NCBI GenBank assembly: GCA_964404035.1
Contig: CAYOIT010000004.1
Coordinates: 1 to 56,941 of the forward strand
Source: an uncultured Verrucomicrobiota bacterium
GTDB lineage: Bacteria > Verrucomicrobiota > Kiritimatiellia > CAIKKV01 > CAITUY01
Length of the DNA stretch: 56,941 nt
Direction: 5' to 3'
Positions 1 through 56,941 of this stretch are shown piece by piece. Positions within the stretch are counted from its first letter, which is position 1; each line of letters starts with the position of its first letter. The notes under the pieces were generated by a model, which was given only the letters and a program-made list of their open reading frames with translations, did no database searches and was not told the origin of the DNA. The position numbers and the translations under genes are program-made.

Positions 1-932
1 TGGAAATCCTGAGGATCCATGCCCGCAGCATCAAGCTTTCGGCCGATGTGGATTTGCGCCGGCTGGCGCGCGGCACGCCCGGATTCTCCGGCGCCGACCT
101 GGCGAACCTGATCAATGAGGCGGCCCTGCTGGCGGCGCGGAACAACCAGGAAGGGGTTCGTCAGCCGGATCTCGAAGAGGCGCGCGACAAGGTTCGCTGG
201 GGCCGGGAACGCCGGAGCCGGGTGCTGGACGAGAAGGAAAAGAAGATCACCGCCTATCATGAGACCGGGCATGCGCTCATCGGGCTCATGGTCGAGGAGG
301 CCGAACCGCTGCACAAGATCACCATCATTCCTCGCGGCACGGCTTACCTCGGGGCCACCATGCAGCTGCCCGAGAAGGACCGGTACATGGAAGGGCGGGA
401 CAAGCTGTTGGGCATGCTGACCACCCTGATGGGCGGACGTGTCGCGGAAGAGATCGTCTTCGGTGACATCACGTCCGGGGCCAGCAGCGATCTCAAGCAG
501 GCGACGCGGCTGGCGCGGTTGATGGTGTGCGATTGGGGGATGAGCCCCGAACTTGGACCGCAGACCTTCGGCAATCATGAGGAGTTGATGTTCCTCGGGC
601 GCGAGGTCTCGCGGTCGCAGGATTTCAGCGACGACACGGCCCGCCGGATTGATTCCGAGGTGAGCCGCCTGCTTCGCGAAGCCCACCAGCGTGCCAAGGA
701 TCTCCTGGTGAAGCATCGCGACAACCTTGATCTTGTGGCCAAGACCCTGATCGAGCGCGAAACGCTGGACGGTCGCGACGTCGACGAACTGGTGAAGGGC
801 GGCCGCCTGTTGAGTGACGAGGAGCGGACTGCGCTGCCGCCGCGCGAGACCAGCGGCGAGGCCGCTGCCGTGGAGCCTGAAAAAGGAAAAGTCCTGGCGG
901 GAACGCCGATCGAGCGGAGGAGTGATGCCTGA
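1..932 (+). CDS. ftsH: ATP-dependent zinc metalloprotease FtsH, C-terminal part (5' end lies outside the window)
   Basis: The frame is open from the window edge. The translation contains the AAA lid (GFSGADLANLINEAALLAAR), the HEXXH zinc site (AYHETGHAL) and the IIPRG and SGASSDL motifs. Confidence 0.95.
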   Translation, partial: EILRIHARSIKLSADVDLRRLARGTPGFSGADLANLINEAALLAARNNQEGVRQPDLEEARDKVRWGRERRSRVLDEKEKKITAYHETGHALIGLMVEEAEPLHKITIIPRGTAYLGATMQLPEKDRYMEGRDKLLGMLTTLMGGRVAEEIVFGDITSGASSDLKQATRLARLMVCDWGMSPELGPQTFGNHEELMFLGREVSRSQDFSDDTARRIDSEVSRLLREAHQRAKDLLVKHRDNLDLVAKTLIERETLDGRDVDELVKGGRLLSDEERTALPPRETSGEAAAVEPEKGKVLAGTPIERRSDA

Positions 933-1794
933 GGAAGCCGGCGTCCGGTGGCGGTGCCGGGAGCGCACGATACGCTTCGGACCCCGGCCGCTGATCATGG
1001 GCATCCTCAATGTGACGCCCGATTCGTTTTCCGACGGCGGCCAGTTCGCCACACCCGAGGCGGCGATCCGCCATGGGTTGGCCATGGCAGGAGACGGAGC
1101 GGATATTATCGATGTGGGCGGAGAGTCCACCCGGCCGGGTTCAGTGGAACTGCCGCCGGCCGAGGAACTCGCGCGAGTGATTCCGGTGATCGAAGGCCTT
1201 TGCCGCGAATGCCGAGGGGCGGCTCCGTTGATTTCGATCGACACTCGCAAGGCGGTTGTAGCGGAACGGGCCCTGGCGGCGGGCGCCGCCATCGTCAACG
1301 ATGTGTCGGCCCTGACCTGCGATGCCGGCATGGCGGACACGGTCCGACGGTACGGAGCCGGCGTGGTGTTGATGCACATGCGCGGCCAGCCGGCAACGAT
1401 GCAGAGGGCGCCGCACTACGACGACGTTGTACACGAGGTGGAGGCCTATCTGGTCCGGCGGGTGGCGGAACTTGAGGCGCAGGGGCTCGATCGCGAGACG
1501 TTGGCGCTGGATCCCGGGATTGGGTTCGGGAAGACACTGGAGCACAATCTTCAACTCCTGAGCCGGCTCGAGGTCCTTGTCCGGCACGGGCGGCCGGTGC
1601 TGGTGGGCCTGTCGCGCAAGAGCTTCCTGGGAACCCTGACCGGGCGGAAACCCGGCGACCGGCTGGCGGGAAGCCTGACCGGCCTGGTGGTGGCGGCGTT
1701 GCGCGGCGCGCGGATTTTGCGGGTGCATGACGTGAAGGAATCGGTTGACGCGGTTAAAGTGGTGGCAGCGTTGAGCGGGGAGACTGCAACGTGA
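925..1794 (+). CDS. folP: dihydropteroate synthase
   Basis: Pterin-binding motifs GILNVTPDSFSDGG, DVGGESTRPG, ISIDT, NDVS and GIGFGK. Start moved to ATG 925, which overlaps the ftsH stop by 8 nt. Confidence 0.9.
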   Translation: MPEEAGVRWRCRERTIRFGPRPLIMGILNVTPDSFSDGGQFATPEAAIRHGLAMAGDGADIIDVGGESTRPGSVELPPAEELARVIPVIEGLCRECRGAAPLISIDTRKAVVAERALAAGAAIVNDVSALTCDAGMADTVRRYGAGVVLMHMRGQPATMQRAPHYDDVVHEVEAYLVRRVAELEAQGLDRETLALDPGIGFGKTLEHNLQLLSRLEVLVRHGRPVLVGLSRKSFLGTLTGRKPGDRLAGSLTGLVVAALRGARILRVHDVKESVDAVKVVAALSGETAT

Positions 1795-2660
1795 CATGGT
1801 TGAATGACATTGTATGGCCGGGGGCGGGCGGGAGCTTCGAGATCCTCGTCCTGGCCTGCGTGTTCTATTTTGTCTTCATCTTCTTCCGGGAGACCCGCAG
1901 CATCCAGATCTTTGTCGGGTTGCTGCTGTTGTTGATCATGATGATCGCCGTGACGCGCCTGTTTCATATTTACGCGCTGAACTGGTTGCTGAGCCGGTTC
2001 TCGGTCTACCTGGCGGTGGCGATGCTGGTTATTTTTCAGCCGGAGATTCGGCGGGCGCTGGCCGAACTGGGGAGGCAGCCGCTCTTTGCCGCTCCTGTCG
2101 AATCGAGGGGGCTGGTGGATAATCTGGTCGAGGCGGTCATGCTTCTGGCGGAGCGCCGGATTGGCGCCCTGATCGCGATAGAGCGGACCGAGAGCACGCG
2201 GGCTATCCAGGATACCGGCGTGAAACTGGAGGCGCGCGTCAATTCAGACCTTCTGGCCAGCCTCTTCTTTCCGCACACGCCGCTGCATGATGGCGGGGTG
2301 ATCATTTCCGGTAACCGCATCGTCGCGGCCGGTTGTCTGTTTCCCCTCTGTCAGCGACCGGAATTGAGCCGCGGACTGGGGACGCGCCATCGGGCGGCGA
2401 TGGGCCTGACGGAGGAGATTGATGCCATCGCCATCGTCGTTTCAGAGGAGACCGGCACGGTCTCCATCAGTACCCGGGGCCGGTTGAGCCGCGATTTTGA
2501 CGAAGAGCGTTTGCGCCGGTTTCTGTCCGCGGTGCTGGTTAAAGAGCAAATGGCCACCAGCCGCTGGACCCGGGCGCGGCAGCACCTGGACCTGAGCTTC
2601 AACGGTATCGCGAAGTCGGAGAACATGGCCCGCGGGGAGGATGCCAACCATGCCGGCTGA
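1791..2660 (+). CDS. cdaA: diadenylate cyclase CdaA (c-di-AMP synthase)
   Basis: N-terminal hydrophobic helices followed by a DAC domain (HDGGVII, GTRHRAA, VVSEETG). GTG start overlaps the folP TGA. Confidence 0.88.
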   Translation: MTWLNDIVWPGAGGSFEILVLACVFYFVFIFFRETRSIQIFVGLLLLLIMMIAVTRLFHIYALNWLLSRFSVYLAVAMLVIFQPEIRRALAELGRQPLFAAPVESRGLVDNLVEAVMLLAERRIGALIAIERTESTRAIQDTGVKLEARVNSDLLASLFFPHTPLHDGGVIISGNRIVAAGCLFPLCQRPELSRGLGTRHRAAMGLTEEIDAIAIVVSEETGTVSISTRGRLSRDFDEERLRRFLSAVLVKEQMATSRWTRARQHLDLSFNGIAKSENMARGEDANHAG

Positions 2661-3594
2661 ACTCTCCAAGCTGGGTCAGGCGGTGCTTCATAACAAGTGG
2701 CTCAAGCTGCTCTCCCTTCTCATGGCGACGATCAGCTGGTATGTCATCCAGGATGCGATCAGCTTTGAGGTCGAGATCCCTGATATCCGGCTTCAGATCC
2801 AGGTCCAGGAAGGCATGGCCATTCTCAACCAGTCGGCCTCGACGGTGGATGTCGCGTTCCGCGGGTCGCAGGAGGATATTCAACGTCTTGACCCCCGGCG
2901 TCTTCAGGCGGTGGTGGACCTGACGCAGAGCGAGGATGCGGCGAAGGAAGTGGTGGTGACCCCGGGAATGATTCGCGGCGTGCGCGGGGCGCGGGCGGTG
3001 GCCGTTCATCCTGCGCGCATCCATGTCACGCTCGACCGGCAGGCGGAGAAACGTGTCCCGGTGAAAGGGCGGACGGTGGGCCTGCCGCTGTTGGGTGAGG
3101 TGGATGCGGTGACGTGCGAACCCTCAACGGTGTTGTTGCGCGGTTCGGCCGCCAAGTTGCGGACGACGGAGTCGGTGTATACCCAGCCGGTCGATGTCGA
3201 TGGACGCGTCGAATCGTTTGTGCGCCGGAGCGCGCTCCAGGCGCCGGGCGATAACTGGGTTGCGCAGATGGAACCCGCCGACGTCCAGGTCAGGGTGACC
3301 CTCACCCGACGGAACGCCACCCTCGAGCGGAAGGGCGTCCCCGTGAGCGCCGTGGTCGATCCGGGGCGGACGCTGGAGATCGACATCCAGCCGCCGACCG
3401 TGGATGTGGTGCTGATGAGCCAGGCCTCCGGCGTGAAACTCCAGGAGGAGGGCCGGCCGGTTCGCGCGTTTATCGATTGCGTGGGATTGGTGGCACCGGG
3501 CGAATTCACCGTCCCGGTCCGGGTGATCGCCGGCGCCGACGTCTCTGCCGTGGCGCGCCCCGAGTCGGTTCGGGTGACCTTGTCGCAGAAATGA
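2641..3594 (+). CDS. cdaR: YbbR-domain protein, CdaA regulator-like (CdaR)
   Basis: N-terminal TM helix followed by repeated beta-rich YbbR-like modules. It overlaps the cdaA 3' end by 20 nt, the usual cdaA-cdaR arrangement. Confidence 0.7.
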   Translation: MPTMPAELSKLGQAVLHNKWLKLLSLLMATISWYVIQDAISFEVEIPDIRLQIQVQEGMAILNQSASTVDVAFRGSQEDIQRLDPRRLQAVVDLTQSEDAAKEVVVTPGMIRGVRGARAVAVHPARIHVTLDRQAEKRVPVKGRTVGLPLLGEVDAVTCEPSTVLLRGSAAKLRTTESVYTQPVDVDGRVESFVRRSALQAPGDNWVAQMEPADVQVRVTLTRRNATLERKGVPVSAVVDPGRTLEIDIQPPTVDVVLMSQASGVKLQEEGRPVRAFIDCVGLVAPGEFTVPVRVIAGADVSAVARPESVRVTLSQK

Positions 3595-3601
3595 ATGAAG
3601 G

Positions 3602-4270
3602 ATGGAAAAGATGACTAATAAGGCATGGATGGTGGTGGGATTGATGGGTGGACTGTTGGCCCAGGCCGGAGCGGCTCCCGATCCCGCGACCGGAACGACG
3701 ACATCGGCGCTGGCTCAAGCCAGTGCGCCCGCCCCCACGGCGGGAGAGGTTCAGAGTCTGCTGTCCAGCGGCCGGCAGGCGCTGTCCGGCGGCAAATGGG
3801 CGGAGGCCGTGGCGTTGTTTGAAAAGGCGCGTAAGCTGGACCCGACCAACGGCGAGGCCGATTTCGGATTGAGTGCCGCCTTCATCGAGCTGGGGCGCCT
3901 TGACGAGGCCCTGCCTTTGTTGGAGTCCCTGCGCAAGGCTGTCCCCGATAACCCGACCGTCATGAACAACCTGGCTTGGGTGTATGTCAAATCGACGGAT
4001 GCGAAGATCCGAAACCCGGCCAAAGCCGTCAAGCTGGCGCGCGAGGCGCTGCTCGAAGTTCCTGCGGATTACTCGATCTGGAATACGCTGGCCGAGGCTT
4101 ATTGTGCCGATGGCAAGTATGACCTTGCCCTGCGCGCGGCCGAAAGCGCGCTCAGACTTAACCGCCTCGCCGGGGCGACCAATACCGTCGCCGCTCGCGA
4201 ACTGGTGGCGAAGTGCCGCCGGGCCGGAGCGGCCGCTACCGATGGAAAAACGGACGACGACCGGCCCTGA
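3602..4270 (+). CDS. secreted TPR-repeat protein
   Basis: Signal peptide (MVVGLMGGLLAQAGA) followed by TPR-like repeats (WAEAVALFEKARKLDP, LGRLDEALPLLESL, NLAWVYV, YDLALRAAESAL). Confidence 0.7.
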   Translation: MEKMTNKAWMVVGLMGGLLAQAGAAPDPATGTTTSALAQASAPAPTAGEVQSLLSSGRQALSGGKWAEAVALFEKARKLDPTNGEADFGLSAAFIELGRLDEALPLLESLRKAVPDNPTVMNNLAWVYVKSTDAKIRNPAKAVKLAREALLEVPADYSIWNTLAEAYCADGKYDLALRAAESALRLNRLAGATNTVAARELVAKCRRAGAAATDGKTDDDRP

Positions 4271-4287
4271 CGGAGGCAATTCTACCC

Positions 4288-6798
4288 ATGGCAACCAACG
4301 AGACGAAACCCAAAATGAGCACGGGCATTCGCGAGGTCTGGAGCATCGGACTGCTCGCGGTCTGCGTGTTGCTTTTTCTAAGCCTCGTCTCGTATGACTG
4401 GCGTGATATCTCCCTGTTGACGGCGCCGTCCAACGATCCGCCCTGCAACTTCATCGGACCCGCCGGCGCCTGGTTGTCGTTTGTGATGTTCATGGCCTTC
4501 GGCGTGGCGTCCTACCTTCTGCCGTTGTGGTTTCTCGGGTTTGGCGTGGTTCTTATTTTTCATGGGGTCGAACACGCCCGGGCCAAGCTCACCTGGGCCG
4601 CGCTCATGATGCTTTCGCTGTGCTGCCTGATTGATTTGCGGCCCGCCCTCGTTTCCGGCGTGGCGCAGTCGCTCAATCTCAGCGCGCCCGGTGGAGTGCC
4701 GGCGCAGCTATTCTGCCGGCTCCTGTCGGTGCATCTGCTGGGCGACGTGGGGGCGCTGATCACCGTGCTGGCGGTTCTGCTGATCTCCTCGGTGCTGTTC
4801 TTCGGCTGGGACGTCATCCTGCGCGAATTGAACCGCATGGCGGGGGTGATCAGCACGGCCACGAACAAGTGGGCCCTGCAGGGCGATCGTGAAGCCACCG
4901 ACTGGCCGAAGCGCCAGCCGGCCATTCAGGAATGGAAGCGGGAGCGGATCGAGCGGGTGGCGCGCGACGACAAAAAGGCCGCCCGCCGCGAGCCGGAACA
5001 GCATGAACTGGTGACGCTGCCCGATCCCGAGCCCGTGGCGGCGCGGCCGGAGGAACCGGTTAAGGAGCCGGCGAAACCCGCCCCGGTCATCAAGCCCCCG
5101 CCCCCCCCGTCGAAGCCCAAAGAGAAGCCGGTGGTCGAATCCGCCGCGCCGCGGGTGGCCGCCCGCCCGACCGTCTCCCTGCCGGCGCCGGCGATCAACT
5201 ACGTGTTGCCTCCGTTATCCCTGTTGACCGATCTTCCGCCGGCCGAACAGCGCACGATCCGGGGCGATACCGATACGACGGCCCGTGTGATTGTCCAGAC
5301 GCTCGAGGAATTCGGCATCAAGGTTCAGATGAAGAACGTTGAGTGCGGGCCCGTGGTCACCCGCTACGAACTGATTCCCGCGGCCGGGGTGAAGGTTGAG
5401 AAGATCGGGGCGTTGAGCAACAACCTGTCCCTGTCGCTCAAAGCGACCAGCGTGCGGGTTCAGGCGCCCATTCCCGGCCGGGGCACGGTGGGCATCGAGG
5501 TGCCCAATGCCTCGACGACCTCCGTCTATCTCAAGGAAATCCTGGAGGGGCCCTCCTGGCAACCCGACCGCACCGAGATCCCCATTGTGCTGGGCAAGGA
5601 TGTGGGAGGGAAGGACCTGGTGACCGACCTGGCGGCCATGCCGCATCTGCTGATCGCCGGCGCCACCGGTTCCGGAAAGACGGTCTGCATGAACTCGATC
5701 CTGGCGGGTTTGCTCATGTCGCGCACGCCCGAGCAGCTCCAGCTCATGCTGATCGATCCCAAGATTGTCGAATTCTCCGCCTACAACCATCTGCCGCACC
5801 TGCTGGGGTCGCGGACGCAGGTGATCACCGATCCGAAGAAGGTGGCGGGCGGTTTGCGCTGGGCGATCACCGAGATGGAGCGCCGCTACCAGGTCATGGC
5901 CAAGGTGGGCGTCCGCAACATCAAGGGGTTCAACGCGCGGAAGATCGAGAAGCAGCAGGTGCTGTTCGGGACCGCGCCGGACATGGCACCCAATATTCCC
6001 GACCGGATGAACTACATCGTGATCATCATTGACGAACTCGCGGACCTGATGCTGACGGCGCAGGCGGAGATCGAGAGTTACATCGCCCGGCTGGCCCAGA
6101 TGTCGCGGGCCGTGGGGATCCACATGATCATTGCCACCCAGCGCCCGTCGGTCAACGTGATCACCGGCACCATCAAGGCCAATTTCCCGGCCCGTATCGC
6201 CTTCCAGGTCGCCCAGATGAACGACAGCCGCACCATTCTCGATGCCAAGGGCGCCGAAAAGCTGCTGGGGCGCGGCGACATGCTCTTCATGCCGCCCGGG
6301 GCGAGCAAGCTGATCAGGGCCCAGGGCGCAATGACGACCGATGACGACATCCGCCGCATCGTGGACTTCATCAAGAAGCAATGTCCGCCGCCGATGGAAG
6401 AGCCCGCCCCTGTCCCGGCCCGGAAACTGCAGGGTAGCGTGGACACCGCGCCGGTGCCGGGCGCCGCGGCAGCCGCCGCAGAGGATGACGCTGTCCCGGC
6501 AAAAGCCGGACCCAGTTTTGACGACATGCTGGTCAAGCCTGCCGGCAGTGACGATGCGGATGACGAGTTGATCGAGATGGCGGTTCAGATCATCCGGGAA
6601 ACGCACCGGGCCTCGACCTCGTCGCTTCAGCGGCGGCTGCGCATCGGCTACACGCGGGCGGCGCGGGTGATGGACGTGCTGGAGGAACGCGGCATCGTCG
6701 GCCCGGCGCGCGGTTCCGACCCGCGGGAGATCCTCATTGATTTGGACGGCGAGGTGCCGAATAATGCGCCCGTTTCAGAAGAAAGACAGGAGCCATGA
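4288..6798 (+). CDS. ftsK: DNA translocase FtsK/SpoIIIE
   Basis: Four N-terminal TM helices and a Pro/Lys-rich linker. Motor domain with Walker A (GATGSGKT) and Walker B (IVIIIDELADL). C-terminal gamma winged helix (SLQRRLRIGYTRAARVMDVLEE). Start set at ATG 4288. Confidence 0.95.
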   Translation: MATNETKPKMSTGIREVWSIGLLAVCVLLFLSLVSYDWRDISLLTAPSNDPPCNFIGPAGAWLSFVMFMAFGVASYLLPLWFLGFGVVLIFHGVEHARAKLTWAALMMLSLCCLIDLRPALVSGVAQSLNLSAPGGVPAQLFCRLLSVHLLGDVGALITVLAVLLISSVLFFGWDVILRELNRMAGVISTATNKWALQGDREATDWPKRQPAIQEWKRERIERVARDDKKAARREPEQHELVTLPDPEPVAARPEEPVKEPAKPAPVIKPPPPPSKPKEKPVVESAAPRVAARPTVSLPAPAINYVLPPLSLLTDLPPAEQRTIRGDTDTTARVIVQTLEEFGIKVQMKNVECGPVVTRYELIPAAGVKVEKIGALSNNLSLSLKATSVRVQAPIPGRGTVGIEVPNASTTSVYLKEILEGPSWQPDRTEIPIVLGKDVGGKDLVTDLAAMPHLLIAGATGSGKTVCMNSILAGLLMSRTPEQLQLMLIDPKIVEFSAYNHLPHLLGSRTQVITDPKKVAGGLRWAITEMERRYQVMAKVGVRNIKGFNARKIEKQQVLFGTAPDMAPNIPDRMNYIVIIIDELADLMLTAQAEIESYIARLAQMSRAVGIHMIIATQRPSVNVITGTIKANFPARIAFQVAQMNDSRTILDAKGAEKLLGRGDMLFMPPGASKLIRAQGAMTTDDDIRRIVDFIKKQCPPPMEEPAPVPARKLQGSVDTAPVPGAAAAAAEDDAVPAKAGPSFDDMLVKPAGSDDADDELIEMAVQIIRETHRASTSSLQRRLRIGYTRAARVMDVLEERGIVGPARGSDPREILIDLDGEVPNNAPVSEERQEP

Positions 6799-7511
6799 CC
6801 GACATGTTTTCACCAGGGGCAACCCTGCGCGCGGCGCGCGAAAAACGCAAACTGAGCCTGGCGGAGATTGCCGAGATGACCCGGATCAAGGTTCACATCA
6901 TCACGGCCATCGAGAATAACGACTTCAGCGGGATTGCCGCTCCGTTGTATGGCAAGGGCTTCATCAAGCTGTATGCGGAAGCCGTCGGACTGGATCCGCA
7001 ACCCCTGATCCGCGATTACATGGAACAACACGCGCGGACGGTCCATCCTTCACTCCGATCGGAGCGGCCGCCCTCAGCTCCCCTCTCCAACGGCGTGCCG
7101 ATGCCCTCGACGCTGGACCGGTTCCGCTCGTCCGGCGGGGCAGCCTGGGCCAAGGTTGTCTCCGACGTGTCGGCGGCGCTGCAAGGGGTGGTCGACACGC
7201 TGCGTGTGGCCTGGGTGCGCTGGCGGATGCAGCAGCAGAAGTCGTCCGCCGTGACGCGCCGCTATACGCGCGGTTACGCGGGACCGGAAGCGATTCCGAT
7301 CTGGCGTTACGCGGCCATCGGCGTGGCCTTGCTGGTGGTGGTGGTGCTGGTGATCGCCGGGGTGGGACTGCTGCTGGGACGTTCGCACGAGCGTCATCCC
7401 GCGCCGGTTTCAGCGCCGGTCTCGATACCGGCGAAACCGGCCCTTGCGCCGCGGCCGTTGCGGCTGCAGGCAGAGCCGCCGCCCGCGCACCTTCGAATCC
7501 CCGCACCCTGA
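6795..7511 (+). CDS. RodZ-like HTH membrane protein
   Basis: N-terminal HTH (LSLAEIAEMTRIKVHIITAIE), one central TM helix (AAIGVALLVVVVLVIAGVGLLL) and a Pro/Ala-rich tail. ATGA overlap with the ftsK stop. Confidence 0.65.
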   Translation: MTDMFSPGATLRAAREKRKLSLAEIAEMTRIKVHIITAIENNDFSGIAAPLYGKGFIKLYAEAVGLDPQPLIRDYMEQHARTVHPSLRSERPPSAPLSNGVPMPSTLDRFRSSGGAAWAKVVSDVSAALQGVVDTLRVAWVRWRMQQQKSSAVTRRYTRGYAGPEAIPIWRYAAIGVALLVVVVLVIAGVGLLLGRSHERHPAPVSAPVSIPAKPALAPRPLRLQAEPPPAHLRIPAP

Positions 7512-7518
7512 GGCGTCG

Positions 7519-8862
7519 ATGAACAGGTTCTCCGTTGGATTCATCAGCCTGGGGTGTGCCAAGAATCTTGTGGATTCCGAGCACATGGCGACGGTGTTGA
7601 AGGCCGCGGGGGCCCCGCTGGCGCGATCGCCCGAAGAGGCTGATATCATCCTCATCAACACCTGCGGGTTTATCGGCGATGCGAAGGAGGAATCCATCGA
7701 TGCCATCCTGCGGGCCTGCGCCCTCAAGCAGACCGGGAGTTGTCGCGCGGTGGTGGTGGCCGGCTGCCTGATCCAGCGCTACCGGGAGCAGCTCCGGAAA
7801 GCCATGCCCGAGGTGGACGCGTTCATCGGTCTCGATGAACTGGATGAAGTGGCGGCGATTGTCCGGCGCCTGGAACAGGGCGAGTCGGGGATCATGCGGG
7901 TGTCCAAGGTGTCGCAGAAGGTCTTCAGCCCGCTCCCCTCGCGCATCATTCTGACCGGCGGGCCGTTCGCCTACCTCAAGATCGCCGAGGGCTGCAACCA
8001 CGGGTGTGCGTTCTGTGCCATTCCCGGCATTCGCGGCCGGTACCGGTCCCGCCCGATTTCCGGGATCGTGAAGGAAGCCGAGACGCTTCTGGCCCGCGGC
8101 ATCCGGGAACTCAACCTGATTTCACAGGATACGACGCGGTACGGTCACGATTTGGACAATGGCACCGACCTACCCAAGCTGCTGAAGGCCCTGGGCAAGC
8201 TGGGGGGAGCGTTTCGGATCCGGCTCCTGTATGGCCATCCGGCGCATCTCAGCGACAAACTGCTCGACGCCATGGGCGAGGTGTCACAGGTCTGCCGCTA
8301 CCTGGATGTTCCCATCCAGCATTCCCATCCCGACATGCTGCGCCTGATGCGGCGGGCGGGTGGGGCGGAGGCCGTGCGTGCTTTCCCGGAGCGGGCCCGA
8401 CGGCGGCTGCCGGGAGTGACGCTACGGACCACCTGCCTGGTGGGGTTCCCTGGCGAAAAGGCCGCGCACTTCAACGATCTGCTGGCGTTTATCGGGGAGG
8501 CGGGCTTCGATCACCTGGGGGTCTTCGCGTTTTCGAAGGAGGAAAACACCGCCGCCTGCGACCTGCCGGATCCGGTTTCGCCGGGAGTCGCCCAGCGCCG
8601 GCGTGCCCGGTTGATGGAACGGCAGCAGGAGATCGTGTTTCGCCAGGCCTGCGCCCTGAAGGGGAGCGAGGCGACCGTGATGCTGCTCCGGGCCGGAACC
8701 CGCAAAGACTGGGTGGCCCGCAGCGAGGGCCAGGCGCCGGACGTCGATGGGGTCACCCTGGTTCGCGGGATCGGGCCCAACGGCGTCCCCGGCCAGTTTG
8801 TGCGGGTGCGTTACCGGGGTGCTGACGGCTACGATCTCCGCGCCAGCGTGCTTCAGGGTTGA
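7519..8862 (+). CDS. rimO: ribosomal protein S12 methylthiotransferase RimO (radical SAM, MiaB family)
   Basis: UPF0004 N-domain (SLGCAKN) and radical-SAM CxxxCxxC (CNHGCAFC). RimO-typical length with a C-terminal TRAM-like domain. Start set at ATG 7519. Confidence 0.88.
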   Translation: MNRFSVGFISLGCAKNLVDSEHMATVLKAAGAPLARSPEEADIILINTCGFIGDAKEESIDAILRACALKQTGSCRAVVVAGCLIQRYREQLRKAMPEVDAFIGLDELDEVAAIVRRLEQGESGIMRVSKVSQKVFSPLPSRIILTGGPFAYLKIAEGCNHGCAFCAIPGIRGRYRSRPISGIVKEAETLLARGIRELNLISQDTTRYGHDLDNGTDLPKLLKALGKLGGAFRIRLLYGHPAHLSDKLLDAMGEVSQVCRYLDVPIQHSHPDMLRLMRRAGGAEAVRAFPERARRRLPGVTLRTTCLVGFPGEKAAHFNDLLAFIGEAGFDHLGVFAFSKEENTAACDLPDPVSPGVAQRRRARLMERQQEIVFRQACALKGSEATVMLLRAGTRKDWVARSEGQAPDVDGVTLVRGIGPNGVPGQFVRVRYRGADGYDLRASVLQG

Positions 8863-8913
8863 CAGTGTCCGCCCTGTCTAGGCACACTGTTACCGGTTGT
8901 TTCGAGACTACGA

Positions 8914-9537
8914 ATGAATCTTCCGAATAAAATCACGGTCGGCCGGATCGGCCTGACCTTTGTGATGGTGGGGTTTCTGACGGCTGGAATGCCGTTCGGG
9001 AAAACGCTGGCGCTGATCACCTTCGGGTTGGCAGGGCTGTCGGACTGGCTGGATGGAATGCTGGCCCGGCGCAGCGGCCAGGTGTCGGTGTTCGGGCAAC
9101 TGATGGATCCGCTGGCCGACAAGATCCTGGTCTCGGCGGCGTTCGTCAGTTTCACCGCCATTCATCAGCCGGACAGTCCCCTTTCCATCGTGCCGGCGTG
9201 GATCGTCATCACCATCATCAGCCGGGAGTTCATGGTCACGGGGCTGCGCCTGCTGGCCGGGCAGCAAGGGAAGGTCCTGCCGGCTGGAAGTTGGGGGAAA
9301 CACAAGATGATCTGGCAGACGATTACCATTGTGGTCGTCATGCTGGGGCTGGCGTTGCAGGAGGACATCCTGCCGCTGGTGTTGCACGGAGAGGCGCATG
9401 CGACGTTTGTCGCCGTGTTCAACGTTTATTTCTCCAAGACGGCGATGTTCCTTTCCCTGGTGGTGGGAGCGCTGACGGTGGTCTCGGGCGCCATTTACTT
9501 GTGGGAAAACAGGGCCCTGTACAGGTCCCAGGCATAG
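8914..9537 (+). CDS. pgsA: CDP-diacylglycerol--glycerol-3-phosphate 3-phosphatidyltransferase
   Basis: CDP-alcohol phosphatidyltransferase signature (DWLDGMLARR...GQLMDPLADK) and multiple TM helices. Confidence 0.9.
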   Translation: MNLPNKITVGRIGLTFVMVGFLTAGMPFGKTLALITFGLAGLSDWLDGMLARRSGQVSVFGQLMDPLADKILVSAAFVSFTAIHQPDSPLSIVPAWIVITIISREFMVTGLRLLAGQQGKVLPAGSWGKHKMIWQTITIVVVMLGLALQEDILPLVLHGEAHATFVAVFNVYFSKTAMFLSLVVGALTVVSGAIYLWENRALYRSQA

Positions 9538-9551
9538 AACGGAAATCCTAA

Positions 9552-10157
9552 ATGGCTCAGGAATGGAACATCAGGCCGCGGGGGATCAGTTGCAGCGCGT
9601 GTGCGACCGCCTTCGCCGACGGACAGGAGTTCTTCACACGGTTGACGTTCCAGGGACCGGAGTACCTGCGCGGGGATTTCTGCGTCGCCTGTTGGGCGGT
9701 GGAGGCTCCCAAGGAACCGGGCTACAGCTCGTGGAAAGGACATTTCCATGTTCCCCCGTCCGATCCGGACCGGCGGGTCAGGAAGGAAACGGCAGAATCC
9801 CTGCTGCGCGACTTGATCGAGGAGGATAACCCCTCCAAAAAGCGGGTCATCTACATTCTCGCGGTCATGCTGGAGCGGCAGCGTGTGTTTCTGGAACGGG
9901 ATGTCAAAACCCTCGAGGATGGCAGCCGGATTGTGGTGTACGAGCATCGCCGGACCGGGGAGGCTTTTGCGATCACCGACCCCCGGCTGCAGCTTTCCGA
10001 GATTGAACCGCTTCAAGGGGAAATCATGGCGTTGCTGACCGGGCAGGGCGCGGAAGCCGTGCCGCCACCGGCGCCGGTACCGCCATCGCCCGCCGGCGAG
10101 GCGACCGGAGCGCCGGGCGAGGACACGAGCGTGAGTCCATGTTCGACATCAAACTAG
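9552..10157 (+). CDS. hypothetical protein with N-terminal CxxC...CxxC zinc-ribbon-like motif and Pro/Ala-rich tail
   Basis: ORF with high GC3. Contains CSAC...CVAC cysteine pairs. No family recognised. Confidence 0.5.
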   Translation: MAQEWNIRPRGISCSACATAFADGQEFFTRLTFQGPEYLRGDFCVACWAVEAPKEPGYSSWKGHFHVPPSDPDRRVRKETAESLLRDLIEEDNPSKKRVIYILAVMLERQRVFLERDVKTLEDGSRIVVYEHRRTGEAFAITDPRLQLSEIEPLQGEIMALLTGQGAEAVPPPAPVPPSPAGEATGAPGEDTSVSPCSTSN

Positions 10158-11695
10158 TCCATGGGCAGGTTTTCGACGGAACCGGAAAGCCGCCCGTCTG
10201 TGCCGATATCGGCATCGTGGGAGACCGGATCACCGCGGTGGGCGACCTTGGCGCGGCCGAGGCGCGGCTGGTGCTGGAGGCCGGGCACCATGTGGTTTGC
10301 CCCGGCTTCATCGATGTGCATTCCCACTCCGATGCCTACCTCCTGATTGAGCCTTCGGCGGCGAGCAAGGTTTACCAGGGGATCACTGCCGAAGTCATCG
10401 GCAATTGCGGGTCATCGGCGGCGCCCAGGCTGGGAGCGGCACAGATTCCGTCCGACTGGCGAACCCATGCCTACCCGGGGGAGTGGCGGACGCTGGCGGA
10501 ATACCGCCGGCTTCTGGAGCGCGTGCGGCCGGCGGTCAATGTGGTGGCCCTGGTCGGCCACAATGTCCTGCGCGCCAGTGTCATGGGCTATGAGGGCCGC
10601 CCCGCGCGGTCCGAGGAAATCCAGGCGATGGCGCATCTGCTGGAGGAAAGCCTCGAAGCGGGGGGGCGCGGGCTGAGCACCGGGTTGATCTACCCGCCCG
10701 GCATGTACGCCACGGAGGAGGAAATCCTGACGCTGGCGGCGGTCGTGGCCAGACGCGGAGGACTGTACACGTCGCACATGCGGAGCGAGAGCAGCGGCTT
10801 GCTCGATGCGTTGAAGGAAACGATCGGGGTAGGCCGGAAAACGGGCGTGCGGGTCCAGGTGTCGCATCTAAAGACCTCCGGCCGTCTCAACTGGCCCCTG
10901 GTGGACTCAGCCCTCGAACTGATGCAGGGGGCGCGGAAGGAAGGTCTGGCCGTGGCCGCCGACCGGTATCCATACACCTCGTCCTGCACCGATCTCGACG
11001 TGATTTTTCCCCATTGGGCGACGGAAGGCGGGCGCGAGGCCGAACTCGCCCGGCTGCGCGATCCGTCCGTCAGGGCGAAGCTTCGGGCGGAACTGCTGGC
11101 CGTGCGCCCGGACCGGTCGTGGGGCAGTATTACCATCGGGTCCACCAGCGAGACCAATGCCCGTTTTCGCGGCATGCCGTTGGAACAGGCGGCCGAGGCT
11201 CTGGGCCTGGAACCCGTCGATGCCGCCCTGCACCTGATTGAGACCGACAACCTCGCGACCAGCGCGTTTTTTCAAGGGATGAGTGACTCCAACCTTTGGC
11301 GCATCCTGGGTGAGCCCTATGTCATGATCGGGTCCGATGCGTCCTTGCGCGCCCCGTGGGGGCCGCTGAGCCACGACTACCCGCACCCGCGGGCGTATGG
11401 GAGCTTTCCCCGTTTCCTCCGGGCCGCGCTTGACGAGCGGACCGTTCCGCTGGCCGAGGCCCTGAGGAAGATTACCTCCCTGCCGGCGGAGCAGTTCGGG
11501 TTGCACGGACGCGGTGTGCTGGCGGAGGGGAATCAGGCCGATATCGTGGTCTTCAATCCGGCCACCCTTCGGGATCGGGCCACCTATTCCGACCCGCACC
11601 AGTTCTCCGAAGGGGTGGCCCATCTCCTGGTGAATGGCCGGGTGACGATTCGGGACGGGGCACTGACCGGCGAACGTGCCGGCCTGTGGCTTTGA
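10139..11695 (+). CDS. N-acyl-D-amino-acid deacylase (D-aminoacylase) family amidohydrolase
   Basis: Amidohydrolase metal motif (PGFIDVHSHSD). D-aminoacylase-like N-terminus (IVGDRITAVGDLG) and C-terminal beta domain (ADIVVFNP...GVAHLLVNG). Confidence 0.8.
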   Translation: MFDIKLVHGQVFDGTGKPPVCADIGIVGDRITAVGDLGAAEARLVLEAGHHVVCPGFIDVHSHSDAYLLIEPSAASKVYQGITAEVIGNCGSSAAPRLGAAQIPSDWRTHAYPGEWRTLAEYRRLLERVRPAVNVVALVGHNVLRASVMGYEGRPARSEEIQAMAHLLEESLEAGGRGLSTGLIYPPGMYATEEEILTLAAVVARRGGLYTSHMRSESSGLLDALKETIGVGRKTGVRVQVSHLKTSGRLNWPLVDSALELMQGARKEGLAVAADRYPYTSSCTDLDVIFPHWATEGGREAELARLRDPSVRAKLRAELLAVRPDRSWGSITIGSTSETNARFRGMPLEQAAEALGLEPVDAALHLIETDNLATSAFFQGMSDSNLWRILGEPYVMIGSDASLRAPWGPLSHDYPHPRAYGSFPRFLRAALDERTVPLAEALRKITSLPAEQFGLHGRGVLAEGNQADIVVFNPATLRDRATYSDPHQFSEGVAHLLVNGRVTIRDGALTGERAGLWL

Positions 11696-11708
11696 CCCGG
11701 GCAGCCGG

Positions 11709-14684
11709 CTAGGCCGGCTTGGCGGCGGAGGGTTTGTGGGGGGTCAGGACCCGACGAATCGCTTCCGCGAGCTGGCGCAGCACGATGGGCTTCATCAGGA
11801 TTTCCTTCACCCCGCCCTCGAGCAACTCCTCATCGGACAGCGACTTGCTGAAGCCCGTGCAGAGCAGAACGGGCAGATTGGGCCGCAGCTGGTGCGCTTC
11901 GCGGACCAGTTCCATGCCGGTCATGCCGGGCATGACCTGATCCGTGATCAGGATATCGAAACGGTCCGGGGCTTCACGGAGGAGGGCGATGGCGTCCTGG
12001 CTGCGCAGGCAGGCGACGGGGGTGTAGCCGAGGGTCTTCAGCATCTGGGCAACCATGTTGACGATATCCTTCTCGTCATCCACGAAGAGCACCCGCTCCG
12101 TCCCGCGTGGGACCGGTTCGTGCGAGACAGGCACTTTTTCGCCCGTTTTCTCCATGAGCGGTAGCACGACATGGAAAAGGGACCCCTTTCCGACTTCGCT
12201 CTCCACGGTGATGATGCCGTGCAAAGCGGTGACGATCCCGTGGGCGACGGCCAGCCCCATGCCCGTTCCCTCGCCGCTCTTCTTGGTGGTAAAGAAGGGC
12301 TCGAAGATCCGTTCCACTGTGGCGCGGTCCATCCCGATTCCCGTGTCCCTTACGGTCAGGTCCACGTAGGATCCCCGGCGCAGACGCGACAGCGGTCCCT
12401 TGGTTTTGCTGTCCAGCACGACCGGGTGCAAGCTGTACTCCAGGATGCCGCCGGTCCTTCTCATGGCGTGCAGGGCATTGGTGCCGAGGTTCATCAGTAC
12501 CTGGTGCAACTGGGTCGGATCGGCACGCACCATGTCGCGGTCCGTCTTGATGTCGGCGTGCAGCTGGATATCCGGCCTGACCGACCCGCGGAGCAGCGTC
12601 ATCACTTCCTCGATCACGGCGGCCAGCCGGAGCGGTCTTTCCTCGCCCTCGGTCTGCCGGCTGAAGGCCAGGATCTGCCGCACCAGGTCTTTGGCGCGGT
12701 GACTTGCCTTCAGCACCTCATCGAGATTGTGACGATTGGTGTCCTCGGGGGTGCAGCCAAACAGGGCCATTTCCGTGTAGCCGATGATCGGGGTCAGGAT
12801 GTTGTTGAAATCGTGGGCAATGCCGCCGGCCAGCGTTCCGATCGCTTCCATTTTGTGGGCCTGCCGCAGAAGCCGTTCGTTCTGCCGGAGCGCTTCCTCG
12901 GCGCGGCGGTGCTCGGTGATATCCTGCAACATGACCAGAAAGCCCTTGGGCTTGAAATCCCAGTCGAGCCCGAGGTTGGTGATCAGGATGTCGAAATGGC
13001 TTTTTCCTGAGCGTGTTGACTGGAGGACCAGTCCCGCCTCCTTGGCCAGGTCGAAATCCATGACGGCTTCATAGCGAGCCGTTCCGCCCTTCAACACCGT
13101 GTGCCCGACTTCCTCGCTCATCTCCGGCAACTGGGGAAGGGTCGGGGCCACAAAATGGCTGCGGTCGCTGACCCCGAACATTCCGAGCGCGGAGGGATTG
13201 ATGTCCATCAGCCGTTGGCCGATGTCATAGAGGGCGATCCCGATGGGCGAACGGGCAAAGAAGTCATGAAACCGCCGCTCGCTCTCTTTGAGCGCGAACT
13301 GGGTTTCACGCCGCCGGGTGATGTCATGGGCGCAACAGAACACGGCGGGACGTCCCTCGTGTTCGAGCACGCGCACGGTGATTTCCATGGGGATCTCGTT
13401 GCCCGACTTGGTCCGGTAGGTTCGTTCCGTGAAGACGTGAGGCGGAACCAGTTGATCGCCAGCGGCGGGCGGTTCACCGGGCGCCGCCGGGCTGCTCCCG
13501 CTTTTGAGGAGGGGGGCATAGGGCTGCTGGGATCCGCTGTCCGACATGACTTCGATGTCGCGTGGAGTAAGGGCCAGCAACTCGGTGCGGGTATAGCCCA
13601 ATCGGTGACAGGCCGTGCGATTGGCCTCGATGAACTTGGTGGGATGGTTTCTGGCATCCAGCCCATGTACCAGAATGATGTCCTCCGTGCTGTTCAGGAG
13701 TGAACGGTACCAGACCTTCTGCGACTCGGTGGTTTTCTCGCGGCTGGCGAGAGTGTCGTACGACTTGCGGAGCTCGTCATTTGCGGCATTCAGGCGCAAG
13801 GTGCGCGCGTCGACGGCCTGCCGAAGCCTGCGCACGGCAAAGCCGCCGCTGACGAGAAGGGCGATGAGGATCATCAGGCTGCCGAAAAACAGCGGCAGAT
13901 ATCTTCGGTCCAGCCGGGTCCAATATTCAAGCGAACGGTAGTACAGCGACTTCCGGTCGGCCTTCAGCACGGACTGCCAGTAATCGAGGCCCTCGATCAG
14001 TTTTCCGCTCCGGTTACGAGGCGAGGCAAAGCGGAATTCGATGGTGGGCGAGGTGATGGGGGAGGCGGTGACGCCGTAATCGCGGGCCGAGCGTTCCCCG
14101 AAGAATCGGTCAATCAGGCCGGTGTCGACGCTGCGACGGTCAAGGGACTCGAGAATCTGGGTGTAGGAATCCATCTCGATGAACTCGCACCGTATCCGGG
14201 CCTCTGTCAGCATGGCACGGAACTGCTCGTAATGGGGGTCGCCGCGCATCACGGCGATCGTCTTGCCGGCGAGGTCGCTGAGCGAGAAGACGAGGACGGA
14301 GTTGGCCACATACAGCTGCCCGCAGGAGGCCACCATCCCTTCGCGGGTGAAGTCCTGCCGGCCGATCCGGTCGCTCGGCCACGGCGCCGGCATCACCAGG
14401 TCCAGGGCGCCCTGTTCGAGTTTGATGGCGTTGTTGGCGGGAGTATCCGGAATGTAGCGAATCTGCCAGCCCTTCTGGGCGGCCACGTAGTTGAGAATAT
14501 CGGGCAGGAAGCCTTTGACGGCGGCCCCGCCGGAGCGGATGTAGACGAACGGCTCTTGCGAGGAGACGCCCACGTTGATGACGTTGGTCATGTCCGACGC
14601 CGCGCCCAGGAGCACCCAGGGGGCGAGCGCGAGCGAAAGGATGATGATCCTGATGTTCATAAACGATGGGTTGCGGCTCAGCAT
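11709..14684 (-). CDS. hybrid sensor histidine kinase with periplasmic solute-binding domain, PAS domains and C-terminal receiver
   Basis: Signal/TM segment, SBP_bac_3-like periplasmic domain, TM helix and PAS repeats. H-box (IAHDFNNILTPI), HATPase boxes (NLGTNALHAM, DTGIGM, GEGTGMGL) and receiver (VLFVDDE...ILITDQVMPGM). Start is ATG 14684, with ATG 14660 as an alternative. Confidence 0.85.
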   Translation of the reverse strand: MLSRNPSFMNIRIIILSLALAPWVLLGAASDMTNVINVGVSSQEPFVYIRSGGAAVKGFLPDILNYVAAQKGWQIRYIPDTPANNAIKLEQGALDLVMPAPWPSDRIGRQDFTREGMVASCGQLYVANSVLVFSLSDLAGKTIAVMRGDPHYEQFRAMLTEARIRCEFIEMDSYTQILESLDRRSVDTGLIDRFFGERSARDYGVTASPITSPTIEFRFASPRNRSGKLIEGLDYWQSVLKADRKSLYYRSLEYWTRLDRRYLPLFFGSLMILIALLVSGGFAVRRLRQAVDARTLRLNAANDELRKSYDTLASREKTTESQKVWYRSLLNSTEDIILVHGLDARNHPTKFIEANRTACHRLGYTRTELLALTPRDIEVMSDSGSQQPYAPLLKSGSSPAAPGEPPAAGDQLVPPHVFTERTYRTKSGNEIPMEITVRVLEHEGRPAVFCCAHDITRRRETQFALKESERRFHDFFARSPIGIALYDIGQRLMDINPSALGMFGVSDRSHFVAPTLPQLPEMSEEVGHTVLKGGTARYEAVMDFDLAKEAGLVLQSTRSGKSHFDILITNLGLDWDFKPKGFLVMLQDITEHRRAEEALRQNERLLRQAHKMEAIGTLAGGIAHDFNNILTPIIGYTEMALFGCTPEDTNRHNLDEVLKASHRAKDLVRQILAFSRQTEGEERPLRLAAVIEEVMTLLRGSVRPDIQLHADIKTDRDMVRADPTQLHQVLMNLGTNALHAMRRTGGILEYSLHPVVLDSKTKGPLSRLRRGSYVDLTVRDTGIGMDRATVERIFEPFFTTKKSGEGTGMGLAVAHGIVTALHGIITVESEVGKGSLFHVVLPLMEKTGEKVPVSHEPVPRGTERVLFVDDEKDIVNMVAQMLKTLGYTPVACLRSQDAIALLREAPDRFDILITDQVMPGMTGMELVREAHQLRPNLPVLLCTGFSKSLSDEELLEGGVKEILMKPIVLRQLAEAIRRVLTPHKPSAAKPA

Positions 14685-14712
14685 AGCATAGGCCGATGTC
14701 CGGGCAAACGAT

Positions 14713-15522
14713 TCAAGACACCCCCTCCAACTGGGCGATCGCCCGCTTGGCGCAGACGGCATCGATCCGCCAGGTGCCTGCCACGTAGCCGGCCAGCAGG
14801 GCATTGTCGCAGACGGCGTTGATCAGGCGGGGAATGCCGCCGGAGTAACGATGGACGAGGTGAATGGCTTTGGGGTCGAACACAATCCGCCCGTTGCCGC
14901 CCGCCGTATTCAGACGGTGGGCCACATAGGCGCTCACCTCCTCTTCCTGGAGGGGGCCCAGGTGAAATCGCACCGTGATGCGCTGGCGCAACTGGCGGAG
15001 CGAGACCTGGGAGAGTTTTTCCTCGAGTTCAGGTTGTCCGACCATGACGATCTGAATCAACTTGTGACGGGTGGTCTCCAGGTTTGACAGCAGGCGGATC
15101 TGCTCCATGAGCTTCGGCGAGAGATTCTGGGCTTCATCAATCAGGAGGGCCACATTGGCCCCCGCGTCCATCTTCTGGAGCAGGAAGGCGTTGAGCGTCT
15201 CGATCAGCTTGAGCATATCCTTCCCGCCCGAATCGAGACCGAAGTCGCGCAGGATGGCACGCATCAGCTGGGCCTCGGTGAGGCACGGGTTCAGGATCAG
15301 GGCCGTCTGGACGCTCTGGCCGAGTTCGGCAAGGACGGCCCGGCACAGCGTGGTTTTGCCGGACCCCACTTCTCCCGTGAGCTGGATAAAGCCCTTTCGC
15401 TCCCGGATGCCGTACATCACATGATTGTAGGCCTCGCGGTGTTGACGCGAAAAGAAAAGATAGTGCGGGTCCGGCGTGATACTGAAAGGCGATTCCTTGA
15501 GTTTAAAGAACTCAAGATACAT
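14713..15522 (-). CDS. ExeA/GspA/MshM-like AAA+ (P-loop) ATPase
   Basis: N-terminal F.LKE.PF motif, Walker A (GEVGSGKTT), Walker B (ALLIDEAQ) and C-terminal GGIPRLIN motif, as in ExeA-type secretion-associated ATPases. Its ATG lies 1 nt after the encapsulin stop. Confidence 0.85.
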   Translation of the reverse strand: MYLEFFKLKESPFSITPDPHYLFFSRQHREAYNHVMYGIRERKGFIQLTGEVGSGKTTLCRAVLAELGQSVQTALILNPCLTEAQLMRAILRDFGLDSGGKDMLKLIETLNAFLLQKMDAGANVALLIDEAQNLSPKLMEQIRLLSNLETTRHKLIQIVMVGQPELEEKLSQVSLRQLRQRITVRFHLGPLQEEEVSAYVAHRLNTAGGNGRIVFDPKAIHLVHRYSGGIPRLINAVCDNALLAGYVAGTWRIDAVCAKRAIAQLEGVS

Positions 15523-15523
15523 T

Positions 15524-16336
15524 TCAGGCCTTGACCTTCAACTCGCATGCCGCCGCCGGTTCAAAGACGCTGAACGTGAAGGACTCGGTGAAGTACAGGT
15601 CCACATTGTCCTTGTCATGACTCTTGAACCCGATGGTCAGGTCCTGTCCGACCGTCATCTCGAAGTCTCCGCCGCGGCGTGACAGCACCAAGCCCCCGTG
15701 CAGGGCGGGACTCCAATGCACCCCCCCGGTGGCCAGGGCCTCGATCTGCTTGCGCAGCGGGTAAGCCTGCGGATCGCCGACCCGGACCAGGGCGTAGGGC
15801 TCGGTGCCCAGCACCAGGGCGTAAGGGCCGCCGACACCGGATTTCTCGAGCGCCAGAATGGCGTGCTCCACCGACTCGGTGAAGGCGTCGGGATCGGACG
15901 CCGAGAGCGGCACCGGCTTGTGGGACGACGCTTCGGCGATGCCCCTGATGCCGCCTTCCGCAAATCCGAGATAGAGGGCGGTTTCCTCAAAGATCGCGGT
16001 TTTCCGCGCCGCGCCGATCATCGCATCGAGGTTGGGGTTTCTGGCTCCGCGGGAAACGTTATCGAGTTCCCACAGCTTCAAGGTGAAATGGGTCCGGACC
16101 TCGATCAGGTTCTGGGTTTCGCGCCGGCCCCAGCTGACCCCCTTGACGGGTTCGCTGTCCCCCAGGTGGATGCTGCCCAGGTTGACCGCGGCCATGGTCC
16201 AGCCATGCGGTCCGCTGAAATCCACGAGGCCACGGGCGGACAGGTTGCCCTTCAGGATACGGGAGGCCTGCAGGTCGATCTCTTTCCAGCCTTCATCGGC
16301 GATCGGCGACAGTGAGCGTCTGAGTATATCAGTCAT
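15524..16336 (-). CDS. enc: family 1 encapsulin nanocompartment shell protein (Linocin_M18 / HK97 fold)
   Basis: End-to-end similarity, recalled by eye, to the Thermotoga maritima encapsulin (LIEVRTHFTLKLWELDN, SRRGGDFEMTVGQDLTIGF, YFTESFTF). 270 aa. AAGGAGAA RBS 6 nt upstream. Confidence 0.93.
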   Translation of the reverse strand: MTDILRRSLSPIADEGWKEIDLQASRILKGNLSARGLVDFSGPHGWTMAAVNLGSIHLGDSEPVKGVSWGRRETQNLIEVRTHFTLKLWELDNVSRGARNPNLDAMIGAARKTAIFEETALYLGFAEGGIRGIAEASSHKPVPLSASDPDAFTESVEHAILALEKSGVGGPYALVLGTEPYALVRVGDPQAYPLRKQIEALATGGVHWSPALHGGLVLSRRGGDFEMTVGQDLTIGFKSHDKDNVDLYFTESFTFSVFEPAAACELKVKA

Positions 16337-16372
16337 GGGATGTTCTCCTTTTTGTGGGGAATAAGAAGGGGT

Positions 16373-16714
16373 TCAGGTCTTCAGGTTGCGGATGCCCAGG
16401 TCGGCTTGGGTCTCGCCCGACGGGCCGGAGCCGGCTTCTATTTCAGTGATGGGTTTGGACGTAAAGAGATACGTCTTCAGTGCCGTGTCGACCGTCGGCA
16501 TGGTGCGGCGCAACCACTCGACCAGCATGGCAAAGTGCTCCATCTCCTCGTTGCGGTTGTGTTCGAGAATCGCCTTCAGCGCGGGATCTTCCGAGCGATC
16601 GAGACGCTGGTGGTAATAGTCAAAAGCCTCCAGTTCCTCCTGAAGACTGGCCAGGGCGCGGTGAATGTTCCGCGCCTCGGCGGAGAGGTCTGATTCATTA
16701 TAGGCGCTACTCAT
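16373..16714 (-). CDS. encapsulated ferritin-like cargo protein (EncFtn) with C-terminal targeting peptide
   Basis: Ferritin-like E-x6-Y (EELEAFDYY) and ExxH (NEEMEH) motifs. C-terminal LGIRNLK resembles the family-1 cargo-loading peptide. AGGAGG RBS before ATG 16714. Lies directly upstream of the shell gene. Confidence 0.85.
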   Translation of the reverse strand: MSSAYNESDLSAEARNIHRALASLQEELEAFDYYHQRLDRSEDPALKAILEHNRNEEMEHFAMLVEWLRRTMPTVDTALKTYLFTSKPITEIEAGSGPSGETQADLGIRNLKT

Positions 16715-16744
16715 TGACGTCCTCCTGCTTGTCGGGCGAAACGG

Positions 16745-16773
16745 ATCATACCGCTTCCCTATTCGAGTGCCAT
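16745..16773 (-). promoter_or_regulatory. candidate sigma70-type promoter for the encFtn-encapsulin operon
   Basis: On the minus strand: ATGGCA, 17-nt spacer, TATGAT, about 30 nt upstream of the encFtn ATG. Pattern match only. Confidence 0.3.
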
Positions 16774-16879
16774 ATTGCCACAAACCTAGCCGCTCACAAG
16801 CCTGATGTTGGGGCCGGAAGCCTCCCGGACGTGGCACGATTCGGGCCCGCCGGCAGCGCGGCCGGGTCCGGCGGCAGGA

Positions 16880-17752
16880 TCAGCCCAGGGTGTCGCCGGA
16901 ACGGGACCACGGTCTGGCTTCCGTTCGGATTTTTCCATCAACTTCCGGCCACACCTTCAACAGAATGGCGGGATGTGGCGACTCCTGGGTGGAGGCGGGG
17001 GGCGGCGCCAGCCGGGCAAGGAGCGACGCCGGATCATCGGCCAGGGTCGTCAGCAGGGTGCAGACGTCGGTCAGGAACAACTGCCGCAGACTCGACAGGT
17101 CGTCGGTGACTTTGACGTCGCCCAGATGGACCACGGACGGCTCAAGCAGAAAAGCGAGCTTCAGGGCCTCTTCCATGGACGCCACGTCCGTCTGGATTTC
17201 GGTCTGGACCACCAGGGAATTGTGGTGGGCCAGAAGAAACGAAAGGGTCGGTTCGACGATATAGAGCACTTGCTTGCGGGTGTTGTTGATCTCGTTCAGC
17301 AGGGCATAGGCGACCTGACTGTTGGCGCTCTGGCTGGAGCCGAAGATCAACACCGCCCGGTGCCGGCGTGTGCCGATCGCCTCTGCAATCGCCTGCACCT
17401 GCGCCGGCTCACTGCAGATTGCCCCGATGGTCGGCACTTCAAAGGGAATGCGAATGATGCGCAGGACCCGGCTTCCCCGTTGGGTGAAGTGGCAGATACG
17501 CAGGCGCCCGACGTCGCGGACCCCGACGCACAGGATGCCCGCCTGGGAGAGATGGGTTTCCTTCTTGCCCGAACTGCGCATCACCACGCCCGCCAGGGTT
17601 TCCTCCACGTCCGCCGCCGAAAAAACCTTGCCGCTCACGACGGTGCAGACTCCGTTGCGACGGCTCAAAGGCGGTGCATTGGGCGCAATGAGGAGTTCCC
17701 GCAGCTGTTTGTCGTGCGCCAGCATCTCCAGAATTTCAAACCACACATTCAT
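16880..17752 (-). CDS. PilT/GspE-family protein with degenerate ATPase motifs (predicted pseudo-ATPase)
   Basis: Collinear with PilT across the N-terminal and core domains. However, Walker A reads GSSQSANS instead of GPTGSGKS, the Asp box reads IVEPTLS, Walker B reads VVHLGDVKV, and the His box is lost. Confidence 0.75.
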   Translation of the reverse strand: MNVWFEILEMLAHDKQLRELLIAPNAPPLSRRNGVCTVVSGKVFSAADVEETLAGVVMRSSGKKETHLSQAGILCVGVRDVGRLRICHFTQRGSRVLRIIRIPFEVPTIGAICSEPAQVQAIAEAIGTRRHRAVLIFGSSQSANSQVAYALLNEINNTRKQVLYIVEPTLSFLLAHHNSLVVQTEIQTDVASMEEALKLAFLLEPSVVHLGDVKVTDDLSSLRQLFLTDVCTLLTTLADDPASLLARLAPPPASTQESPHPAILLKVWPEVDGKIRTEARPWSRSGDTLG

Positions 17753-18050
17753 CGTTGTTCCTTTCGCATCGTCGGCAGGCGGCAGCGTCGGTGGAACCGG
17801 CAGGGGCGCTGCGAACAGGCTTGGAATGCTACCACGGATCCCGCGTTCGGCTAACGCTTTTTCCGCGGAGGCGATGGCCTAAGTGCAGTGACCTATCCGA
17901 TTGGGTGGACGCCGGTGTCCCTACCGGCGTCAGACCGCGCTAGAGACAGCACGGTCCACCTTGTAGGATACGTTGGCGCATTTATGACCCAGCCGCTGGA
18001 TGTTCGCCAGATTCATGGTACGATGCCGGTCGTAAGGAAGGAGTTGTGCC

Positions 18051-18713
18051 ATGGAAAAGCCCTTTGATCCTGTGGAGGCGCGAGTGCTGGCCTGCCTGGT
18101 CGAGAAATCGATCACCACGCCGGAATACTATCCGCTCACCCTGAATGCGTTGACGGCGGCGTGCAACCAGAAGTCGAACCGCGACCCGATGATGCAGGTG
18201 ACCGATACGGAGGTGGTCCGCGCCCTGGACAGCCTGCGCGATCGCAAGCTGGCATGGTCGGTGACGCTGGCCGGCAGCCGGGCCCCCAGGTACCGGCACA
18301 GCCTTCAGGATGTCATTCCCCTGTCGCCGGCCCATACGGCCGTCTTGTGCGAACTCCTGCTGAGGGGGCCCCAGACGCTTGGCGAACTGCGCACCCATGC
18401 CAGCCGCATGGTCGAGATCCCCGATACGGCGGCCGTCCAAGGCATTCTTCAGGACTTGTCCAGCCGGTCCGACGGACCCCTGGTGGTGGTGTTGCCGCGC
18501 CAGCCGGGCCGGCGGGAAGATCGCTATGCCCATCTTCTTTGCGGCGCTCCGCCGGTCGAGCCTGAAGCCTCCTCACCGGTCGAACCCGCGCGCCTGGCCG
18601 TCTTGGCCGAGAACGAGCGCCTGGCCGCGCTCGAGGCCAAGGTGGCGTTGCTGCAGGATGAACTGGCGCGGCTCAACGCCCGTTTCGGGGATTTCGAGCG
18701 ACAGTTTCAATAA
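18051..18713 (+). CDS. yceH: YceH family protein (DUF480/UPF0502)
   Basis: Strong collinearity with E. coli YceH (EARVLACLVEKSITTPEYYPLTLNALTAACNQKSNRDP, LLLRGPQTLGELR, REDRYAHLL, C-terminal coiled coil). Confidence 0.85.
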   Translation: MEKPFDPVEARVLACLVEKSITTPEYYPLTLNALTAACNQKSNRDPMMQVTDTEVVRALDSLRDRKLAWSVTLAGSRAPRYRHSLQDVIPLSPAHTAVLCELLLRGPQTLGELRTHASRMVEIPDTAAVQGILQDLSSRSDGPLVVVLPRQPGRREDRYAHLLCGAPPVEPEASSPVEPARLAVLAENERLAALEAKVALLQDELARLNARFGDFERQFQ

Positions 18714-18722
18714 GCGCGCACC

Positions 18723-19283
18723 TTATTCGGTGCCGAAGATGATCTTGCCCTGCTTGCCGGCGGCCTTGATGACCGCCCAGATCTCATCCGTCTTTGGCGA
18801 AGTGGTCAGGAAACGCGTTCCGTCGGCCATCTTGATCGCCACCTGACGGTTGTGCTGCTGCATGACGGATTGCACGTCGCCTTGTGCGATGATCCGTTTC
18901 GCATCCTGCCACGAAATCATATTGTCGGGCCCTTTTGGGATCTGAGACAGGTTCAGTTTGGCGGCCATCAGAAACCCTCCGTCCACGATGGAGCAACTGA
19001 GATTGGCGCTCTGCGCCACCCATTTGAGCGCCTGATCCACCGTTGCGTTGGTCAGCGCAACGGTGATGGCGGGGGCATTGGTTGGCAGATCGACCTTCGT
19101 GACGGCGATGCCGCTGAGGAGGGCGATCTGGTCCAGGACGTCCTCCACGGGCGAGTCCCTCACCGTGAGGGTGATCCTGGTCTCCTGCGCCTTCTTGGCA
19201 ATCTCCGCCGGGTCCGGCGCGGCCAGCCCGGCCATGGCCCAAAGGGTCATCACCAGCATGACGCTGAGGCGTTGTCGTTTCAT
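18723..19283 (-). CDS. secreted hypothetical protein
   Basis: Signal peptide (LSVMLVMTLWAMAGLAAP) and high GC3. Last gene of the minus-strand DUF2339 cluster. No family recognised. Confidence 0.55.
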   Translation of the reverse strand: MKRQRLSVMLVMTLWAMAGLAAPDPAEIAKKAQETRITLTVRDSPVEDVLDQIALLSGIAVTKVDLPTNAPAITVALTNATVDQALKWVAQSANLSCSIVDGGFLMAAKLNLSQIPKGPDNMISWQDAKRIIAQGDVQSVMQQHNRQVAIKMADGTRFLTTSPKTDEIWAVIKAAGKQGKIIFGTE

Positions 19284-19305
19284 TCAAGGAGGGGGCGGTG
19301 TCCGG

Positions 19306-19527
19306 TCAGGTCAACTCCTTGGAGACCTGCGCCAGTTCCTTCGAATCAAGGCTTTCCGCAAAAGAGGAGTCAATTTCGGCGAGGGCTTTTTGGATGGCGC
19401 CGGCATTGCCGGTGGCCTCCCGTACCCGACTGACTTCGTCAGGCATCAGATCGATCTTGCTGCCGTCTCCCTTGATAATGGAACAGATTCCGGTTTCGGG
19501 GCACACTTCAATATTGAGAGTACTCAT
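19306..19527 (-). CDS. small hypothetical protein (73 aa)
   Basis: GAGGAGA RBS 5 nt upstream of the ATG. Lies 22 nt upstream of the next gene. No family recognised. Confidence 0.45.
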   Translation of the reverse strand: MSTLNIEVCPETGICSIIKGDGSKIDLMPDEVSRVREATGNAGAIQKALAEIDSSFAESLDSKELAQVSKELT

Positions 19528-19607
19528 GGATGTCTCCTCTTGACGTTGCGGGAAGGGTAGGCCACAGCAGGTCGGAAATCAAGGTTTGAACATCGCGGCC
19601 GGCACGG

Positions 19608-20966
19608 TTACGTGAATTCAATCTTTCCGGCCATGCGGAAGACGACCGCGAGCAGGATTCCCACCATCACCACCAAGGCCCAGACCATCGCCTTCTTGCT
19701 GTAGCAGGCCCAGGACCTCCCGGTAACCTGGCCTGGCGCCCGTTCCACGGTTCCCTGGCTCCACAGGTCGGCCGAACCGGCCGGCACACCGGCCAGGACC
19801 GAACCGACATCGTATTGTGGCACCGCCACGTCCTCGCCTCCCCAACAGAGCCGGTAGGACTGGCCGCTCTTCGGAAAAAACAAAATCTCGTGAAGTGTCC
19901 GGCGCACCCGGAGGCCCTTTACGGTCAGAGGCGGATTATCCTGATTGTGCAGGGTCAGCCGGTAAGTGCGGTACCGGGGCTCAGCCGGAAGAACCATCAC
20001 CAGGTGCTCTTCCTGGAATTTGCCGATACGAATCCTGGAAAGCCGGTCGGTCGCGACGGGCCGCCAGGTTTCCGGAGCCTCGCTGGCGCGTCCCTCAAGA
20101 ACCGCCTGCCGGCTGAAGTTGGCCTCATCGGTCAGGAGCGTGAGCGCGCACAACGGTTCGCGTTGGACGGTGAAGGTGATCAGGGTCTCCTTCATCCGGG
20201 CGTCCTGGGCGACGGACCACGTCCCGACGGCGAAGTCCTCGGTCTCGCCGGCACCGGTATCCACCCTCTGGCGGCGCTCAAGAAAGGTCAGGCGATCGAT
20301 GCGGAAGGGCTCCTTGCGGAAGGAGGTGGCCTCGATTTCGTTGGACGCCTGCTGGCCGCGCGTCTGACGGATGATCTCCACGAGGGGGGAATCCTTCTTC
20401 TCGGTGATGTTGGAGATCTTGATCCGGTAGGTGGTGTCGTCTCCATCGGCCAACGGAATCCGGTGACGCCTGACATCGGCATAGCGCGAGTAATCGTAAA
20501 GGGGTTCTTCCCTGGCCAATTCGGTCCAGTGCTCCCCGTCACGGCTACCCTCGACCGTGACGAGTTTCTCAAAGTTCCGGACGTTGGAGGCAAACTCCAG
20601 GGCTGCCGGGCGCGGAAGCTGCGGATCCCGCGTGACGATCAGTTCGAGCCTGTTATCCGGTTGCTCCCGCAGCGATTGGATGGTGAGCGGCGCCGGGAAA
20701 GGGACCCACTGATCCACGGTTCGCACGGGGACTTTGCGTCGGACGAGAAAGGGCGTTTCGCCACTGGAGGTGTCGAAAAGACGGACGTTGGCCATCTGGT
20801 CGTCCACGGCGTCGTACCATTCGCCGTCCGGCACGACGGCTCCGATTTCGCTGTGGGCTGTGGCCGGCGCCGAAAGAGGACGGGAGAACGGGAAGTTGGA
20901 GGGCACCAGGGTGGCCTGGGTCAGGGAGGTGGCGAGCCAAAGGGCCGGGAAGAGCAGAGCCTTCAT
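19608..20966 (-). CDS. DUF3999-like exported protein with C-terminal TM anchor
   Basis: 452 aa with a signal peptide and a single C-terminal TM helix. 4-nt overlap with the upstream DUF2339-like gene. The family name is recalled from the typical size and the known pairing, not from an alignment. Confidence 0.6.
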   Translation of the reverse strand: MKALLFPALWLATSLTQATLVPSNFPFSRPLSAPATAHSEIGAVVPDGEWYDAVDDQMANVRLFDTSSGETPFLVRRKVPVRTVDQWVPFPAPLTIQSLREQPDNRLELIVTRDPQLPRPAALEFASNVRNFEKLVTVEGSRDGEHWTELAREEPLYDYSRYADVRRHRIPLADGDDTTYRIKISNITEKKDSPLVEIIRQTRGQQASNEIEATSFRKEPFRIDRLTFLERRQRVDTGAGETEDFAVGTWSVAQDARMKETLITFTVQREPLCALTLLTDEANFSRQAVLEGRASEAPETWRPVATDRLSRIRIGKFQEEHLVMVLPAEPRYRTYRLTLHNQDNPPLTVKGLRVRRTLHEILFFPKSGQSYRLCWGGEDVAVPQYDVGSVLAGVPAGSADLWSQGTVERAPGQVTGRSWACYSKKAMVWALVVMVGILLAVVFRMAGKIEFT

Positions 20967-23431
20967 TCCGATTCTCCTTTCGTGAAGCGTTTGCTGGCGC
21001 GCAGGTAGGCAAAGGATCCCAGCAGAAGCAGGACCCCAATGACCATGAGCGCGAGGACGCGGTAAGCCGTCGGCATATCGGCCAGGTCGACGAACAGCAC
21101 CTTGGCCACCACCACCGTGAAGAGGACCAGGCCGGAGAGCCGGAGGGGCCGAAGATTACGCCAGATCCCGCCGGCCAGCAGGGCGAGGGCGAACAGGGTC
21201 CAGAGCACCGAGATACCGCCGGACTGGAACTCGTGCAGTTTCCAGTGGAGCAGGCTGTTGAGCTCCAGCGTCAGGTAAAGCCAGAGCAGGCTGATGGTGG
21301 TGTAGCCGAACGCGGCGGGCAGGAAGCTTCGGTCTTCCTTTCGGGGGAGCAGCGCGGCAATGCCGGTCAGAAGCAGGAGCACGGCCAGGAAATCGAACCA
21401 GCGCATCAGGGCCAAGAACGGGGTATAGGTCATATCGAAGAACCATCGTTCGTTCAGGTGCCAGCCGGGAATATCCCAGAACAGCGTCTTGGCCACGGCA
21501 CCGACGGCGAAGAAAACGAGACCCGCGCGAAAGGCCACGGTGGGCGCCGCCCGGTAAAGGAGCAGGAATCCCAGCGCCATGCCGCACCAGAGTGTGGTCA
21601 GCACGGCCGGCCGCCAGGCGAGCGCATAGCCGAACAGGGCGTGGCATTCGCTGTGCAGATAGAGAAAAAAGAGCGCCACGGCGGCCCAGAAGAAGAGGCG
21701 GTGGGTGAGGGAGGCCGGGGCCACATCCGCGGTATCCGGGAGAGGCGCTTCACTTGAAGCGGGCGCGCCCATCGTTTGGCGGAGTTCCAGGAAGAAGGCC
21801 GCGGCGATCGAGCCGATCGCGGTTCCGAAGGTCCAGAGCCGGTTCAGCAAGGCGCTCCCATAGGCGGTCAGGGTGGTGGCGCCGGCCGCATTCAGGTCGA
21901 TGCGCGGGAACTCAAAGACCGCCAGCCGGAAGAGCGTGAGCCCGTAGACGGCGTAGCTGACCTGACGCAGGAAGGCGCTCTGGAGGCGACGCCCGAGCCA
22001 CAGGAACATGAAGGCCTGAAGCGCCCAGGCAATGGTCAGGGACTCCTTCTCCATCAGGAGCGGCATGGTGAGTGTGGTGTAGAACCCCGCCAGCGAAATC
22101 AGGGCGATCAGGAGGGGCCGGTCGGCGAGGCGGCGGCGCAGGAAGACCGCCACATGCAGGCAGTAATAGACGGCCACGGCGAGTGTCATCAGGGCGGGAT
22201 AGGGGCGGCCGGCCGTGTCGCGGATCACGTCATAGGCGGCGAAGGAAAAGACCGCGGCGTTCAGGACGAGGTGGACGATCTCCAGCAGGGTGGCCGGGGC
22301 GTCGCGCCGCAGGTTATAGAGCAGGACAAGGGTCGAGTGGGCGACAAAGACCAGCGCCAGGAAGGTCAGGGCCACGGGGAAATCCCCGGGAGTGTAGCAG
22401 GCCGGCGAGGCCAGGAAATAGATCGTATAGGTGAACAGAAAGCTAAGGTAGTTCAGCAGGCGCCACTGGCGCAGGTGGCCGATTCCGAGCACGCCGAGAT
22501 TCAGGAGGAGAAGATAGCTGTAGAGGGCCAGGAAGCGGGGTTCGTTCGTGTGTAACAGGAGGGGCGTACAGAAACCGCCGATGATGCCGAAGATGGCCAC
22601 CAGCATGGAGTTGGCTGAGAGGGCGAGGACGCCCGCCGCCACGGTGACGAGGATCATCAAACCGAACACCACCGGCTGGGAATCCACGAGATGGTACAAG
22701 GGACCGAGGGCATACATGCTGAAGTACAGGGTGGCCAGCCCGCCGCCGACGAAGCCCTGCCCGAGAACATTCCAGCGGCGTCCCAGGAGACACATGCCGC
22801 CCGTGAGCATGCCGAGGCCGAAGGTGACGCTCATGGCCACGCGCGCGGTGGGACCGAGCAAACCGTGATCCATGGACCATTTCAAGAAATAGCCGACTCC
22901 TGCAACCAGAGCCACAATGCCGACCCGCATCAGCCAGGTGGTGCCCACCGCATACTCCATGGAGACGCCTTTGGGCCGGTATTCCTCGCCCACGAGGATC
23001 CATTGCCAGATCCGGTTGAGGATATCCCCTGCGGTCTGAGCCAGTTTGGAGGGGGCACGCGGGGGAACCTCGACGGAGGGGGTGGCGGCCTGGCGGCCTT
23101 CAAGCGGCCGCGGAAGAGGCGGGGCCGAAGGGGGAAGGGGAGGCGGAGCGGAGAGCGACTCCATCAGGCGCGAAAGGGGAACCGAGGCGGTTGAGGCGGC
23201 GGGAGCGGCGGCCTCCCGTCGGGTGACGGCTTCGGGTTCGGCGCGCGGGACTTTCGCGGCACCGGGGGCTGGCAACGGGGTGGTCTGCGTCAGCTTGCGA
23301 AGCTCGCTCTTGAGCTCGATCAGGCGGTCCTCAATATCCGGCAGGCGCCGCATGGCGCGTTTGAGGTTGTTCAGCTTGATGAGAATGAGAACGGCGAGAA
23401 TGGAGAGGACCACCAAGACCACTTCGTCCAT
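20963..23431 (-). CDS. DUF2339-like polytopic membrane protein
   Basis: N-terminal TM helix plus coiled coil (IEDRLIELKSELRKL), a Pro/Ala linker, then about 20 or more predicted TM helices. This architecture is typical of DUF2339. Confidence 0.65.
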   Translation of the reverse strand: MDEVVLVVLSILAVLILIKLNNLKRAMRRLPDIEDRLIELKSELRKLTQTTPLPAPGAAKVPRAEPEAVTRREAAAPAASTASVPLSRLMESLSAPPPLPPSAPPLPRPLEGRQAATPSVEVPPRAPSKLAQTAGDILNRIWQWILVGEEYRPKGVSMEYAVGTTWLMRVGIVALVAGVGYFLKWSMDHGLLGPTARVAMSVTFGLGMLTGGMCLLGRRWNVLGQGFVGGGLATLYFSMYALGPLYHLVDSQPVVFGLMILVTVAAGVLALSANSMLVAIFGIIGGFCTPLLLHTNEPRFLALYSYLLLLNLGVLGIGHLRQWRLLNYLSFLFTYTIYFLASPACYTPGDFPVALTFLALVFVAHSTLVLLYNLRRDAPATLLEIVHLVLNAAVFSFAAYDVIRDTAGRPYPALMTLAVAVYYCLHVAVFLRRRLADRPLLIALISLAGFYTTLTMPLLMEKESLTIAWALQAFMFLWLGRRLQSAFLRQVSYAVYGLTLFRLAVFEFPRIDLNAAGATTLTAYGSALLNRLWTFGTAIGSIAAAFFLELRQTMGAPASSEAPLPDTADVAPASLTHRLFFWAAVALFFLYLHSECHALFGYALAWRPAVLTTLWCGMALGFLLLYRAAPTVAFRAGLVFFAVGAVAKTLFWDIPGWHLNERWFFDMTYTPFLALMRWFDFLAVLLLLTGIAALLPRKEDRSFLPAAFGYTTISLLWLYLTLELNSLLHWKLHEFQSGGISVLWTLFALALLAGGIWRNLRPLRLSGLVLFTVVVAKVLFVDLADMPTAYRVLALMVIGVLLLLGSFAYLRASKRFTKGESE

Positions 23432-23520
23432 GTTATGCTCCCGGTTGGATTAGCAAAAGGACACGCTAACAGAAAGCCGGTCCAGCATGCAACCGCCCCG
23501 ATAGCGCCCGGATCCGCCGG

Positions 23521-23590
23521 ACCGAGGCGAACGCCAGTAGGGCGGGCGCTACGTCGCCCGCCCCGGCCGGCGGCGTAGCGCCGGCCGTAC
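23521..23590. repeat. 70-bp double-hairpin intergenic repeat, copy 1
   Basis: Identical 70-mer, ACCGAGGCGAACGCCAGTAGGGCGGGCGCTACGTCGCCCGCCCCGGCCGGCGGCGTAGCGCCGGCCGTAC, recurs at 53410..53479. It holds two 9-bp stems: GGGCGGGCG/CGCCCGCCC and CGGCCGGCG/CGCCGGCCG. Confidence 0.85.
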
Positions 23591-23672
23591 TGCGCTCTTT
23601 CGCTTGTGTCGAGGCCGAAGGCGGGTATCATGCCTAGCGATTCGCCTAAACCCCGGTGTGAACAGGACTACG

Positions 23673-26282
23673 ATGAAATCCAAAGCTTCCCCCAAAGACG
23701 CCACGGTCGAACCGCAACCCTGGATTGTATTGCGGTTCAATCATTTCGATCCGACCTGGCGGCGGTGCTGGGACCGGGAGTTCGTGGATGACGGCCGTCG
23801 TTTTGCCTCGTACCGCGCGATTGAGGACCGGTGGATTGCCGATGCCATCGCCGGCAGCGCCGATGGAGTGAGCTGTTTTCTGGTGGAGTGTTCCTGGGTG
23901 CTGCGCCACTACCTGGAACGGCATCCCGGGCACCGGAACGTATTGCGGCGGCTGGCGCGCGAAGGACGGTTCGAACTGCTGGGCTCGGGCGAGAATATCG
24001 TGGATGCCAACCTGATCCACGGGGAAACGCTCGCGCGCAACCTGGTGCTGGGCACGCTCTGGGCGGAGGAAACGCTCGGGGTGCGGCCGACCACGGGCTG
24101 GCATAGCGACGGCTTCGGTTCCTGCGCGCAGATGCCTCAGATCTTCCGGCAGTGCGGCTATGACTGGCTGCCGGCCATCAGCTACAACACGCCCGACGCG
24201 CCCTACTGGCGCGGACTCGATGGGTCGACGATCTTCTTTTCCTGCGACGCGCGCGCGCCGGGCCAGCCGCGCGGGGACCGGCGGGAGCGTCTCGTCCACC
24301 GCCTGGCTGTGGCCGGCACCTGCTATGTGAAGCTCCCCCCCTGTCCCGCCTGCCAGGGCAAGGGGTGCGCCGAGTGCCGGAAGGAAGGATTCAGCATCAC
24401 CCGACGGGCAGAGTTTGCCGCCCCGCCCCCGGCACGGTTGCCGGGTGAGGTCGGAGTGATGATGCTGTGGGGGGAGGAAATCATGCCCGGGTTGCACGTC
24501 GCGGAGGAGGTCGCCCGCTTCAATGCCGCCCATCCCGATATCGCCGTACGGCAGGGAACCTATCTCGATCTTCGAGCCTATGTCGCCGGAGAGCTGGCCC
24601 GGGTGGACAACCCACCGCCGGGGCAGATCAGTTCGAAAGTGGAGAACAACCCCAGCCAATCCGGGTGCTACGTTTCGCGCATCAAGATCAAGCAGCAACA
24701 CCGCGCCCTGGAGCACGCCCTGCTGGCCGCCGAGTGCTGGGATGCGCTGCTCAACGGCGGGGCCAACCACGCGCGGTTACGCGGCGCCTGGCGGCAGATG
24801 ACGTTTTCCGCCTTCCATGACGCCATTACCTCCTCCCACTGCGACCCTGCTTATACGGAACTGTGCGACCTGCACCGCGACTTGGCGGCGCTGACGCTGG
24901 ACATTGGCGCGACGGCCTGCCGGGGTGTGCTGAAGAAGCGGCCGGCGACGGTGACGGTGTTCAACCACCATTCCGTGGCGGCGACGGTGCCGGTGACGGT
25001 GCCGGTGCCCGCCCGGTGGCAGGGCGCGGGCGTCAAGGCGGACGGTGTCGCTGTACCGGCCTACGCCGTTGAGCCTGGTGAGAAAGGGGCCACCATGACC
25101 TTTCTGGCGGCTGACGTGCCGGCCCTGGGAGCGCGCACCTTCACGCTGGGCAAGGCGGCGGTCCAGGCAACGACCGCGGTCTCCGGCCATGAAGTGTCGA
25201 ATGGCCGTTTCACCATCCGAATGGGAGAACATGGCATCACGAGACTCCAGGCGAAAGGCGTGGGGACGGTCACCGATCCGGCGCATTTCCTGTTCGGCGA
25301 GCTGGTGTTGGAGCATGACATCGGGGATCCGTGGGCCACGCGATCGCTGGACCGCACCCGCGAAAGGCTTTCTCCTTATACCCGGCTGGCGGGTGTGGAA
25401 CGGCGAGGCGACGAAGTGACCATCCGCTACGCCGGAAAGCATCCCGCCTGCAATGACCCGCACTTCAACGATGACCCGAATGTGACCTACCTGGCCTGGG
25501 AACAGGCGTTCCGGATGCGCGCCGGGTTGCCCTGGCTGGAGGTCGAGACGCGGGTGAAGTGGTACACGCAGAGCCGGCGCCTGCGGTTGGCTTTCCCCTC
25601 GAAGACCACGCTGAACCGGGGCGTCTACGAGGTGCCGTATGGCGTGCTCGAACGCGACCGGTATGAGGGCAAGACCATCCATGGCGGCAACGCTGGCGGT
25701 GACTGGCCGGCCCTTCATTGGGCCGGGATCCAGGCCCCCGGCCACACCTTTGCCATTTTCAACCAGGGCACGCCCAGCTACCGGGTGGAAGACGGCATTG
25801 TGATGGTCAGTGTGTTGCGGAGTCCGCAGATTCCCTACGGCCTTTTCGAGCCGGAATCGTATGTGGCCTACAACTACGATGGCATGCGCGACCACGGCGA
25901 CCATGTGTTCCATCACGCCCTCTATGCGGTGGCGGGCGATTGGCGTCACAACGATACCGTCCGGCAGGCGGCGCTGTTCAATGCCGGGCTGCCGGCGGTT
26001 CCCGGCGCCCTGGCGAAGCCGTTACCGGGGTGGGGCATCAAGGCGGAGCACACCAGCCTGACGGCGGTGAAGACGGCCGAGGATGGCAAGGGCCTTATTC
26101 TGCGCCTGGTTGAAACCGCCGGGCGTTCGGAGGCGGTGCAGTTGACACCGCCTCCGGCTTTTGGACGGGCGGCGGTCTGCACGCTGCTGGAAGATGCCAG
26201 GACCGCCCTGCCGGCCGTCAATGGCGTGTTCACCGTTCCGGTTCAACCGTGGAAGATCGTCACGGTGCGGCTGACGCCATAA
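23673..26282 (+). CDS. GH38-family alpha-mannosidase-like glycoside hydrolase
   Basis: N-terminal HxDxxW-type motif (NHFDPTWRRCW). Size and collinearity fit bacterial GH38 (GWHSDGFG, central and C-terminal beta domains). Start set at ATG 23673. Confidence 0.78.
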   Translation: MKSKASPKDATVEPQPWIVLRFNHFDPTWRRCWDREFVDDGRRFASYRAIEDRWIADAIAGSADGVSCFLVECSWVLRHYLERHPGHRNVLRRLAREGRFELLGSGENIVDANLIHGETLARNLVLGTLWAEETLGVRPTTGWHSDGFGSCAQMPQIFRQCGYDWLPAISYNTPDAPYWRGLDGSTIFFSCDARAPGQPRGDRRERLVHRLAVAGTCYVKLPPCPACQGKGCAECRKEGFSITRRAEFAAPPPARLPGEVGVMMLWGEEIMPGLHVAEEVARFNAAHPDIAVRQGTYLDLRAYVAGELARVDNPPPGQISSKVENNPSQSGCYVSRIKIKQQHRALEHALLAAECWDALLNGGANHARLRGAWRQMTFSAFHDAITSSHCDPAYTELCDLHRDLAALTLDIGATACRGVLKKRPATVTVFNHHSVAATVPVTVPVPARWQGAGVKADGVAVPAYAVEPGEKGATMTFLAADVPALGARTFTLGKAAVQATTAVSGHEVSNGRFTIRMGEHGITRLQAKGVGTVTDPAHFLFGELVLEHDIGDPWATRSLDRTRERLSPYTRLAGVERRGDEVTIRYAGKHPACNDPHFNDDPNVTYLAWEQAFRMRAGLPWLEVETRVKWYTQSRRLRLAFPSKTTLNRGVYEVPYGVLERDRYEGKTIHGGNAGGDWPALHWAGIQAPGHTFAIFNQGTPSYRVEDGIVMVSVLRSPQIPYGLFEPESYVAYNYDGMRDHGDHVFHHALYAVAGDWRHNDTVRQAALFNAGLPAVPGALAKPLPGWGIKAEHTSLTAVKTAEDGKGLILRLVETAGRSEAVQLTPPPAFGRAAVCTLLEDARTALPAVNGVFTVPVQPWKIVTVRLTP

Positions 26283-28581
26283 CCCCGGGGGTTGCCTCAG
26301 CCGTCTGTGCGGGAGCCTGGCGGGCGGCGTCGGCGTGGTCGAGGATATGACGCACGGTGTGTAACAGGATGGCGACCGGATAGGGTTTCTGAAGGAAGTG
26401 ATACCCCCGATCCTCGATCTTGTTCCAACGGGCGCGCTCATCGGCGTAGCCGCTGCTGAGCAGCACGGGCAGGCCCGGCTTCAACGTCAGCAACAGGTCG
26501 GCCAGTTCGATGCCGTTCTTGCCGGGAAGCACCACATCGCTGAACAGCAGCTCGATGCGCCCTTGCGCGCGGCTGAACAGCTCCCGCGCCTCCTTGGCCG
26601 ACTCGCAAGGCAGGACTTCGTAGCCATGCTTCCGGAGGACGACGGTGGCCATATTGCGCACCCCCGATTCGTCCTCGACGAGCAGAATACACTCGCCCTT
26701 TCCCTGCAGCGCCCGGGGCAGATCGTCGTTCGCCTGGGGTGGGTCGGCCGGAATCTCGGTGGTCCCGGTGCTCACAGGAAAATAGACCCGGAAGGTGGTT
26801 CCCTGATCGACCTGGCTGTAGACATTGATCCAACCGTTGTTCTGTTTGACGATGCCGTAGGTAACCGCCAACCCCAGCCCCGAGCCCTTGCCCAGTTCCT
26901 TGGTGGTGAAGAAGGGTTCAAAAAGATGCTGCAGCACCTCGCGGGGCATGCCCGTGCCGGTATCGGATACGGAGAGGCAGATGTACTCTCCCGGCCTGGC
27001 TTCAGGGATCACGCTGGTATCCACCGCCTGCAAGGTGACCTGGGTTGTGCTGAGGGTGAGTCGTCCGCCGTTCGGCATGGCATCACGGGCGTTGACGACC
27101 AGATTCATGATGATCTGTTCGATTTGTCCCGGATCGGCCTTGATGGGGGGAATACCCGGGGTGGGCACGGCGTCCAGGCGGATGTCTTCTCCCAACAGAC
27201 GGCGTAACATGGGCTCGGTATCGGCGATGAGGGTGTTCAGGTTGAGAATGCGGGGTTCGATCATCTGCTTCCGGCCAAAGGCAAGAAGCTGACGGGTCAG
27301 ATCCGCGGCGCGCGTGCCGGCCTTCTTGATCTGCAGCAGGTCTTTGTGCCGGGCATCCTTGGCGTCACTCTCCGCGAGTAGAAGTTCGGTGAAGCCCAGG
27401 ATGGCCTGCAGCAGATTGTTGAAATCATGCGCCACCCCGCCGGCGAGGCGGCCGATGGCCTCCATCTTGGCGGCCTGCTGAAGCTGCTGCTGCAATCCAA
27501 TGCTCAGGCTCTTCTCCTGCAGCAGGGCCAGTTCGGTCTCCTTTTGATCTTCCACCAAGCTGAGCAAGGCCTGGCGCGACAGTTCCGCCGTCTCCAGCAG
27601 ACGACGGGTTTCCGAAACGGCCGTCTGCAATCTCTCCTCCGACTGTTTCCGCGCTGTGATGTCCATCAGCGTGGACTGCCGGGACAAGCGTCCATCGGGG
27701 TGATAGATGGGGGTGTCGACCGTGTAATACCACCGCTGATCCAGCGGGCTCTGGAACTCTCCCCGCACCGTTTCCCCGGCCAACACCCTTTTGTTGACGC
27801 ACCAGGGGCAGACCGAGGGAAGGTTGTATAGCGCCTGGTGGCAGAGAAGGCCGACCGGATTTCCGCCCAGCCGGGTTATGAGCGGCTTGTTGGCAAACTC
27901 CAGCCTGTGGTCCGGGGAGCAGATGTAGACGTGTCCGTCGAAGGTGTCCACAATGGCCCGATAGCGCTCTTCGCTTTCGCGAAGGGCAAGGGCGTTCTGG
28001 TCGCGCCGCAGGCGCAGGACAAGCGTCCATCCACAGGCCAGAGTTGCCAAGGGGAAGATCGCCAGAACCGGGAGACCGACCTCGGCCAGTACCTGCCTCG
28101 CCGTTTTCGAGGGCAGCGTGAACATCAGTGCCAGCATCACCACATGAAGGACCACCCCTAACAGGTAGAGTTCATGCCACTTGATGTCGGAGAGGGGTTG
28201 CCGCCACCGAAGGTGGCGCCACGCGAGGCCGATGAACCCGGATGCCAGAATCACGCTTGTACCGGTCCAGGCGGCCGCCCCCCCCTGGAAGAGGCGGAGC
28301 AAGGCGGTCATCAGCATGGCGATCGCTGTCGGCACGGCGCCGAAGAATAACCCCGAGATTCCGAGTAACACGGACCGTGTATCGAAGTAGATTCCCGGCG
28401 CGAACTCCCAGGGCGTCAGCATGACGATGAGGCCGAGGGTGCCGACCAGGAATCCGCCGGAGGCCCTGCGAGGGGAAAGAGGCGAAGAAGCACGACGCGT
28501 GGTCGCCAGATCATAGAGAAGCCCCATGGCCACGAGCAGGGCGGCATTCTGAAGCAGCGGGACGAAAGGCGCCTCATGCAT
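26260..28581 (-). CDS. hybrid sensor histidine kinase (multi-TM LytS/5TMR-like sensor, PAS, HisKA, HATPase, receiver)
   Basis: About 6 N-terminal TM helices, a PAS domain, H-box (VAHDFNNLLQAI), HATPase boxes (NLVVNARDAM, DTGTGM, GKGSGLGL) and receiver (ILLVEDE...LLFSDVVLPG). Its start overlaps the upstream PAS gene (ATGCATGA). Confidence 0.85.
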   Translation of the reverse strand: MHEAPFVPLLQNAALLVAMGLLYDLATTRRASSPLSPRRASGGFLVGTLGLIVMLTPWEFAPGIYFDTRSVLLGISGLFFGAVPTAIAMLMTALLRLFQGGAAAWTGTSVILASGFIGLAWRHLRWRQPLSDIKWHELYLLGVVLHVVMLALMFTLPSKTARQVLAEVGLPVLAIFPLATLACGWTLVLRLRRDQNALALRESEERYRAIVDTFDGHVYICSPDHRLEFANKPLITRLGGNPVGLLCHQALYNLPSVCPWCVNKRVLAGETVRGEFQSPLDQRWYYTVDTPIYHPDGRLSRQSTLMDITARKQSEERLQTAVSETRRLLETAELSRQALLSLVEDQKETELALLQEKSLSIGLQQQLQQAAKMEAIGRLAGGVAHDFNNLLQAILGFTELLLAESDAKDARHKDLLQIKKAGTRAADLTRQLLAFGRKQMIEPRILNLNTLIADTEPMLRRLLGEDIRLDAVPTPGIPPIKADPGQIEQIIMNLVVNARDAMPNGGRLTLSTTQVTLQAVDTSVIPEARPGEYICLSVSDTGTGMPREVLQHLFEPFFTTKELGKGSGLGLAVTYGIVKQNNGWINVYSQVDQGTTFRVYFPVSTGTTEIPADPPQANDDLPRALQGKGECILLVEDESGVRNMATVVLRKHGYEVLPCESAKEARELFSRAQGRIELLFSDVVLPGKNGIELADLLLTLKPGLPVLLSSGYADERARWNKIEDRGYHFLQKPYPVAILLHTVRHILDHADAARQAPAQTAEATPGVMASAAP

Positions 28582-29695
28582 GCTGTGGGTCCTTCCCCTC
28601 CGGGCTGGTTTCGGCACTGCCATAGCGGGGAGGGCGGTTGGCCTTCGTCAGTAGCTCATTCACCTCGCGTTTGAGATCAAGGATGCGTTGTTCGCGTCCC
28701 AGCGTGATCTCGTGCCAGCGGCGCAATTCAGCAAGTTGATCGTTGAGGCGGACTTCCGCCCGCTTGAGATCGCTCAGGTCGATATCGAGGCAATACAGCT
28801 CCACGCCACGACCGGGAATGCTCATGACGCAGTGGCTGGAGAACACCGTGACGGTGGAGCCGTCTTTCCTTATGAGTTCCAACTGGCCGGCCGGTATTGG
28901 CTGGAGGGTTTCGACCATGTGTTGGATGGCGCCCCGGACGGCCGGCCTCATGGCGGGAGGAATGATCAGGGTCGTCAGGTGGCACCCCATGACTTCCTCG
29001 GCCGAATAGCCGTACAGGGTGGTGCTGGCTTCATTCCAGAAAATCACATCGCCATTCGCATCGTATCCTTGAACCGATATGGAGGGAACATCCCGCAGGA
29101 GGATCCGGAAACGCTCCTCGCTCATCCGCAGGGCTGCATCCAGATGTTCGCGTTCGGAGAGGTCGGTGAACGACACGAGCACGCAGGAGAGATCGGCAGG
29201 AAAGTCGGGGATGACCGTCATGGCCACGTACACGACACGGTTCTGTCCCGCCAGGTCACGGAGGGGCGCCTTGATTTCAAAGCGCAGTTTGCCGCCGGCC
29301 AGGGCGCTCAGGCAGGCCCGGAATACCGTCCATGACTCTTCCTGGAAATAGGTTGGCAGATGCGTGGAAATGTCCGACGGCGATGATGCTTTGAAGAAAT
29401 CCGCGCAGGCCTGGTTCACCCCGACGATTCGCGCCAGGTTCGCGCAGTCACGGACCTGGTCAGGGCAGCTTTCGAAGTGGGTTTGAAAATCCTGGACCCC
29501 GGCAGCGCGGGCGCGGTCAAAAAGGGGCTTGAGCGCGGAGATATCCACCACCCAGGTGGGCGCAGGCGAATGATTGAACAGATGCTGGAAGTAACCGGAC
29601 TGATCCGGCAAAGAAAACATTTTGCCGGGAAGATGGTCTCCCGTGAATGAACTCATAAGGGGGTAATTATCGCGAAGGACAGGGACGGAAGTCAA
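28574..29695 (-). CDS. stand-alone tandem-PAS signalling protein with C-terminal coiled-coil segment
   Basis: Two PAS-like modules (second: ERFRILLRDVPSISVQGYDANGDVIFWNEAST) and a C-terminal ITLGREQRILDLKREVNELL helix. No kinase or other output domain. Confidence 0.78.
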   Translation of the reverse strand: MTSVPVLRDNYPLMSSFTGDHLPGKMFSLPDQSGYFQHLFNHSPAPTWVVDISALKPLFDRARAAGVQDFQTHFESCPDQVRDCANLARIVGVNQACADFFKASSPSDISTHLPTYFQEESWTVFRACLSALAGGKLRFEIKAPLRDLAGQNRVVYVAMTVIPDFPADLSCVLVSFTDLSEREHLDAALRMSEERFRILLRDVPSISVQGYDANGDVIFWNEASTTLYGYSAEEVMGCHLTTLIIPPAMRPAVRGAIQHMVETLQPIPAGQLELIRKDGSTVTVFSSHCVMSIPGRGVELYCLDIDLSDLKRAEVRLNDQLAELRRWHEITLGREQRILDLKREVNELLTKANRPPRYGSAETSPEGKDPQHA

Positions 29696-29816
29696 GGATC
29701 AAGCCCCCTGCACTTTTCCCGGTTTCCTCATTTCTCCATCAGTGGTGCTCTGGTAGCCTGACAAGGCGGCTCGCGGGAGCCTCGCCCTCCAGGGGTGCCG
29801 GTCCGGGCGCTACCGG

Positions 29817-30668
29817 CTATTTCTGCATGATTGAGGTCTTGCTGGGGCTGCTGCGGCCTTCGAGCTGGGGAGGACGGTTCTCCAGGGCGGCCCGCGAAAT
29901 CTCAATGTCTTCGGCCGCCTCATCGGGGGTCAGGCAACCGACGGTCACCATGTCGATGGGGCGGATGGTGTGCCAGGCGAACGTCAACCCCACGAACGGC
30001 GTCACCCGGCCCGCCGCCATGGGCTTGATCGTCATCACCGGCTTCTTCGCGCCCCAGATGACCTTGTGGATGTATTCGACCTCCACCTGCATGAGAAAGC
30101 CCATGCAGTTGAAAATCTGGATGTAGGTTTCGACGTCGTAGCCGTTCAGGTCGGAGTAGACGACGAGTTCCGGCATGTGGGCTGACAGTCCCGGGATCAT
30201 TCCCTGGTCACGGATCATCTTTAGATAATCCGGCAACCGGTCCATGGTCTGCTTGTTCTTGTTGACGAGCTGCTCGGTAGAGGAGTGATGCGGAAAGCAG
30301 AAGGTGGCACCGTTCTTGCGGCTTTGGGCGATCATCTTCTCGGCTTCCTTCCGGGCCGTGGCGTTGTCATCCATGTTCAGCGCCGGCGTGTCGATGAGGA
30401 TCAGCTTCCGGCCGGTCCGGTCTTCGGCCATCTTGATGGCTTCGAGCATATGCTGCTGGCCGACGAAGATCCCCATCAGGGAGTCGACCCCGGCGCGGAG
30501 GAACACTTCCAGCAAATCGGCCACGGCTTCGGCGGATCCGTTACGGCGCTTGATCAGGCTGTCGGCGGCTGCACCGGTATGGCTCCAGCCGAGGATCCAG
30601 TTGGTGCCGATAATCATCCTCGAGAGTGAAACCCCACCCACCGTGGTACGCGGAAACGTCGTGGTCAT
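29817..30668 (-). CDS. conserved hypothetical protein (function unknown)
   Basis: 283-aa ORF with high GC3. The N-terminus faintly resembles aldo/keto-reductase starts (TVGGVSLSRMIIGTNW). No confident family. Confidence 0.6.
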   Translation of the reverse strand: MTTTFPRTTVGGVSLSRMIIGTNWILGWSHTGAAADSLIKRRNGSAEAVADLLEVFLRAGVDSLMGIFVGQQHMLEAIKMAEDRTGRKLILIDTPALNMDDNATARKEAEKMIAQSRKNGATFCFPHHSSTEQLVNKNKQTMDRLPDYLKMIRDQGMIPGLSAHMPELVVYSDLNGYDVETYIQIFNCMGFLMQVEVEYIHKVIWGAKKPVMTIKPMAAGRVTPFVGLTFAWHTIRPIDMVTVGCLTPDEAAEDIEISRAALENRPPQLEGRSSPSKTSIMQK

Positions 30669-30814
30669 AACGAAATCCCTTTCTGTAATGGACTAATAGG
30701 GTACCGAACTCCCGGTTGAGCGCAAGCGGGAATTGCGGCAGGCATATCGCCCTTGTCTCGCTGCTCGCCGGCAAGTATTCTCCACTCCCAACCAATTGAA
30801 AGGAGTCGTGGGCT

Positions 30815-32260
30815 ATGGGTAAGGTGATTTTGAACCGGGCCGATCTCCGGAATCGGATCCATGGGTGCTGGATGGGGAAGAGCATCGGCGGGACGCTGGG
30901 GACCCCCTTCGAGGGGCGCCGCGAAATCCAGAACGTCACCGGTTACACGCATCCCCGCGGGGAGCCGCTGCCGAATGACGATCTCGACCTGCAACTCGTC
31001 TGGCTGATGGCCTTTCAGAACCGCGGTCCCAAGGGGATCAACAGCCAGGTCCTGGGCGAATACTGGCTGAACTTCATCCCGCCGCACTGGAATGAGTACG
31101 GCATCAACAAAGCCAACCAGCGGGCCGGCCTGTTGCCGCCCCTTTCAGGGCAATACCGCAATGAACGCTGGAAACATTCCAACGGGGCCTGGATTCGGTC
31201 CGAAATCTGGGCCTGCCTGGCGCCGGGCTGTCCCGATGTCGCCCTGCGGTTCGCCTACGAGGATGCCTCCGTGGACCATGGTGGCGGCGAAGGGACCTTT
31301 GCGGAGCTTTTCACGGCCGCGGTCGAAAGTGCGGCGTTTGTCGAACGTGACCGCGATGCCCTGATCCGCATCGGTCTCTCCAAAATCCCGCCGGACTGCC
31401 GCGTGGCGCGCAGCATCGGGATCGTGCTCGAGGCTTACAAGAAGGGCTTGTCCTGGCAGGAGGCGCGGGAAAAGGTGGTGGCGGACAGTGCCGATCTCGG
31501 CTGGTTCCAGGCCCCGGCCAATGTGGCGTTCGTGATTGTCGGGTGGTTGTATGGTGAAGGCGACTTCGGCAAGTCGATCTGCACCGCCGTCAACTGCGGC
31601 GACGATACCGACTGCACCGGCGCCACGCTGGGGTCCATCCTCGGCATCCTCATGGGGCTGGACGGGATTCCCAAGGAATGGATTGAGCCCATTGGCGAAC
31701 GGATTGTGACCATCGCCATCGATCGCGGCTCCATGTGGGGCCGTCTGCCGAACGATGTCAGTGTCCTGACCGACATGGTGATGAGCCAGGTGCCGGTCAT
31801 GATGGGGTCGTTCCCCGGCGGCGTGGAGATCGCCGATAAGCCGACGGACCTATCGGGCGTGCCCGACCTGAAACTGGACGACAACGGGACGGCCCGGAGC
31901 CTGTGGAGCCGGTCACCCTATGCGGTCACCTTCGATTTTGTGCATACGCGCGTGGAGGTGGATTATCAGCGTGATCCGGATATCGCCGCCGGCAAGCCGT
32001 TCCCGATGACCGTCACGCTTTACAACCAGATGCCTGACATCCGGCACATGGATTTGATCTGGCATCTGCCCCAGGGGTGGGCGGTGACGCCGTCTGAGGC
32101 GAGTCATGTGGTGTTGGACCACTGGCCGCCCGAGCGCAAGGTTACGGTCGAGATCACGGCCAACCGTGTCGACAAAGGCGTCAATCGCGGCATCCTGGAG
32201 ATCGTGGCGCCGGGCCGGCCCACGGTGGGCCTGATTCCCCTGGTCTTCATGAGCGCGTGA
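30815..32260 (+). CDS. ADP-ribosylglycohydrolase family protein with C-terminal extension
   Basis: Family N-terminal motif (IHGCWMGKSIGGTLGTPFEG), NDDLDLQ, and the late metal-binding motif (CGDDTDCTGATLGSILG). AAAGGAG RBS. Confidence 0.85.
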   Translation: MGKVILNRADLRNRIHGCWMGKSIGGTLGTPFEGRREIQNVTGYTHPRGEPLPNDDLDLQLVWLMAFQNRGPKGINSQVLGEYWLNFIPPHWNEYGINKANQRAGLLPPLSGQYRNERWKHSNGAWIRSEIWACLAPGCPDVALRFAYEDASVDHGGGEGTFAELFTAAVESAAFVERDRDALIRIGLSKIPPDCRVARSIGIVLEAYKKGLSWQEAREKVVADSADLGWFQAPANVAFVIVGWLYGEGDFGKSICTAVNCGDDTDCTGATLGSILGILMGLDGIPKEWIEPIGERIVTIAIDRGSMWGRLPNDVSVLTDMVMSQVPVMMGSFPGGVEIADKPTDLSGVPDLKLDDNGTARSLWSRSPYAVTFDFVHTRVEVDYQRDPDIAAGKPFPMTVTLYNQMPDIRHMDLIWHLPQGWAVTPSEASHVVLDHWPPERKVTVEITANRVDKGVNRGILEIVAPGRPTVGLIPLVFMSA

Positions 32261-33957
32261 TCGTCATGAATTCAGTCCAAGGCTATGACCGCTGGCAGGC
32301 CTTTTTCGAGGGCCCGGAGACTGTGGAGTCCGTTGTCCTCACGGGGCCTGATGGGCGGCAGCATCGCCGCCCCGTGTTTCAGCATCAGCCCACGTCCTTC
32401 TCCTATGACGACCGCGGGTACGAAACCATCACCCCCATAGGGTTGCCAGTCCGTGCCGTGCGATTCACCCCGGATCGGGCCGGGGAGTGGCGGTATGCAT
32501 GGAAGCAGGGCGACAGCACCGTGGCCGAAGGGCGCTTCGACTGTGTTGACAGCGCCCATCCTGGCTTTATCGGCATCAGCCGCCACGATTCGCGCTACTT
32601 CGCGTTCACGAATGGGGCGCCCTATGTGGCCATCGGCCTGAACCTCTGCTGGCCCGCCCTGTTTGCCCTGAGCAGCGGGAAGGAGTTCCAGACCAGCGGC
32701 CGGCATGGCACACTCGGCGCCCGCGAGTTCGAGCGCTGGTTCCGCTCGCTGGCGGAGAATGGCGGAAACTTCGCGAGGTTGTGGCTGGGCATGCACTATC
32801 TCCAACCGGAGGGAAAGGTGGCGGGCGAACTCGATCTGCTGCGCTTCGCCGCCATCGACCGCGTTGTGGAACTGGCCCGGCAGCACGGCATCCGGCTCAA
32901 GTTGTGCCTGGAGTACTTCCGGACCTTCGAGCCTGGCACCGGGCAGTCGCGTGTGCTGCAGCATCCGGTGGACGGTCGTTCGCCGGCGAACATGGACGAG
33001 TGGTTCCAGTCGCCGGACTGGCAGGGGCTCTGGAAGCGCAAAGTCGACGCGTTGATCGCCCGCTATGGCGACGATCCGGTGGTCATGGCCTGGGAACTCT
33101 GGAACGAGATTGACTGCTGCGCCACGAGCGCCTTCAGTGTGCAGGAAGCGTGGACCAAGCATTGGCTAAGCGAGATCAAGGGCGCCTCGCCGCGCAATCT
33201 GGTCACCAATTCCCTCGGCAGTTTCGACTGGGAGGGCAAGCAGGCTCTCCAAGACTCCTTCAAGATGGAGGAAATGGATTTTCAGCAGGTCCACCGTTAT
33301 CTCGACCAGGGAGCCGGCCTGGAGTGCTGCCGCACCGATCCCGTGGCCTTCTCCGTCGAGGCCGTTGTGCGGAGCCGCCGTCCGGACCGCCCCGTGCTCC
33401 TGGCCGAAACCGGCGCCGTCAACGACGGCCATTCCGGGCCCTTCCGGTTTTACCGCTCCGATCATGACGGCCTGGTGTTTCACGATACCACCTATCCGGC
33501 CTTCTTTGCGGGGGCGGCGGGCAGCGGCCACATCTGGCACTGGGATGTGTATGTGGATCAGAAGAACCTCTGGAAAGGGTTTCGCGCGCTCGCCGGTGCG
33601 CTGGACGGTGTCGCGGTTGACCGGGAGGACTTCATTCCCAAGGATCTTTCAACGGAGGACTACTGGTGCCTGGTGCTTCAGGGCCGCACCTGTACCCTGG
33701 GTTGGCTGCGCCATCGTGCCGACCGGTGGGATCGCATCCTGCGCGATGGCGAAACGATCTCGCCGGTCACCACGGCGCAGCTTGATCCGGCTACTCTGGG
33801 CCTTAAGGTTTCGGCGGTGCAGTTGTTCCAGCCTTGGGGCGGGGATGAGGCCGGCACGCCCAGCCGCCGTGGGTCGGTCATCCGATTCCCCGCATTCCGG
33901 CACGGATTGGTGTTCCGGCTTCAGCACGACTCTGGCATCACCCGGGGAGGTGTATGA
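32257..33957 (+). CDS. clan GH-A (GH5-like) glycoside hydrolase with N-terminal beta-sandwich domain
   Basis: Catalytic acid/base motif VMAWELWNE and a later LLAETG nucleophile-like motif. Start is GTG 32257, overlapping the upstream stop, or alternatively ATG 32266. Confidence 0.7.
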   Translation: MIVMNSVQGYDRWQAFFEGPETVESVVLTGPDGRQHRRPVFQHQPTSFSYDDRGYETITPIGLPVRAVRFTPDRAGEWRYAWKQGDSTVAEGRFDCVDSAHPGFIGISRHDSRYFAFTNGAPYVAIGLNLCWPALFALSSGKEFQTSGRHGTLGAREFERWFRSLAENGGNFARLWLGMHYLQPEGKVAGELDLLRFAAIDRVVELARQHGIRLKLCLEYFRTFEPGTGQSRVLQHPVDGRSPANMDEWFQSPDWQGLWKRKVDALIARYGDDPVVMAWELWNEIDCCATSAFSVQEAWTKHWLSEIKGASPRNLVTNSLGSFDWEGKQALQDSFKMEEMDFQQVHRYLDQGAGLECCRTDPVAFSVEAVVRSRRPDRPVLLAETGAVNDGHSGPFRFYRSDHDGLVFHDTTYPAFFAGAAGSGHIWHWDVYVDQKNLWKGFRALAGALDGVAVDREDFIPKDLSTEDYWCLVLQGRTCTLGWLRHRADRWDRILRDGETISPVTTAQLDPATLGLKVSAVQLFQPWGGDEAGTPSRRGSVIRFPAFRHGLVFRLQHDSGITRGGV

Positions 33958-35243
33958 AAACCATGGATTACGACATCATTGTGGCCGGCGGCGGGACAGC
34001 CGGATCGGCGGCGGCGGTGGCGGCGGCACGACGGGGACACCGCGTGCTGCTGGTCGAAGAGCAGAACTGTCTGGGTGGTATCTCCACGTCCGGTGCGGTC
34101 GGGGAGTGGTTCGCCTCGCTGAAGGGGATGGGTGACATCTTCGATGCTATTATTCGCGAGATGGACCGCTTCGGTGTTCGCTATCAGCAGGCGAGATTCT
34201 TCAATCCCGAATATCTCAAACTGGTCTGGCAGCTCCTGGCCGAGCAGGCCGGTGTGGAGCTTCTGTTTCACGCCTCGGTGTGCGGTGTTCGGAAAGAGGC
34301 CGGCGCGCTGGCGGACGTCAGCCTCATCGGCTCGTCGCAGTCCCTGTCCGCCCATGCGAAGTACTTCATTGATGCCACAGGGGAGGGTGATCTTTGTGCC
34401 CTGGCCGGCGCGCCGTTCATGCAGGGAGATCCCGGGAGCGGGCGCGTTCTGCACATGACCCTGGCGGCGTGGATGTACGACACCGGCAAGCCGCAGACGC
34501 CCTATCTTCCCGAGGGGCTCACGCCCATTCGAAGCCAGGCGGAGTTGCCTGGATTGGGGACGGGATATCGGGTCGACAACCATCGCCTTTATATGAACGC
34601 CACGAAGGTCATGGATCACGACCCGACCGATCCGTTCAGCCTGAGCAAGGCCGAGTGTGAAGCCCGACGCCAACTCGTCCGTATCGCGCACTATTTGCAA
34701 AGCCACGGGTTCCCCACTTATGTCCTGGCCGCCAGCGGCGCCAAGATCGGTATTCGCGAGGGGCGCCGCATTGTGGGGGATTACGTGCTCACGCTGGATA
34801 AGGTCATGAACGGCTCCGAACCCGTGGTGTTCGACGACGGGATTGCCGTGGCCACCTGCCAGATCGATTTCCACAGCCTCACGAAACCGGGCGATTCCGG
34901 CTGGCGCCAACGGCTTGAGCCCTACAACATTCCGTTCCGATGTCTGGTGGCGAAGGGCTTTCCCAACCTCATGATGGCGGGCAAGTGCATCAGCGCGGAT
35001 CAGGTGGTCCACAGCAGTTGCCGCATGACGCCCACCTGTTGTGCCATGGGGCAGGCGGCCGGTACGGCGGCGGCGATGGCGGTCGAAAGGCAGCTGGGCG
35101 ATGTGCGCGCGGTGCCCCTCTCCGAACTCCGCGCGACGCTGTCCGCCGACGGCCTCGAACTCGATCCCCGGCGCCACGAGGCGTTTGCTCCCCATAGCAC
35201 CAGGTTGGACAAGGATGATCCCGTTTCCAGTTATGAAGGCTAA
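33954..35243 (+). CDS. FAD-dependent oxidoreductase (FAD_oxidored/GIDA-like family)
   Basis: Dinucleotide-binding motif DIIVAGGGTAGSAAAVAAAR...LLVEE. ATGA overlap with the GH5-like gene. Confidence 0.85.
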   Translation: MKTMDYDIIVAGGGTAGSAAAVAAARRGHRVLLVEEQNCLGGISTSGAVGEWFASLKGMGDIFDAIIREMDRFGVRYQQARFFNPEYLKLVWQLLAEQAGVELLFHASVCGVRKEAGALADVSLIGSSQSLSAHAKYFIDATGEGDLCALAGAPFMQGDPGSGRVLHMTLAAWMYDTGKPQTPYLPEGLTPIRSQAELPGLGTGYRVDNHRLYMNATKVMDHDPTDPFSLSKAECEARRQLVRIAHYLQSHGFPTYVLAASGAKIGIREGRRIVGDYVLTLDKVMNGSEPVVFDDGIAVATCQIDFHSLTKPGDSGWRQRLEPYNIPFRCLVAKGFPNLMMAGKCISADQVVHSSCRMTPTCCAMGQAAGTAAAMAVERQLGDVRAVPLSELRATLSADGLELDPRRHEAFAPHSTRLDKDDPVSSYEG

Positions 35244-35249
35244 TCTGAG

Positions 35250-35840
35250 ATGAAGACAACTCATGCACTCCTGCTGATCGTCGTGGCAAGCGCGATCATG
35301 GGGCTCGGGATCTGGGTCGGGCGACATGCTGGCAAGACGCCGGCTGAACTCACCGAGTCTGTCGTTGTGGAGAAGGTCCGACAGATCGCCAAACTGGCAA
35401 CCATCGAGCATTACATCGCCGACATTGTGACCTTTGACGAACCGAGTCCGTGGCCCATCTTCGGACAGGATGCGAAAGCGCTTGTCATTGCCCGGGGCAA
35501 AGTGTTGGCGGGATTCGACCTGAAGAAACCCATCTCCTGTCGGATGCAATTCTCGGGAACAAATACCACTGTGGAACTCCGTCTGCCGAAACCGGAGATC
35601 ATTGCTGTTGACCCAACCTATCAGTATTACGACCTCAAGAACCTAACCAAGGAACAGAACGAATGGTTGCTTCTCAAGGCCAAGCGAACCATGGTTTCCG
35701 CAGCACGGAAAGCAGGCGTATTTGAGGATGCCGAGCGTAGCCTCGCCCTGTTCCTGAGCGGGCTCTTCCCGAGTGTTCGTTTTCGCATTACCTTCGGTGA
35801 CACGCCCTACACGGGTCCCTCATCCCTTGAGGAGTTATGA
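35250..35840 (+). CDS. DUF4230-like membrane-anchored protein
   Basis: N-terminal TM helix, then VVEKVRQIAKLATIEHYIADIV...ALVIARGKVLAGFDL. The pattern is recalled from DUF4230. Confidence 0.65.
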   Translation: MKTTHALLLIVVASAIMGLGIWVGRHAGKTPAELTESVVVEKVRQIAKLATIEHYIADIVTFDEPSPWPIFGQDAKALVIARGKVLAGFDLKKPISCRMQFSGTNTTVELRLPKPEIIAVDPTYQYYDLKNLTKEQNEWLLLKAKRTMVSAARKAGVFEDAERSLALFLSGLFPSVRFRITFGDTPYTGPSSLEEL

Positions 35841-36106
35841 CCATGAACAAAAGATCACCGAGCGAATCAGAAAAGAAGATATGGTTTCCTGCCAAGACTT
35901 ACGGATTCGGTTGGGGGACACCCACCTGTTGGCAGGGTTGGGCTGTGCTTGCCGTCTATCTCGGACTGATTTGTGCGGGAACGGTATTTCTGGGGAAAGT
36001 GGGATCGCCTGATCTCTTCATCGCCTATATTGCGCTCCTGTCCGGCGCGCTGGTCTTCGTGTGCTGGCTCAAAGGGGAGAAACCGGGTTGGCGATGGAAG
36101 AAATAG
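35837..36106 (+). CDS. small membrane protein (2 TM helices)
   Basis: ATGA overlap with the upstream gene. Two hydrophobic helices. No family recognised. Confidence 0.5.
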   Translation: MTMNKRSPSESEKKIWFPAKTYGFGWGTPTCWQGWAVLAVYLGLICAGTVFLGKVGSPDLFIAYIALLSGALVFVCWLKGEKPGWRWKK

Positions 36107-36951
36107 ATCCGGACCGGTCAGGTGACCCTGGCCTCTCCCCGAGTCGCGCCTGGACCGCCAACTGGCACACGCACACGGCCCGCTGCAAGCATGCCATCGG
36201 AACGGTGACCGACTATTGCGCGGCGGCCGCCGCCTATGGCCTGGCTGATCTCGGCATCTCGGACCATGTGCCCTTTGCCGATGGCCGCTGGCTCAGCGTT
36301 CGCATGGAGATCTCGGAATTGCCCGCTTACCGTGCCGAGATTGACGCCGCGCGTCCGCTCTTCCCGGGGCTGCGCCTGTGGGCCGGCATGGAGTGTGAGT
36401 TCCGGGCGGACCTCGGCAGTTTCTATCGCGACGTCCTGCTTCACGAACAGCGCCTGGATTACCTGGTGGGCGCGGTACACTGGTTTCCGTTCCACGGCGC
36501 CTGGGTCGGGTGGGAGGATAGCGGGGTGCGGAATAGCCCCAAGGCGCTGGCGGCCTACGTGACACACATTATCGATTGCATGCGATCGGGGCTGTTCCTG
36601 TTCATGGCGCACCCGGACGCTTTCGGGTGTTTCTACGAAAGCTGGGACGCTGAGACGGCGGCGGCGAGTGGTGACATCCTCGATGCGGCTCGCGAGTTGG
36701 GCGTGCCTCTGGAAATCAACGCCTACGGCCTCCGCAAACCTTGCATGGAGACTCCGCAGGGGAGCCGGCGGCAGTATCCGTGGGAACCGTTCTGGCAGCT
36801 GGCCGGTGAACGTGGAACGCCGGCGGTGGTCAATTCCGACGCTCATCGTCCCGAGGACATTGCCGGCGAAGTGGATGTGGCGCTGGCCTGGGCGGCGCGC
36901 CACGGCGTGCGACTTGTGGAATTGAAGCCCGGCGCGGCGCCACGAACCTGA
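36094..36951 (+). CDS. PHP-domain histidinol-phosphatase (HisJ) family protein
   Basis: PHP motifs (WHTHTARCKHA, GISDHVPF, GMECE, FMAHPD, NSDAH). Confidence 0.8.
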   Translation: MEEIDPDRSGDPGLSPSRAWTANWHTHTARCKHAIGTVTDYCAAAAAYGLADLGISDHVPFADGRWLSVRMEISELPAYRAEIDAARPLFPGLRLWAGMECEFRADLGSFYRDVLLHEQRLDYLVGAVHWFPFHGAWVGWEDSGVRNSPKALAAYVTHIIDCMRSGLFLFMAHPDAFGCFYESWDAETAAASGDILDAARELGVPLEINAYGLRKPCMETPQGSRRQYPWEPFWQLAGERGTPAVVNSDAHRPEDIAGEVDVALAWAARHGVRLVELKPGAAPRT

Positions 36952-37039
36952 TGCCTTGTTTCATGTTTCTTTGTCAAGAAGGCCGATTCGGGATAGCTTG
37001 CGGTGGTGTACGAGAACTCTTTGCAGAGGAGTGATAACG

Positions 37040-37960
37040 ATGGCGAGACTGATTCATCCGTATGGTGACTTGACCGGCGGCGAGTGGTTGAAAGGGAATC
37101 TTCACGCCCATACCACCCAAAGCGATGGTTCCCGTTCCCCTCAGGCCGTGATCGACGACTATGCGGGCCGTGGCTACGGGTTCCTGATGCTCTCCGACCA
37201 TGAGGTCCTGACGTCCGAGGAGACCTATCGGGGCTGAGACAGCCGGGGACTGATCCTCATCCCGGGCAATGAGATCGCCGGCGGGTCCCATCTCCTGCAC
37301 GTGGATGCCGACCGGCGTGTGCTGCCCGTGGCCAGTCGCCAGGAAATTCTCAACGCCATCGTGGACGCCGCGGCGATGGGACGCGGTTTTGCCATTGTCA
37401 ACCACCCGAACTGGGAGGCGCAGTTCAATCACGCCTCGATCGAGCAGATGCGGGAGTGGACGGGCTACCTCGGGATGGAGATCTTCAACGGCGTGGTCGG
37501 ACGGTTGGATGGGAGCCAATATGCGCTCGATAAATGGGACCTGCTGCTTAGCGAAGGACGGCGCGTCTGGGGCTTTGCCAACGATGACAGCCATCGGGGA
37601 ACCGAGGAAGTCGGACTGGGTTGGAATCAGGCGTATGTGAAGCACCGCAGTGTGCGCGGTGTGGTTGAGGCGTTGCGCAACGGGCGCTTCTATGCCTCCA
37701 CCGGCGTGGTGATCAAGTCGATCCAGGTGGAGGGCCTGCGGGTCCGGATCGAAACCGAAAACGCCCACCGGATTGTCGGGGTTCAAAATACCGGCAGGCG
37801 CTTTGCGGTGACCGACCAGTCGGTCATCGACGTTGAAGTCCCGGCGCGAGCCAAGTATGCCCGCTTTGCGTGCTGGGGCTGCGGGGAGCAGATGGCCTGG
37901 ACGCAGCCGTTCTTCATTGAGGACGATCCCGCCGCGGCGATGAACCTGACCGAGTGTTGA
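37040..37960 (+). pseudogene. PHP-domain phosphoesterase interrupted by a single in-frame TGA (37235..37237)
   Basis: GAGGAG RBS before ATG 37040. The N-terminal part carries the PHP motif (NLHAHTTQSDG, LSDHE). After the TGA the same frame continues with the expected PHP motifs (LILIPGNEI, HLLHV, VNHPNW, NDDSH). ORFs 36956..37237 and 37301..37960 share one frame. Confidence 0.7.
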
Positions 37961-38021
37961 GTGCGCAGGTCGCGCACGAGGACGTTGAGTTCCTTCTTCA
38001 CAACCCAATTGAGGCGTCGAT

Positions 38022-39620
38022 ATGGTAACCAGTCAGAGTTCCTTGGTCAGCGTTCCCGTGTGGCAGGTCTCAGAAATCACGCTGACGAGTTCCATCCATT
38101 ATCAGAACCCGTTCGCCGCAGTTGAACTGACGGCCAAGTTTACCGGGCCGAACGGTGAGCAAGTGGTCCGGCCGGGTTTCTGGGACGGGGACGATGGCTG
38201 GAAGGTGCGTTTTGCTCCGACGGCCGTCGGCACCTGGCATTGGCGTACCGAGTGCTCGGACGTTGGGAACACCGGGCTACACGGAAAGACCGGAGTCCTC
38301 GACAGTGAACCCTATTCCGGCGCCAACCCCGTGTACCGCCATGGCTTTCTCAAGGTCAGTGCGAATGGCCGTTACTTCACGCATGCCGATGGCACTCCCT
38401 TCTTCTGGCTGGGTGACACTCATTGGCAGATGCCCGACACCGAAAAGACCGACGAGTGTAATCATCCTGAGCATGGGGGCGGGGTGTGTCCCCATGGCGG
38501 ACAGTTTCAGCATCTCGCGGCCGACCGCAAGGCCCGCGGTTTCACGGTGTATCAGACGTATCCCGCGGCCACGGCCCAGCACTGGTGGAAAACGAAGTAC
38601 ACCGAGATCGATCCGGTGCGCTTCCAGCGCGTGTTCGATGTTCAGATGAATCATCTGGCGGAGCAGGGGTTCATCATCGCCCTGGGGTGTGGCCACTTCC
38701 AGAGCTCGACCGTGATTCCCGTCGATGATCTGCGGCGCTGGGCCCGTTATCTGGTGGCCCGCTATGGCGCGCATCCGGTGGTGTGGATCACGTGCCAGGA
38801 GATGAGCGCGCCCGCCGAGATGGGCGGCAAGGAAACCAATCGGATGGAGGTGTGGCGGGCGGTCGCCGAGGAGATCTCGCGCGCCGACGGGTATGGCCAT
38901 CCGCATTCGGCCCACCAATGGGTGCTCGACGTTCACGATCGTCCCCTCGGCGGTGAAGCGTGGCATGACTGGTTTGCGCTGCAGGGGGGCCACCGCAATA
39001 GCGGTCTGACCTCGCAGGCACGTTATGCCGGCTATTACGCCTTTCTCCCAACGCGGCCCGTGCTCGAGACCGAAGCCATGTACGAGCGGATTGACTGCGG
39101 CGGTGTCAATACGACGGACGAAGCGCGGATGTCGGCGTGGAAGGCCATGCTCTGCGGTTGTTCCGGGTACACGTACGGTGGCGCGGGCATCTGGGCGCTC
39201 AAATGGGACCCCGCCGATCCACGCTGGAAGGACTACAACCACCCGATTGAGGCCTGGTATGCCGGTATGGTGCTTCCCGGCGCGGCGCAGATGACCGTGC
39301 TTAAGGACGTCTTCGCATCGGTTCCCTGGACGGCCTTGGTGCCGCGCTTCGGTGATGCGGCGTGGGCCGAGTGGGCTGACCCGGAACGGTGCGCGCTGGC
39401 CACGGATGGGAATCGTCTCTATCTGGCATACTGTTACGGGGACAGTTCGCGCGGGACCTTGCAGCAGCTCGATCCGGCGGCGGCTTACACCGCGCGCTGG
39501 TTCGATCCCCGTACCGGACAAGCCACTGTGATTGCCGAGTCTTTCCGTGCTCCGGATGGCCGCTGGCCGGTTCCGGAAAAGCCGGTTGGCGACTGGCTGC
39601 TGTGGGTCCAGGTGAGGTAA
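38022..39620 (+). CDS. GH140-like glycoside hydrolase (DUF5060 N-domain plus DUF4038 catalytic domain)
   Basis: N-terminal beta-sandwich (ELTAKFTGPNGEQVVRPGFWDG...WKVRFAP...GTWHW), then the GTPFFWLGDTHW motif typical of DUF4038/GH140. Confidence 0.7.
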   Translation: MVTSQSSLVSVPVWQVSEITLTSSIHYQNPFAAVELTAKFTGPNGEQVVRPGFWDGDDGWKVRFAPTAVGTWHWRTECSDVGNTGLHGKTGVLDSEPYSGANPVYRHGFLKVSANGRYFTHADGTPFFWLGDTHWQMPDTEKTDECNHPEHGGGVCPHGGQFQHLAADRKARGFTVYQTYPAATAQHWWKTKYTEIDPVRFQRVFDVQMNHLAEQGFIIALGCGHFQSSTVIPVDDLRRWARYLVARYGAHPVVWITCQEMSAPAEMGGKETNRMEVWRAVAEEISRADGYGHPHSAHQWVLDVHDRPLGGEAWHDWFALQGGHRNSGLTSQARYAGYYAFLPTRPVLETEAMYERIDCGGVNTTDEARMSAWKAMLCGCSGYTYGGAGIWALKWDPADPRWKDYNHPIEAWYAGMVLPGAAQMTVLKDVFASVPWTALVPRFGDAAWAEWADPERCALATDGNRLYLAYCYGDSSRGTLQQLDPAAAYTARWFDPRTGQATVIAESFRAPDGRWPVPEKPVGDWLLWVQVR

Positions 39621-42878
<3,258 letters not shown>

Positions 42879-42900
42879 CCTGTCGTGGTGCCACGAAGAA

Positions 42901-42979
42901 CCCACCCCTTACCCCTCCAAGGAGGGGAACCGAATGGCGGAAACAAACGGCGATCCCCTCCTTGGAGGTAGGAGGTGGG
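42901..42979. terminator. long inverted repeat between convergent genes (candidate bidirectional terminator)
   Basis: CCTCCAAGGAGGGG (42914..42927) pairs perfectly with CCCCTCCTTGGAGG (42955..42968). Outer pair CCCACC/GGTGGG. Sits between the lacZ stop (42878) and the SGNH stop (42999). No clear U-tract. Confidence 0.4.
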
Positions 42980-42998
42980 TCGGGGCAGTCGATCGCGA

Positions 42999-43607
42999 TC
43001 AGCCGGCGGCCTGCGTGAGAACCGCTTGCGCCACCTGGTGGCCGAGGACGTCCTGTCCCTGCGTGTTAAAATGCACGCCATCGTCGGACACATACTCCGG
43101 ATGACCGATCACCAGGTCGAAGAGATTGTTGACGGGTAGTCTGTTTCTTGCCGCCAGTTTCAGGGCGAGCCGGTTCCGTTCCCGGACGCGATCGGTCTTG
43201 GGATCCACTTCTCCGGGTTTGCCGCGTTGCCACACCGGCGTTGTGTTGCCCCAGATCACTTTGGTGCCCTGACTCCTGGCCACGATGAACCGCAGCATGC
43301 CGGCAAGCCCTTTGGCATAGGCCTTTTCGTCGTAGTCCCAGCCGTGCAGGCCGTTATTGAAATGGATCACGGAGAACCGGAACTCGTCCAACAGCAGGGC
43401 CAGTTCCTTCCTCAATTTCGGGTCGCCGGCACAGCGGGACGTGGTGATCCGCGCGCACAGGAAGCGGTCCTTGAGGTCCTGCTCAACCTTGCCGAAATAA
43501 GATTGGGTGATGGAATCCCCAATGAGCAGCAGGCGGGGTTGCCCGCCAGCATCATTCGCGCCCGTTACCCAGACATTGCACCATTCGATGTATTCAAGAT
43601 TGGCCAT
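42999..43607 (-). CDS. SGNH/GDSL hydrolase
   Basis: Block I (LLLIGDSITQ), block III (NNGLHG) and block V (DGVHFN). Start set at ATG 43607, 5 nt after the upstream stop. Confidence 0.8.
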   Translation of the reverse strand: MANLEYIEWCNVWVTGANDAGGQPRLLLIGDSITQSYFGKVEQDLKDRFLCARITTSRCAGDPKLRKELALLLDEFRFSVIHFNNGLHGWDYDEKAYAKGLAGMLRFIVARSQGTKVIWGNTTPVWQRGKPGEVDPKTDRVRERNRLALKLAARNRLPVNNLFDLVIGHPEYVSDDGVHFNTQGQDVLGHQVAQAVLTQAAG

Positions 43608-43612
43608 CTCCG

Positions 43613-45346
43613 CTACCTCACTTGTGTTAATGACTTTCCAACCATCCAAGCCTCCGTCAGGTCCATGACCTCTCGTTCCCAGGCGAGTCCGTAAAAGCTG
43701 TGGTTGGCGCCGGCAATCACGTGAGATTCATGGGGAATATTGGACCGGGCACAGAACGAGGCGTAACCCGTCTTCGCTGTTTCCGTTTCGGGATCATTCG
43801 AGCCGTGAATGAGCAGCGCGCGGCCTTTGTAGGCGCGGAGCCGGTTCAGCCATTCGGTTTCGTCCCTGATCTCTCCGCCGCCGGCGACCTCCTTGGCGCC
43901 CACGGCCTTCTTAACCATCCGCATATTGACGCGAAAGGTCAGCAGTTTCCGCCAGGTTTCCGGGCGCAGCAGCTTGCGCCCGTAGAGCAGCAGTGCATGC
44001 GTCGATTTGCGGTTCTTGCTTGTGGCGTCGCGCAGGGGACCCATTGGTTCAGGCGACCAAAGTGCCAGGCCGCCCACCCGCGGGTCCGACACTGTTGTGC
44101 CGATGGCGACCTTGCACCCTGAGCAAATGGCCAGCAGGATCACGTCGCGTCCAGGATAGCGCGGCACGGCAAAGTCCAGGGCGGCGGACGTATCGGCGAT
44201 CATCGAGCGGATGGAGGCCCGGGAGGCCTCCCCGTCGCTGTCGCCGCGTCCCCGGAAATCGAAGCGCACACAGACGCAGCCGCGGGCGGTCAGGCGCCGG
44301 GCCATATGGACGAACATCCGGTGCGGACCGATCCGTGACCCGGCCCAGCCATGCAGGAAGACGACGAGCGGTCCTGTGCCGGCGGGCTCGGGTTCATGCA
44401 CGATGCCCTGCAGAACGTCACGATCCACATGCCATGCAACGGGGTGCTCCGGGGCGGGCTGGGCGCTGCGCCGTCCGGCATCGGCGGGCAACGTAGTGCC
44501 CGCCGTACAGGCTGTCGCCATGCCTCTTGGCGTTTCTCCCTGCTCCTTCATCAGCCAGGCCCGCGTCGCGTCAATCAGCGACGGGCAACTGACGAGACCC
44601 ACCAGATTCCAAAAAGGATCCTCCGGCACGGAAAGCAGATCGACGCCGTTGCCGCCGGCCAAGAGGGCGTCCTTGAGCCCCGTCAACTCCCGGGGGACGA
44701 CACCGGTTGGAGCGATCTGAACCAGAAGCGTCCGGCGGGGCGCCTGTCCGGCCCCCCGCGTGAGGTCGATGGCGCTGGTGTCGCTGAAAAGTCTGGCGGT
44801 CACCGCATAACCATCCAGATCAATGGGGGTTCCATTTTCCAGGTCCTTCAACAAGGTTGCACGGGTCACCTGGCTTTTCCCGAAGGTGACCATCTCGCGG
44901 ACCAATTTCCGCCGCAGTTCCTGATCCAGGTAACGGCGTCCGTTCAGGACGGGCTCCCAGAGAACGGCAAAATCAGCGCCAGCGTCGTTTGCGGCTCCCA
45001 CGGCCAGGGACGCGCCCAGGCGCAACCCGAGCAGGCCGAGTCGTTCCAGGGTGACCTGTTCACGAAGATACCGGGTGGCTTGGACAATGTCCTCCTGCCA
45101 GTCGGGGCAGGAGAAGGCGGCGAAATCGCCCGTGCTATCCCCGCAGCCGCGGTAGTCAAAGCGCAGCACGGCGCAGCCGGAGGCGGCCAAGGCCCGGGCG
45201 GCGTCCACCATGACACGATGGGCACTCTTGCGCTCCTCGAACAGCGGATGACACATCACCAGCCCGCACCGGCATTCGGCCGCCGGACGGTAGAGCATGC
45301 CGCAGAGGGTATCAGCGCCGCTGGGGATCTGGACGGGTTCTTCCAT
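43613..45346 (-). CDS. fused double alpha/beta-hydrolase (exosortase-A-associated hydrolase 2 / hydrolase 1-like halves)
   Basis: Two tandem alpha/beta-hydrolase halves, each with the FD(Y/F)RG.GDS motif. The nucleophile-elbow positions read GLRLG (first half) and AICSG (second half) rather than GxSxG. Start is ATG 45346, or alternatively TTG 45358. Confidence 0.7.
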   Translation of the reverse strand: MEEPVQIPSGADTLCGMLYRPAAECRCGLVMCHPLFEERKSAHRVMVDAARALAASGCAVLRFDYRGCGDSTGDFAAFSCPDWQEDIVQATRYLREQVTLERLGLLGLRLGASLAVGAANDAGADFAVLWEPVLNGRRYLDQELRRKLVREMVTFGKSQVTRATLLKDLENGTPIDLDGYAVTARLFSDTSAIDLTRGAGQAPRRTLLVQIAPTGVVPRELTGLKDALLAGGNGVDLLSVPEDPFWNLVGLVSCPSLIDATRAWLMKEQGETPRGMATACTAGTTLPADAGRRSAQPAPEHPVAWHVDRDVLQGIVHEPEPAGTGPLVVFLHGWAGSRIGPHRMFVHMARRLTARGCVCVRFDFRGRGDSDGEASRASIRSMIADTSAALDFAVPRYPGRDVILLAICSGCKVAIGTTVSDPRVGGLALWSPEPMGPLRDATSKNRKSTHALLLYGRKLLRPETWRKLLTFRVNMRMVKKAVGAKEVAGGGEIRDETEWLNRLRAYKGRALLIHGSNDPETETAKTGYASFCARSNIPHESHVIAGANHSFYGLAWEREVMDLTEAWMVGKSLTQVR

Positions 45347-45371
45347 GGTGATCAGCAAGTCGGCAATCTCA

Positions 45372-45430
45372 TCAGGAACTCAGGAACTCAGGTTTTCGAA
45401 CAAATGCCTATTCCTGATTTCCTGAGTTCC
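45372..45430. repeat. tandem TCAGGAAC repeats plus their inverted copy (12-bp perfect stem) in the ACP-hydrolase spacer
   Basis: GGAACTCAGGAA (45375..45386) is the reverse complement of TTCCTGAGTTCC (45419..45430). TCAGGAA occurs twice in tandem and TTCCTGA twice in the partner arm. Confidence 0.6.
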
Positions 45431-45464
45431 AGATGTGACGTCCCGTTGCATGCGGGGCAGAGGT

Positions 45465-45725
45465 TCATGCGGCGTCCATCTTGCCACGCACGAAGGCGGC
45501 CAGGGCGGCCACGGTTTCAAAATGCTTGATGCTGAACTCCTCGTCGGGGATGACGATGCCAAACTCTTCCTCCACGCCCACCACGAGTTCGAGCAGACTC
45601 ACCGAGTCCACCCCATAGTCGTCCATGAGGGACTTGTTGTCGTCGATCGCTTCAGGGGCGACTTTGAGAAAAAGCCGGGCCGCGATCATGCGTTTCAGTC
45701 GGTCTTCAATGCGTTCGTTAGTCAT
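45465..45725 (-). CDS. acyl carrier protein
   Basis: 86 aa and acidic, with the phosphopantetheine attachment motif (YGVDSVSLLELV). GGGAGAA RBS. Confidence 0.85.
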   Translation of the reverse strand: MTNERIEDRLKRMIAARLFLKVAPEAIDDNKSLMDDYGVDSVSLLELVVGVEEEFGIVIPDEEFSIKHFETVAALAAFVRGKMDAA

Positions 45726-45796
45726 GTGTGTTCTCCCGAAAACGTCCTATTCTAGTCACGGATGACCAGGATGACACGGATAAAGCAGAGCCGCGA

Positions 45797-46273
45797 TCAA
45801 TGCTCGGTTCCGACCTGGTGAAAAAGGTTCTGGATGGTTTTGAAGTCGATGCCGTAGAGCGCCACTTTGCGCTGGTGATCGGAGGTGATGTAGACTCCCT
45901 GGAGGTTCCGTTCCGCGTCAAAGAAGGCGGCAAACACGCAGTTGTGAACGACCTGGTGACAAAGAAACAAAAGATCGTGCGCCACGGGATGTCCGGACTT
46001 GAGGTCATACAGCACCTCGAACGAGGGCTCCCCAACGAGCACATCGGTTTTCCGATGTGCGGGGAATGCCGTCATGGGGATCGGCCGATGCACCAGGGCA
46101 TCGCTCAGGAGGAACGAGTTGATCAGGCGGCGGATGCCGTAGAACCCCAGGACGACGGTCTCTTCCAGTTTGACGGAGGAGGCTTCGCTCCAGCGATGGG
46201 GTTGGACGAGTTCGTGCAGGAGTTCAGCCTGCCTCAGGAGTTGCTGTTTCCAAGGGTACGACGTTGTGGTCAT
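45797..46273 (-). CDS. hypothetical protein (158 aa) downstream of top6A
   Basis: High GC3 on the minus strand, against low GC3 in the competing plus-strand ORF. GGAGGTG RBS 4 nt before ATG 46273. No family recognised. Confidence 0.6.
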   Translation of the reverse strand: MTTTSYPWKQQLLRQAELLHELVQPHRWSEASSVKLEETVVLGFYGIRRLINSFLLSDALVHRPIPMTAFPAHRKTDVLVGEPSFEVLYDLKSGHPVAHDLLFLCHQVVHNCVFAAFFDAERNLQGVYITSDHQRKVALYGIDFKTIQNLFHQVGTEH

Positions 46274-46305
46274 GCTCACCTCCATAACTCCGACACAGCC
46301 CCATC

Positions 46306-47463
46306 TCAGGGCAGAAACTCTTTCTTGCGCAATTTCTCCGGCAAGTAGTGTTCGAGAACGAAATTCAGCCCGTGTTTGGCGAAGGCCTGTTGTTCGATAC
46401 GCACGCCCATCTTAAGCATCTGGTTGAGCGTGTTCTGCCATTCCTTGTGGTGGAGAATGAAGGGATCGTTCTTCAGGGCATCTTTGGCCCGTTTGATATC
46501 CGCCTCTTCCAGGGGATGGGTGGCATCCTCCAGCTTGTAATCGATGATGTCCTGCGGCGTGACGCCTAGATATCTCGCCTGTGGCACGCAGAAGTAACGA
46601 TTGATATGGGCCGCCTGCCCGGAGCCCACCTTCAAGGTGCGGTAGATGTTGCAGTAGCCGTAGGGGTCGCCGTCGGTGAACACGAGCACGGGCAGCCGCT
46701 GGTCATCCGCCAGACGGCGGATAAACCGCCGGCAGGCCCGCGTCGGCACGCCGCTCATGGACACCAGGATGCAGTTGGCCGTTTCGTAAAACACATGATG
46801 CACCAAGCGCTGGAAGAGCGAGGCCGTCTCGATCACGAGGATCAGCTTGGCTTTGGATTCGAACTGCAGGTGCTCCACGCGGGAGGGAATGCTCCAGGCG
46901 CCGCTGCCCAGCTTGGCACAGTTGACCTTGATAACCTCGCCGGTAACGGGATTCCTGTCGATGACCGTGAGGGGGCCGGTCACGTCGCCACCGCGTTCCT
47001 CGGGAATGTAGCCGAGTTGCTCCCGGTTCACGCCGAGCATGGCTTCCATGTCGTCGAGAAGCGCATCGCTCTCCGGCTGCTCGTCAAACCGGCATTCGCC
47101 CCAGCTCTTGCTGTTGTAGTAGATCTCGCGCTTGCCCGCGATGTCGTCCTTGTCGAGCAGGTCCTTCTTGGTCGTGGCCATCAGCCGGACCGACTGCGCG
47201 AACGTTTTGACGGTGTTGTAGGTCAGGGTGCGGGTCGCCACTTTGCCGCGGATCTCGAAATGGCCGCGTTTCAGGTCGTAGCGCACATTCGACAGGGCGC
47301 GCACGGGGAATCGCATGCTCGGCTTCCGGTGCTTCTTGACAATATCATCGTGAATTTCGCGACTGATCTTGACGATCCGGGCACCGGCCTCCTGCTTGTC
47401 GATCACCTTCATCGTGGTGCCGGTGTCTTCGACGGCTGTTTTCGTTTTGCTCTTTGTCGCCAT
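46306..47463 (-). CDS. top6A: DNA topoisomerase VI subunit A (Spo11/Top6A)
   Basis: 5Y-CAP region with the catalytic-tyrosine motif (REIYY). Toprim acidic motifs (LVIETASLF and VFTDGDPYG) and a C-terminal IEQQA motif. Confidence 0.93.
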   Translation of the reverse strand: MATKSKTKTAVEDTGTTMKVIDKQEAGARIVKISREIHDDIVKKHRKPSMRFPVRALSNVRYDLKRGHFEIRGKVATRTLTYNTVKTFAQSVRLMATTKKDLLDKDDIAGKREIYYNSKSWGECRFDEQPESDALLDDMEAMLGVNREQLGYIPEERGGDVTGPLTVIDRNPVTGEVIKVNCAKLGSGAWSIPSRVEHLQFESKAKLILVIETASLFQRLVHHVFYETANCILVSMSGVPTRACRRFIRRLADDQRLPVLVFTDGDPYGYCNIYRTLKVGSGQAAHINRYFCVPQARYLGVTPQDIIDYKLEDATHPLEEADIKRAKDALKNDPFILHHKEWQNTLNQMLKMGVRIEQQAFAKHGLNFVLEHYLPEKLRKKEFLP

Positions 47464-49173
47464 TTACGTCTCCAAATGCGTGCGTTCCAGGAGGTCGTTC
47501 AGATTGCTCACGACGCGAGCCTCATCACGGTCGGACAAATCGAGGATGTCCTTCAGCCCGAGCGCCAGATGGGGAATGTACATGGCGATATAGCTGCGTT
47601 TTCGATCCTGTTCGGCCAGCCGGTGCCGCTTGTGCAGGAACACCGAGAGGCGGCGGCCGCATTCCTGGATCCCGAACGTGACTTCGCGGATGATCTCGGG
47701 ATAGTGCGCAATGGCTTCCTTGCTCTCACTGGTGAAGGGCACCCAGACGCTGGCCATGTGGACCATGATGACGACCGGCCCCAGCGGCAGTGAGCCGCGG
47801 GGTTGCGCGAGCCCGTAGCTTTTCCAGTTCACCCCTGTGATGGCTTTGGTGATGGCACAGGCGCCCGCCATGTGCAGCAGGGGAACCCGGTTGGCGAACC
47901 GCATCACGCGAGCCGGCTCGTCAGCGCCCAGGTCGGCCTGGTCTCCGGGTTTCACGTAGGCCAGTCCCACTTCGACCTGGAACGGGTTTCCGCGATAGAC
48001 GGTGGGCGGCCGGGTCACGGCCGTGAGAAAGTCGGCGCCCATTTCCTTCTTCAGGCCGGTCATCAGTTGTTCTTCGCCAATGGGCGACAGGCAGTCGGTC
48101 GGCGGCCGCATCAGCTTCGTGTCATTGATCGCCTTGAACAGCGCCTCGCTTTCGCGATGAGCGATCCGCGTGGGATTGGCCCGCGGGTCCAGGCCGGCCC
48201 GCTCGCAGATGTCCAGGGCCACTTTGCCGCTCACCCGCGAAAAATCCTGGGACAGTGCCGCCCGCAGGGTCCGGGCGGGGGTATCCTTCATCATCTGCAT
48301 CAGGAGGCCCAGTTCCACGCCGTGGGGGTGGGGCTTGATCTCCACGGGGGGTGGCGGCAGGTGGGTGACGCCCCGAAAGAAGGTGGTCCAGGCCACGTCG
48401 GCCGCCGGCTGATCCCCGGCCTCGCCGGCGCTTCGGGCGGCCTCCTCGGGCGGTCCCTCCTTCTTCAGCAGCTGGACCCGGAAGTGGAGCTGAAGGTGCG
48501 GATTCACGATCGCGCACTGCTTTAGGTACTCGTCCACCGAGCGCGTGCCGCGAACATAGGCCGCCTCCATCTCGATCTCGACGCAGGTGCCGTGGCCGGC
48601 GATCACCGTCTCCCCCGGCGTGCCGTCGGCATGGACCGGATGAAACTCCGGATGCCATTCAATCATGACATCCTTGAGAATCGTCGGCGCGTTCTTGCGC
48701 GTGTCGATCTGCACCTCGATGTGGTGTGCCTGTTTGGCGCCCGCGGGACGCGACAGGATTTTGGTGGCATGTCCTGTGGTCAACTGACCGTACATGCCCG
48801 CGGCGCTGATGCCGATGCCCTGCTGGCCGCGCGACATCCGTAGACGGTGGAACTTGGAGCCATAGAGCAGTTTGGCGAAGATCTTCGGAATCTGGGCGCG
48901 AACGATGCCCGGGCCGTTATCGGTGATCGCCACGCGAAAGCGATTCGCGGCGATCTGCTGGATCTCCACGCTGATCTCGGGGACGATGCCTGCTTCTTCG
49001 CAGGCGTCGAGCGCATTGTCGACCGCTTCTTTGACCGTGGTCAACAGAGCCTTGCGGGGGTTGTCGAATCCCAGCAGGTGCCGGTTCTTGAGGAAGAACT
49101 CGGAAACCGAGATGTCTCTCTGTTTCCGCGCCATCGTTTCGGCCGTCTCGGCCGCAAGGGTTCGCTTAGCCAT
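47464..49173 (-). CDS. top6B: DNA topoisomerase VI subunit B (GHKL ATPase plus transducer)
   Basis: The N-terminus is collinear with archaeal Top6B (SVSEFFLKNRHLLGFDNPRKALLTTVKEAVDNALDA). Bergerat-fold G boxes (DNGPGI, SRGQQGIGISA). Its stop abuts the top6A ATG. Confidence 0.92.
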   Translation of the reverse strand: MAKRTLAAETAETMARKQRDISVSEFFLKNRHLLGFDNPRKALLTTVKEAVDNALDACEEAGIVPEISVEIQQIAANRFRVAITDNGPGIVRAQIPKIFAKLLYGSKFHRLRMSRGQQGIGISAAGMYGQLTTGHATKILSRPAGAKQAHHIEVQIDTRKNAPTILKDVMIEWHPEFHPVHADGTPGETVIAGHGTCVEIEMEAAYVRGTRSVDEYLKQCAIVNPHLQLHFRVQLLKKEGPPEEAARSAGEAGDQPAADVAWTTFFRGVTHLPPPPVEIKPHPHGVELGLLMQMMKDTPARTLRAALSQDFSRVSGKVALDICERAGLDPRANPTRIAHRESEALFKAINDTKLMRPPTDCLSPIGEEQLMTGLKKEMGADFLTAVTRPPTVYRGNPFQVEVGLAYVKPGDQADLGADEPARVMRFANRVPLLHMAGACAITKAITGVNWKSYGLAQPRGSLPLGPVVIMVHMASVWVPFTSESKEAIAHYPEIIREVTFGIQECGRRLSVFLHKRHRLAEQDRKRSYIAMYIPHLALGLKDILDLSDRDEARVVSNLNDLLERTHLET

Positions 49174-49288
49174 GGGAGTAGTGAGCCGTAGTTTGATCGG
49201 AATTTCAAGACAAACCCTGCAGCGGCGCAACGAACCCGGCCACTTTCCCCACGTGGGTCCACAATCTGTGGGGATCAAAGCGGAGAAG

Positions 49289-49312
49289 AGGTCCTGATCG
49301 GAGTCAGGACCT
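49289..49312 (-). terminator. candidate rho-independent terminator after the SGNH hydrolase gene
   Basis: 9-bp perfect stem AGGTCCTGA/TCAGGACCT with a 6-nt loop, 26 nt downstream of the stop at 49338. A pyrimidine/T-rich tract follows on the minus strand. Confidence 0.4.
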
Positions 49313-49337
49313 ACGGTGGCGGGGAGGCGGCGGGGGA

Positions 49338-49979
49338 TTACTCGCCGACGGCGTCGAGCCAGGCCTGGGCCATGCGCTCATGGCCGGCCAGCGTGGGGTG
49401 GACGCCATCACTGGCCCAGCAGGCCGGCGGGGCCTCTTTGACCGCCTTGTCGAACATGGTCTGGAATGGGACGAAGACGGCTTTGAATTCCTTCGCGAGC
49501 TTGCGGGTGACCACGCGGCGGCGATCCATCTCGATGATCCAGTCCCTCGTGACCACGCCGCAGTTGAGGACGAACGGCTCGCACAGCACGAACCGCACCT
49601 TGGGCAGGGCTTCGCGCACCTCGGTCAGGAAGTCGCGATACACCCGCTCGTACTTGGGAACCGAGACGCCGTTCTGGCCGCCGAACTCGTGCCACGTGTC
49701 GTTGACGCCGATGAGGATGCTGAGCAACTGGGGCTTGAGATTGATGGCGTCGGCTTTGATGCGGGCATAGAGATCCACAACCCGGTTGCCGCTGATGCCG
49801 CGGTTCAGAAACGTCAGTCCATCGGCGGGACGGGCCGCCAACTGCCTGGCGGCGATGAAGGTGACGTAGCCGCCGCCCAGCCCGCCGTTGACGGCATTGG
49901 CCTCACGCGCCCGTCCGCAATCGGTGATCGAGTCTCCCTGGAATAGAACGGTGTCCTTGGCTTGAATCATCTTGCTCAT
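49338..49979 (-). CDS. SGNH/GDSL hydrolase
   Basis: Block I (VLFQGDSITD), block II (NRGISGN), block III (IGVND) and block V (DGVHPT). Only the C-terminal 213 codons of the 612-aa ORF 49338..51176 look coding. Confidence 0.85.
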   Translation of the reverse strand: MSKMIQAKDTVLFQGDSITDCGRAREANAVNGGLGGGYVTFIAARQLAARPADGLTFLNRGISGNRVVDLYARIKADAINLKPQLLSILIGVNDTWHEFGGQNGVSVPKYERVYRDFLTEVREALPKVRFVLCEPFVLNCGVVTRDWIIEMDRRRVVTRKLAKEFKAVFVPFQTMFDKAVKEAPPACWASDGVHPTLAGHERMAQAWLDAVGE

Positions 49980-50135
49980 GGTGTGTGTCCTCTTTGTTTG
50001 GCTGCGCTGGTCGGCAGTGGCGCGCATTGGACCGCTTTCAACACGGCCTGTCAAGCGCTCCTCCGCTTCTGAATGGCCTTTACTTTCTCCCTCGCCCCAC
50101 ACAACAATGCCGTCCCATACAGGAGTGAAGGCAGC

Positions 50136-51104
50136 ATGATGACACGTCAGGCATTGGGGAAAACCGGGTTGGAGGTTTCGTCGATCTGTTGCGGGGCGGG
50201 GCCTTTCGGGTCGGGTTTGCGGGGGAAAGATCTCGAGACGCACATCAACCTGTACCGCGAGGCCGGTGGAAACTTCTTCGATACGGCGCATTGCTATGCG
50301 TTCTGGACGCCTTACGGCGCCGGGTGCAGCGAGTGCGCCCTCGGCGACTACGTACGCCGGAACGGAAAAGGCGATCTGGTCATCGGGACCAAAGGCGGGC
50401 ATCCGGGTGCGGAAGGGTACCGCAAGACCGATCACTGGCTGGCACCGGCGCGCATCGAGGCCGACATTGACGACAGTCTGGGCCGGCTGGGCGTGGACGC
50501 CATCGATCTCTTCTGGCTGCACCGCGACGATACCCGGATGGCGGCGGGTGAAATCGTTGAGATCCTCAACGGGGAAATACGCCGGGGCCGGATTCGCCAG
50601 GTGGGCGCCAGCAACTGGCGGACGGATCGTATCGCGGAGGCCAACGCCTACGCGGCCGCCCATGCCTTGCAGGGCTTTGTGGCCAATCAGCCCGAGTACA
50701 ACCTTGCCCGCAAGACCACGCCAAACCCCGCTCCCGGCCAGGACCCGACGCATGGCGCGGCCATGCTGTTTCTTGAAGCCCAGGACATGGACTGGCATCG
50801 CCAGAGCCTGTTGCCAGTGATTCCCTACACGTCGACGGCCGGCGGATATTTCGCCAGAGGCACCACTTCGGCGGCCACCGCCTATGATAATCCCGTTACC
50901 CACGGTCGGCTTGCGCGGGCCCAGTCCCTTGCGCGCGAATTGAACGCGACGCCCGGTCAGGTGGCGCTGGCCTGGTTGCTTCATCAGGAGTTTCCGGTGA
51001 TCCCGATCATTGGCACGCAGAACCCGGTTCACCTCCGGGAAGACCTTGAGGCCACGCGGATCCGGCTTTCGCCGAAGGAGATGGCCTGGTTGACGGCGCC
51101 GTGA
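50136..51104 (+). CDS. aldo/keto reductase
   Basis: AKR motifs (LGKTGLEVS, FFDTAHCY, LGVDAIDLFWLHRDD, QVGASNW, NQPEYNL). AGGAG RBS before ATG 50136. Confidence 0.9.
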   Translation: MMTRQALGKTGLEVSSICCGAGPFGSGLRGKDLETHINLYREAGGNFFDTAHCYAFWTPYGAGCSECALGDYVRRNGKGDLVIGTKGGHPGAEGYRKTDHWLAPARIEADIDDSLGRLGVDAIDLFWLHRDDTRMAAGEIVEILNGEIRRGRIRQVGASNWRTDRIAEANAYAAAHALQGFVANQPEYNLARKTTPNPAPGQDPTHGAAMLFLEAQDMDWHRQSLLPVIPYTSTAGGYFARGTTSAATAYDNPVTHGRLARAQSLARELNATPGQVALAWLLHQEFPVIPIIGTQNPVHLREDLEATRIRLSPKEMAWLTAP

Positions 51105-51146
51105 GGGCGGATGCTCCCTGACAGGGAACAGATCGAACCTAAAGAA

Positions 51147-51223
51147 TGGCGTACCTGGCAGGAGTTGAACCTGCAACCCTCAGATCCGTAGTCTGATGCT
51201 CTATCCAATTGAGCTACAGGTAC
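51147..51223 (-). tRNA. tRNA-Arg (anticodon ACG), CCA encoded
   Basis: Manual 77-nt cloverleaf. Acceptor GTACCTG/CAGGTAC and D arm GCTC-AATTGGATA-GAGC. Anticodon arm TCAGA-CTACGGA-TCTGA and T arm GCAGG-TTCAACT-CCTGC. Discriminator G followed by CCA. Confidence 0.9.
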
Positions 51224-51306
51224 GACTTGGATCGATCGGGCGCAAACTATAAGGGGTCCCTCGCCGTTTTGCAACCTCTGCGTGGAGTTTTTTTGGGCTA
51301 GCCGGA

Positions 51307-52335
51307 TCAGGGAGCGGGAGGGACGAACGGAACCAGCAGGTTTTGTTCGTACAAATGGCGCACCATGATGACGTCCAGCGCATGACCGGCCTTGTAGGAC
51401 TGCACTTCGCCCACGAAGCGGCCGGTATCGATCAAGGCGATGGCCGCGGTGAGATCCATCACCGCCCGGTGCCAGACCGCCTCGAGTGCCTTGCCTTCGT
51501 GAATCAGGGCCGGCTTGTTGTAGTAACGCCGGCGTCCGGCAATCAGGATGTTGTGCGTCGTATAGCCCAGGTTGCGGAAGTCCGCGAAACACTGGCCCAC
51601 GGTTTTGGCAAACAGCATTTGCAGGCCTGAGCAATTGGTTCGGGCGAGGGCGCCGTAACGGGCGGTTTCGGGCGTCAGGCGAATCTGGATCCGCTGCCGG
51701 GCGATGGCGGTTGGGAAATCCACCGCACAATCGAGGTCCAGGCAAGGCGTCGGGCCGGTGCAGGGCTTGATGACCAGGAAGCTGCCATTGGGTCCAAGGA
51801 TGGACACCGGTTTCGTGACGGTGACGTAGGAAATGGGGTGGGGGGTGGTCTGGAGGCCAGCGCGGTCCAGCGCCTCCACCAGGTCCATGCTGCCCCGGTC
51901 GAACAACGGCGGATCACCCGAGTCCATGCGGATCCGCACGTTATCGAGATTGAGGCCCAGGCGGAGGGCGATGATATGCTCGACCATGCGCATGTAGTTG
52001 TGAGGCGACCCGCTGCAGAGCACGATGTTTCGCTGCGTGGTCCACACGTTGTTGGCCGCCACGCGAATGGGCAGGGCGTCCGGGAGATCGGTACGGTCGA
52101 ACCACCAACCCTCGGTGGTCGAGGGCTCGAAATGAAGCGTGCGTTGGGCGCGCCCGAAGAAGGTTCCGGGCCCGGTCACGGAGACGGGGCGGACGATGGT
52201 GGTCTGAAAGCGATCCGGTTCAGTGATGGCCGGCTTCCATTCCCAGTCAACCGGTTGATTCCGGAATTTCTCGTACTGGCGGTCCATGAGGCCCTGATCA
52301 CCCTGCAAAATGGTTCCATATGGCGTAACGGACAT
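51307..52335 (-). CDS. LpxC-family (UDP-3-O-acyl-GlcNAc deacetylase-like) protein, divergent
   Basis: Collinear with LpxC (VEHIIALRLGLNLDN vs EHLNAALAGLGIDN, WHRAVMD vs RHKMLD, SYKAGHALD vs AYKSGHALN). It has an extra N-terminal segment. GGGAG RBS before ATG 52335. Confidence 0.65.
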   Translation of the reverse strand: MSVTPYGTILQGDQGLMDRQYEKFRNQPVDWEWKPAITEPDRFQTTIVRPVSVTGPGTFFGRAQRTLHFEPSTTEGWWFDRTDLPDALPIRVAANNVWTTQRNIVLCSGSPHNYMRMVEHIIALRLGLNLDNVRIRMDSGDPPLFDRGSMDLVEALDRAGLQTTPHPISYVTVTKPVSILGPNGSFLVIKPCTGPTPCLDLDCAVDFPTAIARQRIQIRLTPETARYGALARTNCSGLQMLFAKTVGQCFADFRNLGYTTHNILIAGRRRYYNKPALIHEGKALEAVWHRAVMDLTAAIALIDTGRFVGEVQSYKAGHALDVIMVRHLYEQNLLVPFVPPAP

Positions 52336-52458
52336 GCCTTGACTCCCTTCCGAAAGGTGCCCATAGAACGGTAAGCGGCCAAAAAAGTCAAGAAACGGGG
52401 AGTGCGGCGGCAGCAAAACATGGCCAAAAGTGGCCGCTTTGAGCTATCATGCCCGCCC

Positions 52459-53331
52459 ATGAGCACCAACCATCAGGCATTTCCAGGCCGACGTCGCGGC
52501 AAAGACCATCCGTTCATGCGGCGGCGGGGCGTGGCTGTGGTCTTGTTGTGCGGCGTGGTGTGGGGGGGTGCCGGCGGTTACGATAACAGCATGGCTGAGG
52601 AGACCGTTCCCCGGAATATGGTGGTCATCGGGTGGGACGGCGCCCAGCGGGAGCACGTTCGCGAGATGATTGACCGGGGTGAGGTGCCCAACCTGATGGC
52701 CCTCGCCAGGGAAGGCCGGCTGGTGGATATTGACGTGACCACCGGCGCCACGGATACCAAGGCCGGCTGGACGCAGATCTTGACCGGCTACCGCCCGGAC
52801 AAGACAGGCGTCTTCAGTAACGGGCAATACCAGCCGATCCCGGTAGGGTATACCCTCTTCGAACGACTTGAGGCGTTTTTCGGTCCAACCAATATCGACA
52901 CGGTGGCGATCATCGGGAAAAAGGAGCATGTGGACGCCGATCCTCCGCAGAAAGTGCCGTATGAGCAGTGGCTCAAGAAGGAAACGCGCCAGAAACGACT
53001 GAACAAGAAAAAGGCGGGCCTCGCCAATCTGCAGGGTGGGCGGATCGTCGAGGCGGATGACGAATGGACCGGAAAGATCGCCGCCAAGTTGAAGGAGTTG
53101 GGCTTGTATGAAAAGACCAGGATCTACGTGGTGGTGGATCACGGGTTTAACGAAGGGGAGGAAGGCCATCGTCATGCTCCTTCTGTCTTCCTGGGCACGA
53201 ACGATCCCAAGGTGATCCGGAACGGTGACCGCGCCGATATCGCCCCCACGCTGCTCAAGCGCCTTGGCCTTGATCTTGCCCGGATTCTGCCCCCGCTGGA
53301 CGGGTATCCGCTCGATGAACCCGCACCGTGA
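52459..53331 (+). CDS. alkaline-phosphatase-superfamily (type I phosphodiesterase-like) protein, compact
   Basis: VIGWDGAQ, TGATDTKAGWTQILTG and VVVDHGF...GHRH motifs. Start uncertain: 52459 or 52516. Confidence 0.55.
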   Translation: MSTNHQAFPGRRRGKDHPFMRRRGVAVVLLCGVVWGGAGGYDNSMAEETVPRNMVVIGWDGAQREHVREMIDRGEVPNLMALAREGRLVDIDVTTGATDTKAGWTQILTGYRPDKTGVFSNGQYQPIPVGYTLFERLEAFFGPTNIDTVAIIGKKEHVDADPPQKVPYEQWLKKETRQKRLNKKKAGLANLQGGRIVEADDEWTGKIAAKLKELGLYEKTRIYVVVDHGFNEGEEGHRHAPSVFLGTNDPKVIRNGDRADIAPTLLKRLGLDLARILPPLDGYPLDEPAP

Positions 53332-53409
53332 GATGTTTTCCGGGACCGTAAAGGAGGAACAGTGGCAGGGAAATCAGTCCATGTGTTCGTGCACCTCTGG
53401 AACCGACCG

Positions 53410-53479
53410 ACCGAGGCGAACGCCAGTAGGGCGGGCGCTACGTCGCCCGCCCCGGCCGGCGGCGTAGCGCCGGCCGTAC
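53410..53479. repeat. 70-bp double-hairpin intergenic repeat, copy 2
   Basis: Identical to 23521..23590 and in the same orientation. Located upstream of the esterase gene. Confidence 0.85.
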
Positions 53480-53508
53480 GGCGCCCCGTCACTTGCATCA
53501 CCTCGCAG

Positions 53509-54414
53509 ATGCGCCCTCTTAGGGCTGCATGGTTTGGTTTGGGTTGTGTCTTAACAGGAGTGTTAACAATGACCTTCTCGACCGTGGCGTCCGCTGGAGT
53601 GTTTGACTCGGTGCCCGACCTCAAGCCGACGATTGAAACCTACAAGACCGTTGGTGGGGAACCCCTGAAGCTCTTCATCTATTCCCCCACCAACCACAAC
53701 CCGAAGGTCGATCGGCGCCCGGTTCTCCTCTTCATCCACGGGGGAGGATGGGGCGGGGGTACACCCGATTTCTTTGCGCCGCACTGCCGGTATTTCGCGG
53801 CGCGCGGCCTGGTGGCGATGACGGTTCAGTATCGCCTCACGAAGACACCGGGGGTGACGGTGTTCGACTGCATCGCCGATGTCAAATCCTGCGTGCGTTG
53901 GATTCGGCTTCATGCCGACGACCTGGGGGTGTCGACGAACCGGATCGCGGCGGCGGGCGATTCGGCCGGCGGTCACCTCGCGGCCTGCCTGGGACTGATT
54001 CAAGGGCTCGATGAACCCCGGGAAGAGACTTCGGTAAGTGCCAGGGCGGACGCGATGATCCTCTACAATCCGGTCATCGATACGACGATGCCCGACGGGT
54101 GGGATATGGTCCGGTACGGCGGCAAGGCCGGTACGGCGGTGGCGGAGCGGGCCCGCGAGTTCTCGCCGGTGGATCATGTGAGCGCCGGCGCCCCGCCGAC
54201 GCTCGTGATCCATGGCACGGCTGACACGGTGACGCCGATCGCGTGGTCCGAACGGTTTGTTCAAGCGATGCAGGACGCCGGCAACTCCATTGACTTCATG
54301 AAACTGGAGGGGCGGAAGCATGCCTTTGTGATTCCCTTCTGCAGCGACGAGGTTTCGGTCGGTCTGGCAGTGGAGCGGACCTGGCAGTTTCTCGTGGCGA
54401 AAGGTTTCCGTTGA
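53509..54414 (+). CDS. alpha/beta-hydrolase fold-3 carboxylesterase/lipase
   Basis: Signal-like N-terminus, oxyanion motif HGGGW and nucleophile elbow GDSAGG. Late HGTAD motif. Confidence 0.85.
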   Translation: MRPLRAAWFGLGCVLTGVLTMTFSTVASAGVFDSVPDLKPTIETYKTVGGEPLKLFIYSPTNHNPKVDRRPVLLFIHGGGWGGGTPDFFAPHCRYFAARGLVAMTVQYRLTKTPGVTVFDCIADVKSCVRWIRLHADDLGVSTNRIAAAGDSAGGHLAACLGLIQGLDEPREETSVSARADAMILYNPVIDTTMPDGWDMVRYGGKAGTAVAERAREFSPVDHVSAGAPPTLVIHGTADTVTPIAWSERFVQAMQDAGNSIDFMKLEGRKHAFVIPFCSDEVSVGLAVERTWQFLVAKGFR

Positions 54415-54456
54415 GCCGGGAGACGCGCCCCTTCAACTGACGCTGGGGCTCAAAGG

Positions 54457-55029
54457 CTAGGGCGTCGTCTTCTTCAACAGCCAGGCCATGTTTTCGCCCA
54501 GAACCGTCATGGTCCGGATACCTTCTTCGTCCGCTTCGACCTCGCCCTTTTCCCGGCCGATACCCATATTCCAATAGCAGGAACCAGGGATGATCATCTG
54601 CCGGATCAGAAAGAAATGATTGATGGTGTCAAAAGCGTGGATGGCCCCGCCCCGGCGAACAGCGATGACGGCGGCGCCGATCTTCCGCTTCAGGAAGTTG
54701 TCATTGGCTCCGGCCACAAGCCCCGCCCTGTCGATCAGCGCCTTGAGTTCAGGCGTGATGTCGGCGAAATACGTGGGCGAAGCGAGGATGATACCGTCCG
54801 CCCCTCGCATTTTCGCAATCCACTCATTCACCAAGTCAGCCTGGACGCAGCGTCCATTCTTGGTCTGAAAACACTGGTAGCAGGCCGTGCACCCGTGAAT
54901 CAGGTTGCCCCCCACCTGAACGAGTTCCGTTTCGATGCCCTCAACCTTCAGAGCGTCGAAGACATGCTGGATGAGCCGGACGGTGTTACCGTCCTTCCGT
55001 GGACTGCCGTTGAACGCGACTACTTTCAT
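54457..55029 (-). CDS. iron-sulfur flavoprotein / NADPH-dependent FMN reductase family
   Basis: Flavodoxin-like start ([15 protein letters not shown]) and a compact C-x2-C-x2-C-x7-C cluster ([15 protein letters not shown]), as in Isf proteins. Confidence 0.8.
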
Positions 55030-55060
55030 GGATGCTGATACCCCTTTGTTGAGATCGACC

Positions 55061-56821
55061 TTAGCTTCTTTCCCGGGAAGATACACGTTTTTGCGTGACT
55101 CTTTCTGGAGCCGGGACTCCTTCGTCGCGGCGGTCGCCTGCGCGCGAGGACGGCGATCGCGGACGAGATGAGTCCTTCGGTGCGGGCCTTTTGGGCGACT
55201 CCAGCGGGAGCGTCAACACGATTCGTGTGCCGTGCGGGGACACGGGATTGAAACTTAGCGAACCGCCGAGATGTTTCATTCGTGCCTGAATGGCATGCAA
55301 ACCGAATCCCCCCCTGCGGTTGAACCCGGTGGCCGACATCCGGGTGAATCCGATACCGTCGTCCTTTACGGTGATGCGCAGTTGCTCGCCGGCCCGGCGC
55401 AAGGAGACGACGACGTGGTGCGCCCCGGCATGGGTCACAATATTCCGGAGCAGTTCACGTACCGCATGAAACGCCACAATGTCGGTGTCGTCGGGCAGGG
55501 GCTTGGGCCTCCGGTCATTCCTGACGACGAAAGGAAGGCCGTGTTGTGCGGTCATCTTGTCGCATAGATCCTCCACCGCGGCTTCGAGTCCGAATCTCTG
55601 AAGCACGGGCGAAGCCAGGTCGAACGTCAGCGATCGAGTGACCTGAATCACATGGTCGATATACCCGCTGACTTGGGTCACCATGCCACGCGTCTTCTCC
55701 TGTTTCAGAAGCGTGGCGACCTGCCCCAGGGTGAGTTTTGCGCTCGCGAGCATCTGGCCGATGTCATCGTGCAAGCCTTGGGCAATACGGCGCCGCTCGT
55801 TCTCTTCAGCCACGGCCAGTTCCGAGACCAGCGCCTGCAACTGGAGCTGCCGGTCGATCAGTTCCTGCTCGGTGCGTTTCCGTTCGGTGATGTCGCGCGA
55901 CATCCCGAACAGCGCGGTGCTCCCGTTCCATTGGCCCTGAACGACCTTCGTCTCAACAGGGATCAGGTCGCCTGACTTCGTCATCAGCGGGATGTCGCAG
56001 CAATCCGACTTGCCTGCCAGCATGGTGGCCACGATGGCGGCGGCGCGGTGTCGTTGGTCCGGCGGATGCATCATCAGAAGTGTCTTGCCGAGCACTTCTG
56101 TGGCGGAGTAACCCAGACGGCGCACCACCATGGGGTTGACGTGCAAGAGGCCTCCCTTGGCATCGGCGATGAAAAGGAAGTCCCCTAATGAATCGAACAG
56201 GGCCTGCAGGTTCCTCTCATTCATGTGGAGGGCCGCTTCAGCCCTGACGCGGGCGATGGTCGGGCCGATTTGTGCGGCAATCGCCTCGATGGCGTTCCTG
56301 GAACTCTCGCCAATGGTGTCGGCAGTGTGCGAGGCGAGGTTCAGCGAGGCGACGACCTGCCCCGCATGCTTGACGGGTACGATAATCCCCGAGCACAGTT
56401 TCTCGCGCCGCATGTCGAGATCGGCCGACCGTTTTATATCGGAGCGGTCGAGACACACGGTGCGTCCCTTCATGAGAATAAGGGATTGGCGCGCCGAAAG
56501 CGGGTAGTGGGACTTGGCCTTCACGAAGGCCGGCGACAGGCCTCGATGGATCAAGAGATCGGTGGTGCGCCTGTCGAAGTTGAGGGTGTAGATGCCGCCG
56601 GAATCGATGCCCTCGATCTGACAGACGGTGTCAAGAACCCGGTCGAGTGTTTCTGTCAGCGAGCCCGGAAAGGTCAGAGCGAGGGAGAGATCGCGCTGTA
56701 ACCTGAGGAGGGATTGCGCGTTAGTGTGCTCCATAGGGAAGGACGCGATACGGCGCTTTGGGCGCTTCTTGTCAACGGGTGTGGCGTCTCTACCAGCACG
56801 CGACTGTCTCTGAAACGACAT
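55061..56821 (-). CDS. GAF/PAS sensor histidine kinase, HisKA_3 (NarL-partner) type
   Basis: GAF-like and PAS modules. HisKA_3 H-box ([15 protein letters not shown]) and HATPase region ([28 protein letters not shown]). Start is ATG 56821, or alternatively 56893. Confidence 0.8.
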
Positions 56822-56941
56822 CCGGGATTCCTTATCGAAGACTCCGGCCAACCCGTCCGACGCGATGAGCCGGCCGTGTCCACATAGAGTCATCCTATCA
56901 GGCGCGGCCCCGCATGCAAGGGTATTTGCCTGCTCTCAGAA

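Follow-up and report, generated by a model that had tools for sequence, protein, structure and literature searches.

A ferritin-type encapsulin cassette probably lodged at the head of a GspA-type ATPase–kinase operon in an uncultured Verrucomicrobiota bacterium

In the EncFtn/family-1 encapsulin systems of H. ochraceum, R. rubrum and T. maritima, the cargo gene lies immediately 5′ of the shell gene, and classical cargo proteins carry an LGIxxLK-type targeting peptide at the C-terminus, behind a flexible linker. Family-1 shells self-assemble and load their cargo without ATP, and the classical cassettes stand alone. A second described system with which the locus reported here must be compared is GspA/ExeA, the ATPase that works with GspB/ExeB in assembly of the T2SS secretin (PMC4098917, PMC9239104); in Aeromonas and Vibrio this protein possesses a C-terminal TM segment and a periplasmic peptidoglycan-binding region, PF01471, and short forms have been noted for Alteromonas (PMC9239104). 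The window analyzed here, a stretch of 56,941 nucleotides from an uncultured Verrucomicrobiota bacterium, harbors an EncFtn–encapsulin pair in the classical cargo–shell order (Table 1), but this pair, unlike its described counterparts, heads an ATPase–kinase operon, and its host, unlike theirs, is an uncultured PVC-type bacterium. EncFtn encapsulins are thereby extended to such bacteria, and no co-mention of encapsulin and Kiritimatiell* was found in the literature searched. On balance, the locus is best explained as an ordinary EncFtn/family-1 nanocompartment cassette flanked on one side by a promoter region and on the other by an ATPase–kinase operon that was there before it, with an ATPase that is independent of the encapsulin, and we regard this explanation as probable.

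Table 1. Features of the encapsulin locus in the window.
Feature	Coordinates	Strand	Length	Assignment or remark
Promoter-like block AACATCAGGCTTGTGAGCGGCTAGGTTTGTGGCAATAT	16772..16809	minus		conserved in L022 and L010; putative promoter
encFtn	16714..16373	minus	113 aa	encapsulated ferritin cargo; PF22277, TIGR04535
Family-1 encapsulin shell gene	16336..15524	minus	270 aa	PF04454, NF041155
TGA-A-ATG junction, shell stop / ATPase start	15526..15520 (TGAAATG)	minus		sequence read directly
Short GspA/ExeA/MshM-type AAA+ ATPase	15522..14713	minus	269 aa	AAA_22; TIGR03015 below cutoff
Hybrid sensor histidine kinase gene	14684..11709	minus		SBP_bac_3 (periplasmic), PAS, HisKA, HATPase_c, REC (Pfam)

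The family matches of all four genes are strong and well above chance expectation. EncFtn matched PF22277 with an E-value of 9.6e-35 and TIGR04535 with 125.5 bits (cutoff, 125), and its relatives in the PDB are the NE0167, H. ochraceum and R. rubrum EncFtn proteins (E 2e-27 to 1e-23). An AGGAGG sequence is located 7 nt upstream of its ATG. Residues 10–96 align to residues 15–101 of R. rubrum EncFtn, and the ferroxidase residues E27/Y34 (E-x6-Y) and E57/H60 (ExxH) are in register with the matching E/Y/E/H residues of the R. rubrum and H. ochraceum proteins; we take them to correspond to E32/Y39/E62/H65 of the R. rubrum EncFtn structure. The protein ends in DLGIRNLKT, preceded by a Gly/Ser linker, and the motif (D/T)LG(I/V)xxLK is kept in 10 EncFtn relatives, in which the Gly/Ala linker ahead of it varies; DLGIRNLK is therefore predicted to be a C-terminal targeting peptide of the classical type. 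The shell protein matched PF04454 (E 7.4e-78) and the family 1 equivalog NF041155 (266 bits; cutoff, 100). Its best matches in the PDB are the T=1 shells of H. ochraceum (7ODW, E 4e-65) and T. maritima (3DKT, E 8e-56), T=3 EncA shells matching only at an E-value of about 5e-12, and it is probably of the T=1 type, to judge from these closest solved relatives. All relatives examined have the cargo gene followed by the shell gene, as in the window. In the compartment that these features predict, EncFtn decamers would enter the self-assembling shell via the C-terminal DLGIRNLK, the loaded EncFtn would oxidize Fe2+, and the iron would mineralize inside the shell.

The ATPase matched AAA_22 (PF13401) with an E-value of 2.5e-27, and AAA-type families were its only Pfam matches; Walker A (GEVGSGKTT) begins at residue 50 and Walker B (LLIDEAQ) at residue 126. 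Its best NCBIfam match, TIGR03015, describes the ATPase associated with the XrtA/PEP-CTERM system and covers nearly the full length (1–264 of the 269-position model; 304.2 bits, E 7.8e-91), yet it does not reach the curated cutoff of 324.5, and no exosortase, EPS or PEP-CTERM gene was identified when the called ORFs of 100 aa or more in the 57-kb window were surveyed with Pfam. A polysaccharide-synthesis gene upstream of the ATPase was seen only in L023. Close homologs are annotated by their sources as “general secretion pathway protein A,” and the protein shares with the GspA/ExeA of Aeromonas and Vibrio an AAA_22-type cytoplasmic AAA+ domain with intact Walker motifs; unlike these proteins, it has neither the TM segment nor PF01471, and it resembles the short GspA forms of Alteromonas (PMC9239104). 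A sequence search of the PDB returned only a P-loop-level match (Dda helicase, E 0.0027); therefore, an AF2 model was built (pLDDT 91) and searched by fold. The model consists of an AAA+ core and lid with no further domain, and the top Foldseek matches were the loader/initiator proteins ORC/Cdc6, MuB and TnsC (query-normalized TM 0.63–0.72, probability 1.00), with RuvB and RuvBL lower (0.52–0.64). Although these loader/initiator proteins are the closest solved folds, the window ATPase is only 14–20% identical to them and has no winged-helix or DNA-binding extension, and the likeness is one of fold and not membership of that clade.

The gap between encFtn and the shell gene is 36 nt, and that between the ATPase and kinase genes is 28 nt if the kinase starts at the ATG at position 14684; an alternative ATG at position 14660 opens the signal-peptide-like sequence MNIRIIILSLALAP. 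A consensus scan located the sole sigma-70-like site of the region, ATGGCA-17-TATGAT, upstream of encFtn (16773..16745), and the start of this site is overlapped by the promoter-like block of Table 1. Scanning of the window revealed no terminator-like or promoter-like site from encFtn to the end of the kinase gene. A sigma-54 reading of the block TGGCAATATGGCA was considered and rejected by eye, because the GG-to-GC distance is 9 where 12 would be expected. These observations suggest that encFtn and the shell, ATPase and kinase genes are probably transcribed as one RNA, in which the 1-nt junction between shell and ATPase allows translational coupling. The initial annotation had read the cassette as a classical EncFtn cargo with a family-1 shell, had pointed out the ribosome-binding site, ferroxidase motifs and LGIRNLK tail of EncFtn, had assigned the ATPase to the ExeA/GspA/MshM type with intact Walker motifs, and had given the spacings and the TGA-A-ATG junction; HMM matches and direct reading of the sequence bore out these descriptions.

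The same annotation would have counted its idea as refuted if the ATPase were never found beside an encapsulin in relatives. This is not the case: an EncFtn–Enc–ATPase triad recurs at nine distinct loci, all from uncultured PVC-type bacteria, the MAGs CAZTAJ01 and GCA_964508705.1 being among the carriers. Within the approximately 6 kb examined on each side of each locus, the surroundings of the triad are of six kinds upstream and three kinds downstream. Cohesion of the triad through such varied contexts could reflect selection for linkage. The 1-nt junction occurs in six of the nine loci (besides the window, in L010, L040, L104, L105–107 and, by gene coordinates, the P0142 contigs), and the spacing is longer elsewhere (L011, 18 nt; L001, 98 nt; L014, 118 nt), so that translational coupling of shell and ATPase is not universal among them. 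The hybrid histidine kinase is the most constant neighbor of the ATPase in this clade, being located downstream of it in six of the eight triad loci whose downstream sequence could be read and in 11 of the 17 loci that lack the cassette; L033 is the only clear absence among the latter, the downstream sequence of the remainder being too short to judge. In L011–13 and L105–107, the kinase is absent and the encapsulin and ATPase genes are nevertheless joined.

The kinase-linked ATPase clade as a whole comprises the nine loci with the cassette and 17 without it, the ATPases of the latter being close orthologs (75–91% identity). One of these is L022, whose ATPase is 91% identical to that of the window: the block that precedes encFtn in the window is located there about 60 nt before the ATPase, with 32 of 38 positions in common, and the downstream flanks of the two loci are identical at 44 of 48 positions from CCTGA-N-ATG onward, about 55 nt in L022 replacing the roughly 1.24-kb cassette. 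The same block is positioned before encFtn in L010. Because L022 has the encFtn-type block directly before its ATPase, the EncFtn–Enc cassette is a clean presence/absence polymorphism at this site, and the window and L010, set against L022, constitute a natural presence/absence series for testing what the cassette contributes. In the ATPase tree, the cassette-less L022 groups with the window and L010 (99% bootstrap) and the cassette-less L033 with L001 and L014 (77%). ATPases of cassette-bearing loci have no distinguishing sequence signature relative to their cassette-less orthologs, and no targeting peptide was found on the ATPase, whose C-terminus (AIAQLEG..) is identical with or without the cassette among the orthologs compared; cassette-less, DUF885-linked and GspB-linked ATPases have the same C-termini and score alike against TIGR03015 (304, 306 and 301 bits, respectively). 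The DUF885-linked ATPases belong to a sister subclade (L029, L030, L032, L041, L042 and L108) in which an unrelated gene, encoding DUF885, abuts the ATPase across the same stop-1 nt-ATG junction. Conversely, every shell outside the lineage is without the ATPase among the relatives examined. The shell of P0141 (73%) is directly followed by a convergent gene of 518 aa, with no adjacent ATPase or kinase, that of P0151 (69%) is followed by Sod_Cu, and L002–L008 possess EncFtn and no ATPase.

Among more distant orthologs (59–70% identity), the gene next to the ATPase in most loci, overlapping it or within a few nucleotides, encodes a GspB-like protein in which a TM segment is accompanied by a Pro/Ala-rich region and a domain at the C-terminus. 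A weak T2SSB match (E 7.8e-5), below the cutoff, was obtained with one such partner. T2SS/T4P genes (MshEN, T2SSE, T2SSF) are located close to the ATPase in three of the distant-ortholog loci examined. In tblastn searches with three sister-locus partners, which are low-complexity and fast-diverging queries, neither the window nor any kinase-linked locus yielded a GspB-like partner, and the 57-kb window contains no gspKLM-like genes or T2SS cluster; nor was a secretin gene seen in it. A PilT-like ORF with a degenerate Walker A motif is the one gene in the window that resembles pilus or secretion genes, and related loci contain no counterpart of this ORF; a 186-aa STN-domain protein is encoded at 18723–19283. 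The window ATPase is an ortholog of a secretion or pilus assembly-type ATPase distributed across PVC bacteria. A point against its independence of the encapsulin is that, in a tree with weak deep nodes (11–75% support), the lineages with the cassette make up a basal grade within the clade from which the adjacent GspB-like partner was lost, so that gain of the encapsulin and loss of GspB may coincide.

The initial annotation had proposed that the ATPase acts in assembly, cargo loading or release, or targeting of the compartment. Such a role would make the ATPase, perhaps along with the kinase, a true lineage-specific encapsulin accessory, a nucleotide-dependent switch or scaffold for assembly, envelope placement or iron release that is produced in a fixed ratio to the shell by coupling. 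The recurrence of the triad with flanks that vary on both sides, the frequent 1-nt junction, the persistence of the Enc–ATPase pair through two losses of the kinase, and the clade’s want of the usual adjacent GspB-like partner all fit this proposal. It would also be new: the annotation’s view that no such accessory has been described agrees with the largest encapsulin survey, the main text of which contains neither the word ATPase nor AAA (PMC8346489), and no relevant paper came up in literature searches that paired encapsulin with AAA or ATPase. Nevertheless, the role is unsupported in view of the 17 cassette-less orthologs, of the insertion/deletion difference from L022, which retains the same promoter-like block, and of the identical junction with DUF885, and it is further disfavored by the GspB-like partners and T2SS/T4P neighbors of related ATPases, the 73% shell relative without ATPase and kinase, and the non-universal coupling. 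The cassette-bearing loci, moreover, show no ATPase signature or targeting peptide, the fold is that of a loader/initiator AAA+ protein with no extra domain, and family-1 shells need no ATP. We consider an accessory function of this kind quite unlikely. A bolder form, in which a GspA-type ATPase, having lost the GspB next to it, was co-opted as the first encapsulin accessory to depend on ATP, docking or positioning the compartment at the envelope or gating iron release, at a shell-coupled ratio and in one operon with the kinase, strikes us as more doubtful still; if it were true, the ATPase would be the first energy-consuming encapsulin accessory and would bear on the release of stored iron or the positioning of the compartment.

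By contrast, insertion of the two-gene cassette between the promoter region and an existing operon of a short GspA/MshM-type ATPase and a kinase would account for the junction with an ATPase that neither requires the encapsulin nor is required by it. Because the cassette comes and goes in relatives while the ATPase stays, the ATPase is probably a mere neighbor of the cassette and not a new part of the compartment, and we infer that the two do not interact physically. The locus would then illustrate how the lodging of a cassette in front of the first gene of an operon already in place can create a gene junction that is both tight and recurrent. It is also conceivable, if unlikely, that the genes are adjacent without being co-expressed, the ATPase–kinase pair being driven from a separate promoter within the shell gene or behind it, and the cassette forming an independent unit upstream. 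In subclade B, shell and ATPase are 98–118 nt apart, and the 40 nt before the ATPase are conserved in L001 and L014, which have the cassette, and in L033, which does not, as expected for a private leader or promoter. Folding of the spacers of L001, L014 and L011 was unconvincing save for a GC-rich hairpin in L014 (-58.9 kcal/mol, z -1.67); the L001 spacer has no stable fold (z +1.35). Against separate expression in the window stand the 1-nt spacing and the absence of promoter-like and terminator-like sites across the four genes, and in L022 the block directly precedes the ATPase, which implies that the block serves the ATPase.

Four co-directional genes, encoding EncFtn, a family-1 encapsulin shell (Enc), an AAA+ ATPase and a hybrid histidine kinase, occupy the minus strand of the window from 16714 to 11709. 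Profile searches of the kind proposed in the initial annotation confirmed the encapsulin, EncFtn and AAA_22 families, and bore out its description of an EncFtn gene with a ribosome-binding site and iron-site motifs, followed by a family-1 shell, a Walker A/B P-loop ATPase joined to that shell, and a kinase with a solute-binding domain.

Positions of the features in the window, with profile matches
Feature	Position	Strand	Description
encFtn	16714..16373	-	113 aa; PF22277 E 9.6e-35; TIGR04535 125.5 bits (cutoff 125)
Shell	16336..15524	-	270 aa; PF04454 E 7.4e-78; family-1 equivalog NF041155 266 bits (cutoff 100)
Shell stop/ATPase start junction	15526..15520		TGA-A-ATG
ATPase	15522..14713	-	269 aa; AAA_22 E 2.5e-27; GEVGSGKTT and LLIDEAQ
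Kinase	3′ of ATPase; run ends at 11709	-	SBP_bac_3, PAS, HisKA, HATPase_c, REC
38-nt block	16809..16772		AACATCAGGCTTGTGAGCGG...GTGGCAATAT
PilT-like gene	16880-17752	-	290 aa; TIGR01420 E 4.4e-18, far under cutoff
DUF480 gene	18051-18713
STN-domain gene	18723-19283
DUF3999 and DUF2339 genes	19608-23431	-	452 aa and 822-aa membrane protein; 4-nt overlap
Topoisomerase VI subunits A and B	46306-49278	-	A: PF21180, PF04406, PF20768; B: PF09239, HATPase_c

The encFtn gene carries AGGAGG 7 nt 5′ of its ATG and is separated from the shell gene by 36 nt. The E27/Y34 (E-x6-Y) and E57/H60 (ExxH) motifs of its product are in register with the solved EncFtn proteins of R. rubrum and H. ochraceum, and its tail, (D/T)LG(I/V)xxLK, is kept across ten relatives. 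Among solved structures, the shell comes closest to two T=1 shells, those from H. ochraceum (7ODW, E 4e-65) and from T. maritima (3DKT, E 8e-56); T=3 EncA shells match it at no better than ~5e-12. Shell and cargo belong to the classical EncFtn family-1 kind, for which EncFtn packaging, Fe2+ oxidation and mineralisation in the shell are established. By homology, EncFtn decamers would be packaged via the C-terminal peptide into a shell that self-assembles, probably with T=1, where they would oxidise Fe2+ and iron would mineralise inside. No discussion of the host group in the context of encapsulins was found in the literature searched.

The EncFtn-Enc-ATPase triad was identified at nine distinct loci, the window included; the adjacency is conserved, and the refuting case named in the initial annotation, that relatives never place the ATPase beside an encapsulin, does not hold. 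The triad shells are 66–79% identical to that of the window and the ATPases 78–90% (eight loci with DNA). Sampling is uneven, a few lake metagenomes supplying many of the loci. The largest survey (PMC8346489) lists no AAA+ ATPase as an accessory component, in agreement with the earlier remark that an ExeA-type ATPase is no described encapsulin component; the recurrent triad is therefore undescribed. Comparative evidence indicates that it is a lineage-restricted synteny rather than a new type of system.

Loci carrying the EncFtn-Enc-ATPase triad
Locus	Upstream	Downstream	Shell-ATPase spacer
Window	degenerate PilT-like gene	kinase	1 nt
L001 (Verrucomicrobiota MAG)	aminotransferase, small ORFs	kinase	98 nt
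L010	LysM protein	kinase	1 nt
L011-13/L024	PreP-type peptidase	MmeI-type restriction enzyme	18 nt
L014/15	AhpC and ABC transporter	kinase	118 nt
L040	RecN-like and three weakly PilM/GspL-like genes	contig end	1 nt
L104	RecN-like and three weakly PilM/GspL-like genes	kinase	1 nt
L105-107	RecN-like and three weakly PilM/GspL-like genes	SLT transglycosylase	1 nt
P0142 contigs (gene table only)	SMC_N and three genes, one weakly PilM_2-like	kinase	1 nt

At L040, L104 and L105-107, a conserved divergent gene trio lies on the opposite strand ~0.3–3 kb upstream of encFtn and adjoins the RecN-like gene. It encodes a protein of 165–233 aa with a hydrophobic N-terminal segment, one of 449–455 aa with weak PilM/GspL matches (E 4e-4 to 1e-2) and a TM protein of 170–176 aa, and may be the remnant of an assembly-platform module, across the cassette (encFtn plus shell) from the GspA-like ATPase.

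Shells also occur without the ATPase. Directly downstream of the P0141 shell (73% identical to the window's) lies a 518-aa convergent gene, matching the window's amidohydrolase in length and position, and the ATPase and kinase are missing; the P0151 shell (69%) has a Cu/Zn superoxide dismutase gene downstream of it, and seven more distant shell loci (L002–L008) contain no ATPase, EncFtn adjoining the shell in five of them. Three single chains of 380–390 aa from short JGI metagenome contigs (P0152, P0173 and P0192) join three parts: EncFtn domain, degenerate targeting-peptide region, and a shell of family 1 that is 64–68% identical to that of the window. According to PMC8346489, Flp-fusion encapsulins are without exception archaeal; these chains may be bacterial-type natural fusions or run-through gene calls.

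The top NCBIfam model for the window ATPase is the PEP-CTERM-associated ATPase TIGR03015 (304.2 bits, just under the cutoff of 324.5), and close homologues are named "general secretion pathway protein A" by their sources. An AF2 model (pLDDT 91, pTM 0.83) comprises an AAA+ core and lid with no further part; its closest solved folds are ORC/Cdc6, MuB and TnsC (TM 0.63–0.72), with RuvB and RuvBL lower. The proteins with these folds are AAA+ ATPases of the switch or loader kind, not unfoldases. Canonical GspA possesses a TM segment, a peptidoglycan-binding region and an adjacent gspB, whereas the window ATPase has none of the three and fails membership of that class; it would act like a short GspA/MshM-type ATPase.

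A metagenome scan with the window ATPase yielded 80 loci, and tblastn mapping and trees divide the family into two groups, 59–70% and 75–93% identical to it. The 59–70% ATPases come from Lentisphaerota- and Kiritimatiellia-type records. Most of them overlap, or lie only a few nucleotides before, the gene for a 255–270-aa protein that starts with an MSLIQEALRR motif and also has a TM segment, a stretch rich in Pro and Ala, and a small domain at its C-terminus. One such partner has a weak T2SSB match (E 7.8e-5, under cutoff), and at three of the loci examined, from Lentisphaerota and Kiritimatiellia, MshEN, T2SSE and T2SSF genes lie nearby. This organization is the GspA-GspB gene arrangement known from PMC9239104 and PMC4098917, and the partner of these relatives would be a GspB-like membrane protein in secretin or pilus machinery. 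No GspB-like neighbour is adjacent in the 75–93% clade, that of the window, in which the kinase usually comes next, followed by a conserved core of amidohydrolase, 201-aa protein and PgsA.

The recurrence of the triad would fit the initial proposal that the ATPase acts on the compartment, in assembly, loading, release or targeting, but only 9 of the 26 distinct loci in this clade carry the cassette. Upstream of the 17 cassette-less ATPases lie unrelated genes (CapD-like, DnaN, methyltransferase, transposase, TauE, DUF885), and at six or seven of these loci DUF885 meets the ATPase through a stop-1 nt-ATG junction identical to that of the shell; the tight junction is thus a habit of the 5′ end of the ATPase gene, not a signature of the shell. 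Cassette-, DUF885- and GspB-linked ATPases score alike against TIGR03015 (304, 306 and 301 bits) and share one C-terminus, at which no LGIxxLK-type peptide was found. Deep nodes of the ATPase tree are weak; cassette-less L022 clusters with the window and L010 (99% bootstrap) and cassette-less L033 with L001 and L014 (77%), a nesting which implies repeated loss or exchange of the cassette from beside an ATPase that was retained. Judged from these sequence comparisons, the ATPase probably does not belong to the encapsulin, and a true accessory role is improbable.

The sharpest evidence on the relation between cassette and ATPase is the comparison with L022, whose ATPase is 91% identical to that of the window. 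The 38-nt block, which lies 5′ of encFtn in the window and L010 and overlaps the start of the region's only sigma-70-like site, is found in L022 ~60 nt 5′ of the ATPase (32/38 identical), and homology restarts at CCTGA-N-ATG and runs into the ATPase (44/48), with ~55 nt in place of the 1.24-kb cassette. The cassette is therefore a clean indel between a common upstream region and the ATPase, both of which occur without it. This layout favours a transcript that encFtn-enc shares with the ATPase and kinase in the window. In subclade B, the 40 nt 5′ of the ATPase are conserved between loci that have the cassette (L001 and L014; spacers 98–118 nt) and one that lacks it (L033), and the ATPase may have its own leader there; for the window, independent transcription of the cassette and the ATPase-kinase unit is unlikely. 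We consider it likely that an EncFtn encapsulin cassette heads an ATPase-kinase operon, with which it is probably co-expressed, and that the ATPase belongs to the short GspA/MshM type.

Several further observations concern these loci. The DUF885 proteins whose genes meet the ATPase start through the stop-1 nt-ATG junction (L029, L030, L032, L041, L042 and L108/L109) are 592–607 aa long, and M48- and MA-type peptidase genes precede DUF885 in L108. In four cassette-less loci (L028, L034, L035 and L038), the motif CTGGCTATTTC-(9–10 nt)-TATGGCAGTCT occurs 30–60 nt 5′ of the ATPase start, is kept although genes further upstream differ, and may be a promoter or operator. Contig Ga0073936_10000039 (151,764 bp) bears the same ATPase-kinase locus near either end, inverted (L026/L027), probably a palindromic assembly artefact. 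The PilT-like gene adjoins the encFtn promoter-like region on its upstream side and is without a counterpart at the related loci; its product, with GSSQSANS at the Walker A position, is probably catalytically dead. Elsewhere in the window, the DUF3999/DUF2339 pair lies downstream of the STN-domain and DUF480 genes, and adjacent topoisomerase VI A and B genes sit on an apparent PVC-type bacterial chromosome; this enzyme is mainly archaeal and eukaryotic and sporadic in bacteria.
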